A stretch of DNA of 40,925 nucleotides from a virus. Its lineage: Duplodnaviria > Heunggongvirae > Uroviricota > Caudoviricetes. A program made the translations under genes and the position numbers. The DNA is taken from IMG/VR virus record IMGVR_UViG_2585427787_000014; one strand, 5' to 3'. Numbering within the stretch: position 1 is the first letter of the stretch; every line of letters starts with the position of its first letter. The notes under the pieces were generated by a model. It did no database searches, had not been told where the DNA came from, and worked only from the letters and a program-made list of their open reading frames with translations. Below are positions 1 to 40,925 of this stretch, in pieces.

Positions 1-516
1 ATGAAATTTAAAAAATGTCTTCTGCCTGTGGCAATGTTAGCGTCATTCACTCTGGCAGGATGCCAGTCAAATGCTGACGATCATGCTGCCGATGTTTATC
101 AAACCGATCAACTGAATACCAAACAAGAAACTAAAACCGTTAATATTATTTCCATTCTTCCCGCAAAAGTTGCCGTAGACAACTCCCAAAATAAACGGAA
201 CGCACAAGCCTTCGGCGCGCTTATTGGCGCAGTCGCTGGCGGTGTTATCGGCCACAACGTCGGGTCTGGCAGCAATTCCGGAACGACGGCAGGTGCAGTT
301 GGCGGCGGAGCTGTAGGCGCGGCAGCGGGTTCTATGGTGAATGATAAAACCTTAGTGGAAGGTGTTTCTTTAACCTATAAGGAAGGCACCAAAGTGTATA
401 CCTCTACCCAGGTGGGTAAAGAGTGCCAGTTTACGACAGGTTTAGCCGTTGTTATTACCACGACGTATAACGAAACGCGTATTCAGCCAAATACCAAATG
501 TCCTGAAAAGAGCTAA
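1..516 (+). CDS. lipoprotein with Gly/Ala-rich glycine-zipper segment; probably a host gene flanking the prophage
   Basis: 171-aa ORF; signal peptide ending in lipobox LAGC; GxxxG-rich stretch (AVAGGVIGHNVG...AVGGGAVGAAAG). Confidence 0.6.
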   Translation: MKFKKCLLPVAMLASFTLAGCQSNADDHAADVYQTDQLNTKQETKTVNIISILPAKVAVDNSQNKRNAQAFGALIGAVAGGVIGHNVGSGSNSGTTAGAVGGGAVGAAAGSMVNDKTLVEGVSLTYKEGTKVYTSTQVGKECQFTTGLAVVITTTYNETRIQPNTKCPEKS

Positions 517-531
517 TAATCAGGAGGAGTC

Positions 532-1071
532 ATGAAGAAAGTTTTTCTTTGCGCCATCTTAGCCTCCTTAAGCTATCCGGCTATCGCCTCATCATTGCAG
601 GATCAACTCTCTGCTGTCGCAGAAGCGGAACAGCAAGGTAAAAATGAAGAGCAAAGGCAGCATGACGAATGGGTCGCGGAGCGCAACAGGGAAATCCAGC
701 AAGAGAAGCAACGTCGCGCAAATGCCCAGGCCGCCGCTAACAAAAGAGCGGCAACGGCAGCGGCAAATAAGAAAGCTCGTCAGGATAAACTGGACGCCGA
801 AGCCTCTGCGGACAAAAAACGCGATCAAAGTTATGAAGATGAGCTACGCAGCTTAGAGATTCAGAAACAAAAACTGGCGCTGGCGAAAGAAGAAGCCCGT
901 GTTAAGCGAGAAAACGAATTTATCGATCAGGAACTGAAGCACAAAGCTGCGCAAACCGATGTGGTGCAATCTGAAGCTGACGCCAACAGAAATATGACTG
1001 AAGGCGGTCGCGATCTGATGAAAAGCGTGGGCAAAGCAGAAGAGAACAAATCGGACAGCTGGTTTAATTAA
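532..1071 (+). CDS. secreted, highly charged (K/E/Q/A-rich) coiled-coil protein; probably host
   Basis: 179-aa ORF with N-terminal signal peptide; AGGAGG Shine-Dalgarno upstream of ATG; followed by a strong terminator. Confidence 0.55.
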   Translation: MKKVFLCAILASLSYPAIASSLQDQLSAVAEAEQQGKNEEQRQHDEWVAERNREIQQEKQRRANAQAAANKRAATAAANKKARQDKLDAEASADKKRDQSYEDELRSLEIQKQKLALAKEEARVKRENEFIDQELKHKAAQTDVVQSEADANRNMTEGGRDLMKSVGKAEENKSDSWFN

Positions 1072-1115
1072 TCGATGTTAGTAACTTCAATCCTATAATT
1101 CTTGAAGATAAAAAA

Positions 1116-1142
1116 CCCTCTGTAGTAACAGAGGGTTTTGTT
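1116..1142 (+). terminator. rho-independent terminator after gene 532-1071
   Basis: Stem CCCTCTGT / ACAGAGGG with loop AGTA, followed by TTTTGTT. Confidence 0.6.
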
Positions 1143-1288
1143 CATTCATAGTGCAGGGTCAAATCATTCCCACTCGATTATTTGCGATACACATAACCAA
1201 TTGAGTGATAACAACTTTCCCATAACTGATTTTCACCGTACCGTTTTATATACCGTCACCGGAAATCAGTACCATGAAAAATGCCATG

Positions 1289-1774
1289 TCACCTGGTCAG
1301 CGAATCGTACTGCTTTTCACAGACTCGTCCGGCTTCGGCGGCCCGATCAGCGTACTCTGCCAGTTGTCGGTTTCGCTCGAGAGATTTGCTGAGCACGTCG
1401 GCAAGCAAAACTCCGGTGTCTGCGGCTGACGCCCCAGAGCCGACAGTGGCGTTATACTGCCTGAGCTGCTCACGGATGGCAACGAGCTGTTGCTGCAACC
1501 TGCCAGCGCGAGCGGCAGCATCAAGAGCATCATTGCGCGCCTGGTCGATAGCACGCTGTGCTTCACGTTCATTTGTCGCTTTCTCCTGTTCGTCATGCAG
1601 ACGCGCTTTCTCATCTTCGGCTTTTCGATCTGCCTTTGCCTGTGCATACCCGGCGTCGTACTGACGGTTGCCGTGTATATTCCAGGCAACAACGCCACTG
1701 ACCACCAGCGCAGCAAGCATCACGACAATAAGCAACTGTTTCCAGTATGTTTTTAATAATACCGAGATCATAAA
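1289..1774 (-). CDS. Rz-like i-spanin (inner-membrane spanin)
   Basis: Start taken at the internal Met (MISVLLKTYWKQLLIVVMLAALVV...) of track ORF 1289-1903. N-terminal TM helix then a charged coiled-coil region; lies immediately downstream of the endolysin with a 7-nt overlap. Confidence 0.6.
   Translation of the reverse strand, partial: FMISVLLKTYWKQLLIVVMLAALVVSGVVAWNIHGNRQYDAGYAQAKADRKAEDEKARLHDEQEKATNEREAQRAIDQARNDALDAAARAGRLQQQLVAIREQLRQYNATVGSGASAADTGVLLADVLSKSLERNRQLAEYADRAAEAGRVCEKQYDSLTR
1297..1572 (-). CDS. Rz1-like o-spanin lipoprotein embedded in Rz in another frame
   Basis: Inside track ORF 1297-1716: signal peptide plus lipobox (MNVKHSVLSTRRAMMLLMLPLALAGC) followed by a Ser/Pro-rich short mature part. 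Start is either Met at 1572 or 1533. Confidence 0.4.
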   Translation of the reverse strand: MNVKHSVLSTRRAMMLLMLPLALAGCSNSSLPSVSSSGSITPLSALGRQPQTPEFCLPTCSANLSSETDNWQSTLIGPPKPDESVKSSTIR

Positions 1775-2394
1775 AGCACCTTGCTGGCAGTGATGTACCG
1801 CGCGCGCCGGTCGTCGATGCCGTTCTGACCGCCATTGATGATCTGCGTGACGCGCACCAGGTCGCCGGTGTACTTCATGCAGCCTTTGGTGGCGAAGAAC
1901 CATGCAGCGCTGCGGGCCGCGTATTCGTCCTGCGCCAGCAGCTCAGGCTGAGAAACCAGATCAACCTTCAGGCCGTTACCGCAGTCACGATAGTTATCCA
2001 GGAATGTTATCCCGATAAGGCCACGCGCCCGGTATTTCCATCCATCACCCGGAGCGTTGTTACCGTAGCGCTTGCTGTACACCAGGTTGGCGATTGCGCG
2101 CTGGCGCTCCAGTGGCAATGCCTTCTCATAGGTCTTCCTGCCAAGCGCGCTGGCCTGGTCAGGAGTAATGCGCCCGGCGCGGATAAAGCCAGCCAGACCG
2201 GCAATGCTGTAGTTGAAATTCTCAATCAGCCTGGTGAATCCGGTGCTTTCATGCCCTGCCTGGGCAATGAACATTGCCTGATGCTGTGGATCAATAATGC
2301 CGAACTCTTTCATCGCTGCGGTGATATGCGGATACCAGCGCACAGCCAGTTGCTCAGTTATACCGGCAGCGCGCCGGAACTGGTTAATGTCCAT
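1768..2394 (-). CDS. endolysin, glycoside hydrolase family 19 (chitinase-like lysozyme)
   Basis: 208-aa ORF; translation resembles GH19-type phage endolysins as I recall them (FIAQAGHESTGF..., GRGLIGITFLDNY...); sits between the holin-like genes and Rz. Confidence 0.75.
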   Translation of the reverse strand: MDINQFRRAAGITEQLAVRWYPHITAAMKEFGIIDPQHQAMFIAQAGHESTGFTRLIENFNYSIAGLAGFIRAGRITPDQASALGRKTYEKALPLERQRAIANLVYSKRYGNNAPGDGWKYRARGLIGITFLDNYRDCGNGLKVDLVSQPELLAQDEYAARSAAWFFATKGCMKYTGDLVRVTQIINGGQNGIDDRRARYITASKVLL

Positions 2395-2692
2395 GTTGAG
2401 ACCTCGATATTTTGAATATCTGCACGACGTTACCGCGCGTCTTCAGAACGGCGGCAAGCATGACAGCATTGATGATGACCTCCGATAAATCGGCGGACAT
2501 TGGTGTGTGATACCAGATTGCGTATGCAGCGCGGACAGGAATGCTGGCGGCGGCAACAATGAGAAAGTAAGCGATCCACCCTCCCCATCTGCGATGTTGA
2601 GACCCATTACGCCTGAATGTGCCGACGCGGATTGCTATACCTGAACAGATAACCGCATTGGCAATAAGCAAAAGCAACTCATGAGTTGTCAT
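2384..2692 (-). CDS. lysis-cassette membrane protein (second holin/antiholin-like component)
   Basis: 102-aa ORF with about three hydrophobic helices; overlaps the holin-like gene upstream and the endolysin downstream. Confidence 0.45.
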   Translation of the reverse strand: MTTHELLLLIANAVICSGIAIRVGTFRRNGSQHRRWGGWIAYFLIVAAASIPVRAAYAIWYHTPMSADLSEVIINAVMLAAVLKTRGNVVQIFKISRSQHGH

Positions 2693-3092
2693 CGTCTTTT
2701 CTCCCCGGGATTAACTCGCGTGGATTATCGGAACGGTGATAGAGCCAGATGCCAATACGGACTGCGACTATTGCTGACACGAAAGCGCCAGCGGAGTACG
2801 CAACCCCTTTCTCAAACATATCTGTGGTGATGCCAGGGAAAGAGGATGCAAAGCCGATGAGGAATGTTGCTGTGGGTTTGTAGAAGAGAAGGCCACAGAG
2901 GAAACTGAGCATCGACAAGAGAACCCGGCGCCGTATCGGATACTCAACTGCTGAGGTAACAAAAATTACCGCACCAGCCAGAGCACCTAGCGCCACCTCT
3001 GGCGGAACTCCTGCGATTACCGCAGCAAGCGACCCCATGCTAAGCCACTGATTTAAAGACTCACTGGTTAGCCCGGCTGACATAATGACCAC
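2679..3092 (-). CDS. holin-like membrane protein
   Basis: 137-aa ORF with multiple TM helices and a charged C-terminal tail (RSDNPRELIPGRKDDDNS); first gene of the lysis cassette. Confidence 0.5.
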   Translation of the reverse strand: MVIMSAGLTSESLNQWLSMGSLAAVIAGVPPEVALGALAGAVIFVTSAVEYPIRRRVLLSMLSFLCGLLFYKPTATFLIGFASSFPGITTDMFEKGVAYSAGAFVSAIVAVRIGIWLYHRSDNPRELIPGRKDDDNS

Positions 3093-3187
3093 CGTTTACT
3101 GTGCATGAAGAACCCCCTTAGTTGGTGAGTCCATCATACACAATAAACCATATATGGTTAAAATTAGTTAAGAATGCTCTTATCAAA

Positions 3188-3204
3188 GTTACCCATCAGG
3201 TAAT
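3188..3204. promoter_or_regulatory. 17-bp palindrome copy (GTTACC-CATCA-GGTAAT) upstream of the lysis cassette
   Basis: Read directly from the sequence; between the tailspike stop (3211) and the holin start (3092). Confidence 0.5.
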
Positions 3205-3210
3205 TTATAA

Positions 3211-4665
3211 TTATTGCAAATATCCTTTTTTGTTTTTTAGCATTCTCGTTAACGCCTCTGTCCATGAAGCCATGATACTGATTTGCCCCTCAACTGTAGG
3301 ATGGATGTTGTCACCATACCATCCTATGTTTGCTCCAAAGTTTCTGCGCATATCAGCAAATTCATAGCCATTTTGTATGCAGAACTTTTTCAGCGCATGA
3401 GTATATTTTGCATGCGCGGCATAGTTAGCAGTAGTTACACCGTGAATACCACTATGCTCCTTAGTAGTAAAAATTGGGAAAATGCCAAAAACAGGGATAG
3501 CACCTGCGGCAACTATTTTATTTGCTATAGTCTGAACGTTTGTTACATACTGAGCTACAGCGGTACCACCTTGCTGGTCGTTAGTTCCTATCATACAAAG
3601 TACAACATCATGAGGTGAGTAATCTGTTGTTGAGCCTTCACCGGAAGACCAATAGGATGAACTGGTACCACTTACAGCATAATTTGTAATTGATACCTTA
3701 CCTACGTTGTCTGAGTTCTGTATAAAAGATGGTAATAGTTTTGTTATATCGTTGCTGCACCATGCGCCATAGCTAATTGAGTCTCCTATTACCCCAATAT
3801 TCAACGGACGCTTAACTCTCACTTTATAGTTTGACGTTTTAAGACAATCCAAAAAAATAACACCTTTGGCATCGCCACTACCCAACAAAATGAATCCTGC
3901 GTTAGCTACGGCTCCATTGAATCTATAAACTGGAAAGCCGTTAATAATAAATGTCATTACTGAATCATTAACAACAAATCCAAGATTAACCTGCTGATTA
4001 CTAACCCATCCATACGCACCACCGTTAGGGAGGGTGTAGGACTCATTTATTGTTTGAGTTCCATAAAAATTAAATCCTTTAACCATTAAGGTTGCACTTG
4101 ACACTGTTACATATGCTAATATAACCTCGTTTGAGGTTTTTATAAATACACCACATGATTCAGACATTCCACTTGTAAACACATTGATCTCATAAAGAGA
4201 ACCATTCTCAAGTGATGTTGGGTATAGAACCTGTGGGTTCGCTGAGAAATCAGATGACCACGTCACAGTGCTTGATGTTACAATTCCTGTTCCTGAGATG
4301 CTAATGTCTCCTGTTGAAACATTATAGACTTTCTGATTCCAGCTCGTCAGATCCACAACAGAAGATAACTCATTTAGTGACATGTTAACTAAACCAGGAG
4401 CAACATTATACAACTCCTTCAAGTCAACGAATGTATTTGCAGGTTTAACTAAAGTTGTTCCACTTACAGGATTTTTAATTCTTAAATTTGTTAATAATAA
4501 CAAATCTTTTGTATTTGGATTTTCATCAATATTAAATGTTATACCATCATCAGCATGAATTTTCAATCCTGATAAATCAGGCCGACCGCCAGAAAAAAAA
4601 AACGGTACCAGCCCCGTCAAAGTATAATGTTTCTCCAATTTCTGAAAGATAACTACGGGCAGCAT
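3211..4665 (-). CDS. tailspike C-terminal part with SGNH/GDSL esterase domain (downstream frame of a split tailspike)
   Basis: 484-aa ORF. C-terminal SGNH hydrolase blocks: GDS (IGVIGDSISYG), GxND (CMIGTNDQQGG), DxxH (GDNIHPT). Overlaps upstream ORF 4577-5788 across a T10 run. AT-rich. Confidence 0.65.
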   Translation of the reverse strand: MLPVVIFQKLEKHYTLTGLVPFFFSGGRPDLSGLKIHADDGITFNIDENPNTKDLLLLTNLRIKNPVSGTTLVKPANTFVDLKELYNVAPGLVNMSLNELSSVVDLTSWNQKVYNVSTGDISISGTGIVTSSTVTWSSDFSANPQVLYPTSLENGSLYEINVFTSGMSESCGVFIKTSNEVILAYVTVSSATLMVKGFNFYGTQTINESYTLPNGGAYGWVSNQQVNLGFVVNDSVMTFIINGFPVYRFNGAVANAGFILLGSGDAKGVIFLDCLKTSNYKVRVKRPLNIGVIGDSISYGAWCSNDITKLLPSFIQNSDNVGKVSITNYAVSGTSSSYWSSGEGSTTDYSPHDVVLCMIGTNDQQGGTAVAQYVTNVQTIANKIVAAGAIPVFGIFPIFTTKEHSGIHGVTTANYAAHAKYTHALKKFCIQNGYEFADMRRNFGANIGWYGDNIHPTVEGQISIMASWTEALTRMLKNKKGYLQ

Positions 4666-5788
4666 TATATTGAGTGAAAGAATCTGTTACCCCATCATAC
4701 TTAATACCCCACTGCCTCGCCCTTGTCGGATATAAGGACTCTACATACATGCCACCTGCAATAGAAAATATATGCCCTCCATCATCAGTAGCGGATCCAC
4801 TGCGGATTACTCCAATATTTCCACCTCCATCATTCTTTGAGTAATAACCAGACCATTCAACCATCATTCCATTGTACGATGAGTCAAAAACAACATGGTG
4901 GGCATTAGATAACACGCCAGACCTTAGATCTGCTACTGTAGAGAAAGTCAGTTTTACAACATTATTGTCGAGGTAATTCTCAAGCGTTCCGAAGTACTTA
5001 TCGCCAATAAATGACGCCCCGTTACTGGACGCAAGATCAGACCTTAAGCTGGCATCGCCAACACTAAGCCACTTACCACTTCCTATCCCCCCTGTGCTCT
5101 CAGGTGTAGAGTCGGTGGGGACTACTTTTGGTAGTGTTCCATCCCACCTGAACCATTCGCCTGAGCTTTCCTGGAGAAGAACGTCGTTAGGATAGTTGAT
5201 GGTATTACCCAGCTCAAAAGACCTCTTCGTGTTATAGCCATACAGTCCATTCTTCAATGTATCAATGATAGTTGCCAATAGGTTACTCAAATCACGATAA
5301 AGATCATCAATATATTTTTTTGTAGCTGCATCTTGTGGCATAGACGGATCACGGAGGTTTCTTATATAGAATCCCAGCGCATCATAGAAACTGGCAATGC
5401 TGCTTGGTCTTTTTAGTGCCAATCTGTTATCACTAAAAGCCTGCTGAATTAGCATCGTCAGTTTATCAAAAGCATCTTCATGTACTTCTGCGAAGAACTT
5501 ACCCTGATTTCTGAGATCTGTTTCCTGGGTAACTGGCAACTCTCTGGATATCGAAATCTGATAACCATTAGCAAGAGGAGCAGACAAAACAACATTTCCT
5601 CCAGTGTATCCACCAGCGCCAGTTACCGTATAACCGGTATCCAGAACCAATTCTGTTACGTTCCCGTTCAGGTCAGACACCTGAACAACCAGGTCGGATT
5701 TTTTGAAAATACGGAAGGTATACGGAAATGATGTCGTAACGCCGTTACCTGTGTATTCGTTGTGGTCAACTTCGGTTGAGACCGTCAT
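4577..5788 (-). CDS. tailspike N-terminal (virion-attachment) part (upstream frame)
   Basis: 403-aa ORF ending five codons after the T10 run. N-terminus (MTVSTEVDHNEYTGNGVTTSFPYTFRIFKK...) matches my recollection of conserved tailspike head-binding domains of epsilon15/phiV10-like podoviruses. Confidence 0.65.
   Translation of the reverse strand: MTVSTEVDHNEYTGNGVTTSFPYTFRIFKKSDLVVQVSDLNGNVTELVLDTGYTVTGAGGYTGGNVVLSAPLANGYQISISRELPVTQETDLRNQGKFFAEVHEDAFDKLTMLIQQAFSDNRLALKRPSSIASFYDALGFYIRNLRDPSMPQDAATKKYIDDLYRDLSNLLATIIDTLKNGLYGYNTKRSFELGNTINYPNDVLLQESSGEWFRWDGTLPKVVPTDSTPESTGGIGSGKWLSVGDASLRSDLASSNGASFIGDKYFGTLENYLDNNVVKLTFSTVADLRSGVLSNAHHVVFDSSYNGMMVEWSGYYSKNDGGGNIGVIRSGSATDDGGHIFSIAGGMYVESLYPTRARQWGIKYDGVTDSFTQYNAARSYLSEIGETLYFDGAGTVFFFWRSA
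4593..4602. repeat. A10/T10 homopolymer at the junction of the two tailspike reading frames
   Basis: Ten consecutive A on the plus strand; both tailspike ORFs read through it (VFFF in the upstream frame, PFFF in the downstream frame). Confidence 0.9.
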
Positions 5789-5842
5789 GTTAAATCTCCA
5801 GATAGTCGCAGCACCCGTTGCGCCGCATATCTGGTTATTCTA

Positions 5843-5864
5843 TTACCCAAAAAACCACATATGG
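5843..5864. promoter_or_regulatory. conserved element TATTACC(C)AAwwwAACCACATATGr (copy B), upstream of tailspike
   Basis: Near-identical to 24884-24907; a partial match at 32062-32080. Confidence 0.4.
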
Positions 5865-5891
5865 ATAGAAAGACTGTAAATACGAATAGAT

Positions 5892-5908
5892 ATTACCTTT
5901 CGGGTAAT
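5892..5908. promoter_or_regulatory. 17-bp palindrome copy (ATTACC-TTTCG-GGTAAT)
   Basis: Perfect inverted repeat; in the divergent region between the tailspike start (5788) and gene 5985-6242. Confidence 0.55.
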
Positions 5909-5944
5909 TTGCAAAACGTGCTGGATAGCAAACAAATTATTTGA

Positions 5945-5964
5945 TACTGTATAAATATACAGTT
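5945..5964. promoter_or_regulatory. LexA (SOS) box
   Basis: TACTGTATAAATATACAGTT fits CTGT-N8-ACAG with an AT-rich spacer; ends 6 bp before the first ATG (5970) and 21 bp before the SD-preceded ATG (5985). Confidence 0.7.
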
Positions 5965-5984
5965 ATTGCATGGAGAAGATTAAG

Positions 5985-6242
5985 ATGCAGCAGTATCACT
6001 ATCCACTGGAAGACGGATTTACCGAAAGGATTCACACGCCGGGAGGCGTCAGGTCACTGGTGGAAGGATCGCACTTGATGAAATTACTCCGGGATCTCGA
6101 TAAGGATGGATTTAATGTCGATGGCCCACTTGCCGAACTGACTGCACTGATTAACTACGTCACCAGCTCACAGATGTCTATGCGGGATCTGCAAACACAT
6201 CTCGACTATTGTGCCGAACAATTACGAAAACAAACCAGATAA
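5985..6242 (+). CDS. small antirepressor-like protein; standalone homologue of the C-terminal domain of the Bro-N protein at 6558-7268
   Basis: GGAG Shine-Dalgarno 9 nt before ATG 5985 (alternative ATG at 5970). About 45% identity by eye over ~80 aa to the C-terminus of the 6558-7268 product (LMKLLRDLDKDGFNVDGPLAELT...RDLQTHLDY vs LMNLLNQLQDDGHDVSGAAAELT...RDIQTHAEY). Confidence 0.6.
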   Translation: MQQYHYPLEDGFTERIHTPGGVRSLVEGSHLMKLLRDLDKDGFNVDGPLAELTALINYVTSSQMSMRDLQTHLDYCAEQLRKQTR

Positions 6243-6272
6243 GGTTTGCAATTACCAAGTGGAGTGCTTATA

Positions 6273-6289
6273 TTTACCTTTGCGGTAAA
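6273..6289. promoter_or_regulatory. 17-bp palindrome copy (TTTACC-TTTGC-GGTAAA)
   Basis: Embedded in a longer imperfect inverted repeat (GGAGTGCT...AGCACTCC) just downstream of gene 5985-6242. Confidence 0.5.
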
Positions 6290-6379
6290 TTTACATAGCA
6301 CTCCTCTTGTGCCATAGTAATCGGGCACTGGCAAAATCCAGTGCCGGGATTGGCGTCCCGAGTTACTAAGTGGCGCATA

Positions 6380-6401
6380 CCACGCCAGACGTGGTTTTTT
6401 T
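6380..6401 (+). terminator. rho-independent terminator
   Basis: Stem CCACG / CGTGG with loop CCAGA, followed by T7. Confidence 0.55.
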
Positions 6402-6557
6402 ATGCGTTAAGCACAGCTATATCCGAATTATGGTGGGCTGGGCAGGGGTCCGAAAGGACGCCGGTACCACTTAGGCCGGTACGCCAACCTTGTCCAGTTC
6501 ACCACCAGTAATTGGCGTTGCGGTGGTGATTAAAATCACTAAGTGGAGATAACCACC

Positions 6558-7268
6558 ATGGCTAATGCTCAAACTGCCATCTTCAAATTTGAATCTGTTA
6601 ACCCTATCCGTTCCATCATTATCGATGGCCAACCATGGTTTGTAGCCCAAGACGTTTGTAGTGCGCTGCGTATCCAAAACGTCACCCAAGCACTTGAAAA
6701 ACTGGATGATGATGAAAGGTCTATGTTCAACATAGGGCATGAACATCGTGCAATTTTTGACAGCCGAGTAAAAGAGATCAACATCATCTCCGAGTCAGGC
6801 CTCTACACACTGATCCTCCGCTGCCGCGACGCAGTGACACCAGGCACTATCCCATACCGCTTTCGTAAATGGGTTACAGGTGAGGTTCTTCCTCAGATCC
6901 GCCGCACCGGAAGTTACATTAAAAACTCGCTCCCGCAGGAAGAGCGCATAAAGATGGTTGCCGACCAGGTAGCCAACGCCACAGCATCAGCAGTGATGCA
7001 GGCGATGAAGATAGAGAACAAAACCTACAGTGCCCCACTGAAGCCCGGCTACCGCAGCCTGATTCATTCGCCGTCTGGTGTTCTCGGCCTGACGGAGAAC
7101 TCACTGCTGATGAATCTGCTGAACCAGTTACAGGACGACGGGCACGACGTATCGGGCGCGGCGGCGGAGCTGACCACCATGTTCTGCTACATCGTCGGTG
7201 TGAGCAAATGCCTGCGTGATATCCAGACGCACGCGGAGTACATCAACGACAAGGCAGGGTTCTTCTGA
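6558..7268 (+). CDS. Bro-N domain antirepressor-like protein
   Basis: GGAG 9 nt before ATG 6558 (track ORF begins at GTG 6543). N-terminus (AIFKFESVNPIRSIIIDGQPWFVAQDVCSALRI...) has Bro-N/antirepressor character; C-terminal ~80 aa paralogous to the 5985-6242 product. Confidence 0.6.
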   Translation: MANAQTAIFKFESVNPIRSIIIDGQPWFVAQDVCSALRIQNVTQALEKLDDDERSMFNIGHEHRAIFDSRVKEINIISESGLYTLILRCRDAVTPGTIPYRFRKWVTGEVLPQIRRTGSYIKNSLPQEERIKMVADQVANATASAVMQAMKIENKTYSAPLKPGYRSLIHSPSGVLGLTENSLLMNLLNQLQDDGHDVSGAAAELTTMFCYIVGVSKCLRDIQTHAEYINDKAGFF

Positions 7269-7339
7269 CGGGCGGCGGCACAGGGATGTGCCTTTAAATA
7301 ATTCTGTACAGATTGCAGACTGTGGGTGAATAGCGTACT

Positions 7340-7356
7340 ATTACCTCAAGGGTAAA
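7340..7356. promoter_or_regulatory. 17-bp palindrome copy (ATTACC-TCAAG-GGTAAA)
   Basis: About 60 bp upstream of small ORF 7416-7595. Confidence 0.5.
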
Positions 7357-7415
7357 CGGATTGGTTTCATTTTTATTAATCCGTGTAATGAACTTATGAG
7401 ATATGAGGTAATGTC

Positions 7416-7595
7416 ATGCGAAACGAAAAATTGCAGATGCGTAGAGCGCAAGCTGCCGCAAGACGTTCTTTCAATGGAAGCGTAGAGTGCGTAAAAGTTA
7501 CTATGACAAAAGATCACGCAAGTCGCGTATCCCGCGCTTTCTTTGATTCTCGTAACAATAAGGAAAATTATGAGTTCGTCTGCGTCGCAGAATGA
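7416..7595 (+). CDS. small basic protein (59 aa) overlapping the start of the YafO-like gene; candidate antitoxin/regulator
   Basis: Not in the ORF track (<60 aa). ATG preceded by GAGGT; translation MRNEKLQMRRAQAAARRSFNGSVECVKVTMTKDHASRVSRAFFDSRNNKENYEFVCVAE; overlaps the next gene by 26 nt in another frame. Confidence 0.3.
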   Translation: MRNEKLQMRRAQAAARRSFNGSVECVKVTMTKDHASRVSRAFFDSRNNKENYEFVCVAE

Positions 7596-8115
7596 TAAAA
7601 ATCAAATTGTCAGATATAAGGGTCGAGTATTGCATACGCAAAATTTCTCGGCCCTTTGTGCATCTGATCTTGAGCTGAAGAAAGTATCTGATGCCTTTAC
7701 CCAGTATTGGAAAACGGGATACCATCCATCTCTTGGTAAAGATGCTGCATTTGCTCGTCCGACAGAAATGCTTAAACTAAATGTCAGGCATACTCATGTC
7801 GATAACCAAGACTATATTCCAGAAGATAGTGATAAAAAACACACTGGTAAAAAATCATCTTGGGATGCATGGAAAAAAATAGCGTCTGTGCAAGTAAAAT
7901 GCATACCAACAAGTAATTGCTTTTTAGTTTATTCGGTAAATCACAATCGTGATGCGCTGGTTATGTTTTTTGTTGACGCAGATGCCCACAACATAACTGA
8001 GCAAGAAGAGTTTAAAGAGGCAGCAATCACTATCAGTTATCAATTCTTTGAGAAAACAAAAACAGAACCAATGCCTTTAGAAGAAGATCTTTTTTCTGAT
8101 AAATGGAAGGAATAA
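7570..8115 (+). CDS. YafO-family toxin-like protein (type II TA-like candidate)
   Basis: AAGGA before ATG 7570 (track start 7543). Translation resembles E. coli YafO as I recall it (SLGKDAAF...NVRHTHV...CFLVYSV). AT-rich; has its own terminator. Confidence 0.45.
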   Translation: MSSSASQNDKNQIVRYKGRVLHTQNFSALCASDLELKKVSDAFTQYWKTGYHPSLGKDAAFARPTEMLKLNVRHTHVDNQDYIPEDSDKKHTGKKSSWDAWKKIASVQVKCIPTSNCFLVYSVNHNRDALVMFFVDADAHNITEQEEFKEAAITISYQFFEKTKTEPMPLEEDLFSDKWKE

Positions 8116-8136
8116 GCCCGCGCCGCGGGCTTTTTT
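8116..8136 (+). terminator. rho-independent terminator after the YafO-like gene
   Basis: GC-rich stem GCCCGCG / CGCGGGC followed by T6. Confidence 0.65.
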
Positions 8137-8208
8137 GTGGACGAAACAAAAGTCAGTGCTACACTCATTGACGCCACATTGAGGTGGATTATAGATGGAA
8201 ATTTCACA

Positions 8209-8370
8209 ATGAAAAAAGCATTTGCTGCACTGTTCGTTTTGTTGTCTCTGGTAGCTTCAACTCAGGCCTTTGCCGGTCGTTGTCAGCACGACAGCGATAC
8301 TGCCGCTGACGGCTCCCGCTGCGGTGGGCGTTCTGCGGATTCCCGCCCGGGTGGCGGTGGCATTCGTTAA
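8209..8370 (+). CDS. small secreted peptide (signal peptide plus ~30-aa Gly/Arg/Asp-rich tail)
   Basis: Internal start of track ORF 8137-8370: MKKAFAALFVLLSLVASTQAFA then GRCQHDSDTAADGSRCGGRSADSRPGGGGIR. Confidence 0.3.
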   Translation: MKKAFAALFVLLSLVASTQAFAGRCQHDSDTAADGSRCGGRSADSRPGGGGIR

Positions 8371-8375
8371 AAACA

Positions 8376-8393
8376 AGGCCGCGAAAGCGGCCT
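8376..8393 (-). terminator. hairpin terminator between convergent genes
   Basis: Stem AGGCCGC / GCGGCCT with loop GAAA; T-rich tract follows on the minus strand, downstream of gene 8402-8698. Confidence 0.5.
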
Positions 8394-8401
8394 GTGACAT
8401 G

Positions 8402-8698
8402 TCACGTTCCTTTTCTGAATGATAGCCGTTCGAAAAATGATGACATTCCACCGCAGACAATAGCAAAGATGATCCCACCAAAGAAGAGAAGGCCAGCCTG
8501 CCACCACTCCCACCGCCATACATCCACAGCGCCAATCATACCAACAATCGCTCCAACAAACGGAATATAACTCACGACAAAAGCAACGGGAGCTGCAATT
8601 ACCCAGTGCAACCCCCACCATGATTCAAGCCCAGCCATAATTGCTGCCAACTGAAAAAGACCAACGACGATATAAACAATGAATCCTATAGCTTGCAT
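8402..8698 (-). CDS. small integral membrane protein (last gene of the internal-virion operon)
   Basis: 98-aa ORF with hydrophobic helices separated by a Trp-rich loop (VDVWRWEWWQ). Confidence 0.5.
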   Translation of the reverse strand: MQAIGFIVYIVVGLFQLAAIMAGLESWWGLHWVIAAPVAFVVSYIPFVGAIVGMIGAVDVWRWEWWQAGLLFFGGIIFAIVCGGMSSFFERLSFRKGT

Positions 8699-8710
8699 GT
8701 AGTCACCTAT

Positions 8711-8884
8711 TTACCCATTAAAAATCAGAGGCCTCCCCTCAATAAGGCTTGCAACAAGAACTACTCCCTGCACAACAAAGATGAACCAGCAAATAGCTTG
8801 AGTCTGAGGGTTAAGAAAATATTTGTAGCGGTCAATAAATAACAATCCACCAGAAATTATCACACTCAAAATAATTAAAAACAC
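8711..8884 (-). CDS. small hydrophobic protein (57 aa), GTG start
   Basis: Not in the track. AGGAAG Shine-Dalgarno then GTG; translation VFLIILSVIISGGLLFIDRYKYFLNPQTQAICWFIFVVQGVVLVASLIEGRPLIFNG; fills the gap between the 824-aa gene and 8402-8698. Confidence 0.25.
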   Translation of the reverse strand: MFLIILSVIISGGLLFIDRYKYFLNPQTQAICWFIFVVQGVVLVASLIEGRPLIFNG

Positions 8885-8893
8885 AACACTTCC

Positions 8894-11368
8894 TTATTGC
8901 GGAGTGACATCCTGAGGTCGCCACCAGTATGTCTGGTTAAACTCTTTCTTCGAACGTTGCTCCATTTTACGCAAATAGCCTGGTGAAAAATACTCCTGCA
9001 TCTGGTTAAAGATCATGTGATCGAGAGCCGCCTTCAAGTACCAGAGATTCGCACCAGGCATCAAACCTTTCCCCAGCTTCACCAGATCACCACCAGTCTG
9101 CTCACTCTTCCCTTCCACAGCATTTAACGGTATGCCCTGAGCAATCTTCACTACGTCATCAACCAGACCAGCTACCGGACCAAGCATCGACGCCAGCGCG
9201 CCGCTTCCGTACCTAGTGTGATCTGACAATAAAAAGTCACCATAAAGGCCAAGACCACCACCTTTCAGTAGAGCACCAAGCCAGAATTTTGCGGCATCTT
9301 CTCCTGTCATCTCTCGAGGATTACGACCAGACGCAAGGTCGTTAAGTTGTTGCGACAAAGCGCCAAGAATGGTCGTACTGGCAATAAACGTCGCAATATA
9401 TGCCGCACGCCCACCAGCAGACGGCATACCCATAGCGCGTGACCAGTGACGCATAACAACCGAGATAGGGAACGATTTAAACAGGAAAACACTTCTCGTT
9501 AATTCACCTTTCCATGTTCCACGCTGAATACCAGAACCGGTTATCAGTTGCTCACGTGCTCCCGGTGTAATAACAGCCATATCAACTTCTTCAGTTACGG
9601 CACCGAGCAGTTTACGCATTGCCTCAAATTTCACGCGTTCAGGCTCACCAAGATGTTTAACTGCTGAATCAGGGATACGCATAATGCTTTCCGGTGTCAG
9701 CATCGTATTATTACCGTTCCCCCAGTCCTCCTGTTGCGCCAGCTTCCATACGCTCCAGTCTGTGTCAGTAATCCCTTTGCTTTTCAGGATACGAAAATCA
9801 GAGTCATCGAGGCTACGAAGGTCTGGTGTTCGTGACACTACTTCTCCCAGGCTTCCCATCATGGTTACGCCATAGGCGCGCTTGTGCGCATCTGACCATG
9901 CTGTAAGCCCACTGGCACGCATTACCGCCGTTGCCGCCCAACGAGACACTGACGGCCCCATATTATCCATCGCCCAGCGGTTAACGCTGCCAAGTAGAGA
10001 TTCCATCGCCAGACCAGCGCGGCGCGCCCGCGCAAGTTCTGTACGGTTCGTTGGGTCCATAGCTTCAAGCTGGTTGCGGAATAACTGGTTCATTGGAAGG
10101 TTGGTAACCTTCGCAGACAGATACATGGTTCCAAGATCAGAGAACGATGACAGCAACGCGGATCCGAGTCTGCTGGCAACCAGCCAGTTGCGGATATTGT
10201 CAGACCATCGCGCGATGTGCGGATTCGCTACAGGCTGTGTCTTTCCGGAAATAAAGTTGTACAGATTCTCTGTGTTGTTCGCCAGCCGCTCGACTTTACC
10301 GGTTTTACTCGGGTTAGCTGTTGCCGTTTCTGCCTTAACCTGATCAAGAAGGGAGCGGAAAACATGATCGGGGTTTGGACCATATGTTTCCACCAGTGCA
10401 ATATCTTTACTGATACCTTCCAGGTGACCGACCATGATTTCCCATAGAGAGCGATCGCCATAAAGTTGCTGATATTGCAGATAGGAATCTGCATCTTTGA
10501 AATGTATCTGTCGTGATGCATTACCACGGTTAGCACGTGCGCCGGAAATTCGCATTCCGGTATCAGTAAGCTTATTCAGCCCACCAGTAGCGATCGTGTT
10601 ATAAGCCTCTCCAAGAAATGCAGACAACTCGGCATCGTTCATCAGTTGTCCATCGGCTCGGATATAATATTTGCGATCCAGCTTACCTATAACATCGCTA
10701 ACCCACTTATCCTTTGATACCGCCCCAACCTTTTCCATAGAATGATGTTGAGGGATCCCCCAGTTTTCGAGATAGCCAATGTCCCCACCAGCATCATTAA
10801 ACCTGCGGCGCAGTAGCTCTGTCACTTCTCTCCACGCCTTAGCACCTTTTCTTGCTTTAGCATTGCCAGTATTTTGCCCCCGCATTTCATATACCAGGTC
10901 ACGTACGCCCGCTTCATCTTCAAACAGACCAAAAAAGCGAGGATCAACTGCTTCGAATGCCTCCTGCAATTGACTCAATGCATAATCACGGGTGGCTTTT
11001 GTTCTGGATTCAACAGAGAGGAAATTCGATTTACCGTCTGCATTAAAAGCAATAGTACGGTTAAGAGCGCCAAGTTTCCCATCAGCCCCTTGATAGCTAT
11101 TGATAAATTTATCCAATCTCTGACGTGCGGCTATAGTGAGGGCCACACGACGTTTCTTTAATGCCGCTTCTCGCTGTAATTCTTCAGATGCCAATTGTGC
11201 TGCACGATATAGCCGCTCTGATTCGGAAAGTTGTCTCCACGACATCGGGTCATCACGAGCAATGGAGCGCATATTTCGATAAATGCGGTCTTCAATGTTC
11301 TGTATTTCTCGCGCCGTTAACGTGCGCTGCGCCGCCTGCTGGACCGCTTGTATACATTCCTGTCTCAT
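8894..11368 (-). CDS. large internal virion/ejection protein (T7 gp16 position)
   Basis: 824-aa ORF, last large gene of the block before the tailspike side; function assigned by position and size only. Confidence 0.6.
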   Translation of the reverse strand: MRQECIQAVQQAAQRTLTAREIQNIEDRIYRNMRSIARDDPMSWRQLSESERLYRAAQLASEELQREAALKKRRVALTIAARQRLDKFINSYQGADGKLGALNRTIAFNADGKSNFLSVESRTKATRDYALSQLQEAFEAVDPRFFGLFEDEAGVRDLVYEMRGQNTGNAKARKGAKAWREVTELLRRRFNDAGGDIGYLENWGIPQHHSMEKVGAVSKDKWVSDVIGKLDRKYYIRADGQLMNDAELSAFLGEAYNTIATGGLNKLTDTGMRISGARANRGNASRQIHFKDADSYLQYQQLYGDRSLWEIMVGHLEGISKDIALVETYGPNPDHVFRSLLDQVKAETATANPSKTGKVERLANNTENLYNFISGKTQPVANPHIARWSDNIRNWLVASRLGSALLSSFSDLGTMYLSAKVTNLPMNQLFRNQLEAMDPTNRTELARARRAGLAMESLLGSVNRWAMDNMGPSVSRWAATAVMRASGLTAWSDAHKRAYGVTMMGSLGEVVSRTPDLRSLDDSDFRILKSKGITDTDWSVWKLAQQEDWGNGNNTMLTPESIMRIPDSAVKHLGEPERVKFEAMRKLLGAVTEEVDMAVITPGAREQLITGSGIQRGTWKGELTRSVFLFKSFPISVVMRHWSRAMGMPSAGGRAAYIATFIASTTILGALSQQLNDLASGRNPREMTGEDAAKFWLGALLKGGGLGLYGDFLLSDHTRYGSGALASMLGPVAGLVDDVVKIAQGIPLNAVEGKSEQTGGDLVKLGKGLMPGANLWYLKAALDHMIFNQMQEYFSPGYLRKMEQRSKKEFNQTYWWRPQDVTPQ

Positions 11369-11373
11369 TTAAT

Positions 11374-13176
11374 TTACCCTCTCAAGAAACACGCCACAGC
11401 GACATCAAACAGGCTGGAATCCTGTATTGCCTGCTCACTTTCCCTGTTCGCTTCATCCAGTACTTCACGCGCGCTGCGCGATTGTGGATTACCATCATCA
11501 TCCAGCACGGTGATTATCATGTCCGGAGATTCAAGCAGCGAGTCTTCAGCTATACGCAGATCAATATCTCCTGCCGGATCTGCCATCATTTTTTGTTCTG
11601 TCTGTTGCAATATCTTACCGGGCTCAAAAGGAGCTACTTCGTCTGGCGTCCTGACCTCTGCTGTTTTATAGAATGAAACAGCCTGAGCATTAAGTTCACT
11701 TTCTGCCTGCTGTCGCCGTGCCAGTTCTGCTCGAGCTTCAAAAAACTGACCGCCAGGCTCATGCGGTGCCAACGCGTTACGGGAAAATTCCAGGCGTTCT
11801 TGTGCCTGCCGGATTCGTTGGTCAATATCGCGCAGTCTGGCCTGTTTATCTGATCGAGCACGAGATAAAGCCTTACCGCTACCGGTTGGCTCTTCTGCAA
11901 GAATTTGTGCGCGCTGTTCAGTGAGATTTTCAATAATTCGTTGGCTATTAGCGATTTCAGACTGGTAAACCTGTCTATCGCCACGCGGCAAAAGCTGCGC
12001 GGCCTGTTCTTCAAGCAACCGATTTTCTATAGCGCGCGCCGTTACTCCATCATCTACAGATGACAGAGCCTCATTAACTGCCTGAGACAGCAGACTCTTG
12101 CGCCCAGGAATTTCACTGAAAGATGCAGACTCAACAATGCTGGCAACGTCTACAGGCCTCCCCTGGCTAACATCAGACATGGCTTTTCGCAGAGCCTGAA
12201 TGTGCGAATTACGCGAAAGCACGTTGATCGGAACGCCGGGCGCAATATCAATTTCAGCATGATGAGCGGCATTCGCCGCCAGTGCAGCATCGATATCAAC
12301 TGGTGAAAAATTTGGTGCGTTTGTAGACTCGCCGCGAGAGTTAATAAATCTGCCGACACCACCAAACGCCACCCCAAGAACAGCATCAATAGCAATTGCC
12401 TGTCGATCCAACACATCATACTGGTTAGCCATTTCGCTATAGCCACCATCACGAAGCGTTTTTGCAGTAAGCCCACGCTGTGCCATACCGAACGCAATAT
12501 TTGTACCTGCGGCATAGGCAATATCTGGCGTTGCACGTACTGCTGTTGCTGCGGCGCGTCGCACTGAACTCTCACCCGTCCGCGCAAGCTGAGCCGCCAC
12601 ACCTTCCGCCAGCGCACCACCAGCACGTAACCCGAGGCTCATAGGGATCAGTGTTCCGGCACCAGCAGTAATGCCCTGCACTAATCCCGCTTCCTGCGCC
12701 GTCCTGAAATCAACACCCTGTGCTGTCAGCCGTTCAAACTCAGAAAAACCCTGTAGCGAAGTTACCGCCGCTGCACCTCCGACAGGACCTCCGAGCGTTG
12801 TACCGACAACAGCCTGCCCGCCCATATCGAACAACCCATAAAGAACCTGCCCGGCGGTTCCGGTTGTCGCGGCATCAGGCGTCAGCCGCTTAACCTGCTG
12901 CTCTGCTAGTTTTCTCTGCTCAGCAATGTATGAAACTGAAGTGTCATTGAGCGAGGTGTTTTCGTTAACAAACTGAGCAATCGGGGATACGATTTTATCC
13001 ATCCCTGCCCATAGCAACTGATCTGGCTTTGCCACCAGCCCGGAGTACAAACCAGACAATGCCGCTCCTACAGCATTGTCGAAAAAACCAACATCGCTGT
13101 TAAAGCCAGCTGGATTTGATGCTGCTTCGTCAAGCTGCTGATTCTGGTTTACTGGATTAAGGCCAAAGTAACTCAT
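11374..13176 (-). CDS. internal virion/ejection protein, Gly/Ala-rich
   Basis: 600-aa ORF; ATGA-type overlap with the upstream gene; low-complexity G/A-rich central region. Confidence 0.6.
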   Translation of the reverse strand: MSYFGLNPVNQNQQLDEAASNPAGFNSDVGFFDNAVGAALSGLYSGLVAKPDQLLWAGMDKIVSPIAQFVNENTSLNDTSVSYIAEQRKLAEQQVKRLTPDAATTGTAGQVLYGLFDMGGQAVVGTTLGGPVGGAAAVTSLQGFSEFERLTAQGVDFRTAQEAGLVQGITAGAGTLIPMSLGLRAGGALAEGVAAQLARTGESSVRRAAATAVRATPDIAYAAGTNIAFGMAQRGLTAKTLRDGGYSEMANQYDVLDRQAIAIDAVLGVAFGGVGRFINSRGESTNAPNFSPVDIDAALAANAAHHAEIDIAPGVPINVLSRNSHIQALRKAMSDVSQGRPVDVASIVESASFSEIPGRKSLLSQAVNEALSSVDDGVTARAIENRLLEEQAAQLLPRGDRQVYQSEIANSQRIIENLTEQRAQILAEEPTGSGKALSRARSDKQARLRDIDQRIRQAQERLEFSRNALAPHEPGGQFFEARAELARRQQAESELNAQAVSFYKTAEVRTPDEVAPFEPGKILQQTEQKMMADPAGDIDLRIAEDSLLESPDMIITVLDDDGNPQSRSAREVLDEANRESEQAIQDSSLFDVAVACFLRG

Positions 13177-15686
13177 TGCGGAATATCTCCGGAGAATCTC
13201 TGACGCTTCTGTGTCAGATTAAGAACAACGGGAGAACCATCATCTTTCAGCAGATAACCAGTACCAAGTTTCACCAGGTACTGACTATCGCCGTAACTTT
13301 GCAAACCATACTGACCAGGCGGTGTTTTTATCCCGGAGCCGACAACTTGTTCATTCCAAGCCTGATTAACCTGCTTATCGAATTGCTCTGCAGACATTCC
13401 CCACGGCAAAAGGACATTCCCCATTCCGTTATAGTCATGCACGCCACCTGTAGCTACGTTAACAGCCTGTTTCCAGACATCATTGTCAATTTCGCCTGAT
13501 ACCACGCCTTTTTTCGCCATCACACCAGCGTAATAGTCCTTTGCGATCTCGTATGCCATTGATGCCCCCTGAGCATCACCAGCAAATGCATCCTTCACCA
13601 TGTCAGAAAACTCAAGGCGAAGATCAGCATCTTTAGGCATCGGAATACCTTTCGCATCATCAGTACCTTTACGAGCAGCCGCGCCAGCAAGAATTGTCTG
13701 CGCAGCGGTTTCAGGAGACACGGAAACATCCGGATTAAACCAGTTTTTTTCTGCCAAAATACCACCAGGCTTATCCATCAGTATCCCGGCAACGGCAGCA
13801 GATGGAGCGTTGGCACTGATCTGCTGTAGTGCTGACATATACACCTGCCCACCACCAGTGCTTTGCCTGATGGTATCGAGATATGCTGCCTGTTGGGAAA
13901 CTGGCGCATCACGAAAGAAAACACCGATTTGATTGGCCTCGTCTTTGGAAAAGAACGTCAGTGGAGTGCCATATGACTTGGCAAGATCACTAACCTGAGC
14001 GGCACGCAAGGCAACGCTCTGTCCAAAGTTATCCTTATTGCTCATGTCGATAGGCTTTGCCTGTCCGGCGGCAAGAGAGAACTGCACAGGATCCGATTGC
14101 CGCTGCTTTATCACCTGATTTGCAGCCGAAACAACGTTGTCATAAAGAGCTGCGCGAGCCGCATAACCCTCCCCTGTCTCACCAGTATCTGGGCGCAATT
14201 GCTCAACATATGCTGTAATGCTGCTTGTCGGCATGTTGCGGAAAGAGCCTATATACTGTCCGGCGATCTGCGTATTTCTGAACTCGGTATATCGCAGGTT
14301 TCCTTCTCTGACGCCATAAGCTGCAATAAAATCATCCTCACCTGGTGGGTTAGGAAATTCAACGCCACGCATATACGCAGCCGTCGCATCGCGAACCCGG
14401 CTGTCGAGCATCGTTTTATATTCAGCCTGCTGTTGTCTGGCTAGTGCATCAGTCTGTCGCAACACGCTGGCCTGATCTGATTCACTTAAAGCATCGAACC
14501 AGGCTACACCGGTATAACGTTTATTTTTTGTCGGTAGCTGAGAAAGCCCCAGCGCGGCACTAACACCATCAGTTAACTGCTGATCACTGTATGGCTGGCT
14601 ACCGTTTTCATGATGGATAATGGCTGCACAAAGCGCCTTCAGGGTATCAGGATTTGATGCATCGAGAGGCTCATCAGCAGAAACGCCAAGTTGTTCGCAC
14701 ACTGCTTTGATATACGACATAGTGTCATTTTTATCAGTAGGCGGTGCCCAGCGATTAATTATCTCGCTGACGGTATCAATACCCTGCCGCTGATACGACA
14801 TCAGGTTCCGCCCTAATGCACGAATACCGTGTTCAGGGGTTTCGAATTTGGCAAAGCGACCATCATCACCAGTCTGCCCAACCCACGGATTAGTTTTGCT
14901 GTATTCAAGATTGCCGGGGTTATTGTTGCGTATACCGCGGGTACGATCGGAAGAGCCACTATCTGCTACAGCACGGCGAGATCCAACAGCAGTATCGCTT
15001 AACTCGCCGTTTTGCTGTCTTACCTGAAGATAGTTTGCTCCAATAGCATTTTGAGCAGTTGCTTTTGCTGTTGCTTCTTTAAACTCGATTTTCTTGGCCC
15101 GAATCTGCTCGTCGCTCCAGCCATGCGCAATGCCGTAATCCTCAATTTGCTGGAAAGTTTGCTTATTAGCCAATACGTATGCGGCGTTGTCGCCATACAA
15201 TGCTGCGGCATTTTTACCATTGTTCAGCAGCGTAGCCTGAAACTGACCTTCTTCGTAGGCATTTATTTGCCCTATCTCGTGCCGCCCGGCCTGCGTAGTG
15301 AACTGAATACGCTGCTGCTGTGCCTGCTGCATGAAAGCATTACGAGCCTGTTCATCTTGCAGCGACATAGCCAGTTGTTCGACCTGAGCATCAAACTGCT
15401 GCGTATACTCCTGACCTTTTCCAATAGCATTTTTCCCTTTCAGGTTAAGCAAACCTGTTTCAGGGTTATTCAGCAGATCGCTGCTTATCTGACTGAGGTT
15501 AAGAGATGCCTCCTGTGCCAGAGCGATATTGGCACGCTGTTTTGCCTGACCAAAAACATCAATTGCCTCTGTCCCTGCCCGAACAAAAGCATCACCAATA
15601 CCTGGCTGAGAAAACGTCTGCAAGCCTGCTGACTGAACTCCACGACTCTCAACCTGACGTCCGGATACTGTTGGTACAACTGGCAT
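13173..15686 (-). CDS. large internal virion protein (T7 gp15 position)
   Basis: Start taken at Met 15686 (MPVVPTV...), preceded by GGAGGA and overlapping the upstream stop as TAATG; track ORF extends to 15761. Confidence 0.6.
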   Translation of the reverse strand: MPVVPTVSGRQVESRGVQSAGLQTFSQPGIGDAFVRAGTEAIDVFGQAKQRANIALAQEASLNLSQISSDLLNNPETGLLNLKGKNAIGKGQEYTQQFDAQVEQLAMSLQDEQARNAFMQQAQQQRIQFTTQAGRHEIGQINAYEEGQFQATLLNNGKNAAALYGDNAAYVLANKQTFQQIEDYGIAHGWSDEQIRAKKIEFKEATAKATAQNAIGANYLQVRQQNGELSDTAVGSRRAVADSGSSDRTRGIRNNNPGNLEYSKTNPWVGQTGDDGRFAKFETPEHGIRALGRNLMSYQRQGIDTVSEIINRWAPPTDKNDTMSYIKAVCEQLGVSADEPLDASNPDTLKALCAAIIHHENGSQPYSDQQLTDGVSAALGLSQLPTKNKRYTGVAWFDALSESDQASVLRQTDALARQQQAEYKTMLDSRVRDATAAYMRGVEFPNPPGEDDFIAAYGVREGNLRYTEFRNTQIAGQYIGSFRNMPTSSITAYVEQLRPDTGETGEGYAARAALYDNVVSAANQVIKQRQSDPVQFSLAAGQAKPIDMSNKDNFGQSVALRAAQVSDLAKSYGTPLTFFSKDEANQIGVFFRDAPVSQQAAYLDTIRQSTGGGQVYMSALQQISANAPSAAVAGILMDKPGGILAEKNWFNPDVSVSPETAAQTILAGAAARKGTDDAKGIPMPKDADLRLEFSDMVKDAFAGDAQGASMAYEIAKDYYAGVMAKKGVVSGEIDNDVWKQAVNVATGGVHDYNGMGNVLLPWGMSAEQFDKQVNQAWNEQVVGSGIKTPPGQYGLQSYGDSQYLVKLGTGYLLKDDGSPVVLNLTQKRQRFSGDIPQ

Positions 15687-16231
15687 TATAATCCTCCGGG
15701 TAATCTGGTTCCTGCTGCTGCCCCGATTGGCGCAGGAGTGCTTTGAGTAAACGGACTCCACGTCCCACCAAACATCTGGTACGCACCGTATGCCTTCAGA
15801 GGCGCAGTGAGCAATGTTGTTGCTGCTCCCACATTCACCTGTTTACGGGCTGAACTGGCTTCTGCTTTATAGTTGGCAGCCTGAACCTGATAACCGTAAG
15901 CCTCGCGTTGCGCGTTATTCACCGTCGTCAGAGAATCAAGAGCGCCAAACTGGGCAGTGTCGCCAAATATATCCAGCGCGTTACCTGTAGATAAATCAGC
16001 GCCGGTAGCCCCCATTGTCGCCGCCTGTGTACCAAGCCGCTGTCGGGTCTCTCTGCGCCGTTGCTCAGCTTCAGCGTTACCTCTGTTTATTGCATCATTT
16101 GCCTGAGCTGTGGCTATATCTGCGTTCGCTTCTGCAACCTTCGAGGCATACTTTCCCTGTTGGTACTGGGTGTATGCCTGAATGCCACTCATGGCGAGCA
16201 TTGCGCCACCAGCAATAACCGGATCGCACAT
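15686..16231 (-). CDS. internal virion protein, T7 gp14-like
   Basis: 181-aa ORF; N-terminus MCDPVIAGGAMLAMSGIQAY resembles the T7 gp14 N-terminus as I recall it; Ala/Gln-rich. Confidence 0.5.
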   Translation of the reverse strand: MCDPVIAGGAMLAMSGIQAYTQYQQGKYASKVAEANADIATAQANDAINRGNAEAEQRRRETRQRLGTQAATMGATGADLSTGNALDIFGDTAQFGALDSLTTVNNAQREAYGYQVQAANYKAEASSARKQVNVGAATTLLTAPLKAYGAYQMFGGTWSPFTQSTPAPIGAAAGTRLPGGL

Positions 16232-16695
16232 TATTTTCTCTCCATGTGAAATCTGTGGAAATTAAGACCAAGAGCACCATAAGGCGCGGCTTCTTCAAGC
16301 CTGAATCCAAGCCAGTGCAGCCATGCTTTGGCAACATGGTTTCGCTCGTCGACGTAGTTTTCCAGGCGCGGATAAACTGCCAGCATCTGCTGCAATACCG
16401 GGCGGCAGTGGCGCAGAAATGTCTTCTGATATTTTTCAATACGGCTTGTCCCGACCAGCCATGGCGTACCATTGCCACCGATCATTGACGCCGGAGATAC
16501 ACCAAACATGGTTACCAGTTCTCCGTTCGCAAATCCTGACCAGGCCATAGTCGCAGTGCGCAGACCAACACGCAGCGCATCTTCGGTAGTCATCAGCGAT
16601 ACCGCATACAGTTCGTCAATATCAGCCTGACGAACATCCGGCAAAATCATCTGAAGATGCTCTTCGGTTGCGGGAATAATTTGAACATCGATCAT
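16231..16695 (-). CDS. virion protein (T7 gp13 position)
   Basis: 154-aa ORF, translationally coupled on both sides; assignment by position. Confidence 0.45.
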   Translation of the reverse strand: MIDVQIIPATEEHLQMILPDVRQADIDELYAVSLMTTEDALRVGLRTATMAWSGFANGELVTMFGVSPASMIGGNGTPWLVGTSRIEKYQKTFLRHCRPVLQQMLAVYPRLENYVDERNHVAKAWLHWLGFRLEEAAPYGALGLNFHRFHMERK

Positions 16696-25609: not shown

Positions 25610-26500
25610 ATGCTTGACTTCATCCGTGACATTTACTCCTCTTTCCGCCAAGCATCTCTTGAGCGGGTGAAAAGCCCGTTCCTTGGGGCATTTGTTTTTT
25701 CCTGGCTTTGCTTTAATTGGCAGATGTTAGCAATTCTATTTTTTAGTTCTAAGGATATTGAAAAGCGCCTTGCTATTATTAATGGCTCTTTCGGCATCGT
25801 CAGCTTTTTAATTGCGCCAATATGCACTACAGCATTGATAGTTATCCTTTTACCGCAAATTAATAAATTGATTACAATAATACAAGATAAACCTAACTCA
25901 GACACAATTGAAATGAGCCTTGCATCTAAAATAAAGATCGCCGAACTGCAGCAACTATTAGCAGAAAATGAAGCAAGAAAGAAACTTGCTGATAAAAAAG
26001 AAGAACGCTTCATTGAAGAGAATATTATTTCAATAAAAAAAGACCATGAAAAAGCAATAGATAACCTTAAAGACAAAGAAAGTAAAATCTCAAATCTCAC
26101 GGACACAATAACTGAACTTCAGAGCAAACTGGTTAAAGCTGAGGCCACTCTCAAAGTTGAACAGGAGTCAAGATCCCAAGTGCAGAATGAATTGATTATT
26201 GAAAAAGAGAACAAGCGGAAATTAGAAGACAACATTCTGCACCTTAATTTAAGTTTAAAAAAAAACCAATCAGAATTGGCCATTGCAAAAGAAGCCTATG
26301 ATAATACCTTGATGGCTTATAATGAACTTAACACAACATTAAAAAAAGCAGAAAGCTCAATAATAAACTTCAATGCTAACTTTCCTTTTTTAACTGACAT
26401 AAATAACAGCACCCCAAATACATACTTAAAAATAAATAAAAATGCATGGGAGCATTTAGTTAGTTTAAATTTAAGTCTAAAGGAGAAAATACAAAAATAA
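25610..26500 (+). CDS. AT-rich accessory gene: membrane-anchored coiled-coil protein of unknown function (candidate exclusion/defence gene)
   Basis: 296-aa ORF on the strand opposite the structural genes, inserted between terminase and portal. Two N-terminal hydrophobic helices, then a long K/E/L/N-rich heptad-like region. AT content visibly much higher than surrounding phage genes. Confidence 0.6.
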   Translation: MLDFIRDIYSSFRQASLERVKSPFLGAFVFSWLCFNWQMLAILFFSSKDIEKRLAIINGSFGIVSFLIAPICTTALIVILLPQINKLITIIQDKPNSDTIEMSLASKIKIAELQQLLAENEARKKLADKKEERFIEENIISIKKDHEKAIDNLKDKESKISNLTDTITELQSKLVKAEATLKVEQESRSQVQNELIIEKENKRKLEDNILHLNLSLKKNQSELAIAKEAYDNTLMAYNELNTTLKKAESSIINFNANFPFLTDINNSTPNTYLKINKNAWEHLVSLNLSLKEKIQK

Positions 26501-26523
26501 ATAACCAATCCACTATGGCATAT

Positions 26524-27993
26524 TTACTCATACGGGTCATAATCTATTATAGCCTTACCCTGCAGCTGGCGCGGATCATTAAGTTTTTTTGTGACCGGAA
26601 AAGCAAACGTCAGCAGCAGCGCGTCACCCTTGCCCGGCGAGCGGCCCAAGCGCTCTTTGATATCTTCCTTCGGCTCAATGACGATCTTGCCGTCCACCCT
26701 GACTTTGTACTCTGCCGCAGACAGGTCATCAGCCGTCTCCTGGTCGTCCAGCGCGCCGCCTAGCTTCAGCCACGTCTTGCAGCTGTTGAACATCTCTCCG
26801 CGCTTATTTAGCATCTGGGGATCGGTCGAGCCGCCGCCGAACGGGATTAGCTGCCATGTCCTGCCCCAGCCGTCACCGATGGACTTCAGCCCGGTGCCGT
26901 AACCGAAGTCGATGAACACCGCGTCAGCCTGGTACTGGTCTTCAAAGTCGGCGATTCGCTTAGCCATAATCAAATCGTCGGTGGTCTTGTTGCCGGTCCA
27001 GAGCACTTTGCTGTGCAGCCCTTGCCGCAGGTATATCACCGCGTCATCAACTCCGGAATACGCCGGGTCGACGCCGATAATCACAGGAGCGTGAGCAACC
27101 TGCCCGGCGGTAACCACCCGCTTCATGGCCTCGTCTGTAAGGCCTGTTGGGATAAACTGGAGTTCTGACGCGTCAGGGAAGATCCCCCGCACGCGGACCT
27201 TCACGAAGTCGCTGTCTTCGCCGTAGTCGTCAACCCATTTCTGCAGCTGCTGCTTGTTTGTGCCTTCCACGGTGCGGCTGTCAATCTGCGCGCACTTCCA
27301 GCGGTGCTTGTACTTGCGGAAGCATTCGCGGAAGCGCCCGGTGTTACGCGTCGGGTTCCCAAACGCCACCCAGATAATTTCCGTGTCTTCGTCCGTCAGC
27401 GCACCTTCAGCAACTTCCCACACCAGATCTGCAATGTTGGACGCTTCATCGAATACCACGATGATACGCTTACGCTCGTTGTGCAGCCCGGCGAACGCCT
27501 CTGTGTTGTGCTCAGACCACGGTATTGCGTCAGCTCGCCAGCGCTTGTCGTGGCCTGGGTCATTGCTGTACATCGCCGTGGCGGTGCAGGTGAACCACTC
27601 TTTCGTGATAGCCAGATTCGACCATTTGATGATTTCCGGCCATGTCTTGGTGCGCAGCTGGTTGTCGGTGTTGGCGGTCACCACGACCTTACAATCCTCG
27701 CAAGTGGACATGCCCCAGTTGATCAGCATTGAGATGAATGCGGATTTACCAATACCGTGACCAGAAGCGCGTGCCAGCATAAGCGGCTGATATCGCGTCT
27801 CTGGATTCTGCAGGTGATCACGTATCTCTCGGAACGCATCGGCCTGCCACTGACGTGGACCGGTGGCATGTGCCAGTTCAGTCCCCTCTTCCCCCCACGG
27901 GAACGCATAGAGGGCATAACCAAGCGGATCGTGAGTAAACCCTGCAATATCCTCGATCAACTGCTCTTCAGGAGATAACACTGTATCTGTCAC
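26524..27993 (-). CDS. terminase large subunit
   Basis: 489-aa ORF; N-terminal ATPase-like region (GHGIGKS...VFDEA) and C-terminal nuclease-like region; ATGA overlap with the upstream small-subunit gene. Confidence 0.8.
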   Translation of the reverse strand: MTDTVLSPEEQLIEDIAGFTHDPLGYALYAFPWGEEGTELAHATGPRQWQADAFREIRDHLQNPETRYQPLMLARASGHGIGKSAFISMLINWGMSTCEDCKVVVTANTDNQLRTKTWPEIIKWSNLAITKEWFTCTATAMYSNDPGHDKRWRADAIPWSEHNTEAFAGLHNERKRIIVVFDEASNIADLVWEVAEGALTDEDTEIIWVAFGNPTRNTGRFRECFRKYKHRWKCAQIDSRTVEGTNKQQLQKWVDDYGEDSDFVKVRVRGIFPDASELQFIPTGLTDEAMKRVVTAGQVAHAPVIIGVDPAYSGVDDAVIYLRQGLHSKVLWTGNKTTDDLIMAKRIADFEDQYQADAVFIDFGYGTGLKSIGDGWGRTWQLIPFGGGSTDPQMLNKRGEMFNSCKTWLKLGGALDDQETADDLSAAEYKVRVDGKIVIEPKEDIKERLGRSPGKGDALLLTFAFPVTKKLNDPRQLQGKAIIDYDPYE

Positions 27994-28586
27994 TGATTAC
28001 CATCCTGACGTTCTTTGAGTCGCTTCCTGGCTGCTGCTATGCGATCAGCAATTGTCACATTCACATTAACATCCAGGCGTTCTTTGAATGCGTTGACGTC
28101 GACGTGCTTACCAATCAGTTCGAGGTTCTTCACCTTGTCAGGCCATTTAATTTTTTTGAGGATTGTCTCTATCGAATCCTCGTTCATGTTCATGATGGTC
28201 GATGACAGATCAAAGCCGCTAAGCGTAGTGCGCCAGATTTTCGGCCACTCGCGGATTGGCTTAAGGCTCCCATCGTCGTTGAGGATGTCGATCACGTCCA
28301 TCTGGTCGATCTCCACCAGGCGCATGAGAACGTAATCAGCACTGACGCGCATTCGTTTGTTGCGCTCCTCCATCAACTCGGCAATCCGTTTTTGAATGCG
28401 TTCATCGCGCATCATGACACTGGCTTTAACTGCCGCTGTATTTGGGGAGAATCCTGCATTAATCGCTGCCTGAGTCTGGTTTTCAGGAGTTTTGATGTAT
28501 GACTGGCAATAAGCCTCCTGCATTGCTGTTAGTGGCTTAAATTGCGTTGATTTGCGTTTATAGGTTTTAGGTTCAGCAGGCATCAT
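27990..28586 (-). CDS. terminase small subunit
   Basis: Start taken at MMPAEPKTYK with GGTGG 4 nt upstream (track ORF extends to 28664). Basic helical protein directly upstream of the large subunit. Confidence 0.55.
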   Translation of the reverse strand: MMPAEPKTYKRKSTQFKPLTAMQEAYCQSYIKTPENQTQAAINAGFSPNTAAVKASVMMRDERIQKRIAELMEERNKRMRVSADYVLMRLVEIDQMDVIDILNDDGSLKPIREWPKIWRTTLSGFDLSSTIMNMNEDSIETILKKIKWPDKVKNLELIGKHVDVNAFKERLDVNVNVTIADRIAAARKRLKERQDGNQ

Positions 28587-28602
28587 AACCACCGTGGTAA
28601 TA

Positions 28603-28619
28603 GTTACCGTTGTGGTAAT
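28603..28619. promoter_or_regulatory. 17-bp palindrome copy (GTTACC-GTTGT-GGTAAT)
   Basis: Within direct repeats GTGGTAATAGTTACC / GTGGTAATAGTACC, 18 bp upstream of the proposed small-terminase start. Confidence 0.5.
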
Positions 28620-28660
28620 AGTACCATGCAAAATAAAGCCGCCATAGTTGGCGGCAGTAT

Positions 28661-28894
28661 TCAAAGTCCATCAAATTCATCGTAAAAACTCTCGTCAAGA
28701 TACCCTTCCCATTTACCGCGAATGAAAATTACATCCTCGCCGCAAGGGTGCTGACTGTCGATAACTATATCCCTCCTGGCGCAACCATACTTATGCATGA
28801 GAAATTTAACCTCTTTCGGAAAATTTGCTGAGTTATCTCTCATATCTTCAAGGTCGTAGCGTATTTTTGGCATAACACCTTCGTGACATGTCAC
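28661..28894 (-). CDS. hypothetical protein
   Basis: 77-aa ORF, ATGA-coupled to the upstream gene. Confidence 0.5.
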   Translation of the reverse strand: MTCHEGVMPKIRYDLEDMRDNSANFPKEVKFLMHKYGCARRDIVIDSQHPCGEDVIFIRGKWEGYLDESFYDEFDGL

Positions 28895-29238
28895 GCTATT
28901 AATTTCGTTTCATGCCAGCCTTTAGTCACCCAGCATTGCGAGTCACCATTACACGGGCATGAATTAACGGGAACTCTCTCGCCGCACTTACCGCAAAGTT
29001 TTCTGCTGATCGATTTTATACGCCCGCGCACACGTGCATCATCCTGGCGGATCAGCAGCGCGATGTACTCGGCCATTTCATAGGGATCGCGACCAGGGCG
29101 CCGGGCGGCGCAGTTCCGCGCCAGCATTTCCTGCTCCTGCTTATCCAGCACCAGTTCAATTTTGCGCTCACCGGCGGCGGACTGCCGAGCGCGCTGCGCG
29201 GCTTTGCGTTCTGCGGGGGATTTAGCCACGAATCGCAC
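28891..29238 (-). CDS. Cys-rich (zinc-finger-like) basic protein; possible late regulator
   Basis: 115-aa ORF with CGKCG...CPCNGDSQC cluster and a basic N-terminus; lies just before the packaging genes. Confidence 0.45.
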   Translation of the reverse strand: MRFVAKSPAERKAAQRARQSAAGERKIELVLDKQEQEMLARNCAARRPGRDPYEMAEYIALLIRQDDARVRGRIKSISRKLCGKCGERVPVNSCPCNGDSQCWVTKGWHETKLIA

Positions 29239-29344
29239 TCCACGCCAGATTGATTAATGACTCCCAGGCAATATAAACCCGGATACCAGCAGCCAGGCCG
29301 AAACCAATCACCATGGCATAAAGCAGAGCGTTGCACTTGTTCAT
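29222..29344 (-). CDS. small membrane peptide (40 aa)
   Basis: Not in the track. ATG overlaps the stop of 29344-29880 (ATGA); MNKCNALLYAMVIGFGLAAGIRVYIAWESLINLAWSAIRG; 3' end overlaps the next gene start by 17 nt. Confidence 0.3.
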   Translation of the reverse strand: MNKCNALLYAMVIGFGLAAGIRVYIAWESLINLAWSAIRG

Positions 29345-29880
29345 CACTTCACCTCCTGTGGCGGCTCCGGTAGCGGCATCCAGTGGGTTACATTGCGGCT
29401 CTGCGTTTCGAAGAACTCCTCACCATTGCGGACGACATCAAAAAACTCTCCGTCCCGATATTGCGCATAAAGAACGAATGCGCCATCACATAAAATAATT
29501 ACGTGCTGACCATCATTTGGCATTCGCTCACTACAGCTTATCCAACCATCCGGAGTTACCGGAGAATTGCCATTTATATCGAAGTTTGGCTCTGCGTCCT
29601 GAACCAGGAGGATGTAACCATTCTTGGCAGTATCAAGTTCTAACGCCTCGGTGACGGTACCGAAATAGCGATTACCTAAATCCGCATCACAAGTGCTTAC
29701 ATCAATGGAAACCTCCATGCCTTCGATTAATTCTGGCAAGTTGTAAGTTTGGCTTACAGGTTCTGCTCCCAGTGATGCCAGTGCAATTCGTGCCAGTTCC
29801 ATTTGTTCGCCACGAGTAAGCCCGTTTTCAAGCGGATTTTTAATGAACAATTCAATACGTTCTTTGGTAATAGTGGTCAT
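29344..29880 (-). CDS. DUF551-like phage protein
   Basis: 178-aa ORF; C-terminal motif (...NVTHWMPLPEPP) matches what I recall of DUF551 proteins in lambdoid nin regions. Confidence 0.5.
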   Translation of the reverse strand: MTTITKERIELFIKNPLENGLTRGEQMELARIALASLGAEPVSQTYNLPELIEGMEVSIDVSTCDADLGNRYFGTVTEALELDTAKNGYILLVQDAEPNFDINGNSPVTPDGWISCSERMPNDGQHVIILCDGAFVLYAQYRDGEFFDVVRNGEEFFETQSRNVTHWMPLPEPPQEVK

Positions 29881-29890
29881 TTGTTAGTCC

Positions 29891-30646
29891 TTAAACTGCT
29901 AGTTGCAATTGCATTTCAAAGCGGTCGCGTTGTTCACAATACGCAAGAGAACCAGGGCTATTGTGTGCCTCAATCCGTTCTACCATTAATGCTGCGCGTG
30001 TCTCTTTACTTGCAGGTGCATAAGCCCCAGACCAGGCTTTATCAATACCGATGTTTCGAGCGACGTTCGTACTATCTGCGCTGGCTAAGGGTAATTTTGT
30101 GAATATCAGCGGATTTAACATGCGCAATCCATGTAGTTTCGTAACCGGCTGACCATGCCCATCAACAATGTGACGAATCAGGTCTTTCATTCTGGCTACC
30201 GCAAGAGTTGGGCGCTTTACGTCATAGTCGCCACAACTACCGATAGCCACTCGCGGAAACTCATTGCACAAATGAATAAATCGCTCGTCACTTTCATTCA
30301 TGTGCCACACTGGAACGCCAGCTAGTTTTCCGTGAGGCCACTCATTCAGAAGCGCATCATTTTCCTCCTCTCCGCCATCAATAACATCCGGGATAATGGC
30401 AAAATCGAATCCTGGGTGATTCTTCCAGCGAGCAACAAACTCGTAGTAATCGCTCCAGTCGATTTTGTTTTTGCCAGCTGCTTTCCAGGCGGTGAATGCA
30501 CCGTTGTCCAGCGCGAACGACTGACAGTATTCAGCCGCGAGATTGATCTGGCCTGAATGCGCAAAACTGATAAACGCATGTCGCCCTTTCCATGCTCTCA
30601 TTGCGCACGTATCAGGAGTAATAGGCCCACCGTGGTAGTGAATCAT
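29891..30646 (-). CDS. hypothetical enzyme-like protein; weak hint of a tRNA-guanine-transglycosylase-like (DpdA-type) fold
   Basis: Start taken at MIHYHGGP (track ORF extends to 30688). Motif LDNGAF loosely recalls the TGT catalytic DSGGF block. Unverified. Confidence 0.3.
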   Translation of the reverse strand: MIHYHGGPITPDTCAMRAWKGRHAFISFAHSGQINLAAEYCQSFALDNGAFTAWKAAGKNKIDWSDYYEFVARWKNHPGFDFAIIPDVIDGGEEENDALLNEWPHGKLAGVPVWHMNESDERFIHLCNEFPRVAIGSCGDYDVKRPTLAVARMKDLIRHIVDGHGQPVTKLHGLRMLNPLIFTKLPLASADSTNVARNIGIDKAWSGAYAPASKETRAALMVERIEAHNSPGSLAYCEQRDRFEMQLQLAV

Positions 30647-30647
30647 C

Positions 30648-31055
30648 TCACTCTCCTTTGATGCGAATGCCAGTAGCGCGGATTGCATCGATGACTTCAG
30701 AAACTTTGTATGCCATTACCGTTTGGTAATCATCGTGAAAATCTGTTCGATGAAGCATGCTGCTACGTTCCGGGAGCAGTATTTCCCGCGCTTCCAGTTC
30801 TGCAATGCGCTTTTTTGCTGCTTCCAGTTCATCCAGTAATTCCAGCACGGTAGCCGGATTAGCCTTGGCAACAAAATCCCGGACTGGCTTACAATCAATC
30901 TCCGCAATGGGTTGATACGATGTGTAGCCATGCTGTCTTGTATTACTACCGTGACGAATAACGAAAAAATCACCATTTATTTTTTTAGCCTGCCACTTAT
31001 CTTCACCGGCTTTCTCCGCCGCCTCACGCAGTGCCTGGTAATTAATTTCGCTCAC
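30648..31055 (-). CDS. ead/Ea22-like protein
   Basis: 135-aa ORF; segment ATVLELLDELEAAKKRIAELEA typical of Ea22-like proteins as I recall them. Confidence 0.5.
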   Translation of the reverse strand: MSEINYQALREAAEKAGEDKWQAKKINGDFFVIRHGSNTRQHGYTSYQPIAEIDCKPVRDFVAKANPATVLELLDELEAAKKRIAELEAREILLPERSSMLHRTDFHDDYQTVMAYKVSEVIDAIRATGIRIKGE

Positions 31056-31636
31056 TGGTTGCCTCCTTTGCGAAGCTGGTCGGCGAACAAACGTACACCA
31101 GACGCTTCACTGCGTAGAAACTTAACGGCATAATCAAAACCACCTCGTTCTGCGTCGTCTGCTGCGTTGTCGAGGTTATCTGCGTACATCTCTACCCCCT
31201 GCGCACGCACTTCAGCCAGGAAAGCATCGGTGGCTGGGGTGTCTGATTGCAGAAACTTTGCGCGATAGTCATTCCACCCTCTTGCATACATGGGATTAAC
31301 TTGCACTCCATCTTTTACGCAATATGCCTGCCCTCCACGGTTGATAACCTTGATTTCGTCCATAGCGCCAGACTTCAGCCCAGCATTCTCCGCCGCCAGC
31401 GCTGAAAACTTCTCGTGTGCCAACTTAACAGCCGCATCAGCCTGCTTAATTGACTCAATCGCTCTCTGCTGGTCTTCGGCCAGCGCATTAGCACGCGCCA
31501 GTTGCACTTCCAGTTGCGTTGCCAAATCGCTGATCAGCTTTGCCACGCTGCGCATATCAACGGCACCACATTCAGCTTTCAGTTCCGAAGCCATCTCATG
31601 CCCGGCGGAAACTAACCCTTTGATATTACCGTCCAT
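31052..31636 (-). CDS. coiled-coil protein (Ea22-like N-terminal region)
   Basis: 194-aa ORF, ATGA-coupled to the downstream gene. Confidence 0.45.
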   Translation of the reverse strand: MDGNIKGLVSAGHEMASELKAECGAVDMRSVAKLISDLATQLEVQLARANALAEDQQRAIESIKQADAAVKLAHEKFSALAAENAGLKSGAMDEIKVINRGGQAYCVKDGVQVNPMYARGWNDYRAKFLQSDTPATDAFLAEVRAQGVEMYADNLDNAADDAERGGFDYAVKFLRSEASGVRLFADQLRKGGNQ

Positions 31637-31697
31637 CTTTACCCTCGCTTATCCACATAACTTATTGATTACATTGATAACTAAAAAGATCGTCGAT

Positions 31698-32042
31698 TCA
31701 GAACTCTTCGATGTTCCAGCCACCACCTGCTTTCTTTGGCTTAACCGTTACCCCGATGATTCGGAACGGATACTGATCTGCGGCGACTTTGGTTTTCACC
31801 CTGGCGTCGTCGGTCCAGAAACCTTTCACTTCGTGCAGTTCCATCTCGCCGGTGGCGAGCATCACAGCAAAATCGGGCGTATAGAACGTGTTATCAGCTA
31901 ACCGCAGCTTGATACCCTCGAATCGATACCAGGCGATTTCCCCTGCACGTTTACGCTGCTCAAGGTGCTGGCAATACGCAGATTCTGTTTTGTTCATCTG
32001 TCCTGTTTTGAGTCGACCAAGAGCCTGTATCTGTTTTCTCAT
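31698..32042 (-). CDS. DUF1064-like phage protein
   Basis: 114-aa ORF; start codon immediately preceded by a palindrome copy that overlaps the ribosome-binding region. Confidence 0.45.
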   Translation of the reverse strand: MRKQIQALGRLKTGQMNKTESAYCQHLEQRKRAGEIAWYRFEGIKLRLADNTFYTPDFAVMLATGEMELHEVKGFWTDDARVKTKVAADQYPFRIIGVTVKPKKAGGGWNIEEF

Positions 32043-32044
32043 GA

Positions 32045-32061
32045 TTTACCCCTGAGGTAAT
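32045..32061. promoter_or_regulatory. 17-bp palindrome copy (TTTACC-CCTGA-GGTAAT) abutting a start codon
   Basis: Ends 3 nt from the ATG of gene 31698-32042; adjacent to the AAAAACCACATAAGA element (32062-32080). Confidence 0.5.
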
Positions 32062-32106
32062 TAAAAACCACATAAGACATGAAATCAATAGATTTTAGAA
32101 TATTTT

Positions 32107-32123
32107 ATTACCCAACAGGTAAT
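32107..32123. promoter_or_regulatory. 17-bp palindrome copy (ATTACC-CAACA-GGTAAT)
   Basis: Perfect; between the P-like gene stop (32160) and gene 31698-32042. Confidence 0.55.
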
Positions 32124-32159
32124 TATCGAGACGTAAAAAAATGCGCTATCGCGCTGGTA

Positions 32160-32945
32160 TTACTTGATAAATCCTGACGCCTTTCCCCGCCTGTATTCCT
32201 CCATCAGCCACTGCGCCGGTGTTATTCCCCCCAGGGTGGCGGCGTTAGGCATACACCCGAAACTTCGCCCTGGTGGATGGTAAACGTCTCTCCCTGTGTC
32301 CGGAGGCGTACTCATGGGTTCTGGCTTTGCCTGTATGCTGATCACCGGATCGGGTATCTGCTGTCCGGAAGCCACCTTTTTCGCCCAATCATCGAGCAGC
32401 CTGCGCGCGTGTTTCTCAACCTCAATCTCGCTAAGCTGGCGCTGATACATTGCACGGCGGGTATCACATACGACCCAGTACATAACCGGATGCCGCCACG
32501 GGAATCTTTCGGGACCACCAGGATATAAACTTTTTTCCTTGCTGTACCGGTGAAACTCCGTCATCACATCGTCAATGGTGACGCCAAGAACCATCTTGCT
32601 GTCTTTACACCACTTGATAAATTGCCCTGGCGACGGCCAGAACGGAGATTCACTGGCGCGGGCGTGGCGCATACCAGCAGAAACCTGTTCACGGGTTCGG
32701 ATCCCACCTTCGGCAAACGCAGCAATCCACTGCTGTTTTGCAGCGACTTCCTGCTCTGGCATCTTCAGGTTGGTTACCACTGCCGCCGGAAACAGTTGTT
32801 TCAGCTGTTTGAAAAGGGCATCAACAAGCCTCTCTGCTGACATGTTCACCACATTGTCATTGTTGACGTACTGATGCTCATAACCTGACATGCGAGAAAG
32901 GGCTTCTCCGTCACGGTTTTGTATCGCGGTAAAAACGTTGTTCAC
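32160..32945 (-). CDS. replication protein P-like (lambda P family helicase loader)
   Basis: Similarity to lambda P as I recall it (AAKQQWIAAFAEGGIRTREQVSAGMRHARASESPFWPSPGQFIKWCKD). Proposed GTG start at 32945 preceded by GGAGGA, overlapping the O-like stop as GTGA; track ORF runs to 32960. Confidence 0.7.
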   Translation of the reverse strand: MNNVFTAIQNRDGEALSRMSGYEHQYVNNDNVVNMSAERLVDALFKQLKQLFPAAVVTNLKMPEQEVAAKQQWIAAFAEGGIRTREQVSAGMRHARASESPFWPSPGQFIKWCKDSKMVLGVTIDDVMTEFHRYSKEKSLYPGGPERFPWRHPVMYWVVCDTRRAMYQRQLSEIEVEKHARRLLDDWAKKVASGQQIPDPVISIQAKPEPMSTPPDTGRDVYHPPGRSFGCMPNAATLGGITPAQWLMEEYRRGKASGFIK

Positions 32946-33757
32946 AAGAAATCCTCCCACGCTTCAGGGCTGTTCCAGTGCGGAACGTTGTTATCAGGTA
33001 ATGTTGATTGCTTCTGTCTGCTAATCTGCAGCCGCCTTGCCAGCTTCTGCTCCCACTGTGCCTGATGGTATGCCTTACCCTCAGCCATCCAGTAAATTCT
33101 GAACTCTGCAAGTTCCTGTGCCGTTGGCAGACTGTCCAGGTAGATCCCCTGCAATGAGCTTTTCCGAAGAAAGTCATCTGATGGCTGCCATTGTTCATGC
33201 ATGACAAATTTGCCTAATTGCCCTGGCCCACCAGGAGGAGCAAAGTTATTCATCACGGCGTTGTTTGCGCCGGGGTCATGAGGCACAGAATCCCCGCTTT
33301 TTGTCCTGCTCTCCCTCTCTTGGTTAAATGACTGGTTATATGACTGGTTCTGGATCCCGTTTTTGGGATCATTCAACATCCCGTTTTTGGGATCATTCAA
33401 CATCCCGTTTTTGGGTATATTACCGTTTTCGGTAACATTACCGTTTTCGGGTTCATTGCCCCTCTCCCGGTTGCCTTTAATGTTCCCGTTTTTGGTTATA
33501 TTAAGAGAGAAAACCCGCACCCTTTTTGTCGCTCCCTTTCTCTCTCCGGTATCTGAAATAAGCCCCATTTTCATGAGCGATATAAGCCCGGCCTGCACGG
33601 TTTTTTTATTCAGGCAAGTGTCTTTAACGAGGCGTTCTATGCTGGGGTAGCAGAGGTTATATTCATCGGCTCTGTCAGCCATCGAGAGCAGTATGAGCTT
33701 TAATGACGAGCTACCTGGATCTGTCTCCCAGGCCCAATCTGTTGCATGTCTGCTCAT
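32942..33757 (-). CDS. replication initiator (lambda O-like) with HTH N-domain and internal repeat region
   Basis: 271-aa ORF; N-terminal HTH-like region (LKLILLSMADRADEYNLCYPSIERLVKDTCLNKKTVQAGLISL), central repeat-encoded segment (KNGMLNDP x2), immediately upstream of the P-like gene. Confidence 0.6.
   Translation of the reverse strand: MSRHATDWAWETDPGSSSLKLILLSMADRADEYNLCYPSIERLVKDTCLNKKTVQAGLISLMKMGLISDTGERKGATKRVRVFSLNITKNGNIKGNRERGNEPENGNVTENGNIPKNGMLNDPKNGMLNDPKNGIQNQSYNQSFNQERESRTKSGDSVPHDPGANNAVMNNFAPPGGPGQLGKFVMHEQWQPSDDFLRKSSLQGIYLDSLPTAQELAEFRIYWMAEGKAYHQAQWEQKLARRLQISRQKQSTLPDNNVPHWNSPEAWEDFL
33353..33460. repeat. iteron-like tandem direct repeats inside the O-like gene (candidate origin)
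   Basis: Two perfect 24-bp units (GATCCCGTTTTTGGGATCATTCAA / CATCCCGTTTTTGGGATCATTCAA) plus a degenerate third, then two 18-bp units (ATTACCGTTTTCGGTAAC / ATTACCGTTTTCGGGTTC); a further CCCGTTTTTGG copy at about 33484. Confidence 0.6.
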
Positions 33758-33772
33758 GATTAATCTCCGCTA

Positions 33773-33973
33773 TCAGCTTGAATGTTGTGGGGAGGAATTA
33801 ATCATGATCTGCTTAATCTCTGCCCTGATACGACGGTTTGATTCCATGGTGCACTCAACACAGTGTCCGTTGTAAACCCAGCGTTCACTGTCATGTCCGT
33901 GCTTACATGGTTTTCCGGTGTAGTAGCGTTTAAGTCCGCGCTTTGCGGCATCAATACGTGTAATGATTTCCAT
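33773..33973 (-). CDS. small Cys/His-rich (zinc-binding-like) protein in the CII position
   Basis: Start taken at MEIITRID...; the track ORF begins at a TTG at 34036 and an ATG at 34009 is also possible. Contains CKHGHDSERWVYNGHCVEC. Confidence 0.4.
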   Translation of the reverse strand: MEIITRIDAAKRGLKRYYTGKPCKHGHDSERWVYNGHCVECTMESNRRIRAEIKQIMINSSPQHSS

Positions 33974-34052
33974 GGTAAGCCCTGTTATTAGTATTGGGAT
34001 TACGGTCATTTTGTGCTGACACAAAAAAAAGATCAACCAGATTTGGTTATTT

Positions 34053-34069
34053 ATTACCTTTGAGGTACG
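34053..34069. promoter_or_regulatory. 17-bp palindrome copy, imperfect (ATTACC-TTTGA-GGTACG)
   Basis: Between a hairpin after the Cro-like gene and the next gene. Confidence 0.4.
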
Positions 34070-34083
34070 AATAGATATGAAAA

Positions 34084-34100
34084 GACCGCCGGATGGCGGC
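34084..34100 (-). terminator. hairpin terminator after the Cro-like gene (tR1-like position)
   Basis: Stem CCGCC / GGCGG with loop GGAT; on the minus strand followed by TCTTTTCAT. Confidence 0.4.
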
Positions 34101-34123
34101 CTACAGAGGGTTGTGGCTGGATA

Positions 34124-34354
34124 TCATGAGTAGAAGAAGTATGCCAGTTCTGCTTTTGAGCGCAGCCATTGTCTTGTTTTACAGGCTTTAAAAAGCCCAT
34201 TCATCAATACCTTACCTGGCATTTTGCGCTTACCTGTTAAGTGAGTCTGGATATAGTGACTCGTCGTTCCGGCTTCCTGTGCGAAGGCTTCACGCTCGTC
34301 CGGAGTAAGTGCAAGCCAGTGCTTTTTGAAATCGAAATGTCCGTTATCGCTCAT
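34124..34354 (-). CDS. Cro-like small HTH regulator (first gene of the replication-side operon)
   Basis: 76-aa ORF with HTH-like segment (REAFAQEAGTTSHYIQTHLTGKRKMP); divergent from the CI-like gene across an operator-rich region. Confidence 0.55.
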   Translation of the reverse strand: MSDNGHFDFKKHWLALTPDEREAFAQEAGTTSHYIQTHLTGKRKMPGKVLMNGLFKACKTRQWLRSKAELAYFFYS

Positions 34355-34389
34355 AGCTATTGCCTGATATTTATTTCAGATAATAAATA

Positions 34390-34406
34390 TTCACCCATAA
34401 GGTAAC
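34390..34406. promoter_or_regulatory. operator-like palindrome, imperfect (TTCACC-CATAA-GGTAAC); site 1 of 3 in the divergent switch region
   Basis: 37 bp upstream of the Cro-like start. Confidence 0.45.
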
Positions 34407-34420
34407 AAAAATCAAGGATA

Positions 34421-34437
34421 GTTACCTATGAGGTGCA
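34421..34437. promoter_or_regulatory. operator-like palindrome, imperfect (GTTACC-TATGA-GGTGCA); site 2 of 3
   Basis: Directly abuts site 3. Confidence 0.4.
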
Positions 34438-34454
34438 TTTACCTGTTGGGTAAT
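34438..34454. promoter_or_regulatory. operator-like palindrome (TTTACC-TGTTG-GGTAAT); site 3 of 3
   Basis: 55 bp upstream of the CI-like ATG (34509); same spacer TGTTG as the copy at 35150. Confidence 0.5.
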
Positions 34455-34508
34455 ATTGCTTTAAATTGAATCATCTACTGATTCATATATGAGGCGATTT
34501 TCCAGAAA

Positions 34509-35093
34509 ATGAAAAGTATCCAGGACGTCCGCAGGCAAAATCTCAACGACTTGATCGACCGTGAATTCAATGGTGTTCAGACGCGGATGGCAGAAAAACT
34601 TGGAACTCAGGCAAATCTGGTAAACCGCTGGGCTCTTGGCAAGAAGGTTATCGGCGACCAGGTTGCGCGAAAAATTGAAGCTGCCGCCAATAAACCCCGT
34701 AACTGGCTTGATATCGATCGCTCGCTTTCTCAGGAAGGTTTTCAGCCTGTCGGCCCGAGTGATATAGGTCAGCTGGCTGCTCACAACCTGGAACGCTGGA
34801 TGAGCGAAAGCCGCGACCTTTCAACGCAGGGAAAACTACACCGCGCATCCGGCGTCGCCCAGGTGACAATCAGCCGCCTGTTAAACAATGAGGTCAGCGT
34901 TTCCATTTCCACCCTGGAGAATGTTGCATCCGCATTCGGGCGTCATGGCTATGAATTACTGATTCACCCGCACGACCCTGCGACTATCAACTATGACCGC
35001 TCGCGCTACGCATTGTTACCCGAAACCGAGAAAGCAAAGATCGAAAGTTACATTGAATTTGTCATCAACCAGAACGAAAAAAACAAACAATAA
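34509..35093 (+). CDS. CI-like repressor with two HTH (XRE-type) domains and no recognisable peptidase domain
   Basis: 194-aa ORF; HTH-like segments near residues 20-60 (GVQTRMAEKLGTQANLVNRWALGKK) and 95-150 (LHRASGVAQVTISRLLNNEV); no LexA/S24-like Ser-Lys region seen; followed by a terminator. Confidence 0.55.
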   Translation: MKSIQDVRRQNLNDLIDREFNGVQTRMAEKLGTQANLVNRWALGKKVIGDQVARKIEAAANKPRNWLDIDRSLSQEGFQPVGPSDIGQLAAHNLERWMSESRDLSTQGKLHRASGVAQVTISRLLNNEVSVSISTLENVASAFGRHGYELLIHPHDPATINYDRSRYALLPETEKAKIESYIEFVINQNEKNKQ

Positions 35094-35114
35094 AACTATA
35101 GTTTTCAGCAAGTA

Positions 35115-35136
35115 AGCCGCCTCATGGCGGCTTTTT
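35115..35136 (+). terminator. rho-independent terminator after the repressor gene
   Basis: Stem GCCGCC / GGCGGC with loop TCAT, followed by T6. Confidence 0.65.
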
Positions 35137-35149
35137 TATTGCCTGTTAG

Positions 35150-35166
35150 ATTACCTGTTGGGTAAT
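35150..35166. promoter_or_regulatory. operator-like palindrome (ATTACC-TGTTG-GGTAAT), upstream site of the leftward-type early promoter
   Basis: Perfect; about 20 bp upstream of a TTGACA hexamer (35186-35191). Confidence 0.55.
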
Positions 35167-35211
35167 TTTTTTAACTCATATCTATTGACATCAAACCAGA
35201 TACGCATAATT

Positions 35212-35228
35212 ATTACCTCAACGGTAAC
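35212..35228. promoter_or_regulatory. operator-like palindrome (ATTACC-TCAAC-GGTAAC) overlapping the putative -10 region
   Basis: Starts 20 bp after TTGACA and ends 18 bp before ATG 35247. Confidence 0.55.
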
Positions 35229-35246
35229 AGACCGAGGTAACAAGTT

Positions 35247-35399
35247 ATGCAGTGGAAAATCATCAACGGTTGGTACTGCGTTACTGCATGCGGATTCATG
35301 AGCTGGAAGTTCCGCACCTTACAGGAAGGCATTAAGTGGGCTTTCGTCAGCAAAGAAGCTCGCGATGTGGCCAACGATAACGAGATATGGGAGGGCTGA
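35247..35399 (+). CDS. small early protein (50 aa)
   Basis: Not in the track. GAGGT 8 nt upstream of ATG; MQWKIINGWYCVTACGFMSWKFRTLQEGIKWAFVSKEARDVANDNEIWEG. Confidence 0.35.
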   Translation: MQWKIINGWYCVTACGFMSWKFRTLQEGIKWAFVSKEARDVANDNEIWEG

Positions 35400-35401
35400 T
35401 A

Positions 35402-35701
35402 ATGAACGTTAATCAGCAGAAAAATCTTCAAAAAATCATGCTGGCATTCGACAAGGACTACCGCCTGTCAGAACAGCTATATGACCGACAAGTTGAACTG
35501 ATTGAGAGCATCCGACTTCATCAACTGTCCTCAACTTTCGACGTTGTAACAGGCAAAGGCGTTCGCCAGGAAGTACTGGAGGCTGCTAAAGACAGCCCTG
35601 AGTTCGAAGAACTGATGGATGCCTATCGGCGAGAGGCAATGGCAATTATCGCCCGCTGGGATCTGGCGGATCAGCTTGATGGACAGAGGGACGCGGCATG
35701 A
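35402..35701 (+). CDS. hypothetical early protein
   Basis: GGAGGG before ATG 35402 (track start 35387); helical, charged. Confidence 0.5.
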   Translation: MNVNQQKNLQKIMLAFDKDYRLSEQLYDRQVELIESIRLHQLSSTFDVVTGKGVRQEVLEAAKDSPEFEELMDAYRREAMAIIARWDLADQLDGQRDAA

Positions 35702-35904
35702 AACCAACACTCCTCTCATTGCTGCGAGGTGGAAAACACAGCATCCGAGATATGGCAAAGATTCTTGGTATCTCAAGATCGAAGGTTTCTTGGTTCATCG
35801 CTGAGCTTGAACGTCGCAAATGGGTAGAGGTAACCAGGAGCGCAATATATTTCCACGATGGAACCCGTTCCAACAAGCAGAACGAATACAAGGTTAAGTT
35901 ATGA
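35698..35904 (+). CDS. small HTH/winged-helix DNA-binding protein
   Basis: 68-aa ORF, ATGA-coupled; segment IRDMAKILGISRSKVSWFIAELERRKWV is HTH-like. Confidence 0.5.
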   Translation: MKPTLLSLLRGGKHSIRDMAKILGISRSKVSWFIAELERRKWVEVTRSAIYFHDGTRSNKQNEYKVKL

Positions 35905-36722
35905 ATACTGGCATCTATTTCGACATCAGCAATGAGGACTACCACGCCGGTGACGGCGTGAGTAAGTCGCAACTGGACATGGTTGCCAAGAATCCGGCGC
36001 TTCTTAAATGGGTTCAGGCAGCACCAGAAGACGAAGAGAAAAAGTCTGCACTAGATATGGGAACTGCATTGCACTGTCTGCTTCTTGAACCTGGAGAATT
36101 CGACAAACGCTTCATTGTTTCACCAAAGTTCGATCGTCGGACGAAACAAGGTAAAGCTGACGAAGAAGCATTTCTTCGTGATGTAGCGGATATGGGGATT
36201 GCGGTACTTGATGCCGAGCAGTGGCGGAAACTGGAGCTGATGCGTGATAGCGCAATGGCTCACCCGGCGGCACGCTGGATGCTGGAAGCACCTGGTTACT
36301 GCGAAGCATCAATGTACTGGAACGATGAAGAGACTGGTGAGTTGTGCCGCATTCGTCCAGACAAATGGCTGAACGAGCACAACGTGATCGTCGACGTGAA
36401 AAAGGTTGCAGATATGGACCGTTTTGCACGCCACATTGAGGAATTCCGCTACCACGTGCAGGACGCAATGTACCGCGAAGGCGCAATGAGGGTTACTGGT
36501 CAGCCGCATGGTTTTTTCTTTCTTGCCGTGAGCGAAAGCATTGATTGTGGTCGGTATCCGGTACGCGTGTTCGAGCTGGATGCGCAGGATGTCGATGCCG
36601 GGCACGCTCTGTTCCGCCGGGATCTGAATACCTATCACGAATGCCGCATCAATGATGAATGGGGCGGTGTGGAAATCATTAAACGCCCTGAGTGGGCACG
36701 CAAACAGGATATGTACATATGA
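35901..36722 (+). CDS. PD-(D/E)XK-type recombination exonuclease (Exo/RecE-like partner of the annealing protein)
   Basis: 273-aa ORF, ATGA-coupled to the Bet-like gene; D...D/E-x-K-like signature around IRPDKW...VIVDVKKV. Confidence 0.55.
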   Translation: MNTGIYFDISNEDYHAGDGVSKSQLDMVAKNPALLKWVQAAPEDEEKKSALDMGTALHCLLLEPGEFDKRFIVSPKFDRRTKQGKADEEAFLRDVADMGIAVLDAEQWRKLELMRDSAMAHPAARWMLEAPGYCEASMYWNDEETGELCRIRPDKWLNEHNVIVDVKKVADMDRFARHIEEFRYHVQDAMYREGAMRVTGQPHGFFFLAVSESIDCGRYPVRVFELDAQDVDAGHALFRRDLNTYHECRINDEWGGVEIIKRPEWARKQDMYI

Positions 36723-37660
36723 GCAACGACATCGCAAACATCAACGCACCAGTAGACACAGCAATCGCTGGAACTGCTGCAACTATTTTCAGCCCAGACG
36801 GCTTGAACCAACTGATGAAATTCGCCGAGGTAATGGCGAAAAGCCGCGTAACGGTACCGGCGCACCTCTCCGGGAAACCAGCTGATTGCATGGCCGTGGC
36901 AATGCAGGCTGCGCAGTGGGGAATGAACCCGTTTGCCGTTGCTCAGAAAACCCATGTTGTGAACGGCACGCTAGGTTATGAAGCCCAATTAGTAAACGCA
37001 GTTATCTCAACGATGTCGCCAACAAAAGATCGCATCAACTACGAGTGGTTCGGGCCGTGGGAACGCGTGATCGGTAAGTTTGTTGAGAAAACATCCAAAA
37101 ACGGCCATCCATATATCGCACCAGGCTGGACTCTAAAAGACGAAGAAGGCTGCGGTGTTCGCGTATGGGCAACCATGAAGGGCGAGGATCAACCTCGAGT
37201 GCTTGAGTTAATGCTGTCTCAAGCACAGGTAAGAAACTCCACACTTTGGGCCAGTGATCCGAAACAACAACTCGCATACCTTGCGACAAAACGCTGGTCT
37301 CGCTTGCACTGTCCTGACGTAATCATGGGCGTCTACACACCAGACGAATTACAGGAAACGGCACCGCGCGTTGAGCGAGACATTACTCCGCAAACGACCA
37401 CTGCTGCGGGAATGAACAGTCTGATCAACGCTAAACCAGTGAAAAAGCCTGATGAGCAAACGCGTAAAGCGGATAGCCGTGATCCAGAAGAAATGCTGAT
37501 GGCCTTTACCAGCGCAGCGATGAATTACAGCACTGTCTCCGAACTAGATAAGGCTTACAAATACATTGCACAAAAACTTTCAGATGATGACGAACTGCTG
37601 GCAAAAGCCACCGACGTTTACAGCGTTCGTCGGGAAGAATTAAACGAAACATCTATGTAA
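36719..37660 (+). CDS. single-strand annealing protein, Bet/Red-beta-like
   Basis: Start MSNDIAN overlapping the nuclease stop (ATGA). Similarity to lambda Bet as I recall it (TLWASDPKQQLAYLATKRWSRLHCPDVIMGVYTPDE vs GPWQSHPKRMLRHKAMIQCARLAFGFAGIYDKDE). Confidence 0.6.
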   Translation: MSNDIANINAPVDTAIAGTAATIFSPDGLNQLMKFAEVMAKSRVTVPAHLSGKPADCMAVAMQAAQWGMNPFAVAQKTHVVNGTLGYEAQLVNAVISTMSPTKDRINYEWFGPWERVIGKFVEKTSKNGHPYIAPGWTLKDEEGCGVRVWATMKGEDQPRVLELMLSQAQVRNSTLWASDPKQQLAYLATKRWSRLHCPDVIMGVYTPDELQETAPRVERDITPQTTTAAGMNSLINAKPVKKPDEQTRKADSRDPEEMLMAFTSAAMNYSTVSELDKAYKYIAQKLSDDDELLAKATDVYSVRREELNETSM

Positions 37661-37709
37661 CCACCACCGCGGCGCCACGCGCGCCGCACTGCAACCAAGA
37701 GAGGTATTT

Positions 37710-37958
37710 ATGAAAGGTGCATTAGGTAAGAAGGAACTCCTGGCGGTGGTGCCACTGTCATGGAGCACTATCGACCGTATGGAGCGCGCAGGGGAATTTC
37801 CTAAACGCTGGTATATCACTGACAAACGCTGCGCATGGAACCGTGACGAAGTTGAGCGTTGGCTTGATGAACGTCAGGCAGCAAGCCCGGCAGAGTTCCA
37901 GGGTAAAAAGCCTCCTGTTCAGCAACGTGTATATCGTCCTGTGAGCAACGCTGCATGA
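37710..37958 (+). CDS. AlpA-like small DNA-binding protein (possible excisionase/regulator)
   Basis: 82-aa ORF with AGAGGT Shine-Dalgarno; motif STIDRMERAGEFPKRWYITDKRCAWNRDEVERWL resembles AlpA/Xis-type HTH. Confidence 0.55.
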   Translation: MKGALGKKELLAVVPLSWSTIDRMERAGEFPKRWYITDKRCAWNRDEVERWLDERQAASPAEFQGKKPPVQQRVYRPVSNAA

Positions 37959-38067
37959 GTGCGCTGCTAAGGCACTGGAGCAAATGGTCAGGATGGTACT
38001 TATTCCTGGCCTCTGTTTCAGCATGGCTTTATCTGCTGGCATTAATTTTCAGAGAGGGTTGGATTAA

Positions 38068-38367
38068 GTGAGAAAGTTAAGCCGACTTGAAAAATATCAC
38101 ATGAACAAGGTTTCAATGCGCAGCCCTTCAAAGGTTGTTGCCGTTACTCCTGCGGCGATAGAGATCGAAAAACGCGCGATTGAAAGAGAGAAAAAAGGGC
38201 AGTTCCGCATTGCCGCCCACCTTTGGCTTCAGTGTATGGATGTTGCTTCTGGTGATGTTGAGCGTGCAAGGATCGCGGTTCGCAGGGACCAATGTATCAC
38301 AAAAGGTAACGGCCTTCGCCGTGGCGACTATAGCGGCATAGGATGTTGTGGGGTGGTTTATGACTAA
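38068..38367 (+). CDS. hypothetical small regulatory-type protein
   Basis: 99-aa ORF, GTG start with GAGGG upstream (alternative ATG at 38101). Confidence 0.4.
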   Translation: MRKLSRLEKYHMNKVSMRSPSKVVAVTPAAIEIEKRAIEREKKGQFRIAAHLWLQCMDVASGDVERARIAVRRDQCITKGNGLRRGDYSGIGCCGVVYD

Positions 38368-39010
38368 GAAATACACACTAATCTATGCAGATCCACCCTG
38401 GGTATACCGGGACAAAGCCGCAGATGGTAATCGCGGTGCCGGTTTTAAATATCCGGTTATGAGTGTGCTGGATATCTGCCGCCTTCCTGTGTGGGATTTG
38501 GCCGATGAAAACTGTCTGTTGGCCATGTGGTGGGTGCCAACACAACCACTCGAAGCGCTAAAAGTTGTTGAAGCCTGGGGATTCCGTCTGATGACCATGA
38601 AGGGCTTCACGTGGATAAAATGTGGTAGTCGACAACCAGATAAACTGGTTATGGGTATGGGACACATGACTCGCGCCAATAGTGAAGATTGCCTGTTTGC
38701 AGTAAAGGGAAAACTACATCCGCGCATTAATGCAGGGATCGTTCAGTCATTTACCGCACCGCGGCTTGAGCATTCAAGAAAACCAGATGTCGTTCGTGAA
38801 AAACTTGTGCAATTGTTAGGCGATGTTTCTCGCATTGAACTGTTCGCCCGCCAGTCGTCTCATGGCTTCGATGTTTGGGGTAATCAGTGCGAAGACCCGG
38901 CAGTGCAACTAACTCCTGGATACGCGTTGGATATTGCCAGATTAACAAATGCATTCAGCAATGCTCCGCTGTCACCAACAGACAACCAGGGGCGGGAGCG
39001 TGCAGCATGA
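38360..39010 (+). CDS. MT-A70 family DNA N6-adenine methyltransferase
   Basis: DPPW catalytic motif near the N-terminus ([12 protein letters not shown]); start MTKKYT preceded by GGGGTGG (track start 38348). Confidence 0.7.
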
Positions 39011-39666
39011 ACCTATATCAACGCATCAATGGCGCTGACTGGTGCAATATCTTCGTCGTCGGCGATCTGCATGGGTGCTACACGCTGCTGATGAACGAAC
39101 TCGACAAAGTTTCATTCGACCCGGCGCGCGATTTGCTTATTTCCGTTGGTGACCTTGTTGACCGCGGCGCTGAAAACGTCGAATGCCTGGATTTGATTAC
39201 TATGCCTTGGTTCCGAGCTGTTCGTGGCAACCATGAGCAGATGATGCTGGATGCACTGGTCAACGGCGGAAGTTTCGGACATTGGATGTCAAACGGCGGT
39301 GGATGGTGGCACCAACTTGATTCTGAGCAGGATGTGCAACTCAAATACCTTCTGCCAAAGGTTACCAACCTCCCGATGATTATCGAACTGGTTACCGGCA
39401 ATAAGAAGGTCGTCATCTGCCACGCAGACTACCCGCACAACGAATACGCATTCGATAAGCCAGTACCGGAAGAAATGGTGATATGGAATCGTGAGCGGGT
39501 TAGCGACGCGCAGGACGGTATTGTCTCGGAGATAACCGGTGCCGATTTGTTCATCTTCGGTCATACGCCAGCACATCACCCACTGGTGTATGCAAACCAA
39601 ATGTACATCGACACCGGCGCAGTGTTCTGCGGAAATCTGACGCTTACCAAAGTCCAGGAAGGATAG
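39007..39666 (+). CDS. Ser/Thr protein phosphatase (metallophosphoesterase, lambda NinI-like)
   Basis: Start MNLYQRI overlapping the methylase stop (ATGA); metallophosphatase motifs GDLHG, GDLVDRG, GNHE. Confidence 0.75.
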
Positions 39667-39668
39667 AA

Positions 39669-40925
39669 TTATTTATTACTGTCTTCCATCCACTTCTCAA
39701 ACTTCGACGGGGAGAACGGAATCAGATCCGTATGCTCCCCGTCAATCCAAGAATCAATCATATCGGCCCACTGCTGCAACATGTAGGCGCGCTGTCTGGC
39801 GTATTCCGCTTTGTTATATACGGCGCGCACACCTTTCTGCTCATGTGCCAGAGCCTTTTCAATCCAGTCTGAAGGATAACCAGCCTCATGCAACAACGTA
39901 CTGGCTGTACGGCGCATATCGTGTACGGTAAAATCCTGAATATGCTCACCATCTTCATTTATTATTTTCACCGTTCTGTCGATCAGAGAGTTCAGCGCGG
40001 CATTAGATAATGGCTTCCGGAAATTGTAACGACCAGGAACCAGATATTCACTTCCACCAGCGCACATCTGCAACCCGACCAATATATCCTGTGCCTGTTT
40101 AGGCAGGTAAATAACGTGCGCCCGGCTTCCCTTCATGCGGTCTGGAGGAATTGTCCATGTCCATTTTTTAAAATCTATTTCATCCCACGTTGCATTGGTG
40201 AATTCGCCTTTACGAACCATAGTGATAAGCACCAACTTTAAAGCCATTTTCATAGTACCCATAGCACCAATGGCATCCAGCGTGCGGAAGAACAGGCCAA
40301 TTTCTTCTGGTGTCAGTGTTCGCTCTCGTGGTTTAAATATGGCGATAGACGAAGGTTTAATGTCAGCCGCAGGATTAAACAAACCATGACCACGGTCATT
40401 GGCGTGACGGTATACGCTGCTGATGATCTCCCTGGCCTGTACTGCTGTTGCACGGCCACCGCGTTCGACAATCCGGTCACACAAATCACGAACCATCGAT
40501 GTGGTAATTTCAGTCATCATTTTGTTGCCAAGAACCGGAAGTATGTCACGGTCGATCACCGCCTGCTTCATTGCGCGGGTACTGTCAGCCAGGATGACGT
40601 GTTTCATATAACTGTCGGTATGTACCGCAAACGTCTCGGCACCACGAATCTTTTTGATACCGTCACGTTTAGCCGCAGCCGGTGACTGGCCTGCTTTAAG
40701 CAGCTTCTTTGCAGCAATCAGTTCTTCTCGCGCTTCTGCCAGGCTGATACCGTCACGCCCATACTGCCCGATTACCAGCGTTTCGCGGCGACCGTTGATA
40801 CGGTAGTCGTAGCGAAACGAGACCGTGCCTGACGTAAGAACAGCTACATACAGCCCGTCACGATCGGAGACCTTGTACAGTTTGTCCTGCGGCTTGAGGT
40901 TTTTTAATTTTGTATCGGTAAGCAC
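39669..40925 (-). CDS. int: tyrosine integrase, P4-like (N-terminal arm-binding domain); 5' end at or just beyond the window edge
   Basis: 418-aa ORF reaching the window end; N-terminus (LTDTKLKNLKPQDKLYKVSDRDGLYVAV) typical of P4-type integrases; C-terminal catalytic R...HxxR...Y pattern (HDMRRTA...Y). Confidence 0.8.
   Translation of the reverse strand: MLTDTKLKNLKPQDKLYKVSDRDGLYVAVLTSGTVSFRYDYRINGRRETLVIGQYGRDGISLAEAREELIAAKKLLKAGQSPAAAKRDGIKKIRGAETFAVHTDSYMKHVILADSTRAMKQAVIDRDILPVLGNKMMTEITTSMVRDLCDRIVERGGRATAVQAREIISSVYRHANDRGHGLFNPAADIKPSSIAIFKPRERTLTPEEIGLFFRTLDAIGAMGTMKMALKLVLITMVRKGEFTNATWDEIDFKKWTWTIPPDRMKGSRAHVIYLPKQAQDILVGLQMCAGGSEYLVPGRYNFRKPLSNAALNSLIDRTVKIINEDGEHIQDFTVHDMRRTASTLLHEAGYPSDWIEKALAHEQKGVRAVYNKAEYARQRAYMLQQWADMIDSWIDGEHTDLIPFSPSKFEKWMEDSNK

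What the first reader, a model, noticed from the sequence alone, without database searches (positions are those of the whole stretch)
8209..8884. Cluster of small membrane/secreted proteins between the ejection-protein genes and the antirepressor island
A 53-aa secreted peptide candidate (8209-8370), a 98-aa multi-TM protein (8402-8698) and a 57-aa hydrophobic ORF (8711-8884, GTG start, not in track) sit at the end of the internal-virion operon, separated by terminators. Small membrane proteins at this location in temperate phages often mediate superinfection exclusion or lysogenic conversion.
Basis: inference. Interest (0 to 1): 0.45.

Follow-up and report, generated by a model that had tools for sequence, protein, structure and literature searches.

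The report
Accessory membrane-protein genes after ejection operon
Three tiny but genuine genes in an E. coli epsilon15/phiV10-like prophage are swappable accessory cargo of untested function: two inner-membrane proteins at the end of the DNA-ejection-protein operon and, facing them, a secreted peptide of about 31 residues; they most plausibly protect the lysogen's envelope, for instance against other phages.

Summary
The three ORFs exist at the stated coordinates and are real genes. dN/dS against a Klebsiella phage is 0.20 for p57, 0.03 for p98 and 0.04 for p53, while the off-frame controls exceed 1.

- p57 (8711-8884) and p98 (8402-8698) lie on the minus strand. Each has a Shine-Dalgarno site and follows the 824-aa gp17-like ejection/virion gene with no terminator in between.
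- p53 (8209-8370) lies on the plus strand, convergent with them. It is a separate unit flanked by two hairpin terminators, with a conserved -10-like element.

In 160 Uetakevirus loci, the site between the gp17 stop codon and a conserved palindrome plus terminator is a cassette-exchange slot. In 149 of them it starts with a small transmembrane protein, drawn from at least 12 unrelated families. p57+p98 is one allele; phiV10 gp21, epsilon15 gp18 and a small-TM-plus-lipoprotein pair are others, and one Klebsiella prophage carries a Rap1a immunity protein there.

p98 homologues follow the last ejection gene in Salmonella, Kosakonia and Yersinia prophages. Cassette type does not track tailspike type.

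No known family, fold or defence model matches. A P22-SieA-like entry block is the best analogy. It is unproven, and no lysogenic promoter was found for p57/p98.

The parts
8894..11368 (-). 824-aa gp17-like virion/ejection protein, the last large gene of the internal-virion operon. Its stop codon is the left boundary of the variable slot.
   Evidence: PHROG 684 'virion structural protein', E=0. Same position as phiV10 p20 and epsilon15 gp17. 26% identical over its full length to the 833-aa protein that precedes a p98 homologue in Salmonella.
8711..8884 (-). p57: a 57-aa two-TM hairpin protein with a GTG start and an AAGGAAG Shine-Dalgarno site, beginning 9 nt after the gp17 stop. It is the first gene of the slot cassette.
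   Evidence: 13 homologue clusters, 67-96% identical, in Escherichia, Citrobacter, Klebsiella, Salmonella and Enterobacter. dN/dS 0.197. GC 0.368 against 0.494 for the gp17-like gene. No PHROG or Pfam match.
8402..8698 (-). p98: a 98-aa polytopic inner-membrane protein (TM, short helical hairpin, TM; basic C-terminus) with an ATG start and an AGGTGA Shine-Dalgarno site, 12 nt after p57. It is the second gene of the cassette. Its TGA stop lies inside the palindrome.
   Evidence: PHROG 3075, unknown function, E=8e-53. 43 homologue clusters. Invariant W..WWQA..LFFG motif. 682 representative clusters with E<=0.001 in a profile search. AlphaFold pLDDT 88.5. dN/dS 0.033.
8394..8405 (.). 12-bp perfect palindrome GTGACATGTCAC, the right boundary of the slot, overlapping the stop codon of the last cassette gene.
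   Evidence: Chance expectation 0.07 per window. An exact copy sits at the end of the slot in 134 of 160 Uetakevirus loci, whatever the cassette. Also present in epsilon15 itself, at the gp18 stop.
8376..8393 (.). Shared hairpin (GGCCGCGAAAGCGGCC) between the convergent p98 and p53 genes. On the minus strand it is a canonical intrinsic terminator with a T-run.
   Evidence: -14.3 kcal/mol on the minus strand and -15.7 on the plus strand, z = -3.8 and -5.0. Conserved, with differing loop sequences, in distant loci.
8209..8370 (+). p53: a 53-aa precursor. It has a signal peptide (residues 1-22, cleavage predicted after AFA) and a 31-aa mature peptide, GRCQHDSDTAADGSRCGGRSADSRPGGGGIR, with two invariant Cys (C-x12-C).
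   Evidence: PHROG 14503 'membrane associated protein', moron category, E=2e-40. 57 homologue clusters, named 'transmembrane anchored protein' by NCBI. The mature part is much more conserved than the signal peptide. dN/dS 0.044. The AlphaFold model is not confident for the mature part.
8138..8208 (+). p53 upstream control region. It holds a -35-like TGGACG (8138-8143), a -10-like TACACT (8160-8165; T, A and final T invariant in 15 divergent contexts), an inverted repeat GCCAC-N6-GTGGA (8173-8188) and a weak Shine-Dalgarno site.
   Evidence: Alignment of 15 divergent loci. 97% of cells in the repeat pair, with one compensatory change. The promoter assignment is an inference; the consensus scan did not score it at 9 of 12 or better.
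8114..8132 (+). Intrinsic terminator (AAGCCCGCGCCGCGGGCTT plus a T-run) that ends the upstream YafO-like gene and marks the left edge of the p53 module.
   Evidence: -15.0 kcal/mol. It travels with p53 behind several different upstream genes.

Best explanation
The finding covers two independent accessory modules of an E. coli Uetakevirus (epsilon15/phiV10-like) prophage. Both encode envelope-targeted products.

**Module 1: p57 + p98**
- It is one allele of a precisely bounded cassette slot at the 3' end of the late ejection-protein operon, between the gp17 stop codon and the GTGACATGTCAC palindrome plus terminator.
- It yields a two-TM hairpin protein and a roughly three-TM protein that insert in the inner membrane (shown by prediction).
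- Most likely mechanism (inferred): like P22 SieA, they sit in the inner membrane and interfere with the trans-envelope DNA conduit that incoming podophage ejection proteins must build. Superinfecting DNA is blocked after adsorption, independently of O-antigen type.

**Module 2: p53**
- It is a self-contained, convergently transcribed moron: terminator, -10-like element, 5' inverted repeat, ORF, terminator.
- Its product is exported by Sec and cleaved to a peptide of about 31 residues, probably disulfide-bonded, in the periplasm (inferred from sequence). It acts there on an unknown envelope target.

**Shown versus inferred**
- Shown: both modules are genuine, conserved and horizontally shuffled cargo.
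- Inferred by analogy: the exclusion function.
For: - **Real genes.** Purifying selection acts in the called frames only. SD sites are conserved with GTG/TTG/ATG starts. Families span Enterobacterales.
- **Membrane or secreted nature.** Hydropathy, a confident helical model of p98, and the signal peptide with a conserved Cys pair in p53.
- **Accessory slot, E. coli loci.** The gp17 C-terminus is 97-100% identical across these loci. By ORF chaining of the 80 IMG/VR loci, the slot holds p57+p98 in 40, phiV10-gp21-type in 30 and a small TM protein plus lipoprotein in 8. By tblastn over 85 loci, including five reference loci, the counts are 42 and 31, and p57 and p98 are always together.
- **Accessory slot, all loci.** In 149 of 160 Uetakevirus loci the first slot gene is a TM protein of 140 aa or less, from at least 12 unrelated families. 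p57 has deviant GC, 0.37 against 0.49.
- **p98 recurs after the last ejection gene.** Examples are the Salmonella prophages L087-L089 (gp17-like gene only 26% identical, p98 53%), Kosakonia L200, and Yersinia kristensenii L086 and the related L201.
- **Known cargo in the slot.** One allele is a recognised periplasmic immunity protein, Rap1a, at 48 bits against a cut-off of 27.7. Another is a lipoprotein with an LLVGC lipobox.
- **Independence from receptor.** Cassette type is independent of tailspike type, as expected for a post-adsorption mechanism.
- **Precedent.** P22 SieA is a 3-TM inner-membrane protein encoded between the last ejection-protein gene and the tailspike. [quoted passage not shown]
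- **p53 as a separate unit.** Its presence or absence is independent of the slot allele. It has the same flanks in many contexts, including the non-Uetakevirus phage TL-2011b and a Pectobacterium prophage.
Against: - There is no sequence, profile or fold similarity to SieA or to any known exclusion or defence protein.
- p57/p98 run in the same direction as the late operon and are tightly linked to it. No promoter scoring 9 of 12 or better lies upstream, and only 8 of 12 matches lie inside p57.
- Slot-1 genes in the epsilon15 group overlap the gp17 stop by 1-4 nt. This points to late, lytic-cycle expression rather than the prophage expression expected for exclusion. P22 sieA, by contrast, is convergent and has its own promoter.
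- A small TM gene is almost universal at this position (149 of 160 loci). That could equally mean a generic lytic-cycle role.
- In the only transcript study of a phage carrying these genes (phiv142-3), orf11/orf12, the equivalents of p53/p98, are not among the serum-induced genes, and no absolute expression is given.
- No experiment on any member of the three families was found.
Confidence: 0.4

Rival explanations
1. Lytic-cycle helper. The small TM protein(s) made with the ejection proteins serve the phage's own late programme. They might shield the producer's inner membrane from newly made membrane-active ejection proteins, assist their handling or packaging, or tune membrane events before lysis.
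For: - The genes run with the late operon and are SD-linked or overlapping with the gp17 gene, with no separate promoter found.
- A small TM gene sits at this position in 149 of 160 loci.
- p98 homologues repeatedly sit right after the last ejection gene in distant phages.
Against: - Phages with 97-100% identical gp17 C-termini carry three unrelated cassettes. A specific partnership with gp17 is therefore unlikely.
- 11 of 160 loci lack such a gene.
- Other alleles are a lipoprotein and a Rap1a immunity protein, which have no obvious assembly role.
- In the Yersinia loci p98 is separated from the ejection operon by a convergent gene.
- p57 has foreign GC content.
Confidence: 0.25
2. Lysogenic conversion or a host-fitness factor unrelated to phage exclusion. 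The products would alter envelope physiology, for example serum or stress resistance, interbacterial competition immunity, or inhibition of a host membrane enzyme in the manner of the epsilon15 gp22 or D3 Iap inhibitors of O-antigen polymerase.
For: - p53 has moron architecture and occurs in several phage types.
- A Rap1a immunity gene occupies the same slot in one prophage.
- A neighbouring moron of phiv142-3 (orf10) was reported to raise serum resistance (PMC7724020).
- Epsilon15 encodes a 66-aa two-TM alpha-polymerase inhibitor.
Against: - Cassette type is uncorrelated with tailspike and hence O-antigen type.
- p57 shows no similarity to epsilon15 gp22.
- No promoter was found for p57/p98.
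- orf11/orf12 are not among the serum-induced genes.
Confidence: 0.2
3. Membrane-permeabilising proteins: holin or antiholin-like lysis modulators, or small toxic peptides used for abortive infection.
For: - p98 gives weak Pfam hits to Phage_holin_5_2 (E=0.012, 16 bits) and LrgA (E=0.21).
- Holin-like entries appear among the non-significant fold hits.
- The neighbourhood carries a YafO-like toxin module.
Against: - The Pfam scores are far below the gathering thresholds of 29.2 and 28 bits.
- The phage already has a complete lysis cassette elsewhere: two holin-type genes, an endolysin and a spanin at 1289-3092.
- No fold match reaches E<1, and PADLOC gives no hit.
Confidence: 0.1
4. The small ORFs, especially the unannotated GTG-start p57, are chance reading frames in intergenic or leader DNA.
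For: p57 is missing from RefSeq and GenBank annotation of several phages and has no PHROG.
Against: - dN/dS is 0.20 in frame against 1.4-1.9 out of frame.
- None of the 14 alleles has an internal stop.
- The Shine-Dalgarno site is conserved while the start codon varies between GTG and TTG.
- There are 13 protein clusters down to 67% identity, with 22 invariant residues.
Confidence: 0.02

Closest known systems
P22 SieA (superinfection exclusion A; Leavitt et al. 2024, PMC10883804)
   Same: Both are small polytopic inner-membrane proteins of about 3 TM. Both are encoded in the stretch between the last ejection-protein gene and the antirepressor/tailspike genes of a temperate podophage. At both loci, highly divergent or unrelated proteins occupy the same position. 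Both are optional among relatives.
   Different: BLASTP finds no sequence similarity. p98 is 98 aa against 162-164 aa, and I did not see the FxRYPxEAxxFNK motif in its sequence (reading). sieA is convergent with its own promoter and is prophage-expressed, whereas p57/p98 run with the late operon and no promoter was detected. No exclusion phenotype is known.
epsilon15 gp18, phiV10 gp21 (PhiV10p21) and the other 'slot-1' small TM proteins of Uetakeviruses
   Same: They have the identical genomic position: they start within about 11 nt of, or overlap, the gp17 stop, and end at the GTGACATGTCAC palindrome plus terminator. They share the tiny TM-hairpin architecture and are all uncharacterised.
   Different: The sequence families are unrelated: separate BLAST clusters, and separate PHROGs or none. 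In the E. coli loci p57 is always accompanied by a second gene, p98; phiV10 gp21 and epsilon15 gp18 usually stand alone.
Morons of temperate phages (Hendrix/Juhala definition; e.g. lambda bor and lom, HK97 gp15 exclusion protein) - from general knowledge
   Same: p53 is a single small gene flanked by terminators, with a promoter-like element. It is oriented against its neighbours, is present or absent among near-identical phages, and occurs in several phage types. PHROG places it in the moron category.
   Different: Promoter activity and lysogenic expression are untested. The product, a 31-aa Cys-paired periplasmic peptide, resembles no characterised moron product.
Cor / Llp-type exclusion lipoproteins
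   Same: Both are small, Sec-exported, phage-encoded envelope proteins. A true lipoprotein (LLVGC lipobox) is an alternative cargo of the same slot.
   Different: p53 has no lipobox: FAG-R/N-C places a residue between Gly and Cys. There is no sequence similarity, since PHROG gives no hit to those families.
Rap1a periplasmic immunity proteins (PF18602)
   Same: A Rap1a-domain gene occupies the same slot after the gp17-like gene in a Klebsiella prophage that also carries p53. This shows the slot can carry envelope-immunity cargo.
   Different: p57, p98 and p53 themselves have no Rap1a similarity.

Membership tests
P22 SieA family | Sequence homology to SieA types A-C, including the conserved FxRYPxEAxxFNK motif | tested here: not met
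   BLASTP of p98 against P22 SieA gives no alignment with E<=100. PHROG and Pfam scans hit only PHROG 3075, of unknown function. I did not see the motif in the p98 sequence (reading); no pattern search was run.
P22 SieA family | Polytopic inner-membrane protein (about 3 TM) | tested here: met
   By prediction only: three hydrophobic stretches and an AlphaFold model with helices 2-28, 32-59 (kinked) and 65-97 at pLDDT 88.5. Localisation is not testable here.
P22 SieA family | Gene located between the last ejection-protein gene and the tailspike gene | tested here: met
   The order on the window is the gp17-like gene (8894-11368), p57, p98, then the Bro-N island, then the tailspike. The P22 layout is shown.
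P22 SieA family | Own promoter and expression from the repressed prophage | tested here: inconclusive
   No sigma-70-like site scoring 9 of 12 or better lies upstream of p57/p98. Only 8 of 12 sites lie inside p57. No expression data exist.
P22 SieA family | Blocks DNA injection of related phages, with escape mutations in ejection proteins | not testable with these tools
   Requires plating and DNA-entry assays.
Moron (autonomous accessory transcription unit) | Flanked by a terminator and carrying its own promoter | tested here: inconclusive
   For p53, both terminators are strong. A TAnnnT -10-like element is invariant in 15 divergent contexts, but it was not scored by the consensus scan and its activity is untested. 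p57/p98 share one downstream terminator and have no promoter.
Moron (autonomous accessory transcription unit) | Present or absent among otherwise near-identical phages, often with deviant base composition | tested here: met
   p53 is present in 23 of 42 p57+p98 loci and 3 of 31 phiV10-gp21 loci. p57+p98 alternates with other cassettes. GC is 0.368 for p57 and 0.574 for p53, against 0.49 for the window.
Holins (Pfam Phage_holin_5_2 / LrgA) | Profile match above the gathering threshold | tested here: not met
   16.3 bits against a cut-off of 29.2, and 12 bits against 28. A separate complete lysis cassette is present.
Bacterial lipoproteins (Cor/Llp-like exclusion lipoproteins) | Lipobox [LVI][ASTVI][GAS]C at the signal-peptide end | tested here: not met
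   p53 has ...QAFAGRC, and its homologues FAGNC or AGSGRC. An extra residue separates Gly from Cys, so signal peptidase I cleavage after AFA is expected.
PHROG 14503 (p53) and PHROG 3075 (p98) | Full-length profile match | tested here: met
   E=2.3e-40 over residues 1-53 of 53, and E=8.4e-53 over 1-98 of 98. Neither family has a tested function.
Known anti-phage defence systems (PADLOC-DB v2) | Match to any defence-protein model | tested here: not met
   Zero hits at E<=1 for p53, p98, p57 and the two neighbouring ORFs.

The most novel reading that the evidence does not exclude
The site immediately after the last ejection-protein gene of epsilon15-like podophages may be a dedicated cassette-exchange locus, bounded to the nucleotide by the gp17 stop codon and by a conserved GTGACATGTCAC palindrome plus terminator. 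On this reading it holds a large, unrecognised reservoir of unrelated tiny inner-membrane or periplasmic proteins that block DNA entry or confer envelope immunity. p57+p98 would be a new two-component entry-exclusion system acting on the ejection-protein conduit. p53 would be a new class of secreted, disulfide-looped periplasmic peptide effector carried by prophages found in about 10% of complete E. coli genomes.
Probability: 0.3. Interest if true: 0.6.

Novelty: new member of a known kind. Interest (0 to 1): 0.4.

Why it matters
Part of this stretch is found in 540 of 5,426 complete E. coli genomes, and the full trio in 144. Relatives occur in Klebsiella, Salmonella, Yersinia, Kosakonia, Citrobacter, Enterobacter, Cronobacter, Pectobacterium and Dickeya. 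None of the three families has a tested function, and p57 is often not even annotated.

If the slot cargo proves to be entry-exclusion or envelope-immunity proteins, it would add several new families to a class with very few characterised members (SieA, Imm, HK97 gp15, Cor/Llp). It would also help predict resistance of prophage-carrying strains to therapeutic or typing podophages such as phiV10-type phages. The sharply bounded slot offers a practical way to mine more such genes.

If the genes instead serve the lytic cycle, they would point to an unrecognised membrane step coupled to ejection-protein production.

Tried and rejected
- **Family libraries.** Pfam, NCBIfam and PADLOC scans of all three proteins gave nothing above threshold. 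The weak hits (holin_5_2, LrgA, HxsA3, MarB, PA3371) are rejected as compositional.
- **Fold searches.** The confident p98 model found no match with E<1 in the PDB (best hits K+ channel pore domains, E=3.4) or in BFVD. The afdb50 library was not available. The p53 model was too uncertain to search.
- **Domain fusions.** Long proteins carrying a p98-like domain add only other membrane or uncharacterised domains (DUF805, RDD, MORN), which is uninformative.
- **Direct comparisons.** p98 against P22 SieA and p57 against epsilon15 gp22 gave no similarity.
- **O-antigen-specific conversion.** I tested whether p57/p98 track the tailspike. The same tailspike types occur with different cassettes, so this is rejected.
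- **Terminator between p57 and p98.** Rejected by folding.
- **Minus-strand promoter-like site at 8215-8188 (10 of 12).** The relatives read ACACAT where the window has ATAGAT, which on my reading destroys its TATAAT. I treat it as chance.
- **Literature.** 'Transmembrane anchored protein' with 'phage' returned 0 papers. Searches around phiV10, epsilon15 and phiv142-3 found no experiment on these genes. The epsilon15 genome paper (PMC2698709) is not held.
- **One context look-up failed.** P0079 (Dickeya) is not on record.
Full report
**Where we are.** The window is an E. coli prophage or phage of the genus Uetakevirus (epsilon15/phiV10-like). The stretch 7500-9500 matches phages HEMP4 and phiv142-3 at 97% and, in part, phiV10 and TL-2011b. 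A human-stool E. coli chromosome is 100% identical over window 8130-8900. On the minus strand lie the three large internal-virion/ejection genes, homologues of epsilon15 gp15, gp16 and gp17. The last is the 824-aa ORF at 8894-11368 (PHROG 684). On the plus strand, running towards it, are a gp19-like gene, a Bro-N antirepressor (6543-7268), a 59-aa ORF with a YafO-like toxin gene (7416-8115), and then the first ORF of the finding.

**Observation check.** All three ORFs exist with the stated coordinates, but they are not one co-oriented cluster.
- p57 (8711-8884) and p98 (8402-8698) are on the minus strand, directly behind the gp17-like gene.
- p57 starts with GTG 9 nt after the gp17 stop, behind an AAGGAAG Shine-Dalgarno site. 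p98 starts with ATG 12 nt after the p57 stop, behind AGGTGA. The same signals are present in Klebsiella phage BUCT711, where p57 starts with TTG.
- p53 (8209-8370) is on the plus strand, convergent with p98.
- Real terminators are the hairpin at 8114-8132 upstream of p53 (-15.0 kcal/mol, T-run) and the shared hairpin at 8376-8393 between p53 and p98 (-14.3 and -15.7 kcal/mol; T-run on the minus strand).
- The terminator-like pattern inside the 3' end of p57 folds no better than shuffled sequence. 'Separated by terminators' is therefore only partly right.

**Are they genes?** Yes.
- Against the BUCT711 copies, dN/dS is 0.197 (p57), 0.033 (p98) and 0.044 (p53). The two other frames of the same DNA give 1.4-9.5.
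- Among 14, 22 and 18 distinct alleles in related loci, variable sites concentrate at third codon positions for p98 (52 of 72) and p53 (30 of 40). No p57 or p53 allele, and only one p98 allele, carries an internal stop.
- Each protein has a homologue family: 57 clusters for p53, 43 for p98 and 13 for p57.
- p57 is absent from several phage and RefSeq annotations but annotated as a 57-58 aa hypothetical protein elsewhere. It has 22 invariant residues.

**What the proteins look like.**
- p53 has a typical Sec signal peptide (MKK, hydrophobic core, AFA|G) and no lipobox. The signal part varies, while the mature 31-residue part (C-Q-H-D-S-D-T-A-A-D-G-S-R-C-G-G-R-S-A-D-S-R-P-G-G) is nearly invariant from Escherichia to Pectobacterium and Dickeya, including both cysteines. 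AlphaFold gives no confident fold for it. NCBI's name 'transmembrane anchored protein' probably reflects the signal peptide only.
- p98 has three hydrophobic stretches and a basic C-terminus. The model (pLDDT 88.5) shows a long helix, a short helix-break-helix and a long helix. Conserved features include W..WWQA..LFFG.
- A profile search finds 682 representative clusters with E<=0.001. Some have the domain fused to DUF805, RDD or MORN modules, which is not informative.
- p57 is a two-TM hairpin with a basic loop, DRYKY.
- None of the three matches Pfam, NCBIfam or PADLOC above threshold. PHROGs place p53 in family 14503 ('membrane associated protein', moron category) and p98 in family 3075 (unknown); p57 has no family. 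Fold searches of p98 against the PDB and BFVD gave nothing with E<1.

**The key finding: a bounded cassette slot.** I fetched 80 IMG/VR loci whose gp17 C-terminus is 97-100% identical to the window, 80 of the epsilon15 gp17 type, and 24 of a Salmonella type.
- In the E. coli group the DNA right after the gp17 stop carries one of three unrelated cassettes:
  - p57+p98 in 40 loci. p57 and p98 are never separated; the only exception is a locus cut off by its contig end.
  - The 46-aa two-TM phiV10 gp21 type in 30 loci.
  - A roughly 40-aa TM ORF plus a 126-aa lipoprotein in 8 loci.
- Across both Uetakevirus groups, 149 of 160 loci begin the slot with a protein of 140 aa or less that has at least one TM segment. 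These proteins belong to at least 12 BLAST-unrelated families. The genes start 9-11 nt after, or overlap by 1-4 nt, the gp17 stop.
- The right-hand boundary is equally sharp. A 12-bp perfect palindrome, GTGACATGTCAC, overlaps the TGA stop of the last cassette gene and is followed by the GGCCGC...GCGGCC terminator. An exact copy is at that place in 134 of 160 loci, and in epsilon15 itself.
- p57 also has foreign base composition (GC 0.368 against 0.494 for the gp17-like gene).
- p57+p98 is thus one allele of a hypervariable accessory slot, not a conserved part of the ejection machinery.

**p98 beyond E. coli.** Homologues at 50-60% identity again sit right after the last ejection-type gene.
- In Salmonella prophages with a T7-gp14-like core, the gp17-like protein is only 26% identical while p98 is 53% identical. 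The higher identity of p98 suggests independent transfer or stronger constraint.
- In a Kosakonia prophage the p98 homologue starts 2 nt after the gp17-like stop.
- In Yersinia kristensenii (L086) and the related locus L201, a convergent secreted-protein gene is wedged between the ejection operon and p98.
- One 50%-identical homologue lies in a different mobile-element context.
- In these loci p98 occurs without p57. In one epsilon15-type locus it follows a different first gene. In a Klebsiella prophage the slot carries a Rap1a-domain periplasmic immunity protein plus a 134-aa ORF.

**p53 is a separate module.**
- Its presence is independent of the slot allele: 23 of 42 p57+p98 loci, 3 of 31 phiV10-gp21 loci and 7 of the lipoprotein loci.
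- It always lies at the distal end of the antirepressor-side island, convergent on the late terminator, behind varying upstream genes.
- It also occurs in the non-Uetakevirus phage TL-2011b and, in opposite orientation, among structural genes of a Pectobacterium prophage.
- It travels with an upstream hairpin terminator and a conserved leader. A TAnnnT element (TACACT in the window at 8160-8165, TACAAT in most relatives) is invariant in 15 divergent contexts. An inverted repeat, GCCAC-N5/6-GTGG, pairs in 97% of cells but shows only one compensatory change.
- That is the architecture of a moron. Promoter activity remains an inference.
- On my reading of the alignment, phiV10 retains only the last few codons of p53 (...GGGGIR) next to the terminator, a deletion scar.

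**Mechanism.** The closest functional analogue is P22 SieA. It is a 3-TM inner-membrane protein encoded between the last ejection gene (16) and the immI/tailspike region. [quoted passage not shown] The position, the membrane character, the allele diversity and the independence from tailspike type all fit a post-adsorption entry block. On tailspike type, at least 31 types occur among 53 loci, and the same type is found with different cassettes.

Against this reading:
- There is no homology to SieA.
- The genes run with the late operon, and no promoter scoring 9 of 12 or better was found.
- A TM gene is almost universal at this spot, which keeps a lytic-cycle helper role alive.

I therefore rate the exclusion model at about 0.4, the lytic-helper model at 0.25, other host-conversion roles at 0.2 and holin- or toxin-like roles at 0.1. 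For p53 only the export and processing steps can be inferred; its target is unknown.

**Novelty and interest.** The genes are in the databases as hypothetical proteins, and small membrane morons are a familiar class, so this is a new member of a known kind rather than a new kind. The sharply delimited slot with a dozen unrelated TM families, the conserved palindrome and the highly conserved secreted peptide are worth a modest follow-up. They are common (540 of 5,426 complete E. coli genomes carry part of the region) and wholly uncharacterised. No experimental work was found.

Noticed in passing
window 28883-28894 (second exact copy) and 22906-22917 (one mismatch); first copy at 8394-8405: The palindrome GTGACATGTCAC also overlaps the TGA stop of a 115-aa Cys-rich 'transcriptional regulator' (PHROG 536, 28891-29238, minus strand). 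That gene sits just upstream of a 70-aa ORF and the terminase genes. The two exact copies therefore bracket the whole late structural operon. This could be a regulator-binding or processing site rather than only a recombination linker. Chance expectation is 0.07 copies.
   Followed up: partly
window 7416-7595 and 7543-8115 (+): A 59-aa ORF (PHROG 6685) overlaps the start of a 190-aa YafO-like toxin gene. The Pfam YafO_toxin hit is 23.2 bits, just under the cut-off of 25; RefSeq names the gene a YafO family toxin. It is AT-rich (GC 0.37) and ends at its own terminator. It looks like a toxin-antitoxin-like moron, present in only some related loci and in TL-2011b.
   Followed up: partly
window 3211-4665 and 4577-5788 (-): The tailspike region is split into two overlapping ORFs in different frames: a 403-aa part with the conserved N-terminal adaptor and a 484-aa part with lipase/GDSL-esterase-like similarity. 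This may be a frameshift (sequencing error or pseudogene) or a two-part tailspike. No O-acetyltransferase gene of the phiV10 kind lies between the tailspike and the lysis genes.
   Followed up: no
L007 4813-5407 (also L012, L015, L026, L027, L034, L035, L067): This is an alternative slot cassette: a roughly 40-aa TM ORF followed by a 126-aa lipoprotein (MRKVFLIFGFMLLVGC...; PHROG 3716, unknown function). It looks like a candidate Cor/Llp-style exclusion lipoprotein.
   Followed up: partly
L091 5238-6094 (Klebsiella pneumoniae chromosome CP089325): The slot after the gp17-like gene carries a Rap1a-domain protein, from a family of T6SS amidase-effector immunity proteins (E=1.6e-12), plus a 134-aa ORF, with a p53 homologue convergent on them. 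A prophage here carries an orphan interbacterial-competition immunity gene.
   Followed up: partly
L001 (phiV10) about 6000-6050: phiV10 keeps only the last codons of p53 (...GGGGIR stop) fused next to the shared terminator and palindrome, a deletion scar. The annotated 29-aa PhiV10p22 is a fragment identical to the C-terminus of the Bro-N antirepressor (...MFCYIVGVSKCLRDIQTHAEYINDKAGFF), so it is probably not a gene of its own.
   Followed up: partly
L086 5539-5982 (-) and L201 4542-4976 (-): In Yersinia kristensenii (L086) and the related locus L201, a convergent 144-147 aa gene with a signal peptide (MIMKKFKHLLFLVFISNTSIAS...) is inserted between the last ejection gene and the p98 homologue. 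It has no Pfam match. It is another secreted cargo at the same hotspot.
   Followed up: no
window 8188-8215 (-): The best sigma-70 consensus match in the region (TTTTCA-16-TATAAT, 10 of 12) lies antisense across the p53 start codon. The relatives read ACACAT where the window has ATAGAT, which on my reading destroys its -10 element, so it is probably chance.
   Followed up: partly

What the first reader, a model, noticed from the sequence alone, without database searches (positions are those of the whole stretch)
29891..30688. Enzyme-like nin-region protein with a weak TGT/DpdA-like hint
The product (start likely MIHYHGGP) has an LDNGAF block loosely resembling the catalytic DSGGF block of tRNA-guanine transglycosylases. 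DpdA-type enzymes that insert 7-deazaguanines into phage DNA belong to this superfamily and are known in phages. I could not confirm this; it is a hypothesis only. If true, together with the MT-A70 methylase the phage would carry two DNA-modification functions.
Basis: inference. Interest (0 to 1): 0.5.

Follow-up and report, generated by a model that had tools for sequence, protein, structure and literature searches.

The report
Stand-alone phage DpdA DNA-guanine transglycosylase

Summary
The ORF is real: minus strand, 29891..30646, 251 aa, starting MIHYHGGP. The longer 30688 start is an in-frame extension. The LDNGAF block (30494..30511) holds an Asp that is invariant in 74 homologues.

The product belongs to the phage DpdA family:
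- PHROG 887 "queuine tRNA-ribosyltransferase", E 2e-103. The experimentally validated CAjan DpdA falls in the same PHROG.
- hhalign to CAjan DpdA: 98.9% probability, with the published active-site residues aligned.

It is 93% identical to Salmonella phage SPN3UB YP_007011024, which Hutinet et al. 2019 list among "DpdA-only" phages. It is 36-38% identical to the DpdAs of phages 7-11 and MED16, whose DNA carries low levels of dADG.

The window has no preQ0 synthesis genes, so any base must come from the E. coli host.

Most likely function: post-replicative exchange of a small fraction of phage guanines for a host-made 7-deazaguanine. That is inferred, not shown.

No Pfam or NCBIfam model detects the protein. 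The gene is labelled "hypothetical protein" in 204 of 5,426 complete E. coli genomes.

Known kind, low novelty, modest interest.

The parts
29891..30646 (-). dpdA-like CDS, 251 aa plus TAA stop (29891..29893); stand-alone phage DNA-guanine transglycosylase homologue
   Evidence: ORF. Start chosen from the SD sequence, the upstream stop and homologue lengths. PHROG 887 E 2e-103. hhalign to CAjan DpdA 98.9%. Model pLDDT 92.1.
30647..30688 (-). In-frame upstream extension of the mechanical ORF; probably not translated as part of this protein. It overlaps the end of the upstream ead/Ea22-like ORF and contains the GGAG ribosome-binding site at 30653..30656.
   Evidence: Sequence; homologues start at MIHYHG.
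30494..30511 (-). Codons for L46-D47-N48-G49-A50-F51. D47 is the proposed general acid/base and F51 the base-stacking residue.
   Evidence: D47 invariant 74/74, F/Y51 72/74. Aligns to CAjan D63/S64/F67. Corresponds to DSGGF in E. coli Tgt.
30374..30394 (-). Codons for I85-P-D87-V-I-D90-G91, the loop after strand 4 holding the candidate guanine-edge-binding Asp (D87 or D90)
   Evidence: hhalign puts D90 opposite CAjan D105. Within the clade, however, D87 is conserved 72/74 and position 90 is Asp in only 41/74.
30302..30313 (-). Codons for P112-V-W-H115; H115 is the counterpart of CAjan H132 in the base pocket
   Evidence: H115 73/74 conserved; alignment; residue list in PMC7544227.
30122..30139 (-). 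Codons for K170-L-H172-G-L174-R. H172 is invariant and is probably the hydrogen-bond partner of the nucleophile. L174 is the counterpart of CAjan F189.
   Evidence: H172 74/74, L174 69/74; alignment. Cap10 has an analogous H226/D248 pair.
30071..30082 (-). Codons for S189-A-D191-S192; D191 is the proposed catalytic nucleophile
   Evidence: D191 and S192 invariant 74/74. Aligns to CAjan D206. Lies at the end of strand 8 of the model, as D256 does in bacterial DpdA.
38348..39010 (+). MT-A70-type DNA methyltransferase gene: the phage's other predicted DNA-modification function (context only, not part of the dpdA gene)
   Evidence: PHROG 359 'DNA methyltransferase' E 2e-119. Orthologues are annotated MT-A70 / DNA methyltransferase.

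Best explanation
The gene encodes a stand-alone ('singleton') phage DpdA. This is a compact TIM-barrel member of the tRNA-guanine transglycosylase superfamily that acts on double-stranded DNA. Proposed mechanism, by analogy with TGT, bacterial DpdA and CAjan DpdA: a target guanine is flipped into the barrel pocket. It is stacked by F51 and L174, and its edge is read by D87 or D90 and by H115. D191, oriented by H172, attacks C1' and releases guanine, forming a covalent enzyme-DNA intermediate. D47 deprotonates N9 of an incoming 7-deazaguanine base, which resolves the intermediate. The phage encodes no FolE, QueD, QueE or QueC, so the base would have to come from the E. coli queuosine pathway as preQ0 or the QueC intermediate ADG. 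The gene lies in the rightward early operon just after the replication genes. It would therefore be expressed during lytic growth and act on newly replicated phage DNA before packaging. The expected result is a sparse, motif-specific mark at about 0.02-0.1% of G, probably detected as dADG as in phages 7-11 and MED16, rather than the ~30% replacement seen in phages that carry their own preQ0 pathway. [quoted passage not shown] Inferred: the DNA substrate, the host-derived base, the timing, the level of modification, and any protective effect.
For: - PHROG 887 'queuine tRNA-ribosyltransferase', E 2.3e-103 over residues 1-248. CAjan DpdA, whose deletion abolishes dPreQ0 in phage DNA, is in the same PHROG.
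- hhalign of a 70-sequence family profile against CAjan DpdA: probability 98.9%, E 3.9e-17, 172 columns.
- The CAjan active-site residues published in PMC7544227 map as follows: D63 to D47, F67 to F51, H132 to H115, G153 to G136, F189 to L174, D206 to D191. D47, H172, D191 and S192 are invariant in 74 sequences.
- AlphaFold2 model: pLDDT 92.1, pTM 0.89, eight strand-helix units.
- Foldseek against BFVD gives 30 hits at E<=1e-3, many named queuine tRNA-ribosyltransferase.
- 93% identical to SPN3UB YP_007011024, listed as a DpdA-only phage in Hutinet 2019 Supplementary Data 1.
- 36% identical to 7-11 DpdA (E 6e-33). 7-11 DNA has 50 dADG per 10^6 nt.
- 38% identical to MED16 DpdA (E 8e-44). MED16 DNA has 354 dADG per 10^6 nt.
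- No homologue of FolE, QueD, QueC, QueE or the YhhQ-like transporter in the window (annotation).
- A 37%-identical homologue in Caulobacter phage DMCA abuts a QueD-like gene.
Against: - No biochemical or mass-spectrometry data exist for this protein or any close (>40% identical) relative.
- Another DpdA-only phage, Mycobacterium phage Orion, has no modification at all. That fits its host lacking preQ0 synthesis.
- In 7-11 and MED16 the mark is very rare. In MED16 it did not protect against any restriction enzyme tested, so the biological benefit is unclear.
- Those two phages carry dADG rather than dPreQ0, and the step that makes the amide is unknown.
- The Asp aligned to CAjan's base-recognition D105 (position 90) is not conserved in this clade.
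- Pfam, NCBIfam and the PADLOC bacterial-DpdA model do not match the protein. A family profile finds no PDB sequence.
Confidence: 0.6

Rival explanations
1. The protein is a genuine DpdA homologue, but in this phage it produces no meaningful DNA modification. It could be a dispensable accessory gene that is inactive, or limited to trace activity by the scarcity of free preQ0 in E. coli, with no role in evading restriction.
For: Phage Orion (DpdA-only) has no modification. 7-11 and MED16 have only 0.02% and 0.13% of G modified, and MED16 DNA was cut by all the G-containing-site enzymes tested. The gene is mosaic: it is absent from close relatives of this phage such as TL-2011b and present at >=99% identity in only one of 50,697 phage records.
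Against: All catalytic residues are invariant across a family with >7,800 detectable members. The exact allele is kept intact in 201 of 204 E. coli genomes that carry it. That pattern argues for selection on an active enzyme. Orion's lack of modification is explained by its host lacking preQ0 synthesis, which is not the case for E. coli (established knowledge of the queuosine pathway).
Confidence: 0.2
2. The protein is an active TGT-fold enzyme with a different substrate. It might exchange a base in host or phage tRNA. Alternatively it might handle a protein-linked 7-deazaguanine as Cap10 does in type IV CBASS, for example as a decoy or antagonist of such defence.
Against: By sequence the protein groups with validated DNA-modifying DpdA, not with Cap10 or TGT. 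No QueC-like Cap9, CD-NTase or Cap11 is encoded nearby. The protein lacks the Zn subdomain and C-terminal RNA-binding parts of TGTs. The two relatives examined experimentally do have modified DNA.
Confidence: 0.15
3. The resemblance to TGT is superficial, and the protein is an unrelated TIM-barrel enzyme such as an aldolase or a sugar-phosphate enzyme.
Confidence: 0.03

Closest known systems
'DpdA-only' (singleton) phage DpdAs of gamma-proteobacterial phages: SPN3UB YP_007011024, HK106 YP_007151699, SEN1, SfI, BTP1, Athena1, 7-11 (Hutinet et al. 2019, group 3) and Pantoea phage MED16 DpdA
   Same: Direct sequence family: 93% identical to SPN3UB, 68% to Athena1, 36-38% to 7-11, MED16, SEN1 and HK106. 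Same size (about 234-266 aa), same invariant residues, no phage-encoded preQ0 pathway, and placement as an accessory gene in early operons of temperate phages.
   Different: Nothing material. This copy sits in a phiV10/TL-2011b-like podovirus backbone whose sequenced relatives mostly lack the gene. Its nearest phage copy (99%) is in an Stx1a-converting phage.
CAjan DpdA (DpdA1; Queuovirinae), experimentally validated preQ0 DNA transglycosylase
   Same: Same PHROG. hhalign 98.9%. Catalytic Asp pair, His, Gly and stacking residues aligned. No CxCxxC zinc motif in either sequence.
   Different: Only about 24% identity over 172 columns. CAjan DpdA is 306 aa, with extra N- and C-terminal segments. 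CAjan encodes FolE, QueD, QueE, QueC and a transporter next to dpdA and replaces about 32% of G. This clade conserves D87 rather than the position aligned to CAjan D105, and has N48 in place of S64.
Bacterial DpdA of the Dpd restriction-modification system (S. Montevideo, PDB 7UI4)
   Different: 14% identity. No match to the PADLOC DpdA model. The window protein lacks the roughly 130-residue Ins8 subdomain with the structural Zn site. No DpdB ATPase or DpdC partner is present. Bacterial DpdA is 413 aa.
Cap10 of type IV CBASS (PDB 9NTN)
   Different: 9% identity. Cap10 binds a deazaguanylated CD-NTase N-terminus and works with Cap9 and Cap11. None of these partners is in the window.
tRNA-guanine transglycosylases (bacterial TGT, archaeal ArcTGT, QTRT1/2; Pfam PF01702)
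   Different: No detectable sequence match by HMMER or single-sequence hhalign. No Zn site, no N-terminal lid, no tRNA-binding extensions.

Membership tests
Phage DpdA (DNA 7-deazaguanine transglycosylase) | Significant sequence or profile similarity to an experimentally validated phage DpdA | tested here: met
   hhalign of the family profile against CAjan DpdA: 98.9%, E 3.9e-17. Both fall in PHROG 887.
Phage DpdA (DNA 7-deazaguanine transglycosylase) | Two catalytic aspartates: general acid/base in the D-S/N-G-A-F motif and a nucleophile (CAjan D63 and D206) | tested here: met
   D47 and D191 align to D63 and D206. Both are invariant in 74 sequences.
Phage DpdA (DNA 7-deazaguanine transglycosylase) | Guanine/preQ0 pocket residues (CAjan S64, F67, D105, H132, G153, G154, F189) | tested here: inconclusive
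   F51, H115, G136 and L174 match and are conserved. N48 replaces S64 and S137 replaces G154. The residue aligned to D105 (D90) is Asp here but varies in the clade (41/74), while nearby D87 is conserved (72/74). No model coordinates were available to decide which Asp reaches the pocket.
Phage DpdA (DNA 7-deazaguanine transglycosylase) | Conserved histidine that distinguishes DpdA from DpdA2 (Hutinet 2019) | tested here: inconclusive
   H172 (KLH) is invariant and aligns to CAjan H187. The paper gives the histidine as position 196 without naming the reference protein. I did not align a 9g or bacterial DpdA sequence to confirm it is the same residue.
Phage DpdA (DNA 7-deazaguanine transglycosylase) | 7-deazaguanine present in virion DNA and dependent on the gene | not testable with these tools
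   Needs LC-MS/MS of phage DNA. Only relatives at 36-38% identity have data (7-11 and MED16).
Phage DpdA with its own preQ0 pathway (Hutinet 2019 groups 1-2) | Co-encoded FolE, QueD, QueE and QueC (with or without an amidotransferase) | tested here: not met
   tblastn of the CAjan pathway proteins against the window: nothing below E 0.02. PHROG/Pfam annotation of the ORFs scanned found no pathway gene, and the corresponding structural module of TL-2011b has none annotated. This places the gene in group 3, 'DpdA only'.
TGT superfamily | (beta/alpha)8 barrel most similar to TGT-family structures | tested here: met
TGT superfamily | Match to Pfam PF01702 (TGT) | tested here: not met
   No Pfam hit for the protein or for any of 70 family members. 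The validated CAjan DpdA also has none, so this does not discriminate.
TGT superfamily | Structural Zn2+ site (CxCxxC...H) | tested here: not met
   The protein has five scattered Cys and no CxCxxC motif, and ends 60 residues after the nucleophile. E. coli Tgt has CDCYTC. CAjan DpdA also lacks the motif, so this feature does not define phage DpdAs.
Bacterial DpdA (Dpd R-M system) | Match to a bacterial DpdA model, with DpdB/DpdC partners | tested here: not met
   No PADLOC DpdA hit. Neighbouring ORFs are ead/Ea22-like, DUF551-like, replication and regulator proteins.
Cap10 (type IV CBASS) | Operon with a QueC-like Cap9, a CD-NTase carrying an MGGSGG N-terminus, and Cap11 | tested here: not met

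The most novel reading that the evidence does not exclude
The enterobacterial singleton clade may be a functionally distinct DpdA subtype rather than a pathway-less copy of DpdA1. On this reading it takes the amide base ADG, an intermediate of host QueC, directly. Alternatively it inserts preQ0 and hydrates it itself. Either way it would write a rare, motif-specific dADG mark whose role is something other than blocking restriction enzymes, for example evading or triggering a modification-sensing defence, or marking phage DNA for packaging or replication. Points in favour: both tested singleton phages carry dADG with almost no dPreQ0 and no known DpdC. The clade has its own conserved residues around the pocket: D87 instead of the CAjan D105 position, N48, H5-G6, N96 and R175.
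Probability: 0.15. Interest if true: 0.6.

Novelty: already known. Interest (0 to 1): 0.3.

Why it matters
If the enzyme is active, this prophage family would mark its DNA with a 7-deazaguanine using only one gene plus the host queuosine pathway. Together with its MT-A70 methyltransferase, that gives the phage two predicted DNA-modification functions. This gene allele is in 204 of 5,426 complete E. coli genomes, and the same protein is also encoded in an Stx1a-converting phage. Such marks could influence which strains these temperate phages can enter, and how modification-sensing defences see them.

There is also a practical point. Neither Pfam, NCBIfam nor PGAP names this family, and even the validated CAjan DpdA escapes Pfam. 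Deazaguanine-modifying potential in prophages is therefore systematically under-annotated.

None of this is new in kind. The singleton DpdA group was described in 2019, and its function remains an acknowledged open question.

Tried and rejected
- Pfam and NCBIfam scans of the protein returned nothing.
- A Pfam scan of all 70 alignment members found no TGT hit in any.
- phmmer and profile hmmsearch against PDB sequences returned nothing, or only coiled-coil noise. The same was true for CAjan DpdA.
- hhalign of the family profile against the single E. coli Tgt sequence, in local, relaxed and global modes, gave no meaningful alignment. I therefore could not tie the family to canonical TGT at the sequence level. 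A real TGT profile was not available to me.
- The PADLOC bacterial DpdA model did not match the window protein, only CAjan DpdA weakly.
- I looked for a conserved neighbour that might explain the amide (a DpdC-like function). Neighbours differ between SPN3UB, HK106, 7-11, MED16 and this window, so none stands out.
- I considered a Cap10-like protein-conjugation role and a tRNA role and rated both unlikely (see rival explanations).
- A literature search for later work on singleton DpdAs in temperate phages found nothing beyond Hutinet 2019/2023 and the MED16 paper.

Full report
**Observation**

The finding points to window 29891..30688. A 265-codon ORF lies there on the minus strand.
- It has a GGAG 6 nt upstream.
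- The preceding ORF (30648..31055) ends with a TGA one base before it.
- Homologues in other genomes are 248-252 aa and start MIHYHG.
- RefSeq annotates a 756-nt gene at this place in E. coli genomes.

The gene is therefore 29891..30646, encoding 251 aa. The LDNGAF block is residues 46-51 (30494..30511).

**Context**

The window is a phiV10 / TL-2011b / PAS61-like temperate E. coli podovirus genome. On the minus strand the order is:
- cro-like repressor
- O-like replication initiator
- P-like helicase loader
- Holliday-junction resolvase
- two ead/Ea22-like ORFs
- this gene
- a DUF551-like ORF
- a regulator
- small and large terminase

A sigma-70-like promoter precedes the cro-like gene. No terminator-like site on that strand falls between 34083 and 28657. 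The gene therefore looks like part of the rightward early operon, in the positional equivalent of the lambda nin region.

TL-2011b has other genes at this place. Only one phage record, an Stx1a-converting phage, carries a >=99%-identical copy. The gene is thus a mosaic accessory gene.

**What the protein is**

Pfam and NCBIfam find nothing. PHROGs gives family 887, 'queuine tRNA-ribosyltransferase', at E 2.3e-103.

The family is large. More than 7,800 proteins were detected in the word-indexed search, nearly all labelled 'hypothetical protein'. The exhaustive search found 813 cluster representatives at 50% identity.

In phage genomes the closest relatives are mostly in temperate enterobacterial and Vibrio phages. 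One of them, Salmonella phage SPN3UB YP_007011024, is 93% identical and lies in the nin region of that lambdoid phage. Supplementary Data 1 of Hutinet et al. 2019 (PMC6884629) lists it as a DpdA of the group that encodes 'DpdA but no G+ or preQ0 biosynthesis protein homologs'. HK106, SfI, SEN1, BTP1 and Athena1 are listed with it.

**Link to a validated enzyme**

Phage CAjan DpdA is required for the dPreQ0 that replaces about 32% of guanines in that phage. It falls in the same PHROG.

A profile of 70 homologues of the window protein aligns to it with 98.9% probability (E 3.9e-17, 172 columns).

Kot et al. 2020 (PMC7544227) name the CAjan active-site residues: general base D63; pocket S64, F67, D105, H132, G153, G154 and F189; nucleophile D206. 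Through the hhalign alignment these correspond to:

| CAjan | Window protein |
|---|---|
| D63 | D47 |
| S64 | N48 |
| F67 | F51 |
| D105 | D90 |
| H132 | H115 |
| G153 | G136 |
| G154 | S137 |
| F189 | L174 |
| D206 | D191 |

In 74 aligned sequences D47, H172, D191 and S192 are invariant, and H115, G136 and L174 are nearly so.

One difference stands out. The position aligned to CAjan D105 is Asp in only 41 of 74 sequences, whereas D87, three residues earlier, is conserved in 72. Which of the two reads the guanine edge could not be settled without model coordinates.

**Fold**

An AlphaFold2 model built from the alignment is confident (pLDDT 92.1, pTM 0.89). It shows eight strand-helix units. 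D47 lies at the end of strand 3 and D191 at the end of strand 8. Those are the positions described for D95 and D256 of bacterial DpdA.

Foldseek against viral predicted structures gave 30 hits at E<=1e-3. Many are named queuine tRNA-ribosyltransferase.

Cap10 has a catalytic H226/D248 pair. The invariant H172-D191 pair of this family, 19 residues apart, is a plausible counterpart (inference).

The protein has no CxCxxC zinc motif. CAjan DpdA has none either. E. coli Tgt has one.

**Negative results that do not count against the assignment**

CAjan DpdA itself has no Pfam hit and no PDB sequence hit. It matches the PADLOC bacterial DpdA model only weakly, over the G-G...D region (E 1.3e-3). hhalign against a single Tgt sequence is uninformative. 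The family is simply too far from canonical TGT for sequence-to-profile methods.

**Pathway genes**

None of FolE, QueD, QueE, QueC or a YhhQ-like transporter is encoded in the 40.9-kb window. tblastn with the CAjan proteins gave nothing below E 0.02. Family scans of the ORFs tested found none, and the TL-2011b annotation of the corresponding structural module lists none. The gene is therefore a singleton.

E. coli makes preQ0 for queuosine (established knowledge; tgt and queA seen).

A 37%-identical homologue in Caulobacter phage DMCA directly follows a QueD-like gene. That is a small piece of contextual support for a deazaguanine role.

**Likely function**

Experimental data exist only for relatives at 36-38% identity.
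- Salmonella phage 7-11: DpdA 36% identical to the window protein; 50 dADG per 10^6 nt, about 0.02% of G.
- Pantoea phage MED16: 38% identical; 354 dADG per 10^6 nt, about 0.13% of G, with trace dPreQ0. The mark gave no protection against the restriction enzymes tested.
- Mycobacterium phage Orion: its host cannot make preQ0, and its DNA has no modification.

The best-supported explanation is a post-replicative, low-frequency exchange of guanine in phage DNA for a host-derived 7-deazaguanine, by the TGT-type double-displacement mechanism. I put the homology at about 0.95. I put the claim that this phage's DNA is actually modified in a gene-dependent way at about 0.6.

The rivals are:
- a conserved but practically silent gene (0.2)
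- another substrate, such as tRNA or a protein-linked base (0.15)
- an unrelated TIM-barrel enzyme (0.03)

**Novelty and interest**

The kind is already described: the singleton DpdA group of Hutinet et al. 2019, with a 93%-identical member listed by accession. The copy here adds only a new phage backbone.

Open questions remain for the whole clade. Where does the amide of dADG come from? What is a mark on 1 in 1,000-5,000 guanines for? Does the clade-specific pocket (D87, N48, H5-G6, R175) reflect a different base preference? These give it some residual interest.

The gene is present at >=95% nucleotide identity in 203 of the 204 complete E. coli genomes (of 5,426) that carry it, each time labelled 'hypothetical protein'. 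That is a real annotation gap.

Noticed in passing
window 33364-33383 and 33388-33407 (+ strand coordinates): Two identical 20-nt copies of TGGGATCATTCAACATCCCG, 24 nt apart, inside the O-like replication initiator gene (32942..33757, minus strand). They look like origin iterons, as in lambda ori within gene O. The terminator scan reported them as hairpins.
   Followed up: no
window 25610-26500 (+): A 296-aa ORF on the opposite strand to the surrounding head and terminase genes. It has no Pfam hit and only sub-threshold SMC/JetC- and LmuB-like coiled-coil matches in PADLOC (E 0.007-0.016). TL-2011b has a different, shorter gene here. Possibly a moron or accessory gene.
   Followed up: partly
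window 29891-30646 and 204 E. coli genomes: Annotation gap. No Pfam, NCBIfam or PGAP name covers this DpdA family, and even the experimentally validated CAjan DpdA has no Pfam hit. RefSeq phage records call it 'queuine tRNA-ribosyltransferase' while bacterial records say 'hypothetical protein'.
   Followed up: yes
window 30374-30394 (-), residues 85-91: In the singleton clade D87 is conserved (72/74), whereas the position aligned to the CAjan base-recognition Asp (D90 here) varies: D 41, G 16, E 9. 7-11 has Gly and MED16 has Glu there. The N-terminal H5-G6, N96 and R175 are also clade-specific. The pocket may differ from that of DpdA1.
   Followed up: partly
window 6543-8115 (+): A moron-like block between tail genes: a Bro-N domain protein (6543..7268), and an ORF with a sub-threshold YafO-toxin match (7543..8115, 23.2 bits against a cut-off of 25). 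In TL-2011b the corresponding gene is annotated as a YafO-family toxin.
   Followed up: no
window 3211-5788 (-): Two overlapping long ORFs. One carries a TSP1/Gp66-type tailspike N-terminal domain (4577..5788). The other carries a C-terminal GDSL lipase/acylhydrolase domain (3211..4665). This suggests a tailspike with esterase (O-antigen deacetylase-like) activity, possibly split by a frameshift or read in two frames.
   Followed up: no
window 1-1071 (+): At the left end there is a glycine-zipper ORF with a sub-threshold TraT-like match (1..516). It is followed by a DUF5384 protein (532..1071). These are candidate lysogenic-conversion or exclusion genes next to the lysis cassette (holin 2679..3092, endolysin-like 1768..2394).
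   Followed up: no
window 38348-39666 (+): The MT-A70-type methyltransferase ORF (38348..39010) is overlapped by 124 nt by the mechanical ORF of a NinI-like Ser/Thr phosphatase (38887..39666). The PHROG match starts at residue 39 of the phosphatase, so its real start is probably further downstream. TL-2011b has a DUF1382 gene in that position instead.
   Followed up: no
L009 (Caulobacter phage DMCA) 5705-6726: A 37%-identical homologue of the window protein directly follows, with overlapping stop and start, a 98-aa '6-carboxytetrahydropterin synthase' (QueD-like) gene in a temperate Caulobacter phage. No other preQ0 genes are annotated within the 12.7-kb stretch examined. This is a partial-pathway arrangement.
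   Followed up: partly

What the first reader, a model, noticed from the sequence alone, without database searches (positions are those of the whole stretch)
33353..33500. Iteron-like tandem repeats inside the O-like replication gene: candidate origin
Two perfect 24-bp repeats, a degenerate third, two 18-bp repeats and another CCCGTTTTTGG copy lie within the coding sequence of the HTH-containing initiator (32942-33757), immediately upstream of the lambda-P-like gene. This mirrors ori-lambda, which sits inside gene O. The repeats encode a repetitive peptide linker (KNGMLNDP twice). The 18-bp unit contains a 6-nt-spacer version of the dispersed palindrome.
Basis: partly seen in the sequence, partly recalled or inferred. 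Interest (0 to 1): 0.6.

Follow-up and report, generated by a model that had tools for sequence, protein, structure and literature searches.

The report
Replication origin inside phage initiator gene
The repeats are real and are most likely the replication origin of a phiV10-like E. coli prophage, built like phage lambda's origin (initiator-binding sites inside the initiator's own gene) but attached to a different, very widespread initiator family whose origin I found described in no paper I could search.

Summary
Observation confirmed. Six copies of CCGTTTTYGG lie at 33354-33498 (0.13 expected in the whole window), inside a 271-aa initiator gene (winged-helix HTH_36 N-domain plus DnaT-like C-domain) that sits just upstream of a lambda-P homologue.

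In 49 of 72 diverged homologues the most repeated 11-mer of the locus clusters at the same place in the gene. Spacings are often 17 or 22 nt, so the same DNA motif is read in two or three frames. This makes it a DNA element, not a peptide repeat. A triple GAAyC 12/13-mer follows the last site in 52 of 72 loci, against one match in the other 548 kb. The last two sites plus the 12-mers are the most conserved nucleotides of the gene. The repeats travel with the N-domain, not with the C-domain or the phage genus.

Best reading: a lambda-type intragenic origin, as a new variant of that kind. Origin firing, initiator binding and unwinding are all untested. The candidate unwinding element is only moderately AT-rich in this window. 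Confidence about 0.78; interest moderate.

The parts
32942..33757 (-). Initiator gene, 271 aa: N-terminal winged-helix domain, repeat-encoded linker, C-terminal DnaT-like domain
   Evidence: ORF. Pfam HTH_36 at aa 18-67 and DnaT at aa 184-252. PHROG 1032 'replication initiation protein', E 3e-108. 97-99% identical to the phiV10 gene annotated 'replication initiation protein'.
33494..33757 (-). Coding region of the N-terminal winged-helix DNA-binding domain (aa 1-88), the presumed iteron reader
   Evidence: AlphaFold2 model with mean pLDDT 90.7: four helices plus a beta-hairpin wing, with residues 90-95 disordered. Its PDB matches are winged-helix DNA-binding proteins, including a plasmid Rep-DNA complex (5kbj), but all are weak (E>1e-3).
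33483..33498 (-). Iteron 1 (distal): TAACC-AAAAAC-GGGAA, weak dyad
   Evidence: Its core is mutated (TKKG variant) in several close relatives, so it is probably the least important site.
33459..33472 (-). Degenerate CC-N6-GG site (AACC-GGGAGA-GGGG), a possible decayed iteron
   Evidence: Sequence pattern only.
33438..33453 (-). Iteron 2: AACCC-GAAAAC-GGTAA
33420..33435 (-). Iteron 3: TTACC-GAAAAC-GGTAA, perfect 5-nt arms
33402..33417 (-). Iteron 4: TACCC-AAAAAC-GGGAT
33378..33393 (-). Iteron 5: ATCCC-AAAAAC-GGGAT, perfect arms, flanked by GATC
33354..33369 (-). Iteron 6 (proximal): ATCCC-AAAAAC-GGGAT, perfect arms. Its position relative to the 12-mers is conserved across the family.
   Evidence: With iteron 5 and the 12-mers it forms the most conserved nucleotides of the gene.
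33315..33350 (-). Three 12-nt direct repeats (GAACCAGTCATA / TAACCAGTCATT / TAACCAAGAGAG), the candidate DNA-unwinding element
   Evidence: TRF 12-bp x2.4. The family-wide triple GAAyC-N7/8-[GT]AAyC-N7/8-[GT]AAyC is present in 52/72 loci, against 1 match in the other 548 kb, and falls in two reading frames in 47/52. This stretch lies in the ~10% least stable 40-bp windows of the prophage.
33290..33326 (-). Purine-rich tract on the gene strand (81% purine) that overlaps the third 12-mer unit and extends beyond it
   Evidence: Relatives carry an A-rich tract (TAAAAATAAAAA) at this place. The lambda AT-rich region is likewise A/purine-rich on the same strand.
33002..33208 (-). Coding region of the DnaT-like C-terminal domain (aa 184-252)
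   Evidence: Pfam PF17948, E 1e-15. Matches the C-terminal domain of E. coli DnaT in solved structures (9zbt, 4ou6), E 5e-21.
32160..32960 (-). Lambda-P-family helicase loader gene, overlapping the end of the initiator gene
   Evidence: PF06992, E 5e-56. 31% identical to lambda P, E 3e-35. PHROG 109 'P-like helicase loader'.

Best explanation
The stretch from about 33290 to 33498 is the vegetative replication origin of a phiV10-like (Uetakevirus) prophage, and it lies inside the gene of its own initiator.

**Proposed sequence of events**
1. After induction, the early rightward operon expresses the initiator and the P-like loader.
2. Dimers of the initiator's N-terminal winged-helix domain bind the six 16-bp dyad sites (xxxCC-RAAAAC-GGxxx; spacing 45, 18, 18, 24, 24 bp) and form an O-some-like nucleoprotein complex.
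3. The strain opens the adjacent three 12-mers and the purine tract.
4. The C-terminal DnaT-like domain, tethered by the flexible linker that the repeats themselves encode, holds single-stranded DNA and/or recruits the P-like loader carrying host DnaB.

**Shown here**
- The repeats and their non-random clustering.
- The domain make-up of the initiator and the homology of the loader.
- The family-wide positional conservation of both elements at the DNA level.
- Their linkage to the N-domain.

**Inferred**
- That the N-domain binds the sites.
- That unwinding happens at the 12-mers.
- The role of the C-domain.
- That replication actually starts here.
For: 1. **Clustering.** Six core sites fall within 145 bp against 0.13 expected in the whole window, and this is the only such cluster.
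2. **Context.** The layout matches pR-cro-tR1-cII-O-P of lambda. A predicted promoter (34408-34380, -), small ORFs and a terminator-like site (34102-34083, -) are followed by the initiator and a true lambda-P homologue.
3. **Position and polarity.** Iterons occupy nt 260-404 of 816. The lambda iterons occupy nt 349-433 of 900, and the annotated P22 origin nt 353-497 of 816. In each case the less stable, purine-rich stretch follows in the direction of the gene.
4. **DNA-level constraint.**
   - In 49/72 diverged homologues (N-domain 36-87% identical; Enterobacterales, Vibrio, Pseudoalteromonas, Marinomonas, Acinetobacter, Moraxella, Desulfovibrionaceae, Sphingomonadales) the most repeated 11-mer of a ~4-kb locus clusters at nt 240-560 of the gene (nominal binomial P about 1e-34).
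   - In 32 of those 49 the copies fall in two or three reading frames. Spacings of 17 nt occur 31 times and 22 nt 17 times.
   - In GF-2, PPompW and H20 the same motif encodes TQKR, PKNG or DPKTE, depending on the frame.
5. **Second conserved element.** The triple 12/13-mer is present in 52/72 loci against one match elsewhere. Its spacing is 12+13 or 13+12 in 44/52. GC dips to 0.29-0.36 there, against 0.41-0.48 in the flanks.
6. **Nucleotide conservation.** Identity to five diverged homologues peaks at nt 361-440 (0.80-0.97 for 361-400) against 0.58-0.73 overall, although this stretch encodes a low-complexity linker.
7. **Module linkage.**
   - Three phages of the same genus (SPN1S, ZX5, Tyrion) share the DnaT C-domain but have other N-domains, and they lack the CC-N6-GG array.
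   - Phage GF-2 joins this N-domain, its iterons and its 12-mers to the lambda O C-domain (62% identity to lambda O 156-299). The junction falls just past where the lambda AT-rich region ends.
   - Only 18 of 116 family representatives carry the DnaT domain.
8. **Copy number.** Among 81 close relatives the core count is 4-9 with a mode of 6, and never below 4. Lambda has 4 iterons and Stx phages 6, according to PMC7466680.
9. **Fold.** The N-domain is confidently modelled as a winged helix.
10. **A possible natural mini-replicon.** An 8,461-bp circular E. coli plasmid consists of dicA-dicC-ydaT, a family member of this initiator (36% identical N-part), a P gene and cargo, with no other replication gene listed. 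This resembles lambda-dv.
Against: - There are no experimental data for any member of this initiator family in the literature I could search.
- In this window all six sites are in one reading frame, so here alone DNA and peptide constraint cannot be separated. The argument rests on relatives.
- The candidate unwinding element is only moderately AT-rich (GC 0.39, against 0.26 for the lambda AT-rich region and 0.49 for the gene). Several intergenic stretches of the prophage are far less stable.
- The loci compared are phylogenetically related (many are Acinetobacter), so the P value overstates independence.
- The 12/13-mer pattern was defined on the same data on which it was counted.
- The small plasmid comes from a single-cell assembly, and its gene table may be incomplete.
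- Direct sequence homology of the N-domain to lambda O is not detectable (BLASTP E 0.07; hhalign probability 3.6%). The only link is shared PHROG profiles 678 and 345.
Confidence: 0.78

Rival explanations
1. The repeats are true initiator-binding sites, but they serve control (titration, handcuffing, roadblock of transcription) or complex assembly only. DNA synthesis starts elsewhere, for instance in the very AT-rich intergenic stretch after the P-like gene (about 32040-32140) or near the perfect DnaA box at 31649.
For: The least stable DNA of the early region is intergenic, at 32071, 31650, 34366 and 34450. One perfect TTATCCACA lies at 31649-31657. The 12-mer region is only moderately unstable.
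Against: - Those stretches carry no repeat cluster.
- A single perfect DnaA box is close to chance. Counting sites with up to one mismatch gives 12 against 9.5 expected.
- The conserved triple 12/13-mer and the GC dip directly abut the last iteron across the family, which is the layout of an origin rather than a control locus.
- In lambda and P22 the homologous position is the origin (PMC7466680).
Confidence: 0.1
2. The repeats are a slippage-prone coding tandem repeat (VNTR) in a low-complexity Asn/Gly-rich linker. The protein tolerates them and they have no function as DNA.
For: - All units in this window are multiples of 3 and in one frame.
- Copy number is polymorphic among near-identical relatives: PKNGMLND x1-7, ENGNVT x1-5 by my reading of the linkers, NQSY x2-3; protein length 263-311 aa.
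- The start of the linker is modelled as disordered.
Against: - In relatives the same motif recurs at 17- and 22-nt spacing in all three frames and encodes unrelated peptides.
- Nucleotide identity is highest here.
- The dyad arms are kept while the spacer, and so the amino acid, changes: AAAAAC (Asn) becomes AAAATT (Ile) in GF-2.
- Copy number never falls below four in 81 relatives.
- The array is absent when the N-domain differs.
Confidence: 0.04
3. The sites are bound by another protein (a repressor, a host factor or a Dam/SeqA-type system acting on the GATC-flanked units), or they act as a recombination junction that promotes exchange of initiator modules.
For: - Three GATC sites lie within 40 bp of the 24-bp units.
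- A related dyad (TACC-N5-GGTA) is scattered over the prophage.
- Module exchange does happen near this point.
Against: - GATC is not part of the site in most relatives.
- The dispersed palindrome has a different spacer and distribution.
- The array co-inherits strictly with the winged-helix N-domain encoded just upstream.
- The exchange point in GF-2 lies after the 12-mers, not within the iterons.
Confidence: 0.05

Closest known systems
ori-lambda inside gene O of phage lambda, and the six-iteron origins of Stx phages 933W and P27
   Same: - The origin lies in the middle of the initiator gene.
- It has four or more dyad-symmetric iterons with similar half-sites: lambda ATCCCTCAAAACGAGGGAT, here ATCCCAAAAACGGGAT.
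- The iterons are followed, in the direction of the gene, by a less stable A/purine-rich stretch.
- The region encodes the flexible linker between an N-terminal DNA-binding domain and a C-terminal domain.
- A P-family loader gene follows directly.
- Iteron number varies naturally between relatives, with matching insertions in the protein.
   Different: - The N-domain belongs to Pfam HTH_36, not Phage_rep_O, and shows no direct sequence similarity to lambda O.
- The C-domain is DnaT-like, not the lambda O C-domain.
- The dyad spacer is 6 bp, not 9.
- In this window the sites are in-frame tandem units (24 and 18 bp), whereas lambda has 20-24 bp out-of-frame spacing.
- The candidate unwinding element is three conserved 12/13-mers (GAAyC...) and is much less AT-rich here (GC 0.39 against 0.26).
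Phage P22 origin inside gene 18 (annotated rep_origin, NC_002371 32840-32984)
   Same: The gene has the same length (271 aa). The origin is at nt 353-497 of the gene. The last repeat is followed by ...CCGAATCAGTCAAAC..., which resembles the CAGAAyCAGTCA that follows the last iteron here and in relatives. An A-rich stretch follows.
   Different: P22 gp18 is a Phage_rep_O protein. Its partner is a DnaB-type helicase (gene 12), not a P-type loader. Its iterons (ATCGGTAAAAC) are unrelated in sequence.
Iteron plasmids (RK2 oriV/TrfA, F oriS/RepE, pPS10, R6K)
   Same: - A winged-helix initiator and directly repeated binding sites next to an unwinding element.
- That element is itself made of three or four 13-mer repeats, whose sequence, not just AT content, is required and is bound as single strand by the initiator (PMC4081077).
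- The conserved triple 12/13-mer here fits that picture. A plasmid Rep-DNA complex is among the fold matches.
   Different: - Plasmid iterons lie outside the rep gene and are usually non-palindromic monomer sites.
- DnaA boxes are part of those origins, and none is near this one.
- Plasmid Rep proteins have two winged-helix domains. This protein has one, plus a DnaT-like domain.
HTH_36 'Eru' replication proteins of non-lambdoid Stx phages (Eru5, 6, 8, 11, 13)
   Same: The same Pfam family of N-domain in E. coli prophage early regions. PPompW-type relatives lie next to ydaT and dicA/dicC, as described for Eru8 and Eru11.
   Different: The authors state that nothing is known about the proteins involved in replication of Eru phages, and they do not mention iterons or an origin (PMC8951638). 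Here an origin is proposed for this initiator type.

Membership tests
Lambdoid intragenic origin (ori-lambda type) | Origin located inside the initiator gene, between the N-terminal DNA-binding domain and the C-terminal domain | tested here: met
   The repeats occupy nt 260-404 and the 12-mers nt 408-443 of an 816-nt gene. They lie after the winged-helix domain (aa 1-88) and before the DnaT domain (aa 184-252).
Lambdoid intragenic origin (ori-lambda type) | Four or more iterons with internal dyad symmetry | tested here: met
   Six sites, three with perfect 5-nt arms. Close relatives have 4-9 sites.
Lambdoid intragenic origin (ori-lambda type) | AT-rich unwinding region immediately after the iterons, in the direction of the gene | tested here: inconclusive
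   In this window GC is 0.39 over the 12-mers (gene 0.49, lambda 0.26), in the ~10% least stable windows. The family average dips to 0.29-0.36.
Lambdoid intragenic origin (ori-lambda type) | Initiator of the lambda O family (Pfam Phage_rep_O N-domain) | tested here: not met
   The N-domain is HTH_36. BLASTP against lambda O gives E 0.07 and hhalign a probability of 3.6%. The only link is indirect, through PHROG profiles 678 and 345 that both proteins match.
Lambdoid intragenic origin (ori-lambda type) | P-type helicase loader encoded directly downstream | tested here: met
   PF06992, E 5e-56; 31% identical to lambda P.
Lambdoid intragenic origin (ori-lambda type) | Initiator binds the iterons, and replication starts there | not testable with these tools
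   This needs EMSA or footprinting and origin mapping. The only indirect support is co-inheritance of N-domain and repeats and a lambda-dv-like small plasmid in a relative.
Iteron-plasmid origin (RepA / TrfA / pi type) | Iterons outside the rep gene, with DnaA boxes in the origin | tested here: not met
   The sites are intragenic. There is no DnaA box within 1.6 kb.
Iteron-plasmid origin (RepA / TrfA / pi type) | Unwinding element composed of repeated 13-mers of conserved sequence | tested here: met
   A triple 12/13-mer is conserved in 52/72 loci in two reading frames. Its function as an unwinding element was not tested.
Neutral coding tandem repeat (VNTR) in a low-complexity linker | In-frame units with copy-number polymorphism | tested here: met
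   Units of 24, 18 and 12 bp. Close relatives range from 263 to 311 aa.
Neutral coding tandem repeat (VNTR) in a low-complexity linker | No conservation beyond what the peptide requires | tested here: not met
   The motif is kept in all three frames in relatives, and this stretch has the highest nucleotide identity of the gene.

The most novel reading that the evidence does not exclude
The module 'HTH_36 winged-helix domain + CC-N6-GG dyad iterons + three GAAyC 12/13-mers' may be a single, ancient, portable origin cassette used by thousands of prophage and phage lineages across Proteobacteria and beyond. In this reading the 12/13-mers are not merely easy-to-melt DNA. They would be a sequence-specific single-strand element read by the initiator or the loading machinery, as the RK2 13-mers are by TrfA. 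The cassette would plug into interchangeable C-terminal adaptors (DnaT-like, lambda-O-like and others) that decide which helicase-loading route is used.
Probability: 0.35. Interest if true: 0.6.

Novelty: new variant of a known kind. Interest (0 to 1): 0.45.

Why it matters
**Practical value**
- If correct, origins can be predicted from sequence for a large initiator family. The family has 3,732 clusters at 50% identity with E<=1e-3 and 555 with E<=1e-10. The gene itself is in 424 of 5,426 complete E. coli genomes.
- The family includes HTH_36-type 'Eru' replication regions of Shiga-toxin phages, whose replication is described as unknown (PMC8951638).

**What it explains**
- Why the 'linker' of these proteins is repetitive and variable in length.
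- Why many database entries for this family stop shortly after the N-domain.
- Where initiator modules recombine.

**Experimental opening.** The conserved triple 12/13-mer is a concrete, testable candidate for a sequence-specific unwinding element in a phage origin.

**Limit.** It is not a conceptual surprise. A specialist would expect an O-like gene followed by a P-like gene to contain the origin.

Tried and rejected
- **Direct homology to lambda O or P22 gp18.** BLASTP and hhalign gave nothing significant. I rejected membership of the lambda O family. Only an indirect PHROG link remains.
- **Related-locus search with the 7-sequence alignment.** The alignment had no stretch conserved enough. 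A 4-sequence alignment worked, but the viral-contig scan returned only near-identical phiV10-like loci. These were useful for copy number only.
- **Second homologue search, with a profile.** It returned mostly short, truncated proteins. They served for the structure alignment but not for domain architecture, for which I used the representative search instead.
- **Fold search.** It gave only generic winged-helix matches with E>1e-3, so no specific relative could be named.
- **DnaA boxes near the repeats.** None found.
- **Rfam.** No RNA family in the region.
- **Terminator-like hits at 33364 and 33388 on the + strand.** These are the iteron dyads themselves, on the non-coding strand, so I discounted them.
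- **Extra CCGTTTTTGG at 37095.** No dyad arms, inside a RecT-like ORF, probably chance.
- **Literature.** I found no paper linking phiV10, epsilon15, Uetakevirus or HTH_36 phage initiators to iterons or an origin. The original epsilon15 genome paper was not found under the PMC identifier I recalled from memory, and I did not search for the phiV10 genome paper. Prior mention there cannot be excluded.
- **Co-variation of recognition-helix residues with iteron arms.** I inspected this but did not pursue it, because it cannot be separated from shared ancestry.
Full report
**1. What the window is.**
- The initiator gene is 97-99% identical to the replication gene of Escherichia phage phiV10 and its relatives (genus Uetakevirus, epsilon15-like podoviruses). 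The window is therefore a phiV10-like prophage of E. coli.
- The gene occurs in 424 of 5,426 complete E. coli genomes.
- The RefSeq record of phiV10 annotates the gene as 'replication initiation protein' and lists no origin in the stretch examined.

**2. The observation.**
- Tandem Repeats Finder reports a 24-bp unit x2.6 (33354-33415, 100% match, score 124), an 18-bp unit x2.9 (33405-33457) and a 12-bp unit x2.4 (33321-33349). These are the three best-scoring arrays of the whole window.
- The shared core CCGTTTTYGG occurs six times at 33357-33495 and once elsewhere, against 0.13 expected.
- A window-wide repeat search finds no other cluster of this kind.
- On the gene (minus) strand each site is a 16-bp dyad, xxxCC-[A/G]AAAAC-GGxxx. 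Three sites have perfect 5-nt arms. The spacing is 45, 18, 18, 24, 24 bp.
- All sites lie in ORF 32942-33757 (-), after its winged-helix domain and before its DnaT-like domain. The next gene is a real lambda-P homologue.
It missed the 12-mers and the purine tract, which extend the feature to about 33290.

**3. The protein.**
- Pfam places aa 18-67 in HTH_36 and aa 184-252 in the DnaT DNA-binding domain.
- The C-domain matches the C-terminal domain of E. coli DnaT in solved structures (E 5e-21).
- An AlphaFold2 model of aa 1-95, built on 62 diverse homologues, has mean pLDDT 90.7. It shows four helices and a beta-hairpin wing formed by the conserved DTGERKG.TKRVRV stretch. Confidence collapses at residue 90, where the repeats begin.
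- Fold matches are generic winged-helix DNA binders, including a plasmid Rep-DNA complex, and all are weak.
- The protein is not detectably similar to lambda O or P22 gp18, both of which are Phage_rep_O proteins. Its N-part and lambda O do match two common PHROG profiles, 678 and 345. This hints at distant kinship.

**4. DNA element or peptide repeat?** In this window every unit is a multiple of three and in one frame, so the question cannot be settled here. I settled it with relatives.

*Relatives examined one by one.* A translated search of phage genomes found N-domain homologues at 30-52% identity in Edwardsiella phage GF-2, E. coli PPompW prophages, Vibrio phage H20, Acinetobacter phages AP22 and Ab105-2phi and Moraxella phage Mcat8.
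- Every one has repeats directly after the N-domain.
- The same DNA motif appears in different frames within one gene:
  - GF-2 has ACCCAAAAACGGGAT read as T-Q-K-R-D, next to GATCCCAAAATTGGGAT read as D-P-K-I-G.
  - PPompW reads it as TQKR and as PKNG.
  - H20 reads it as DPKTE and as PENG.

*Relatives scanned in bulk.* A scan of one genome per species added 65 loci, from Enterobacterales, Vibrio, Pseudoalteromonas, Marinomonas, Acinetobacter, Desulfovibrionaceae, Sphingomonadales and others.
- Without using any positional prior, I took the most repeated 11-mer (up to one mismatch) of each ~4-kb locus.
- In 49 of 72 loci, three or more of its copies fall at nt 240-560 of the gene. The nominal binomial P is about 1e-34, inflated by relatedness.
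- In 32 of those 49 the copies occupy two or three frames. Spacings of 17 nt (31 times) and 22 nt (17 times) are common beside 24 nt (51 times).
- The conserved object is therefore the DNA site.

**5. A second conserved element.**
- Directly after the last, and usually best, palindromic iteron comes CAGAAyC and then two more GAAyC/TAAyC units.
- The strict pattern GAAyC-N6-9-[GT]AAyC-N6-9-[GT]AAyC occurs at nt 300-620 of the gene in 52 of 72 loci. It occurs once in the remaining 548 kb of both strands.
- The spacing is 12+13 or 13+12 in 44 of 52, so the units fall in two frames in 47 of 52.
- An A-rich tract usually follows. Mean GC drops to 0.29-0.36, against 0.41-0.48 in the flanks.
- In the window the three units are at 33315-33350 with 12+12 spacing, a minority form. 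They are followed by an 81%-purine tract.
- The pattern was defined on these same data, so the count is descriptive. The contrast of 52 to 1 is still too large to be an artefact of definition.

**6. Nucleotide conservation.** I aligned the window gene with five homologues of 58-73% overall nucleotide identity. The peak is always at nt 361-440, which covers the last two iterons and the 12-mers. Identity is 0.80-0.97 for nt 361-400. This is higher than in the region coding for the folded DNA-binding domain.

**7. Linkage to the N-domain.**
- Uetakeviruses SPN1S, ZX5 and Tyrion have initiators with the same DnaT-like C-domain but unrelated N-domains, and none has the CC-N6-GG array. Tyrion has a different 7-nt x3 GATC-containing repeat at the equivalent place.
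- GF-2 joins this N-domain, its iterons and its 12-mers to a C-terminal 144 aa that is 62% identical to lambda O residues 156-299. The junction falls just past where the lambda AT-rich region ends, and GF-2 even keeps the GAGAATTCTG.CGAATCCTC.GAC stretch found to the right of the lambda AT-rich region.
- Of 116 full-length representatives of the N-domain family, all carry HTH_36 and only 18 carry the DnaT domain.
- N-domain, iterons and 12-mers thus behave as one module, and the C-domain as an exchangeable adaptor.

**8. Population variation.** Among 81 near-identical relatives the differences are almost entirely in repeat number. The core count is 4-9, with six in 56 of 81 and never fewer than four. 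The window carries the modal arrangement. The distal site is the one most often mutated. Lambda has four iterons and Stx phages six, the extra two being weakly bound yet required (PMC7466680).

**9. Comparison with known origins.**
- Lambda: four annotated iterons at nt 349-433 of gene O, then a 26%-GC A-rich stretch.
- P22: annotated origin at nt 353-497 of gene 18, with ...CCGAATCAGTCAAAC... after the last repeat, which resembles the CAGAAyCAGTCA seen here.
- The lambda half-sites ATCCC/GGGAT are the same as here, but they are separated by 9 rather than 6 bp.
- Repeated 13-mers of defined sequence in an unwinding element, bound as single strand by the initiator, are established for RK2 and F (PMC4081077). 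The triple 12/13-mer fits that model, by inference only.

**10. A natural mini-replicon?** The plasmid collection holds an 8,461-bp circular E. coli plasmid. It carries dicA, dicC and ydaT, a PPompW-type member of this initiator family (338 of 346 residues identical to the PPompW initiator), a P gene and cargo. No other replication gene is listed and no replicon type is given. This looks like lambda-dv. It suggests that the regulator-initiator-loader segment is a self-sufficient replicon. The record comes from a single-cell assembly with an incomplete gene table, so I count it as suggestive only.

**11. What argues against.**
- No binding, unwinding or origin-mapping data exist for any member in the literature I could search. 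Those searches cover open-access papers and preprints. The epsilon15 genome paper was not found under the identifier I tried, and I did not look for the phiV10 genome paper.
- The 12-mer region of this window is only in the ~10% least stable windows. Intergenic stretches at 32071, 31650, 34366 and 34450 are much less stable.
- One perfect DnaA box lies at 31649.
- These points keep alive the rival that the sites bind the initiator but firing occurs elsewhere.

**12. Verdict.**
This is most likely the origin of the prophage, organised like ori-lambda but belonging to a different and much larger initiator family.
- It is a new variant of a known kind rather than a new kind of system.
- Confidence in the origin reading is about 0.78.
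- Interest is moderate (0.45). The result is expected in outline. Its value lies in the family-wide rule (iterons plus a triple 12/13-mer after an HTH_36 domain) and in the testable idea that the 12/13-mers are a sequence-specific unwinding element.

Noticed in passing
window 3190, 5894, 6275, 7342, 24949, 25564, 28605, 32047, 32109, 34055, 34440, 35152, 35214: The palindrome TACC-N5-GGTA occurs 13 times against 0.22 expected. Several copies sit in AT-rich intergenic stretches of the immunity and early region, and 34440 and 35152 are identical (TACCTGTTGGGTA). It is probably the site of a phage regulator. It is distinct from the iterons, which have an N6 spacer.
   Followed up: partly
window 6325-6401, 6426-6509 and 25285-25358: Rfam matches above the gathering score: isrK Hfq-binding RNA, C4 antisense RNA (the small RNA of P1/P7-type immunity regions) and one tRNA.
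   Followed up: no
window 31649-31657: A single perfect DnaA box (TTATCCACA) lies in a very AT-rich intergenic stretch between the 194-aa ORF and the DUF1064 gene. It may be chance. I considered it only as an alternative site of initiation.
   Followed up: partly
L160 (NZ_CP148379.1, whole record): An 8,461-bp circular E. coli plasmid made of a prophage early region (dicA, dicC, ydaT, an HTH_36/DnaT initiator, a P gene) plus hokD, rem and defence-like cargo. It resembles lambda-dv. Two 41,027-bp E. coli 'plasmids' (NZ_CP079771, NZ_CP079768) match the first 139 aa of the initiator at 99.3%. From their size and the non-mobilizable typing I take them to be phiV10-like phage genomes recorded as episomes, but I did not look at their gene content.
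   Followed up: partly
L157 (Enterobacter phage Tyrion) nt 380-400 of gene 1540-2307; L155 (Salmonella phage SPN1S) -720 to -260 and +861 relative to gene 1348-2163: Uetakeviruses with other N-domains carry other repeats. Tyrion has GGATCAG x3 in its linker. SPN1S has AAAGGTAATAA-type repeats upstream of and just after its initiator gene. These may be their own origin or operator sites.
   Followed up: no
proteins P0121-P0240: Many database proteins of this family are only 90-160 aa long and end shortly after the N-domain. Some clusters have dozens of members. These are probably contig breaks or gene-calling failures at the tandem repeats rather than real short proteins.
   Followed up: no
L111 (Arsenophonus nasoniae) -1034, -999 and -975; L095 and L096 (Proteus, Ignatzschineria) -229 relative to the gene start: Extra copies of the locus-specific iteron motif lie upstream of the initiator gene in a few relatives. 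They could be a second partial module or a control site.
   Followed up: no
window 34083-34102 (-): A terminator-like hairpin lies between the 76-aa cro-position ORF and the 87-aa ORF upstream of the initiator. The phiV10 record annotates it as a putative terminator too. Its placement is like tR1 of lambda, which implies that initiator expression needs read-through or antitermination.
   Followed up: no

What the first reader, a model, noticed from the sequence alone, without database searches (positions are those of the whole stretch)
34084..35228. Immunity region resembles lambda but with a double-HTH, apparently non-cleavable repressor
The layout is: Cro-like gene with a tR1-like hairpin, three closely spaced operator-like palindromes (34390, 34421, 34438), divergent CI-like gene, terminator, then a TTGACA hexamer bracketed by two further palindromes (35150, 35212) before the recombination operon. 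The repressor appears to have two HTH domains in one chain. That could let a monomer bind both half-sites of the palindrome.
Basis: partly seen in the sequence, partly recalled or inferred. Interest (0 to 1): 0.55.

Follow-up and report, generated by a model that had tools for sequence, protein, structure and literature searches.

The report
Known phiV10-type Rep/Ant immunity switch
This is the ordinary immunity region of a phiV10/epsilon15-like E. coli prophage: its repressor is not cut during DNA damage but is pulled off the DNA by a small LexA-controlled antirepressor, a mechanism already solved structurally in the related Salmonella phage SPC32H.

Summary

The window is a phiV10-like Uetakevirus. 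The 194-aa protein is 100% identical to the repressor of phiV10 (gp40, annotated "two helix-turn-helix motifs") and of vB_EcoP_ZX5 (ORF21). In ZX5, overexpressing ORF21 shut down lytic transcription.

The protein is a full-length homologue of the SPC32H repressor Rep (PDB 5D50/5D4Z). By homology:
- The N-terminal helix-turn-helix (HTH) domain binds DNA.
- The second HTH-like domain is a dimerisation domain.
- The C-terminal tail tetramerises and binds the antirepressor.

"Non-cleavable" is supported. There is no S24 peptidase domain. The window also carries an SPC32H-type ant gene (5985-6242) behind a perfect LexA box (5947-5962).

"One monomer reads both half-sites" is not supported. The half-sites are identical, the two HTH domains are unrelated in sequence, and the homologue binds DNA as a tetramer.

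The same operator sits at about nine promoter regions across the genome. That is already annotated in the epsilon15 GenBank record.

Verdict: real, coherent and already known. Interest is low.

The parts
34083..34102 (-).
   Evidence: 8-bp stem with 6 GC pairs, followed by TTTCAT. Annotated as a terminator in phiV10.
34124..34354 (-). Cro-position small HTH regulator gene (76 aa, homologue of PhiV10p41 and epsilon15 gp39)
   Evidence: PHROG 35 'transcriptional repressor', E 5.6e-13. 76% identical to SPC32H_042, with an invariant AGTTSHYIQTHLT motif. Weak profile hit to an immunity repressor HTH, 8BNY, E 0.41. Cro function is inferred from position only.
34391..34405 (.). Operator (1 mismatch), nearest the Cro-position gene; lies in the spacer of the predicted rightward promoter (-35 near 34415-34403, -10 near 34391-34380, minus strand)
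   Evidence: Position conserved in five phages.
34422..34436 (.). Middle operator (2 mismatches here; a perfect palindrome at the same position in SPC32H and BUCT711)
34439..34453 (.). Operator (exact), nearest rep; overlaps the predicted -35 (TTTACC, 34438-34443) of the rep promoter
34509..35093 (+). Repressor gene rep (194 aa): DNA-binding HTH domain about 1-70, flexible linker about 60-83, HTH-fold middle dimerisation domain about 84-152, C-terminal tetramerisation and Ant-binding tail about 153-194
   Evidence: PDB 5D50_A, E 4e-42 over residues 1-190. Foldseek top hits are 5D50 and 5D4Z. AlphaFold2 secondary structure. 100% identical to phiV10 gp40 and ZX5 ORF21. Domain names taken from PMC9986798.
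35114..35133 (+). Terminator after rep
   Evidence: 8-bp stem with 6 GC pairs and a TTTTTATT tail. Annotated in phiV10.
35151..35165 (.). Upstream operator of the early-left promoter (exact), 62 bp from its partner
35185..35213 (+). Early-left promoter (TTGACA, 17-nt spacer, AATTAT) driving gp39, gp38, a small wHTH gene, exonuclease and RecT
   Evidence: 10 of 12 matches. CTATTGACA is invariant in five phages.
35213..35227 (.). Downstream operator of the early-left promoter (exact), overlapping the -10 and the transcription start
32046..32122 (-). Second copy of the same cassette (operator, CTATTGAT, -10 fused to operator; 62 bp between sites), upstream of the DUF1064 gene and later early-right genes
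5893..5907 (.). Operator between the divergent tail-fibre and ant promoters, abutting a TTTGCA -35-like hexamer
   Evidence: The equivalent site is annotated 'protein_bind repressor' in epsilon15.
5947..5962 (.). LexA (SOS) box CTGTATAAATATACAG, 23 nt upstream of the ant start codon
   Evidence: Conserved in five phages.
5985..6242 (+). Small antirepressor gene ant (85 aa counted from the second ATG, which follows a GGAG ribosome-binding site)
   Evidence: PDB 5D50_E 'Anti-repressor protein', E 1.6e-46; 83 residues align with few substitutions. Start codon inferred from the alignment.
6274..6288 (.). Operator abutting the -35 (TTTACA, 6290) of a promoter whose predicted start coincides with the isrK match
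6325..6509 (+). isrK-type sRNA (6325-6401) and C4-type antisense RNA (6426-6509) preceding the second antirepressor gene
   Evidence: Rfam, above gathering score: 67.2 bits against 50, and 66 bits against 45.
6543..7268 (+). Bro-N protein whose C-terminal residues 156-233 form an Ant-type domain (a second antirepressor)
   Evidence: Pfam Bro-N, E 1e-19. 44% identical to the small Ant, E 2e-17. PHROG 130 'anti-repressor Ant'.
3189..3203 (.). Operator upstream of the lysis cassette
   Evidence: Syntenic sites in phiV10, SPC32H, Tyrion and epsilon15.
7341..7355 (.). Operator downstream of the Bro-N/Ant gene and upstream of ORF 7543-8115
24948..24962 (.). Operator upstream of the portal/head operon
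   Evidence: The syntenic site is annotated as a repressor site in epsilon15 (2931-2947).
25563..25577 (.). Operator overlapping a predicted promoter for ORF 25610-26500
28586..28618 (.). Two adjacent operators (1 mismatch and exact, 18 bp apart) at the start of the small-terminase gene
   Evidence: The syntenic site is annotated as a repressor site in epsilon15 (12-27).
34054..34068 (.). Operator-like site (1 mismatch) between the terminator and the gp42/replication genes
   Evidence: Syntenic 1-mismatch sites in phiV10 and Tyrion.

Best explanation
The region is the immunity switch of a phiV10-like Uetakevirus prophage and works like the Rep/Ant switch of Salmonella phage SPC32H.

Rep (34509-35093) is a three-part repressor:
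- an N-terminal Xre-type HTH domain that reads the palindrome aTTACC-N5-GGTAAt;
- a second HTH-fold domain that serves as a dimerisation module;
- a C-terminal strand-helix tail that assembles dimers into tetramers and is the docking site for the antirepressor.

Pairs of N-terminal domains bind the operators. Three operators lie between rep and the Cro-position gene and block the rightward promoter. One of them overlaps the rep promoter, so autoregulation is likely. Two operators 62 bp apart bracket the early-left promoter, and further copies lie at most other promoter regions of the phage.

Rep has no autocleavage domain. Induction goes through LexA. DNA damage removes LexA from the SOS box in front of ant (5985-6242). 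Ant then binds Rep's C-terminal part, breaks the tetramer and releases it from the DNA.

A second Ant-domain protein, fused to a Bro-N domain (6543-7268) and preceded by isrK/C4-type RNAs, probably provides a second, RNA-controlled route.

Shown here: homology, domain architecture, operator statistics and conservation, the LexA box, and the presence of ant. Inferred by homology: tetramer binding, the role of the middle domain, and the Ant mechanism. Inferred from position only: the Cro role of the 76-aa protein, which promoter each operator controls, and autoregulation.
For: - Identity of the element: about 98% DNA identity to phiV10, PAS61, ZX5 and others. Rep is 100% identical to phiV10 gp40 and ZX5 ORF21.
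- Rep homology: PDB 5D50_A, E 4e-42 over residues 1-190, and 5D4Z. Foldseek top hits are 5D50 and 5D4Z.
- Structure model: the AlphaFold2 model shows two helical bundles, a disordered linker and a C-terminal helix.
- Ant: PDB 5D50_E, E 1.6e-46.
- LexA box: CTGTATAAATATACAG at 5947-5962. The operator/-35/LexA box/RBS/ATG arrangement is conserved in five phages.
- No S24 peptidase domain.
- Operators: 12 exact copies against 0.03 expected; 12 of 14 intergenic in phiV10, p = 4.5e-13; the same motif and syntenic positions in phiV10, Tyrion, SPC32H, BUCT711 and epsilon15. The epsilon15 record annotates them as repressor binding sites.
- Reading head: the recognition helix NLVNRW is invariant in four phages, alongside the invariant TTACC half-site. 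The N-terminal domain is basic and the most conserved.
- Literature:
  - Rep binds as a tetramer, with 'trans' pairs of DNA-binding domains; an Ant tetramer splits it (PMC9638917).
  - Domain layout: DNA-binding, middle dimerisation and C-terminal tetramerisation/Ant-binding domains (PMC9986798).
  - A LexA-controlled Ant inactivates the repressor (PMC7380047).
  - ZX5 ORF21 overexpression abolishes free phage and lytic transcripts (PMC9782041).
  - phiV10-species prophages are induced 21- and 47-fold by a DNA-damaging microcin (bioRxiv 10.64898/2026.05.26.727859).
Against: - Nothing here contradicts the model, but several links are indirect.
- Rep is only 42% identical to the structurally characterised SPC32H Rep (32% in the middle domain).
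- I could not read the two primary SPC32H papers, so the operator sequence they tested is not confirmed by me.
- The middle domain keeps conserved Gln118, Thr120 and Arg123 in its third helix. That would also be compatible with a residual DNA contact.
- The Cro-position protein is 76% identical between phiV10-type phages and SPC32H and could bind the same palindrome.
- The ZX5 experiments are overexpression assays, not binding assays.
Confidence: 0.85

Rival explanations
1. One reading: Rep is a single-chain, two-headed DNA binder. One monomer places its N-terminal HTH on one half-site and its second HTH on the other.
For: - Two HTH_3-type stretches in one chain.
- Two five-helix bundles joined by a flexible linker of about 24 residues.
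- The third helix of the second domain has conserved Gln118, Thr120 and Arg123.
Against: - The half-sites are identical and dyad-symmetric in 12 exact sites, yet the two domains share no detectable similarity and have different third helices.
- Only the N-terminal domain is basic and has an invariant recognition helix.
- In SPC32H Rep the second domain is a dimerisation domain. The tetramer binds DNA and the dimer binds weakly.
Confidence: 0.04
2. The TTACC-N5-GGTAA palindromes are read mainly by the small Cro-position protein (or another conserved phage protein) rather than by Rep.
For: The 76-aa protein has an invariant HTH motif and is 76% identical between phages whose Reps are only 42-43% identical, while the half-site core is the same in all of them.
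Against: - Rep's recognition helix is equally invariant.
- SPC32H Rep is reported to bind palindromic DNA sites, and this is the only enriched palindrome in SPC32H.
- epsilon15 annotates the sites as repressor sites.
- As in lambda, both proteins may share the sites, which would not contradict the main model.
Confidence: 0.07
3. Lambda-type induction: Rep is inactivated by RecA-stimulated self-cleavage, and the ant genes are accessory.
For: phiV10-species prophages respond to DNA damage.
Against: - No S24 peptidase domain or catalytic Ser/Lys module.
- The closest solved homologue works through Ant.
- A conserved LexA box sits in front of ant.
Confidence: 0.03

Closest known systems
Salmonella phage SPC32H Rep/Ant antirepression switch (Kim & Ryu 2013; Kim et al. 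2016; PDB 5D50, 5D4Z)
   Same: - Same genus (Uetakevirus) and same gene order.
- Rep is homologous over its full length (E 4e-42).
- The small Ant is closely similar (E 1.6e-46).
- LexA box in front of ant.
- Same TTACC-N5-GGTAA palindrome at syntenic positions, including the three-site region next to rep and the 62-bp pairs.
   Different: - Rep is only 42% identical (32% in the middle domain).
- The base next to the core half-site is mostly C/T here and mostly A/T in SPC32H, so the two phages may be heteroimmune.
- phiV10-type phages add an isrK/C4 RNA plus Bro-N/Ant-fusion module that I did not find annotated in SPC32H.
phiV10 gp40, vB_EcoP_ZX5 ORF21 and epsilon15 gp38 repressors
   Same: - Identical protein in phiV10 and ZX5.
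- phiV10's GenBank note already says 'two helix-turn-helix motifs'.
- ZX5 ORF21 was shown to repress lytic genes.
- epsilon15 annotates scattered repressor sites with the same motif and cites 5D50.
   Different: Nothing material. The window is another isolate of the same species-level phage.
Lambda CI/Cro/OR-OL immunity region
   Same: - Divergent repressor and Cro-position genes around three operators.
- A second operator set at the early-left promoter.
- Terminators after both genes.
- Recombination genes in the left operon.
   Different: - No S24 autocleavage domain.
- Oligomerisation through an HTH-fold middle domain plus a p53-like tetramerisation tail.
- Induction by an antirepressor.
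- Operators also at late, lysis, packaging and ant promoters.
LexA-controlled antirepressors of Gifsy/Fels-2 prophages and coliphage 186 Tum
   Same: A non-cleavable repressor is inactivated by a small protein made after LexA self-cleavage (PMC7380047).
   Different: From memory of the SPC32H paper's abstract, which I did not verify, this Ant family is structurally distinct from Tum and the Gifsy antirepressors.
Phage P1 immI (c4 RNA-icd-ant) and the scattered operators of P1 C1
   Same: - A C4-family antisense RNA sits directly upstream of an antirepressor gene.
- One repressor has operators scattered over many promoters.
   Different: - Rep is unrelated to P1 C1.
- The operators here are symmetric.
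- No icd-like gene was examined.

Membership tests
SPC32H-type Rep/Ant switch | Repressor homologous to SPC32H Rep over its full length (DNA-binding, middle dimerisation and C-terminal tetramerisation/Ant-binding parts) | tested here: met
   phmmer against 5D50_A, E 4e-42, residues 1-190. Foldseek top hits 5D50 and 5D4Z; the C-terminal part has TM 0.77 at 3.0 A. AlphaFold2 domain layout.
SPC32H-type Rep/Ant switch | Small Ant protein of the 5D50_E family encoded in the same phage | tested here: met
   Window 5970-6242 against 5D50_E, E 1.6e-46.
SPC32H-type Rep/Ant switch | LexA box overlapping the ant promoter | tested here: met
   CTGTATAAATATACAG at 5947-5962, 23 nt upstream of the ATG. Conserved in five phages. 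LexA binding itself was not tested.
SPC32H-type Rep/Ant switch | Repressor lacks a RecA-dependent autocleavage module | tested here: met
   Pfam finds only HTH families and no Peptidase_S24. Absence of cleavage in vivo is not testable here.
SPC32H-type Rep/Ant switch | Rep binds DNA as a tetramer and is disassembled by tetrameric Ant | not testable with these tools
   Known only for SPC32H (PMC9638917).
Lambda CI / LexA-like (S24) phage repressors | C-terminal S24 peptidase domain with a cleavage site and a Ser/Lys dyad | tested here: not met
   No S24 match. The C-terminal half is an HTH-fold bundle plus a helix.
Lambda CI / LexA-like (S24) phage repressors | N-terminal Xre/Cro-type HTH binding dyad-symmetric operators at divergent promoters | tested here: met
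   (sequence level only).
   Not directly testable. Indirect evidence is against it: identical half-sites with dissimilar domains, charge and conservation confined to the N-terminal domain, and the homologue's middle domain is a dimerisation module.
P1 immI-type RNA-controlled antirepressor module | C4-family antisense RNA directly upstream of an antirepressor gene | tested here: met
   Rfam RF01695, 66 bits (gathering score 45), at 6426-6509. Bro-N/Ant-domain gene at 6543-7268. Target sites for the RNA were not examined.

The most novel reading that the evidence does not exclude
The operator pairs with a conserved 62-bp (about six-turn) spacing bracket the early-left promoter and the second early promoter in all six phages examined. 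In this reading, each pair is clamped by a single Rep tetramer through its two 'trans' pairs of DNA-binding domains, forming a very small promoter loop. Ant would then release both sites at once by splitting the tetramer. The phiV10 lineage adds a second, isrK/C4-RNA-gated Ant-domain protein, giving the switch a non-SOS input. I could not read the primary SPC32H papers, so part of this may already be described.
Probability: 0.3. Interest if true: 0.35.

Novelty: already known. Interest (0 to 1): 0.12.

Why it matters
It matters little as a discovery. The repressor, its two HTH motifs, its operators and its antirepressor-based induction are already annotated or published for identical or closely related phages.

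It has some practical relevance. This immunity region sits in about 10% of complete E. coli genomes (540 of 5426), so the SPC32H mechanism probably governs induction of a very common E. coli prophage. Detailed operator occupancy and the role of the second antirepressor module have not, as far as I could see, been tested in the phiV10 lineage.

Tried and rejected
- **Primary papers not held.** I tried to read Kropinski 2007 on epsilon15, Perry 2009 on phiV10, Kim & Ryu 2013 and Kim et al. 2016. None is held. I used secondary descriptions and the GenBank annotation instead.
- **Recent internal duplication of the HTH domain.** BLASTP of the N-terminal half against the C-terminal half found no alignment. 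Rejected.
- **A genus-wide operator network as a new finding.** I considered this. It is rejected as novel because epsilon15's record already annotates seven such 'repressor' sites.
- **The 62-bp spacing as independent evidence for looping.** I first thought the second pair (32046/32108) had a different promoter geometry. The alignment showed that both pairs belong to the same promoter/operator cassette. The spacing therefore cannot be separated from promoter geometry.
- **Cro-position protein.** Sequence and profile searches of the PDB gave nothing significant. Pfam and NCBIfam gave nothing. Its Cro role stays positional.
- **Other LexA boxes.** The matches at 20944 and 25477 have poor centres and were not pursued.
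Full report
**What the window is.** The 1.9 kb around the finding is 97-98% identical to Escherichia phages phiV10, vB_EcoP_PAS61, vB_EcoP_ZX5, phiv142-3 and the O157 typing phages 9 and 10. It is 76-78% identical to Enterobacter phages Tyrion and BUCT554. All are temperate podoviruses of the genus Uetakevirus, the epsilon15-like phages. The same 1.1-kb region occurs at 95% identity or more in 540 of 5426 complete E. coli genomes. This is a very common prophage immunity region.

**Checking the observation.**
- A 76-aa gene at 34124-34354 (-) is followed by a hairpin terminator at 34102-34083.
- The 154-bp divergent intergenic region holds three 15-bp palindromes: 34391 (one mismatch), 34422 (two mismatches) and 34439 (exact).
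- The 194-aa gene at 34509-35093 (+) is followed by a strong terminator at 35114-35133.
- A TTGACA/AATTAT promoter at 35185-35213 is bracketed by exact palindromes at 35151 and 35213.
- An operon follows with two small genes, a wHTH gene, an exonuclease and RecT.

The palindrome TTACC-N5-GGTAA is far above chance. There are 12 exact copies in the window against 0.03 expected, and no shuffle out of 100 reached that number. An unbiased count of all 5+5 palindromes puts it first in the window and in phiV10, SPC32H, Tyrion and BUCT711. The three-site arrangement next to the repressor gene is conserved by position in all five phages, spaced 17 and then 30-31 bp. The degenerate middle site of the window is a perfect palindrome in SPC32H and BUCT711.

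**What the 194-aa protein is.** It is 100% identical to phiV10 gp40, ZX5 ORF21 and the equivalent protein of a dozen other records. The phiV10 GenBank note already reads "two helix-turn-helix motifs (PF01381)".
- Pfam confirms two HTH_3 stretches. The stronger is at 106-147, a YdaS/Cro-type HTH lies at 21-61, and there is no S24 peptidase domain.
- Against solved structures, the protein aligns over residues 1-190 with the repressor of Salmonella phage SPC32H (5D50 chain A, E 4e-42) and with its C-terminal fragment (5D4Z).
- An AlphaFold2 model built on 42 family members (mean pLDDT 80.5) shows a helical bundle at 4-59, a low-confidence linker (pLDDT below 50 at 74-83), a second helical bundle at 84-151, and a short helix plus a long C-terminal helix at 164-193.
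- Foldseek returns 5D50 and 5D4Z as the best matches, followed by generic Xre-type HTH proteins.

**What is known about the homologue.** I could not open the primary papers. Two open-access papers summarise them.
- Rep of SPC32H has an N-terminal DNA-binding domain, a middle dimerisation domain, and a C-terminal domain that tetramerises and binds the antirepressor (PMC9986798).
- Rep binds DNA as a tetramer, and the dimer binds weakly.
- The pairs of DNA-binding domains that read the palindromic sites come from different dimers.
- Tetrameric Ant binds two Rep dimers and breaks the tetramer (PMC9638917).
- A review states that in such Salmonella prophages an antirepressor made after LexA self-cleavage inactivates the repressor (PMC7380047).

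For the identical E. coli protein, overexpression of ZX5 ORF21 reduced free phage to zero and cut endolysin and holin transcripts by more than 99.9% (PMC9782041). phiV10-species prophages are induced 21- and 47-fold by a DNA-damaging microcin.

**The induction arm is in the window too.**
- An ORF at 5970-6242 matches the SPC32H antirepressor chain 5D50_E at E 1.6e-46. The likely start is the second ATG at 5985, which follows a GGAG.
- Twenty-three bases upstream lies a perfect LexA box, CTGTATAAATATACAG, at 5947-5962.
- The order operator, TTTGCA, LexA box, GGAG, ATG is conserved in phiV10, Tyrion, SPC32H and BUCT711.

So "apparently non-cleavable" is right, and the reason is a LexA-controlled antirepressor.

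**Why the "one monomer, two half-sites" idea fails.**
- The two half-sites are identical and in perfect dyad symmetry. The two HTH domains share no detectable similarity and carry different third helices.
- The third helix of the N-terminal domain, NLVNRW, is invariant across four phages whose repressors are otherwise 43-78% identical. This matches the invariant TTACC core.
- The N-terminal domain is the most conserved part (54% against SPC32H, compared with 32% for the middle domain). It is basic (+4, family mean +4.0), while the middle domain is about neutral.
- By homology, the second domain is the dimerisation module.

I could not test DNA contact directly. The third helix of the middle domain does keep conserved Gln118, Thr120 and Arg123, so I leave a small residual probability.

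**How the switch most likely works.** This part is inference.
- The operator at 34391 lies in the spacer of the predicted rightward promoter.
- The operator at 34439 overlaps the predicted -35 of the rep promoter, so Rep probably blocks the Cro-side operon and limits its own synthesis.
- At the early-left promoter one operator lies about 20 bp upstream of the invariant CTATTGACA, and the other is fused to the -10.
- The same cassette, with the same 62-bp spacing, recurs at 32046/32108 upstream of the DUF1064 gene and is present in all six phages.

A tetramer with two pairs of DNA-binding domains could hold both sites of such a pair. The two cassettes are copies of one another, so the spacing alone does not prove it.

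The same operator also lies:
- upstream of the lysis genes (3189);
- between the tail-fibre and ant promoters (5893);
- upstream of an isrK/C4 RNA pair (6274);
- at 7341;
- upstream of the portal/head operon (24948);
- at 25563;
- twice at the start of the small-terminase gene (28586, 28604);
- after the Cro-side terminator (34054).

In phiV10, 12 of 14 sites lie in the 6.5% of the genome that is non-coding (p = 4.5e-13). I considered this a possible new point. However, the epsilon15 GenBank record already annotates seven "protein_bind: repressor, lysogeny" features with exactly this motif at the syntenic places, and it cites 5D50 for its repressor.

**A second antirepressor module.** Between ant and the next gene, Rfam finds an isrK-type sRNA (6325-6401, 67.2 bits) and a C4-type antisense RNA (6426-6509, 66 bits), both above their gathering scores. 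The gene that follows (6543-7268) has a Bro-N domain. Its C-terminal region, residues 156-233, is 44% identical to the small Ant (E 2e-17). This resembles the c4-ant arrangement of phage P1 immI and suggests a second, RNA-gated route to repressor inactivation. ZX5's Bro-N "anti-repressor" ORF4 reduced lysogeny when overexpressed, but I did not establish how similar ORF4 is to the window's protein.

**Verdict.** Its mechanistic proposal is wrong. The system is a member of the SPC32H-type Rep/Ant switch and is identical to the phiV10 and ZX5 repressor. It is already known, and interest is low.

Noticed in passing
window 6325-6509 (+): Rfam matches above gathering score to the isrK Hfq-binding sRNA (6325-6401) and the C4 antisense RNA (6426-6509). 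They lie between the small ant gene and the Bro-N/Ant-fusion gene, an arrangement like P1 immI.
   Followed up: partly
window 6543-7268 (+): A 241-aa protein with an N-terminal Bro-N domain. Its C-terminal region (residues 156-233) is 44% identical to the small SPC32H-type Ant. The phage therefore carries two Ant-domain proteins.
   Followed up: partly
window 3189, 5893, 6274, 7341, 24948, 25563, 28586, 28604, 32046, 32108, 34054: The immunity operator TTACC-N5-GGTAA also sits at most other promoter regions: lysis, tail fibre/ant, sRNA, head, terminase and second early promoter. It is syntenic across the genus and already annotated as repressor sites in epsilon15.
   Followed up: yes
window 28586-28618, inside ORF 27990-28664 (-): Two adjacent operators fall inside the 5' end of the small-terminase ORF as called here and in phiV10. 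In SPC32H, Tyrion and epsilon15 the equivalent sites lie upstream of the annotated start. The Pfam terminase match begins only at residue 45. The phiV10-type start codon is probably annotated too far upstream.
   Followed up: partly
window 35901-37660 (+): The exonuclease (273 aa) and RecT (322 aa) are separate ORFs that overlap by 31 nt. The phiV10 record annotates a single 1761-nt 'recET fusion'. This is either a frameshift difference or a sequencing error in one of the records.
   Followed up: no
window 35698-35904 (+): A 68-aa winged-helix (MarR/ArsR-like) ORF in the early-left operon, between the gp38 homologue and the exonuclease. It is not annotated in phiV10.
   Followed up: no
window 25285-25361 (+): tRNA-Arg (anticodon TCT) in the region between the head operon and ORF 25610-26500, flanked by operators at 24948 and 25563.
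   Followed up: no
window 1-1071 (+) and 39669-40925 (-): The window ends exactly at the integrase start. It begins with two plus-strand genes next to the lysis cassette: a Gly-zipper/TraT-like protein and a DUF5384 protein. This looks like a prophage cut at its attachment site with cargo genes at one end.
   Followed up: no
window 32046-32060 and 35228-35246: The downstream operator of the second early promoter also provides the Shine-Dalgarno sequence of the next gene (TTACCTCAGGGGTAAatcATG on the minus strand). This is conserved in six phages even where the downstream gene differs (DUF1064 or RuvC-like).
   Followed up: partly

What the first reader, a model, noticed from the sequence alone, without database searches (positions are those of the whole stretch)
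35247..35399. Unlisted 50-aa ORF as first gene of the early recombination operon
A well-placed GAGGT Shine-Dalgarno and ATG follow directly after the promoter-proximal palindrome. The Trp/Cys-containing product is in the position where lambdoid phages encode small regulators such as N-like or Kil-like proteins.
Basis: seen in the sequence. Interest (0 to 1): 0.38.

Follow-up and report, generated by a model that had tools for sequence, protein, structure and literature searches.

The report
Conserved small early phage gene
The 50-codon reading frame is a real, already catalogued but functionally unstudied phage gene (epsilon15 gp37 / phiV10 gp39), the first gene switched on when this prophage's repressor is removed; it is not related to lambda N or Kil.

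Summary
The ORF at 35247-35399 (+), its GAGGT ribosome-binding site and the palindrome in front of it are all there. A 50-aa ORF alone is not beyond chance, but conservation settles it. The window is a phiV10/epsilon15-type (Uetakevirus) prophage and the product is 100% identical to phiV10 gp39 (= epsilon15 gp37, PHROG 898, "hypothetical protein"). Across 17 distinct relatives pS is 0.64 against pN 0.21, and the frame is intact in all 21 loci examined. The palindrome TTACCtcaacGGTAA is one of two operators of the SPC32H-type Rep repressor; they bracket a conserved TTGACA-17-AATTAT promoter. All ten full-length Rep homologues found by a Rep-seeded scan of bacterial genomes have this gene next, whatever gene follows. 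The family is small (about 50 aa, Enterobacterales) with no Pfam, NCBIfam or PDB sequence match. AlphaFold gives a generic three-strand-plus-helix fold (pLDDT 75). No similarity to lambda N, Kil or CIII was found, nor a nut site or downstream terminators. The 36-residue core stays 75-92% identical while Rep and gene 2 diverge and recombine on either side. I infer, without proof, a host-directed immediate-early binding protein. It is an already known gene of unknown function and of low to moderate interest.

The parts
34509..35093 (+). Rep, the prophage repressor (194 aa, two HTH domains), read in the same direction as the ORF
   Evidence: Pfam HTH_3; matches the SPC32H repressor structure 5D50_A at E 4e-42 over residues 1-190
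35114..35140 (+). Intrinsic terminator of the rep transcript (8-bp GC-rich stem plus T run)
   Evidence: Terminator scan; annotated as a terminator in phiV10; inverted repeat I3
35151..35165 (.). Distal Rep operator TTACCTGTTGGGTAA, upstream of the -35 hexamer
   Evidence: The motif TTACC-N5-GGTAA occurs 15 times in the window against 0.64 expected; conserved in 7 phages and in 10 Rep-seeded loci; the equivalent sites are annotated 'protein_bind repressor' in epsilon15
35185..35213 (+). Early-left promoter: TTGACA (35185-35190), 17-nt spacer, AATTAT (35208-35213)
   Evidence: 10 of 12 consensus matches and the only + strand promoter-like site in 35000-39800; the -35 hexamer and the ATTAT of the -10 are invariant in 7 phages
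35213..35227 (.).
   Evidence: annotated as a repressor site in epsilon15
35234..35238 (+). Shine-Dalgarno GAGGT, 8 nt before the ATG
   Evidence: Read from the sequence; GAGGT is present in front of the gene in all 7 aligned phages
35247..35399 (+). The 50-aa gene (epsilon15 gp37 / phiV10 gp39 homologue, PHROG 898); residues 1-36 form a conserved core and 37-50 a variable tail
   Evidence: AlphaFold model with strands 2-6, 9-14, 18-22 and helix 25-49, pLDDT 75
35390..35394 (+). GGAGG inside the last codons of the gene: Shine-Dalgarno of gene 2, 7 nt before its ATG at 35402 (close translational linkage)
   Evidence: Read from the sequence; in relatives the stop overlaps the next start (ATGA) whatever the next gene is
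35402..35701 (+). Gene 2, 99 aa (PHROG 856, unknown function; weakly Gam-like)
   Evidence: pairwise E 4e-4 to the Pfam-Gam-positive protein at the same position in L007; E 0.002 to lambda Gam
35698..35904 (+). 68-aa winged-helix (MarR-like) ORF, absent from phiV10
   Evidence: Pfam MarR_2 and HTH_24; PGAP calls a shorter MarR family protein here; the phiV10 match breaks into two pieces here
35901..36722 (+). PD-(D/E)XK (RecE-like) exonuclease
   Evidence: Pfam DUF3799, E 1.3e-22
36719..37660 (+). RecT single-strand annealing protein
   Evidence: Pfam RecT, E 1.4e-43; start taken by analogy with the PGAP annotation
37710..37958 (+). AlpA-type excisionase/regulator, further down the same operon
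   Evidence: Pfam Phage_AlpA
5947..6242 (+). LexA box CTGTATAAATATACAG (5947-5962) and ant (5970-6242), the antirepressor that inactivates Rep and so turns the ORF's promoter on
   Evidence: LexA-box pattern; the 90-aa product matches the SPC32H anti-repressor 5D50_E at E 1.6e-46; sequence

Best explanation
35247-35399 is a real protein-coding gene, the epsilon15 gp37 / phiV10 gp39 homologue. It is the first cistron of the repressor-controlled early-left operon of a phiV10-like (Uetakevirus) prophage. Shown here: the gene is under purifying selection; it sits behind a conserved sigma-70 promoter; that promoter is bracketed and overlapped by two TTACC-N5-GGTAA palindromes, which the epsilon15 record annotates as repressor-binding sites; the window encodes the SPC32H-type Rep, and its antirepressor Ant behind a LexA box. 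Inferred from that system (abstract of Kim & Ryu 2013, J Virol, recalled from memory; the paper could not be read here): in the lysogen Rep occupies the operators and the gene is silent. After DNA damage LexA falls off, Ant is made and Rep is disabled. The promoter then fires and this 50-aa protein is the first product, translated in close linkage with gene 2, whose ribosome-binding site lies in its last codons. The product is predicted to be a soluble three-stranded sheet packed on a helix (residues 1-36) followed by a variable helical tail. Mechanism (inference, not shown): the core stays 75-92% identical while Rep (42-78%) and gene 2 (44-85%) diverge and are exchanged independently on either side. 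Its partner is therefore more likely something conserved among enterobacterial hosts than the fast-evolving phage repressor. I therefore read it as an immediate-early, host-directed protein-binding factor. That is the same functional class as the small lambda PL products Kil, CIII and Ral, but it is unrelated to them in sequence. It is not an N-type antiterminator. Confidence is about 0.95 that the gene is real and regulated as described, and about 0.35 for the host-directed binding role; the figure given is for the whole statement.
For: Gene and selection. Identity with phiV10 gp39, epsilon15 gp37 and PHROG 898. Promoter and operators conserved in 7 phages and 10 further loci; annotated repressor sites in epsilon15. 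Rep and Ant homology to PDB 5D50 and the LexA box. Obligate linkage with Rep: 10 of 10 full-length Rep loci found by a Rep-seeded genome scan have the gene next. It is also always the first gene when the second gene differs: PHROG 856, Gam, a 348-aa unknown, or a 550-aa RecE-like protein. Single promoter and no internal + strand terminator. Fold. The core is more conserved than either neighbour and is independent of the Rep clade, and the tail tracks gene 2. The protein is roughly neutral in charge, and the basic residues on the sheet are not conserved (alignment), which argues against nucleic-acid binding.
Confidence: 0.4

Rival explanations
1. A component of the lysis-lysogeny switch itself. 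The protein would act on Rep, Ant, the Cro-like protein or operator DNA, for example to lock in the lytic state once the early-left promoter has fired, or to modulate establishment of lysogeny.
Against: The core is 83% identical between window and epsilon15 although their Rep proteins are only 42% identical, and the protein's variation does not follow the Rep clades. A specific Rep partner would be expected to co-diverge. Net charge is about zero and the basic sheet residues (K4, K21, R23) are not conserved across the family. The known antirepressor is a different gene.
Confidence: 0.2
2. Specifically a Kil-type cell-division inhibitor (blocks FtsZ and causes filamentation on induction).
For: It is a small protein in the early-left operon next to recombination genes, as kil is in lambda. 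From my own knowledge, Kil proteins of different phages are unrelated in sequence, so lack of similarity does not exclude this.
Against: There is no similarity to lambda Kil by BLASTP or profile comparison. Nothing in the sequence or fold points to FtsZ. This is one of many possible host targets.
Confidence: 0.1
3. The peptide itself has little function. The ORF would persist as a translated leader that loads ribosomes for the coupled downstream genes, and/or as a conserved joint at which the immunity and recombination modules recombine.
For: Its stop is 2 nt from, or overlaps, the start of whatever gene follows, and gene 2's Shine-Dalgarno lies in its last codons. A mosaic junction lies inside its 3' end near codon 37, with the tail tracking gene 2.
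Against: Amino-acid sequence rather than nucleotide sequence is conserved: pS 0.64 against pN 0.21, synonymous sites close to saturation between window and Tyrion, and 9 synonymous against 1 non-synonymous change in codons 1-25. Invariant residues (G8, T13, W31, F33) fit a folded core.
Confidence: 0.07
4. A CIII-type inhibitor of a host protease (FtsH) that stabilises a lysogeny-promoting factor.
For: It is about the size of lambda CIII (CDS 33299-33463), lies in the equivalent operon, and both begin with MQ-aromatic (CIII sequence recalled from memory; a lead only).
Against: BLASTP finds no alignment and hhalign gives probability 0.4%. No CII-like partner was identified in the window. The predicted fold is mostly sheet at the N-terminus, unlike the CIII amphipathic helix (my own knowledge).
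Confidence: 0.05
5. An N-like transcription antiterminator.
For: Map position only: first gene behind the repressor-controlled leftward-type promoter.
Against: There is no similarity to N and no Arg-rich motif (2 Arg in 50 aa). The roughly 26-nt leader is filled by the operator. No boxA lies nearby, there is no significant or conserved RNA hairpin, and no + strand terminator is detected in the 4.6 kb downstream.
Confidence: 0.03

Closest known systems
phiV10 gp39 (YP_512294.1) / epsilon15 gp37 (NP_848245.1) / PHROG 898, 'hypothetical protein'
   Same: 100% identical to phiV10 gp39 and 79% to epsilon15 gp37. Full-length PHROG 898 match at E 1.9e-38. Same position between rep and the recombination genes.
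   Different: Nothing; it is this gene. No function has been assigned and no paper in the searchable library mentions it.
Lambda N (first gene of PL)
   Same: Map position: first gene transcribed from the repressor-controlled promoter lying downstream of, and co-directional with, the repressor gene.
   Different: No sequence similarity, no Arg-rich motif, no nut site, and no downstream terminators to override.
Lambda Kil, CIII and Ral (small host-directed products of the PL operon)
   Same: About 50-aa early-left products co-transcribed with recombination functions; the proposed role class is the same.
   Different: No detectable homology to Kil or CIII. Different predicted fold. Here the gene is promoter-proximal, not internal to the operon.
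SPC32H Ant (small LexA-controlled antirepressor of the same phage group, PDB 5D50 chain E)
   Same: A small regulatory protein of the same Rep-based switch.
   Different: Ant is a different gene in this window (5970-6242, E 1.6e-46 to 5D50_E). The family profile of the 50-aa protein finds nothing of 5D50 in the PDB.
Generic beta3-alpha modules (AP2 domain, HicB N-terminal domain, UPF0339/YegP, MmoD, T7 Gp1.2)
   Different: Sequence identity is 2-14%, with no profile match to Pfam or PDB. The matches span unrelated functions, so they give a fold class only.

Membership tests
PHROG 898 / epsilon15 gp37 family | Full-length sequence match to the family profile | tested here: met
   E 1.9e-38, residues 1-50 on profile positions 1-50 of 50; 100% identical to phiV10 gp39
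PHROG 898 / epsilon15 gp37 family | Position: first gene after the double-HTH Rep and its operator-promoter-operator cassette | tested here: met
   Window; 7 phages; L007-L011; 10 of 10 Rep-seeded genomic loci
Lambda N antiterminators | Sequence similarity and an N-terminal arginine-rich RNA-binding motif | tested here: not met
   hhalign probability 0.09%; only R23 and R39 in the sequence
Lambda N antiterminators | nut site (boxA plus boxB hairpin) in the leader or early transcript | tested here: not met
   No boxA match (up to 1 mismatch) anywhere between 29477 and the window end; the leader fold has z -1.28 and is not conserved in divergent relatives; no Rfam match reaches its gathering score
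Lambda N antiterminators | Terminators within the operon that require antitermination | tested here: not met
   No + strand terminator-like site between 35140 and 39800 (a simple consensus scan, so Rho-dependent sites are not covered)
Lambda Kil | Sequence similarity to Kil | tested here: not met
   BLASTP finds no alignment; hhalign probability 0.19%
Lambda Kil | FtsZ inhibition / filamentation on expression | not testable with these tools
   Needs an expression experiment
Lambda CIII | Sequence similarity to CIII | tested here: not met
   BLASTP finds no alignment; hhalign probability 0.44%
Lambda CIII | Inhibition of FtsH / stabilisation of CII | not testable with these tools
   Needs biochemistry or genetics
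SPC32H-type Ant antirepressor | Homology to the Ant chain of PDB 5D50 | tested here: not met
   The profile search of the PDB returns only chance hits with E of at least 0.29; the real Ant is at 5970-6242
AP2 / integrase-N type beta3-alpha DNA-binding domains | Three-stranded sheet plus C-terminal helix | tested here: inconclusive
AP2 / integrase-N type beta3-alpha DNA-binding domains | Conserved basic and aromatic DNA-contact residues on the sheet, and an overall basic charge | tested here: not met
   Net charge is about -1. K4, K21 and R23 vary to Q/V/E, T/E and Q/T/A/S in family members

The most novel reading that the evidence does not exclude
The 36-residue core is a previously unrecognised class of immediate-early phage effector that binds a conserved enterobacterial protein. 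It would be retained at the head of the early operon in every Rep/Ant-type (Uetakevirus-like) temperate phage because it is needed in the first minutes after derepression or infection. Nothing here excludes this, and nothing demonstrates it.
Probability: 0.3. Interest if true: 0.5.

Novelty: already known. Interest (0 to 1): 0.2.

Why it matters
About one complete E. coli genome in ten (559 of 5426) carries this region, and it is also found in Salmonella, Klebsiella, Enterobacter, Citrobacter and related genera. The gene is the most conserved element of the immunity/early-left junction and the first thing expressed on induction, yet it has no assigned function and is annotated inconsistently. 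It is a cheap target for a deletion and over-expression study in the well-characterised SPC32H/phiV10 Rep-Ant system. It is also a useful caution for annotators: PGAP sometimes omits it, and one phage record annotates the antisense strand instead. It does not change any current concept.

Tried and rejected
1. Pfam, NCBIfam and PDB sequence searches, with the single sequence and with profiles: no meaningful hit. DUF2985 (4 of 15 members, best E 0.0016) and a mucolipin transmembrane segment (E 0.29) were judged chance matches to the Trp-rich stretch.

2. HMM search of 1.84 billion representative proteins: 19 hits. One is a 1929-aa protein that proved to be a translated tandem repeat, an artefact. 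The others are short proteins of 32-69 aa, several of them truncated or frameshifted variants. No fusion to a known domain was found.

3. AlphaFold with the shallow alignment A2 gave a useless single helix (pLDDT 55). The more diverse A4 gave beta3-alpha at pLDDT 75.

5. Membrane-peptide idea (hydrophobic N-terminus): rejected because divergent members have polar or charged residues there (MVFKKNHQGKY...) and the pattern fits a hairpin with an NG turn.

6. Lambda CIII, Kil and N homology: rejected.

7. Being the SPC32H antirepressor: rejected, because Ant is elsewhere.

8. RNA element or start-codon hairpin: no Rfam match reaches its gathering score. The hairpin AUGCAGUG/UACUGCGU has z -1.28 and is absent in divergent relatives.

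9. Antisense ORF 35213-35431 (-), annotated as gp39 in phage Tyrion: not conserved; stop-free runs fall to 27-48 aa in L009, L011 and L020.

10. Literature: no paper in the library mentions the protein, its accession numbers or its sequence. The epsilon15 genome paper and the SPC32H J Virol paper are not held. The vB_EcoP_ZX5 paper treats only the repressor, antirepressor and integrase.

With A2 it returned 373 relatives, of which the 80 kept are all 100% identical, adding no diversity.

Full report
OBSERVATION. The reading frame 35247..35399 (+) exists as described. It has an ATG start and encodes 50 aa, MQWKIINGWYCVTACGFMSWKFRTLQEGIKWAFVSKEARDVANDNEIWEG. GAGGT lies at 35234-35238, 8 nt before the ATG. 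The palindrome TTACCTCAACGGTAA (35213-35227) follows and overlaps the -10 hexamer of a strong promoter-like site: TTGACA at 35185-35190, a 17-nt spacer, AATTAT at 35208-35213, 10 of 12 matches. This is the only such site on the + strand between 35000 and 39800. A 50-aa ORF is not by itself more than chance, since 82 ORFs of at least 25 aa overlap 33000-38000. The case therefore rests on conservation.

WHERE WE ARE. The region is 97-98% identical to phiV10 and a set of E. coli podophages of the genus Uetakevirus. In phiV10 the very same 153-nt gene is annotated as PhiV10p39, a 'hypothetical protein, similar to epsilon15p37'. In epsilon15 it is gp37. The product matches PHROG 898 (unknown function) over its full length at E 1.9e-38 and has no Pfam or NCBIfam family.

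tblastn finds it in 36 phage records: Escherichia 98-100%, Enterobacter 70-85%, Salmonella 75-81%, and Klebsiella 84% over the first 38 residues. The region occurs in 559 of 5426 complete E. coli genomes. Annotation is patchy. PGAP calls it in strain NR379 (WP_165389082.1) but not in strain C6. The Tyrion record annotates an antisense ORF instead. That probably explains 'unlisted'.

IS IT CODING? Yes.
- In seven phages, window versus Tyrion shows 17 synonymous against 9 non-synonymous differences (dN/dS 0.05), and 9 against 1 in codons 1-25.
- Over 17 distinct sequences, mean pS is 0.637 against pN 0.207, with pN<pS in 135 of 136 pairs. The two shifted forward frames give ratios above 1.
- The frame is open at 48-50 codons in all 21 loci examined, whereas the antisense frames are not conserved.

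REGULATION. Upstream lies a 194-aa double-HTH protein (34509-35093) that matches the crystal structure of the SPC32H repressor Rep (5D50_A, E 4e-42). It is followed by an intrinsic terminator (35114-35133). The promoter is bracketed by two copies of TTACC-N5-GGTAA, at 35151 and 35213. This motif occurs 15 times in the window against 0.64 expected. None of the 15 copies lies within an ATG-initiated ORF of at least 80 aa; one abuts the first base of such an ORF.

The operator, -35, -10 and overlapping operator arrangement is conserved base for base in seven phages. It is also conserved in ten further loci, some of which have a third operator just before the ribosome-binding site. The epsilon15 RefSeq record annotates the equivalent sites as 'protein_bind: repressor, lysogeny'.

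The window also encodes the SPC32H-type antirepressor Ant (5970-6242; 5D50_E, E 1.6e-46) directly behind a perfect LexA box, CTGTATAAATATACAG at 5947-5962. The published logic of this phage group is LexA controlling Ant, and Ant inactivating Rep (abstract of Kim & Ryu 2013, J Virol 87:11775, recalled from memory; the paper is not held). That logic therefore applies here. The 50-aa gene should be silent in the lysogen and the first product of the early-left operon on induction or infection.

No + strand terminator is detected for 4.6 kb downstream. One transcript can therefore cover the gene, gene 2 (35402-35701), a small winged-helix ORF, the PD-(D/E)XK exonuclease, RecT and the AlpA-type excisionase. 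The last codons TGG GAG GGC carry GGAGG (35390-35394), 7 nt before gene 2's ATG. In relatives the stop overlaps the next start.

FAMILY AND CONTEXT. A word-indexed search of 5.8 billion proteins gave 29 clusters, all from Enterobacteriaceae. A profile search of 1.84 billion representatives gave only 19 hits. One was a 1929-aa repeat artefact; the rest were short proteins of 32-69 aa, several of them truncated or frameshifted variants. In divergent members (36-57% identity) the two Cys are not conserved; G8, T13, W31 and F33 are invariant.

Their genomic contexts are the same: double-HTH repressor, about 250-315 bp of spacer, then this gene. The gene that follows differs, however. It is PHROG 856 here, a Pfam Gam protein in L007, a 348-aa unknown in L008-L010, and a 550-aa RecE-like protein in L011.

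As an unbiased test I searched bacterial genomes with a Rep alignment. All ten loci with a full-length Rep homologue have the small gene as the next gene. The loci come from Superficieibacter, Erwinia, Pseudocitrobacter, Pseudescherichia, Buttiauxella, a Pseudomonas lundensis assembly, Klebsiella, two Citrobacter and Scandinavium. Five loci matching only the Rep N-terminal domain lack it.

MOSAIC STRUCTURE. Among five phages, residues 1-36 are 75-92% identical in every pair, while Rep ranges over 42-78% and gene 2 over 44-85%. The tail (37 to the end) follows gene 2, not Rep:
- Tyrion versus epsilon15: tail 100%, gene 2 83%, Rep 45%.
- BUCT711 versus BUCT554: tail 77%, gene 2 85%, Rep 46%.
- Window versus BUCT554: tail 14%, gene 2 54%, Rep 75% (all).

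A recombination joint thus lies near codon 37. The core is the most conserved coding element of the region, and it does not co-vary with the repressor.

The map position equals that of lambda N. Against an N-like reading:
- there is no similarity to N and no Arg-rich motif;
- there is no boxA near the leader;
- there is no conserved or significant leader hairpin and no Rfam match that reaches its gathering score;
- there are no downstream terminators.

The gene shows no similarity to lambda Kil or CIII. A Kil-type activity cannot be excluded, because such proteins are defined by function.

MECHANISM. Shown: a real, selected gene behind a Rep-operator-controlled promoter, always first in the operon, closely linked in translation to the next gene, and encoding a small folded domain. 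Inferred: it is silent in the lysogen and first expressed after Ant-mediated derepression. Inferred more weakly: because the core is conserved independently of Rep and of the downstream module, and is neither basic nor hydrophobic enough for DNA or membrane binding, it most likely binds a conserved host protein. It would then be an immediate-early host-directed factor in the functional class of Kil, CIII and Ral.

Rivals are a switch component acting on Rep, Ant or DNA (supported by the strict linkage, weakened by the lack of co-divergence), a mere translated leader or recombination joint (weakened by the protein-level selection), and N-like antitermination (effectively excluded).

VERDICT. 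However, it is the already annotated epsilon15 gp37 / phiV10 gp39 hypothetical protein, not a new gene, and it is not N- or Kil-related by any testable criterion. Its function remains unknown. The strict association with the Rep cassette and the unusually high conservation of its 36-residue core make it a reasonable but modest experimental target.

Noticed in passing
window 3189, 5893, 6274, 7341, 24948, 25563, 28586, 28604, 32046, 32108, 34054, 34391, 34439, 35151, 35213: The palindrome TTACC-N5-GGTAA (up to 1 mismatch) occurs 15 times against 0.64 expected. None lies within an ATG-initiated ORF of at least 80 aa (one abuts the first base of such an ORF), and the copies often occur in pairs. 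Rep operators thus appear to be dispersed over the whole prophage, not confined to the immunity region. The epsilon15 RefSeq record already annotates eight such dispersed 'repressor' sites.
   Followed up: partly
window 5947-6242: A perfect LexA box, CTGTATAAATATACAG, lies directly upstream of a 90-aa ORF that matches the SPC32H antirepressor (PDB 5D50 chain E, E 1.6e-46). It is flanked by Rep-operator palindromes at 5893 and 6274. The prophage therefore has the complete LexA-Ant-Rep induction circuit.
   Followed up: yes
window 35402-35701: Gene 2 (99 aa, PHROG 856, no Pfam hit) shows weak similarity to the Pfam-Gam-positive protein at the same position in L007 (E 4e-4) and to lambda Gam (E 0.002, but over a different segment). 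It may be a distant Gam-like nuclease inhibitor.
   Followed up: partly
window 35698-35904: A 68-aa winged-helix (MarR/ArsR-like) ORF lies between gene 2 and the exonuclease. It is absent from phiV10, present in many E. coli prophages (PGAP calls a 50-aa version), and replaced by other small ORFs in Tyrion and BUCT711.
   Followed up: partly
window 35901-37660; L001 4299-6059: In the window and in most relatives the exonuclease and RecT are separate genes overlapping by 4 nt. The phiV10 record annotates a single 586-aa RecE-RecT fusion, possibly a frameshift or sequencing difference in that record.
   Followed up: no
L002 (Enterobacter phage Tyrion) 2405-2617, minus strand: The Tyrion record omits the 50-aa gene and annotates a 70-aa antisense ORF (gp39) across it. 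That antisense frame is not conserved in relatives, so this is probably a mis-annotation.
   Followed up: yes
window about 35355 (codon 37 of the ORF): A mosaic joint lies inside the gene. The C-terminal tail (37 to the end) co-varies with gene 2 and not with Rep, while residues 1-36 are conserved across both Rep clades.
   Followed up: yes
window 35247-35281: The start codon can pair in an 8-bp hairpin (AUGCAGUG with UACUGCGU, codons 10-12). It is kept in close relatives, with one-sided changes in L018, but is absent in divergent members and not significant (z -1.28).
   Followed up: partly
window 35210-35243: A 10-nt inverted repeat (TTATTACCTC / GAGGTAACAA, 90% complementary) joins the left half of the proximal operator to the Shine-Dalgarno region. 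The left arm probably lies upstream of the transcription start, so it is unlikely to act in the mRNA.
   Followed up: no
P0030 (protein-representative library): A 1929-aa 'protein' scored E 7.6e-18 against the family profile. It is a translated tandem repeat of about 55 aa and collects many weak partial matches; it is a database artefact, not a relative.
   Followed up: yes

Follow-up and report, generated by a model that had tools for sequence, protein, structure and literature searches.

The methylase described here has counterparts in phages phiV10 and epsilon15 and in an Stx2 phage. The phiV10 protein gp33 is 96.8% identical to it and likewise lies between the PerC gene and the integrase gene (int), the epsilon15 enzyme is 76% identical and occupies the same position, and the enzyme of the Stx2 phage is approximately 82% identical, again in the same position and adjoining int. 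At this locus, the sole difference between these phages and the window (that is, the whole stretch of 40,925 nucleotides that was analysed) is the next gene: a DUF1382 gene follows the methylase in phiV10 and in the Stx2 phage, a gene for a 60-aa protein in epsilon15, and a protein phosphatase gene in the window.

Two further described enzymes, M.EcoGI and M.EcoGII, are like the methylase in being prophage-borne orphan adenine methyltransferases of the beta class; they are non-specific and were reported to be silent in the lysogen (PMC5778455). On the other hand, they are 349 aa long, carry a DPPY motif and have a central target-recognition domain, whereas the methylase has 216 aa and is of the MT-A70/DPPW type. 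Since length, motif and domain differ, an identity of the methylase with either of them is ruled out, and their non-specific activity is not transferable to it. M.EcoGIX, which is plasmid-borne and unrelated to the methylase, was rejected as well.

For the phosphatase, the described system to compare with is NinI of phage lambda (ORF221; PDB 1G5B). The two proteins are of equal length, align without gaps with 67% identity and have the signature motifs and nine active-site residues in common; the closest phage allele is NinI of the HK225/phi80 type (79%). The start codon of the lambdoid ninI gene overlaps the upstream stop codon too (GCATGA). However, in lambda and HK225 the gene lies in the nin region, between the replication genes and Q, and in the window between the methylase and int. 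The phosphatase is a sequence homologue of NinI, but not its positional orthologue. Both lambda ninI and P1 ppp were scored as non-essential for plaque formation (PMC10695390), and by analogy the phosphatase of the window is probably non-essential, too.

Public databases already list the two genes side by side and under these names. In phage vB_EcoP_PAS61 (OQ921333) and in the prophages carried by E. coli APEC O1, HN257 and others, the order AlpA-PerC-methylase-phosphatase-int is found with 98-99% DNA identity and no difference of substance, and the two products are called adenine DNA methyltransferase and serine/threonine protein phosphatase. The RefSeq names are "MT-A70 family methyltransferase" and "serine/threonine protein phosphatase"; in GenBank, the genes of phages PAS61 and BP9 are annotated as well.

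The window is a prophage of E. coli, namely of a phiV10/epsilon15-like temperate podovirus (genus Uetakevirus). Positions 1162-25000 are 95-97% identical to phages HEMP4, phiv142-3 and phiV10, and positions 37700-40925 are, over their full length, 98-99% identical to vB_EcoP_PAS61 and to prophages of many complete E. coli genomes. In sequenced E. coli genomes the matching prophages have guaA and guaB as annotated neighbours, with the prophage at the 3' end of guaA; integration at this site was demonstrated by experiment for the relative vB_EcoP_ZX5 (PMC9782041). At the other end of the window there are two plus-strand ORFs (within 1-1071) that have no match in phages of the phiV10 type. They encode a small glycine-zipper/TraT-like protein and a DUF5384 protein, and are probably cargo or flanking genes at the far end of the prophage. 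The tailspike region (3211-5788) contains an ORF with a Tail_spike_N domain and an ORF with a GDSL lipase/acylhydrolase domain, both unmatched in phiV10; these domains suggest an esterase-type receptor-modifying spike that is different from that of phiV10.

The genes and sites around the methylase and the phosphatase are the following:

34509-35093, plus strand: repressor-like gene with a double HTH, found by domain search
35114-35133: terminator-like hairpin between the repressor-like gene and the promoter-like site
35151-35165 and 35213-35227: two copies of the palindrome TTACCT-N4-GGTAA that flank the promoter-like site; the bracket spans 35151-35227
35185-35213, plus strand: promoter-like site TTGACA-17-AATTAT, found by promoter scan
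38068-38367, plus strand: gene of a PerC-family regulator (Pfam PerC, E = 6e-07) that overlaps the methylase start by 8 bp
38360-39010, plus strand: gene of the predicted MT-A70-family (beta-class, DPPW) N6-adenine methyltransferase, 216 aa; ATG at 38360, TGA at 39008-39010
39007-39666, plus strand: gene of the NinI/lambda-phosphatase-type protein phosphatase, predicted to be Mn-dependent, 219 aa; ATG at 39007, TAG at 39664-39666
39669-40925, minus strand: gene of a P4-type tyrosine integrase (int; Pfam Arm-DNA-bind_3, Phage_int_M and Phage_integrase), convergent with the operon

The operon is unbroken on the plus strand and consists, in this order, of two small ORFs, a winged-helix gene, a PD-(D/E)XK exonuclease gene and the genes for RecT, AlpA, PerC, the methylase and the phosphatase. 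It runs head-on into int, the stop codon of which is 2 bp from that of the phosphatase. A terminator was sought between the phosphatase gene and int and none was found; between 35228 and 39666 the plus strand contains neither a promoter-like nor a terminator-like site. The recombinase gene further upstream (36692-37660, and homologous positions in the loci L008-L063) is itself mosaic among near-identical prophages: the RecT alleles are 98-100%, approximately 74% or approximately 41% identical to that of the window, and the recombinase is annotated as Bet in one E. coli genome (L004, RefSeq) and as a RecE-RecT fusion in phiV10.

The site at 35151-35227 is where the operon, with the methylase and the phosphatase at its end, is likely to have its regulated start. 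Searching the window for TTACCT-N4-GGTAA with at most one mismatch, we found 27 strand-matches at 14 sites, compared with 0.35 strand-matches expected:

15-bp palindrome sites: 3189, 5893, 6274, 7341, 24948, 25563, 28604, 32046, 32108, 34054, 34391, 34439, 35151 and 35213

Compared with the list of ORFs, these sites are intergenic almost without exception. Several are found in pairs spaced 62 bp around promoter-like regions (32046/32108 and 35151/35213), and the palindrome is found again upstream of the repressor-like gene but nowhere from 35228 onwards. Paired sites occur in phiV10 (654/716 of locus L001) and in a Klebsiella Uetakevirus (L005) as well, and the palindrome looks like a putative operator or regulator-binding site that is shared genus-wide. 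It is only these operator-like palindromes that point to an early, repressor-controlled expression of the operon.

The methylase matches the Pfam family MT-A70 (PF05063) over the whole profile (1-172 of 172) with E = 2.9e-22 and 79.9 bits (cut-off 23.9), and PHROG 359, "DNA methyltransferase", with 5e-119. The catalytic motif IV, DPPW, is found at residues 11-14 and is aligned to the DPPW of solved MT-A70 proteins. The protein consists of the catalytic core, a tail of 40 aa and nothing more; its gene has the genes for PerC, the phosphatase and int as neighbours, and no nuclease-type domain adjoins it. These properties suggest an orphan DNA N6-adenine methyltransferase. The literature that was searched assigns no target motif to this enzyme, and the methylome papers on ST131 and O111 list no prophage enzyme of the MT-A70 type with an assigned motif. 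One part of the gene deserves a separate entry:

38891-39012, plus strand: C-terminal tail of the methylase past the MT-A70 domain; it contains the ribosome-binding site GGGAG (38994-38998) and the ATGAA(C) joint (39007-39012)

In the diverged IMG/VR locus L062 the 40-aa tail (38891-39006) and the joint are kept although the body of the methylase is only 51% identical in protein. For the slot downstream, the tail may mainly be a conserved linker with the ribosome-binding region.

The signature motifs of the PPP phosphatases (GDxHG, GDxVDRG and GNHE) can be read in the translation of the phosphatase gene as GDLHG, GDLVDRG and GNHE. The protein matches Pfam Metallophos (E = 1.2e-15), PHROG 246, "NinI-like serine-threonine phosphatase" (9e-108), and the structure 1g5b (E = 6.7e-100), with which it is colinear and gap-free over residues 1-217. 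The domain matches of both proteins are far stronger than chance would produce. The residues D20, H22, D49, R53, R73, N75, H76, H139 and H186, which we take to be the metal ligands and catalytic residues of 1G5B, are all found with the same numbering. Its scores against the NCBIfam equivalogs of E. coli PrpA and PrpB do not reach the cut-offs. With 51.4% GC compared with 49.0% for the window, the base composition of the gene gives no foreign mark. By analogy with lambda phosphatase, we would expect a Mn2+-dependent phosphoprotein phosphatase of broad specificity (Ser/Thr/Tyr).

The two genes overlap by the four letters ATGA (39007-39010), with the ATG of the phosphatase (39007-39009) placed on the TGA of the methylase (39008-39010). 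A GGGAG is found 8 nt upstream of this ATG, within the methylase gene. Such overlaps occur at four of the nine junctions of the operon, and two other junctions overlap by 8 and 13 bp; the overlap of methylase and phosphatase is the ordinary packing style of the operon and not distinctive. RNA folding of the junction gave no structure that would hide the phosphatase start or enforce coupling (z = +0.94). Up to this point, a previous sequence-only reading of the locus was correct: Pfam and the translations confirm the DPPW methylase and the phosphatase with its three motifs, the overlap can be read directly, the pair does end the recombination/AlpA/PerC operon next to the integrase, and each gene is indeed known separately in lambdoid phages, as seen from annotated relatives, the match to 1g5b and the nin region.

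The position behind the methylase is occupied by different genes in different prophages. The DUF1382 gene of phiV10 (64 aa) overlaps the stop codon of the methylase by ATGA as well, and the order in the Stx2 phage is methylase-DUF1382-DUF1627-int. Seven related prophages from Superficieibacter, Pseudescherichia, Kluyvera, Citrobacter, Scandinavium and Klebsiella have other small ORFs in the slot, except for one in which it is empty; most of these ORFs begin at a GCATGA overlap. Furthermore, 634 complete E. coli genomes match a query that reaches from the methylase to int, approximately 546 records with at least 95% identity. According to coverage classes and a 60-row sample, which do not amount to a full census, the phosphatase is carried by 143 complete E. 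coli genomes (at least 80% query coverage), that is, by about a quarter of the carriers, and the records without phosphatase, sampled at even spacing, contain DUF1382 in 35 out of 37 cases and a small 82-aa ORF with an AntA-type antirepressor in 2 out of 37. All three E. coli cassettes use one and the same ATG, the same GGGAG ribosome-binding site and the 4-bp overlap.

The borders of the exchange are sharp. Identity between the window and the alternatives runs through ...GGGAGCGTGCAGCATGAA(C) to 39011/39012, breaks, and resumes at 39686 within the 3' end of int. On the left side, identity extends through 39012 with phiV10 and through 39011 with a locus that carries the antirepressor cassette (L003). 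The junction alignments define the following segment:

39013-39685, no strand assigned: DNA specific to the cassette, in place of the DUF1382 gene of phiV10; it comprises the body of the phosphatase gene and the last five codons and the stop codon of int

The exchange boundary lies inside int, so the phosphatase cassette brings its own last five int codons, and the C-terminus of the integrase is set by the cassette (39669-39685): it reads ...WMEDSNK if the phosphatase is present and ...WMAGE if DUF1382 or the antirepressor takes its place. Since unrelated genes replace each other here while the flanks are near-identical and the breaks sharp (39012/39013 and 39685/39686), the arrangement is best described as a mosaic replacement cassette at a gene border, as in modular phage evolution. 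The methylase is a stable part of the recombination-AlpA-PerC-methylase-int module. A classical moron was considered and rejected, as no promoter-like or terminator-like site lies beside the phosphatase gene on its strand and the resident ribosome-binding site and ATG are used.

In some variants of the locus a further gene is inserted between PerC and the methylase. It encodes a DGQHR/DndB-like protein of 355 aa, overlaps the methylase start by 4 bp and accompanies either the phosphatase or the DUF1382 cassette:

L002 (E. coli CM2) 3697-4764, L004 1434-2501 and L095 2437-3489: DGQHR/DndB-like gene (NCBIfam DGQHR 7e-57, PADLOC DndB 6e-38)

The neighbourhood of a DndB-like protein and an orphan methylase may be of more interest than the pair of methylase and phosphatase.

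An adjacent phosphatase is missing from all of the 40 methylase relatives (54-90% identical) that were taken from species-representative genomes of other species. One Ewingella prophage contains both genes in a lambdoid nin region, approximately 0.9 kb apart. An exact-pattern scan of species-representative genomes for the joint of methylase tail and ATGA gave no match. As for the phosphatase, 80 loci from IMG/VR were inspected: in 54 the methylase is directly upstream, all of them with Uetakevirus-type backbones, and in 26, from lambdoid or other contexts, there is no methylase within 4 kb. A Klebsiella Uetakevirus has a NinI-type gene in the replication operon instead.

Within IMG/VR, five loci with diverged backbones (L055-L057, L061 and L062) keep the adjacency, with methylases that are 51-83% and phosphatases that are 84-97% identical to those of the window. 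Their left and right joints are identical to the joints in the window, which argues that the arrangement arose once and then spread. For L055 and L057 the DNA identity with the window is 93-97% in the phosphatase gene, 74% in the body of the methylase and 79-80% in most of int, with 90% in the first 100 nt of int that adjoin the cassette. Since the phosphatase is far more conserved between backbones than the methylase, the cassette appears to be exchanged laterally and independently of the methylase allele. In L056 the frame of the methylase is broken, the phosphatase is intact and a DUF1382 gene lies upstream of the methylase, but this is a single draft and could be a sequencing error. The adjacency in about a quarter of the E. 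coli carriers and on diverged backbones was kept or repeatedly re-created; recurrent adjacency would also fit a selective benefit of both genes together. Neither the co-occurrence across lineages nor the joint inheritance or transfer of an obligate two-gene module was observed.

In our opinion, the methylase and the phosphatase are probably accessory genes of a phiV10-like temperate podovirus, dispensable and independent of each other, that were juxtaposed by modular recombination and do not form a two-component system. Upon infection or induction, the operator-flanked early promoter near 35185 would drive the methylase, probably along with the early recombination genes, and the enzyme would methylate phage DNA, most plausibly blunting restriction. 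The last approximately 120 nt of its gene would supply the GGGAG and the ATG, and any gene that lands in the slot would be translated from there. The lambdoid phosphatase gene starts at GCATGA too, and could have been joined start codon to start codon over this short common sequence, bringing along some 17 nt from a different 3' end of int. Its product would act on host phosphoproteins during lytic growth.

The sequence-only reading had seen in the coupling of the two genes a host-takeover or anti-restriction pair. Taken further, the two would be co-selected, with a stoichiometry fixed by translational coupling, for which one can cite the common operon, the 4-bp overlap, the ribosome-binding site within the methylase gene and the adjacency both in the 143 complete E. 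coli genomes and on diverged backbones with an identical joint. The data do not support such a pair, and we consider it very unlikely: the same ATG, ribosome-binding site and ATGA joint serve at least three unrelated cassettes in near-identical E. coli prophages and further small ORFs in relatives from other genera, and outside of the Uetakevirus-type lineage neither gene predicts the other, as seen from the absence of an adjacent phosphatase in all 40 methylase relatives from other species and from the lambdoid NinI relatives without an adjacent methylase. Furthermore, the much stronger conservation of the phosphatase DNA between backbones speaks for independent transfer, that is, for a cassette that moved between diverged backbones regardless of the methylase allele, and the RNA of the junction has no coupling structure. 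The broken methylase frame of L056 points in the same direction, but carries little weight given the possible sequencing error. A yet smaller chance is left to the methylase being an RNA m6A methyltransferase and not a DNA methyltransferase. The Pfam family is named for the METTL3 subunit, the annotation in phage BP9 reads "IME4 RNA methylase", and METTL3 chains match at E = 1.9e-05; however, among solved structures the nearest are proteins of the MT-A70 family (E = 2.6e-13), the best of which we take to be the DNA 6mA enzymes of the ciliate MTA1 complex. The PADLOC model of type II restriction-modification DNA methyltransferases fits far better still (2.6e-76), relatives are listed as phage DNA methylases in 517 phage records, and the RNA-binding zinc-finger regions of METTL3 are absent from a protein of 216 aa that has only the catalytic domain and the 40-aa tail.

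A third possibility, which we regard as unlikely, concerns the phosphatase: as a cargo gene for counter-defence or inter-phage competition, it would erase Ser/Thr/Tyr phosphorylation by kinases of host defence systems or of rival phages, and the slot would be a cargo hotspot. The alternation of cargo in the slot is indeed typical of accessory hotspots, and the phosphatase cassette moves laterally. Phosphorylation is moreover a live battleground, given the report that broad phosphorylation by the T7 kinase disarms bacterial defences, in which lambda phosphatase was used as a reagent only (PMC13645617). On the other hand, PADLOC has no model that matches the phosphatase (nor DUF1382 or PerC), and the literature search found no report of a NinI-type phosphatase in defence or counter-defence. 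Besides, the phosphatase gene lacks a promoter of its own, and as part of an apparently repressor-controlled operon it would probably be silent in the lysogen. That the position between methylase and int is, in prophages of the Uetakevirus and Stx types, a cargo hotspot with a conserved docking joint, and the phosphatase a counter-defence or competition effector, seems improbable to us. Two accessory genes brought together by modular recombination remain the explanation that we prefer.

The finding is of little importance beyond the correct annotation of the locus, and the adjacency makes neither the motif of the methylase nor the substrates of the phosphatase more tractable. A routine overlap of stop and start codon can no longer be taken as a sign of a new system for anti-restriction or host takeover. 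Naturally occurring variants with a difference in the slot only would be a convenient isogenic material. For the prophage family, which is found in roughly a tenth of the complete E. coli genomes, an interchangeable slot is now documented; should the counter-defence role be true, the lambda phosphatase, long an orphan, would gain a biological role.
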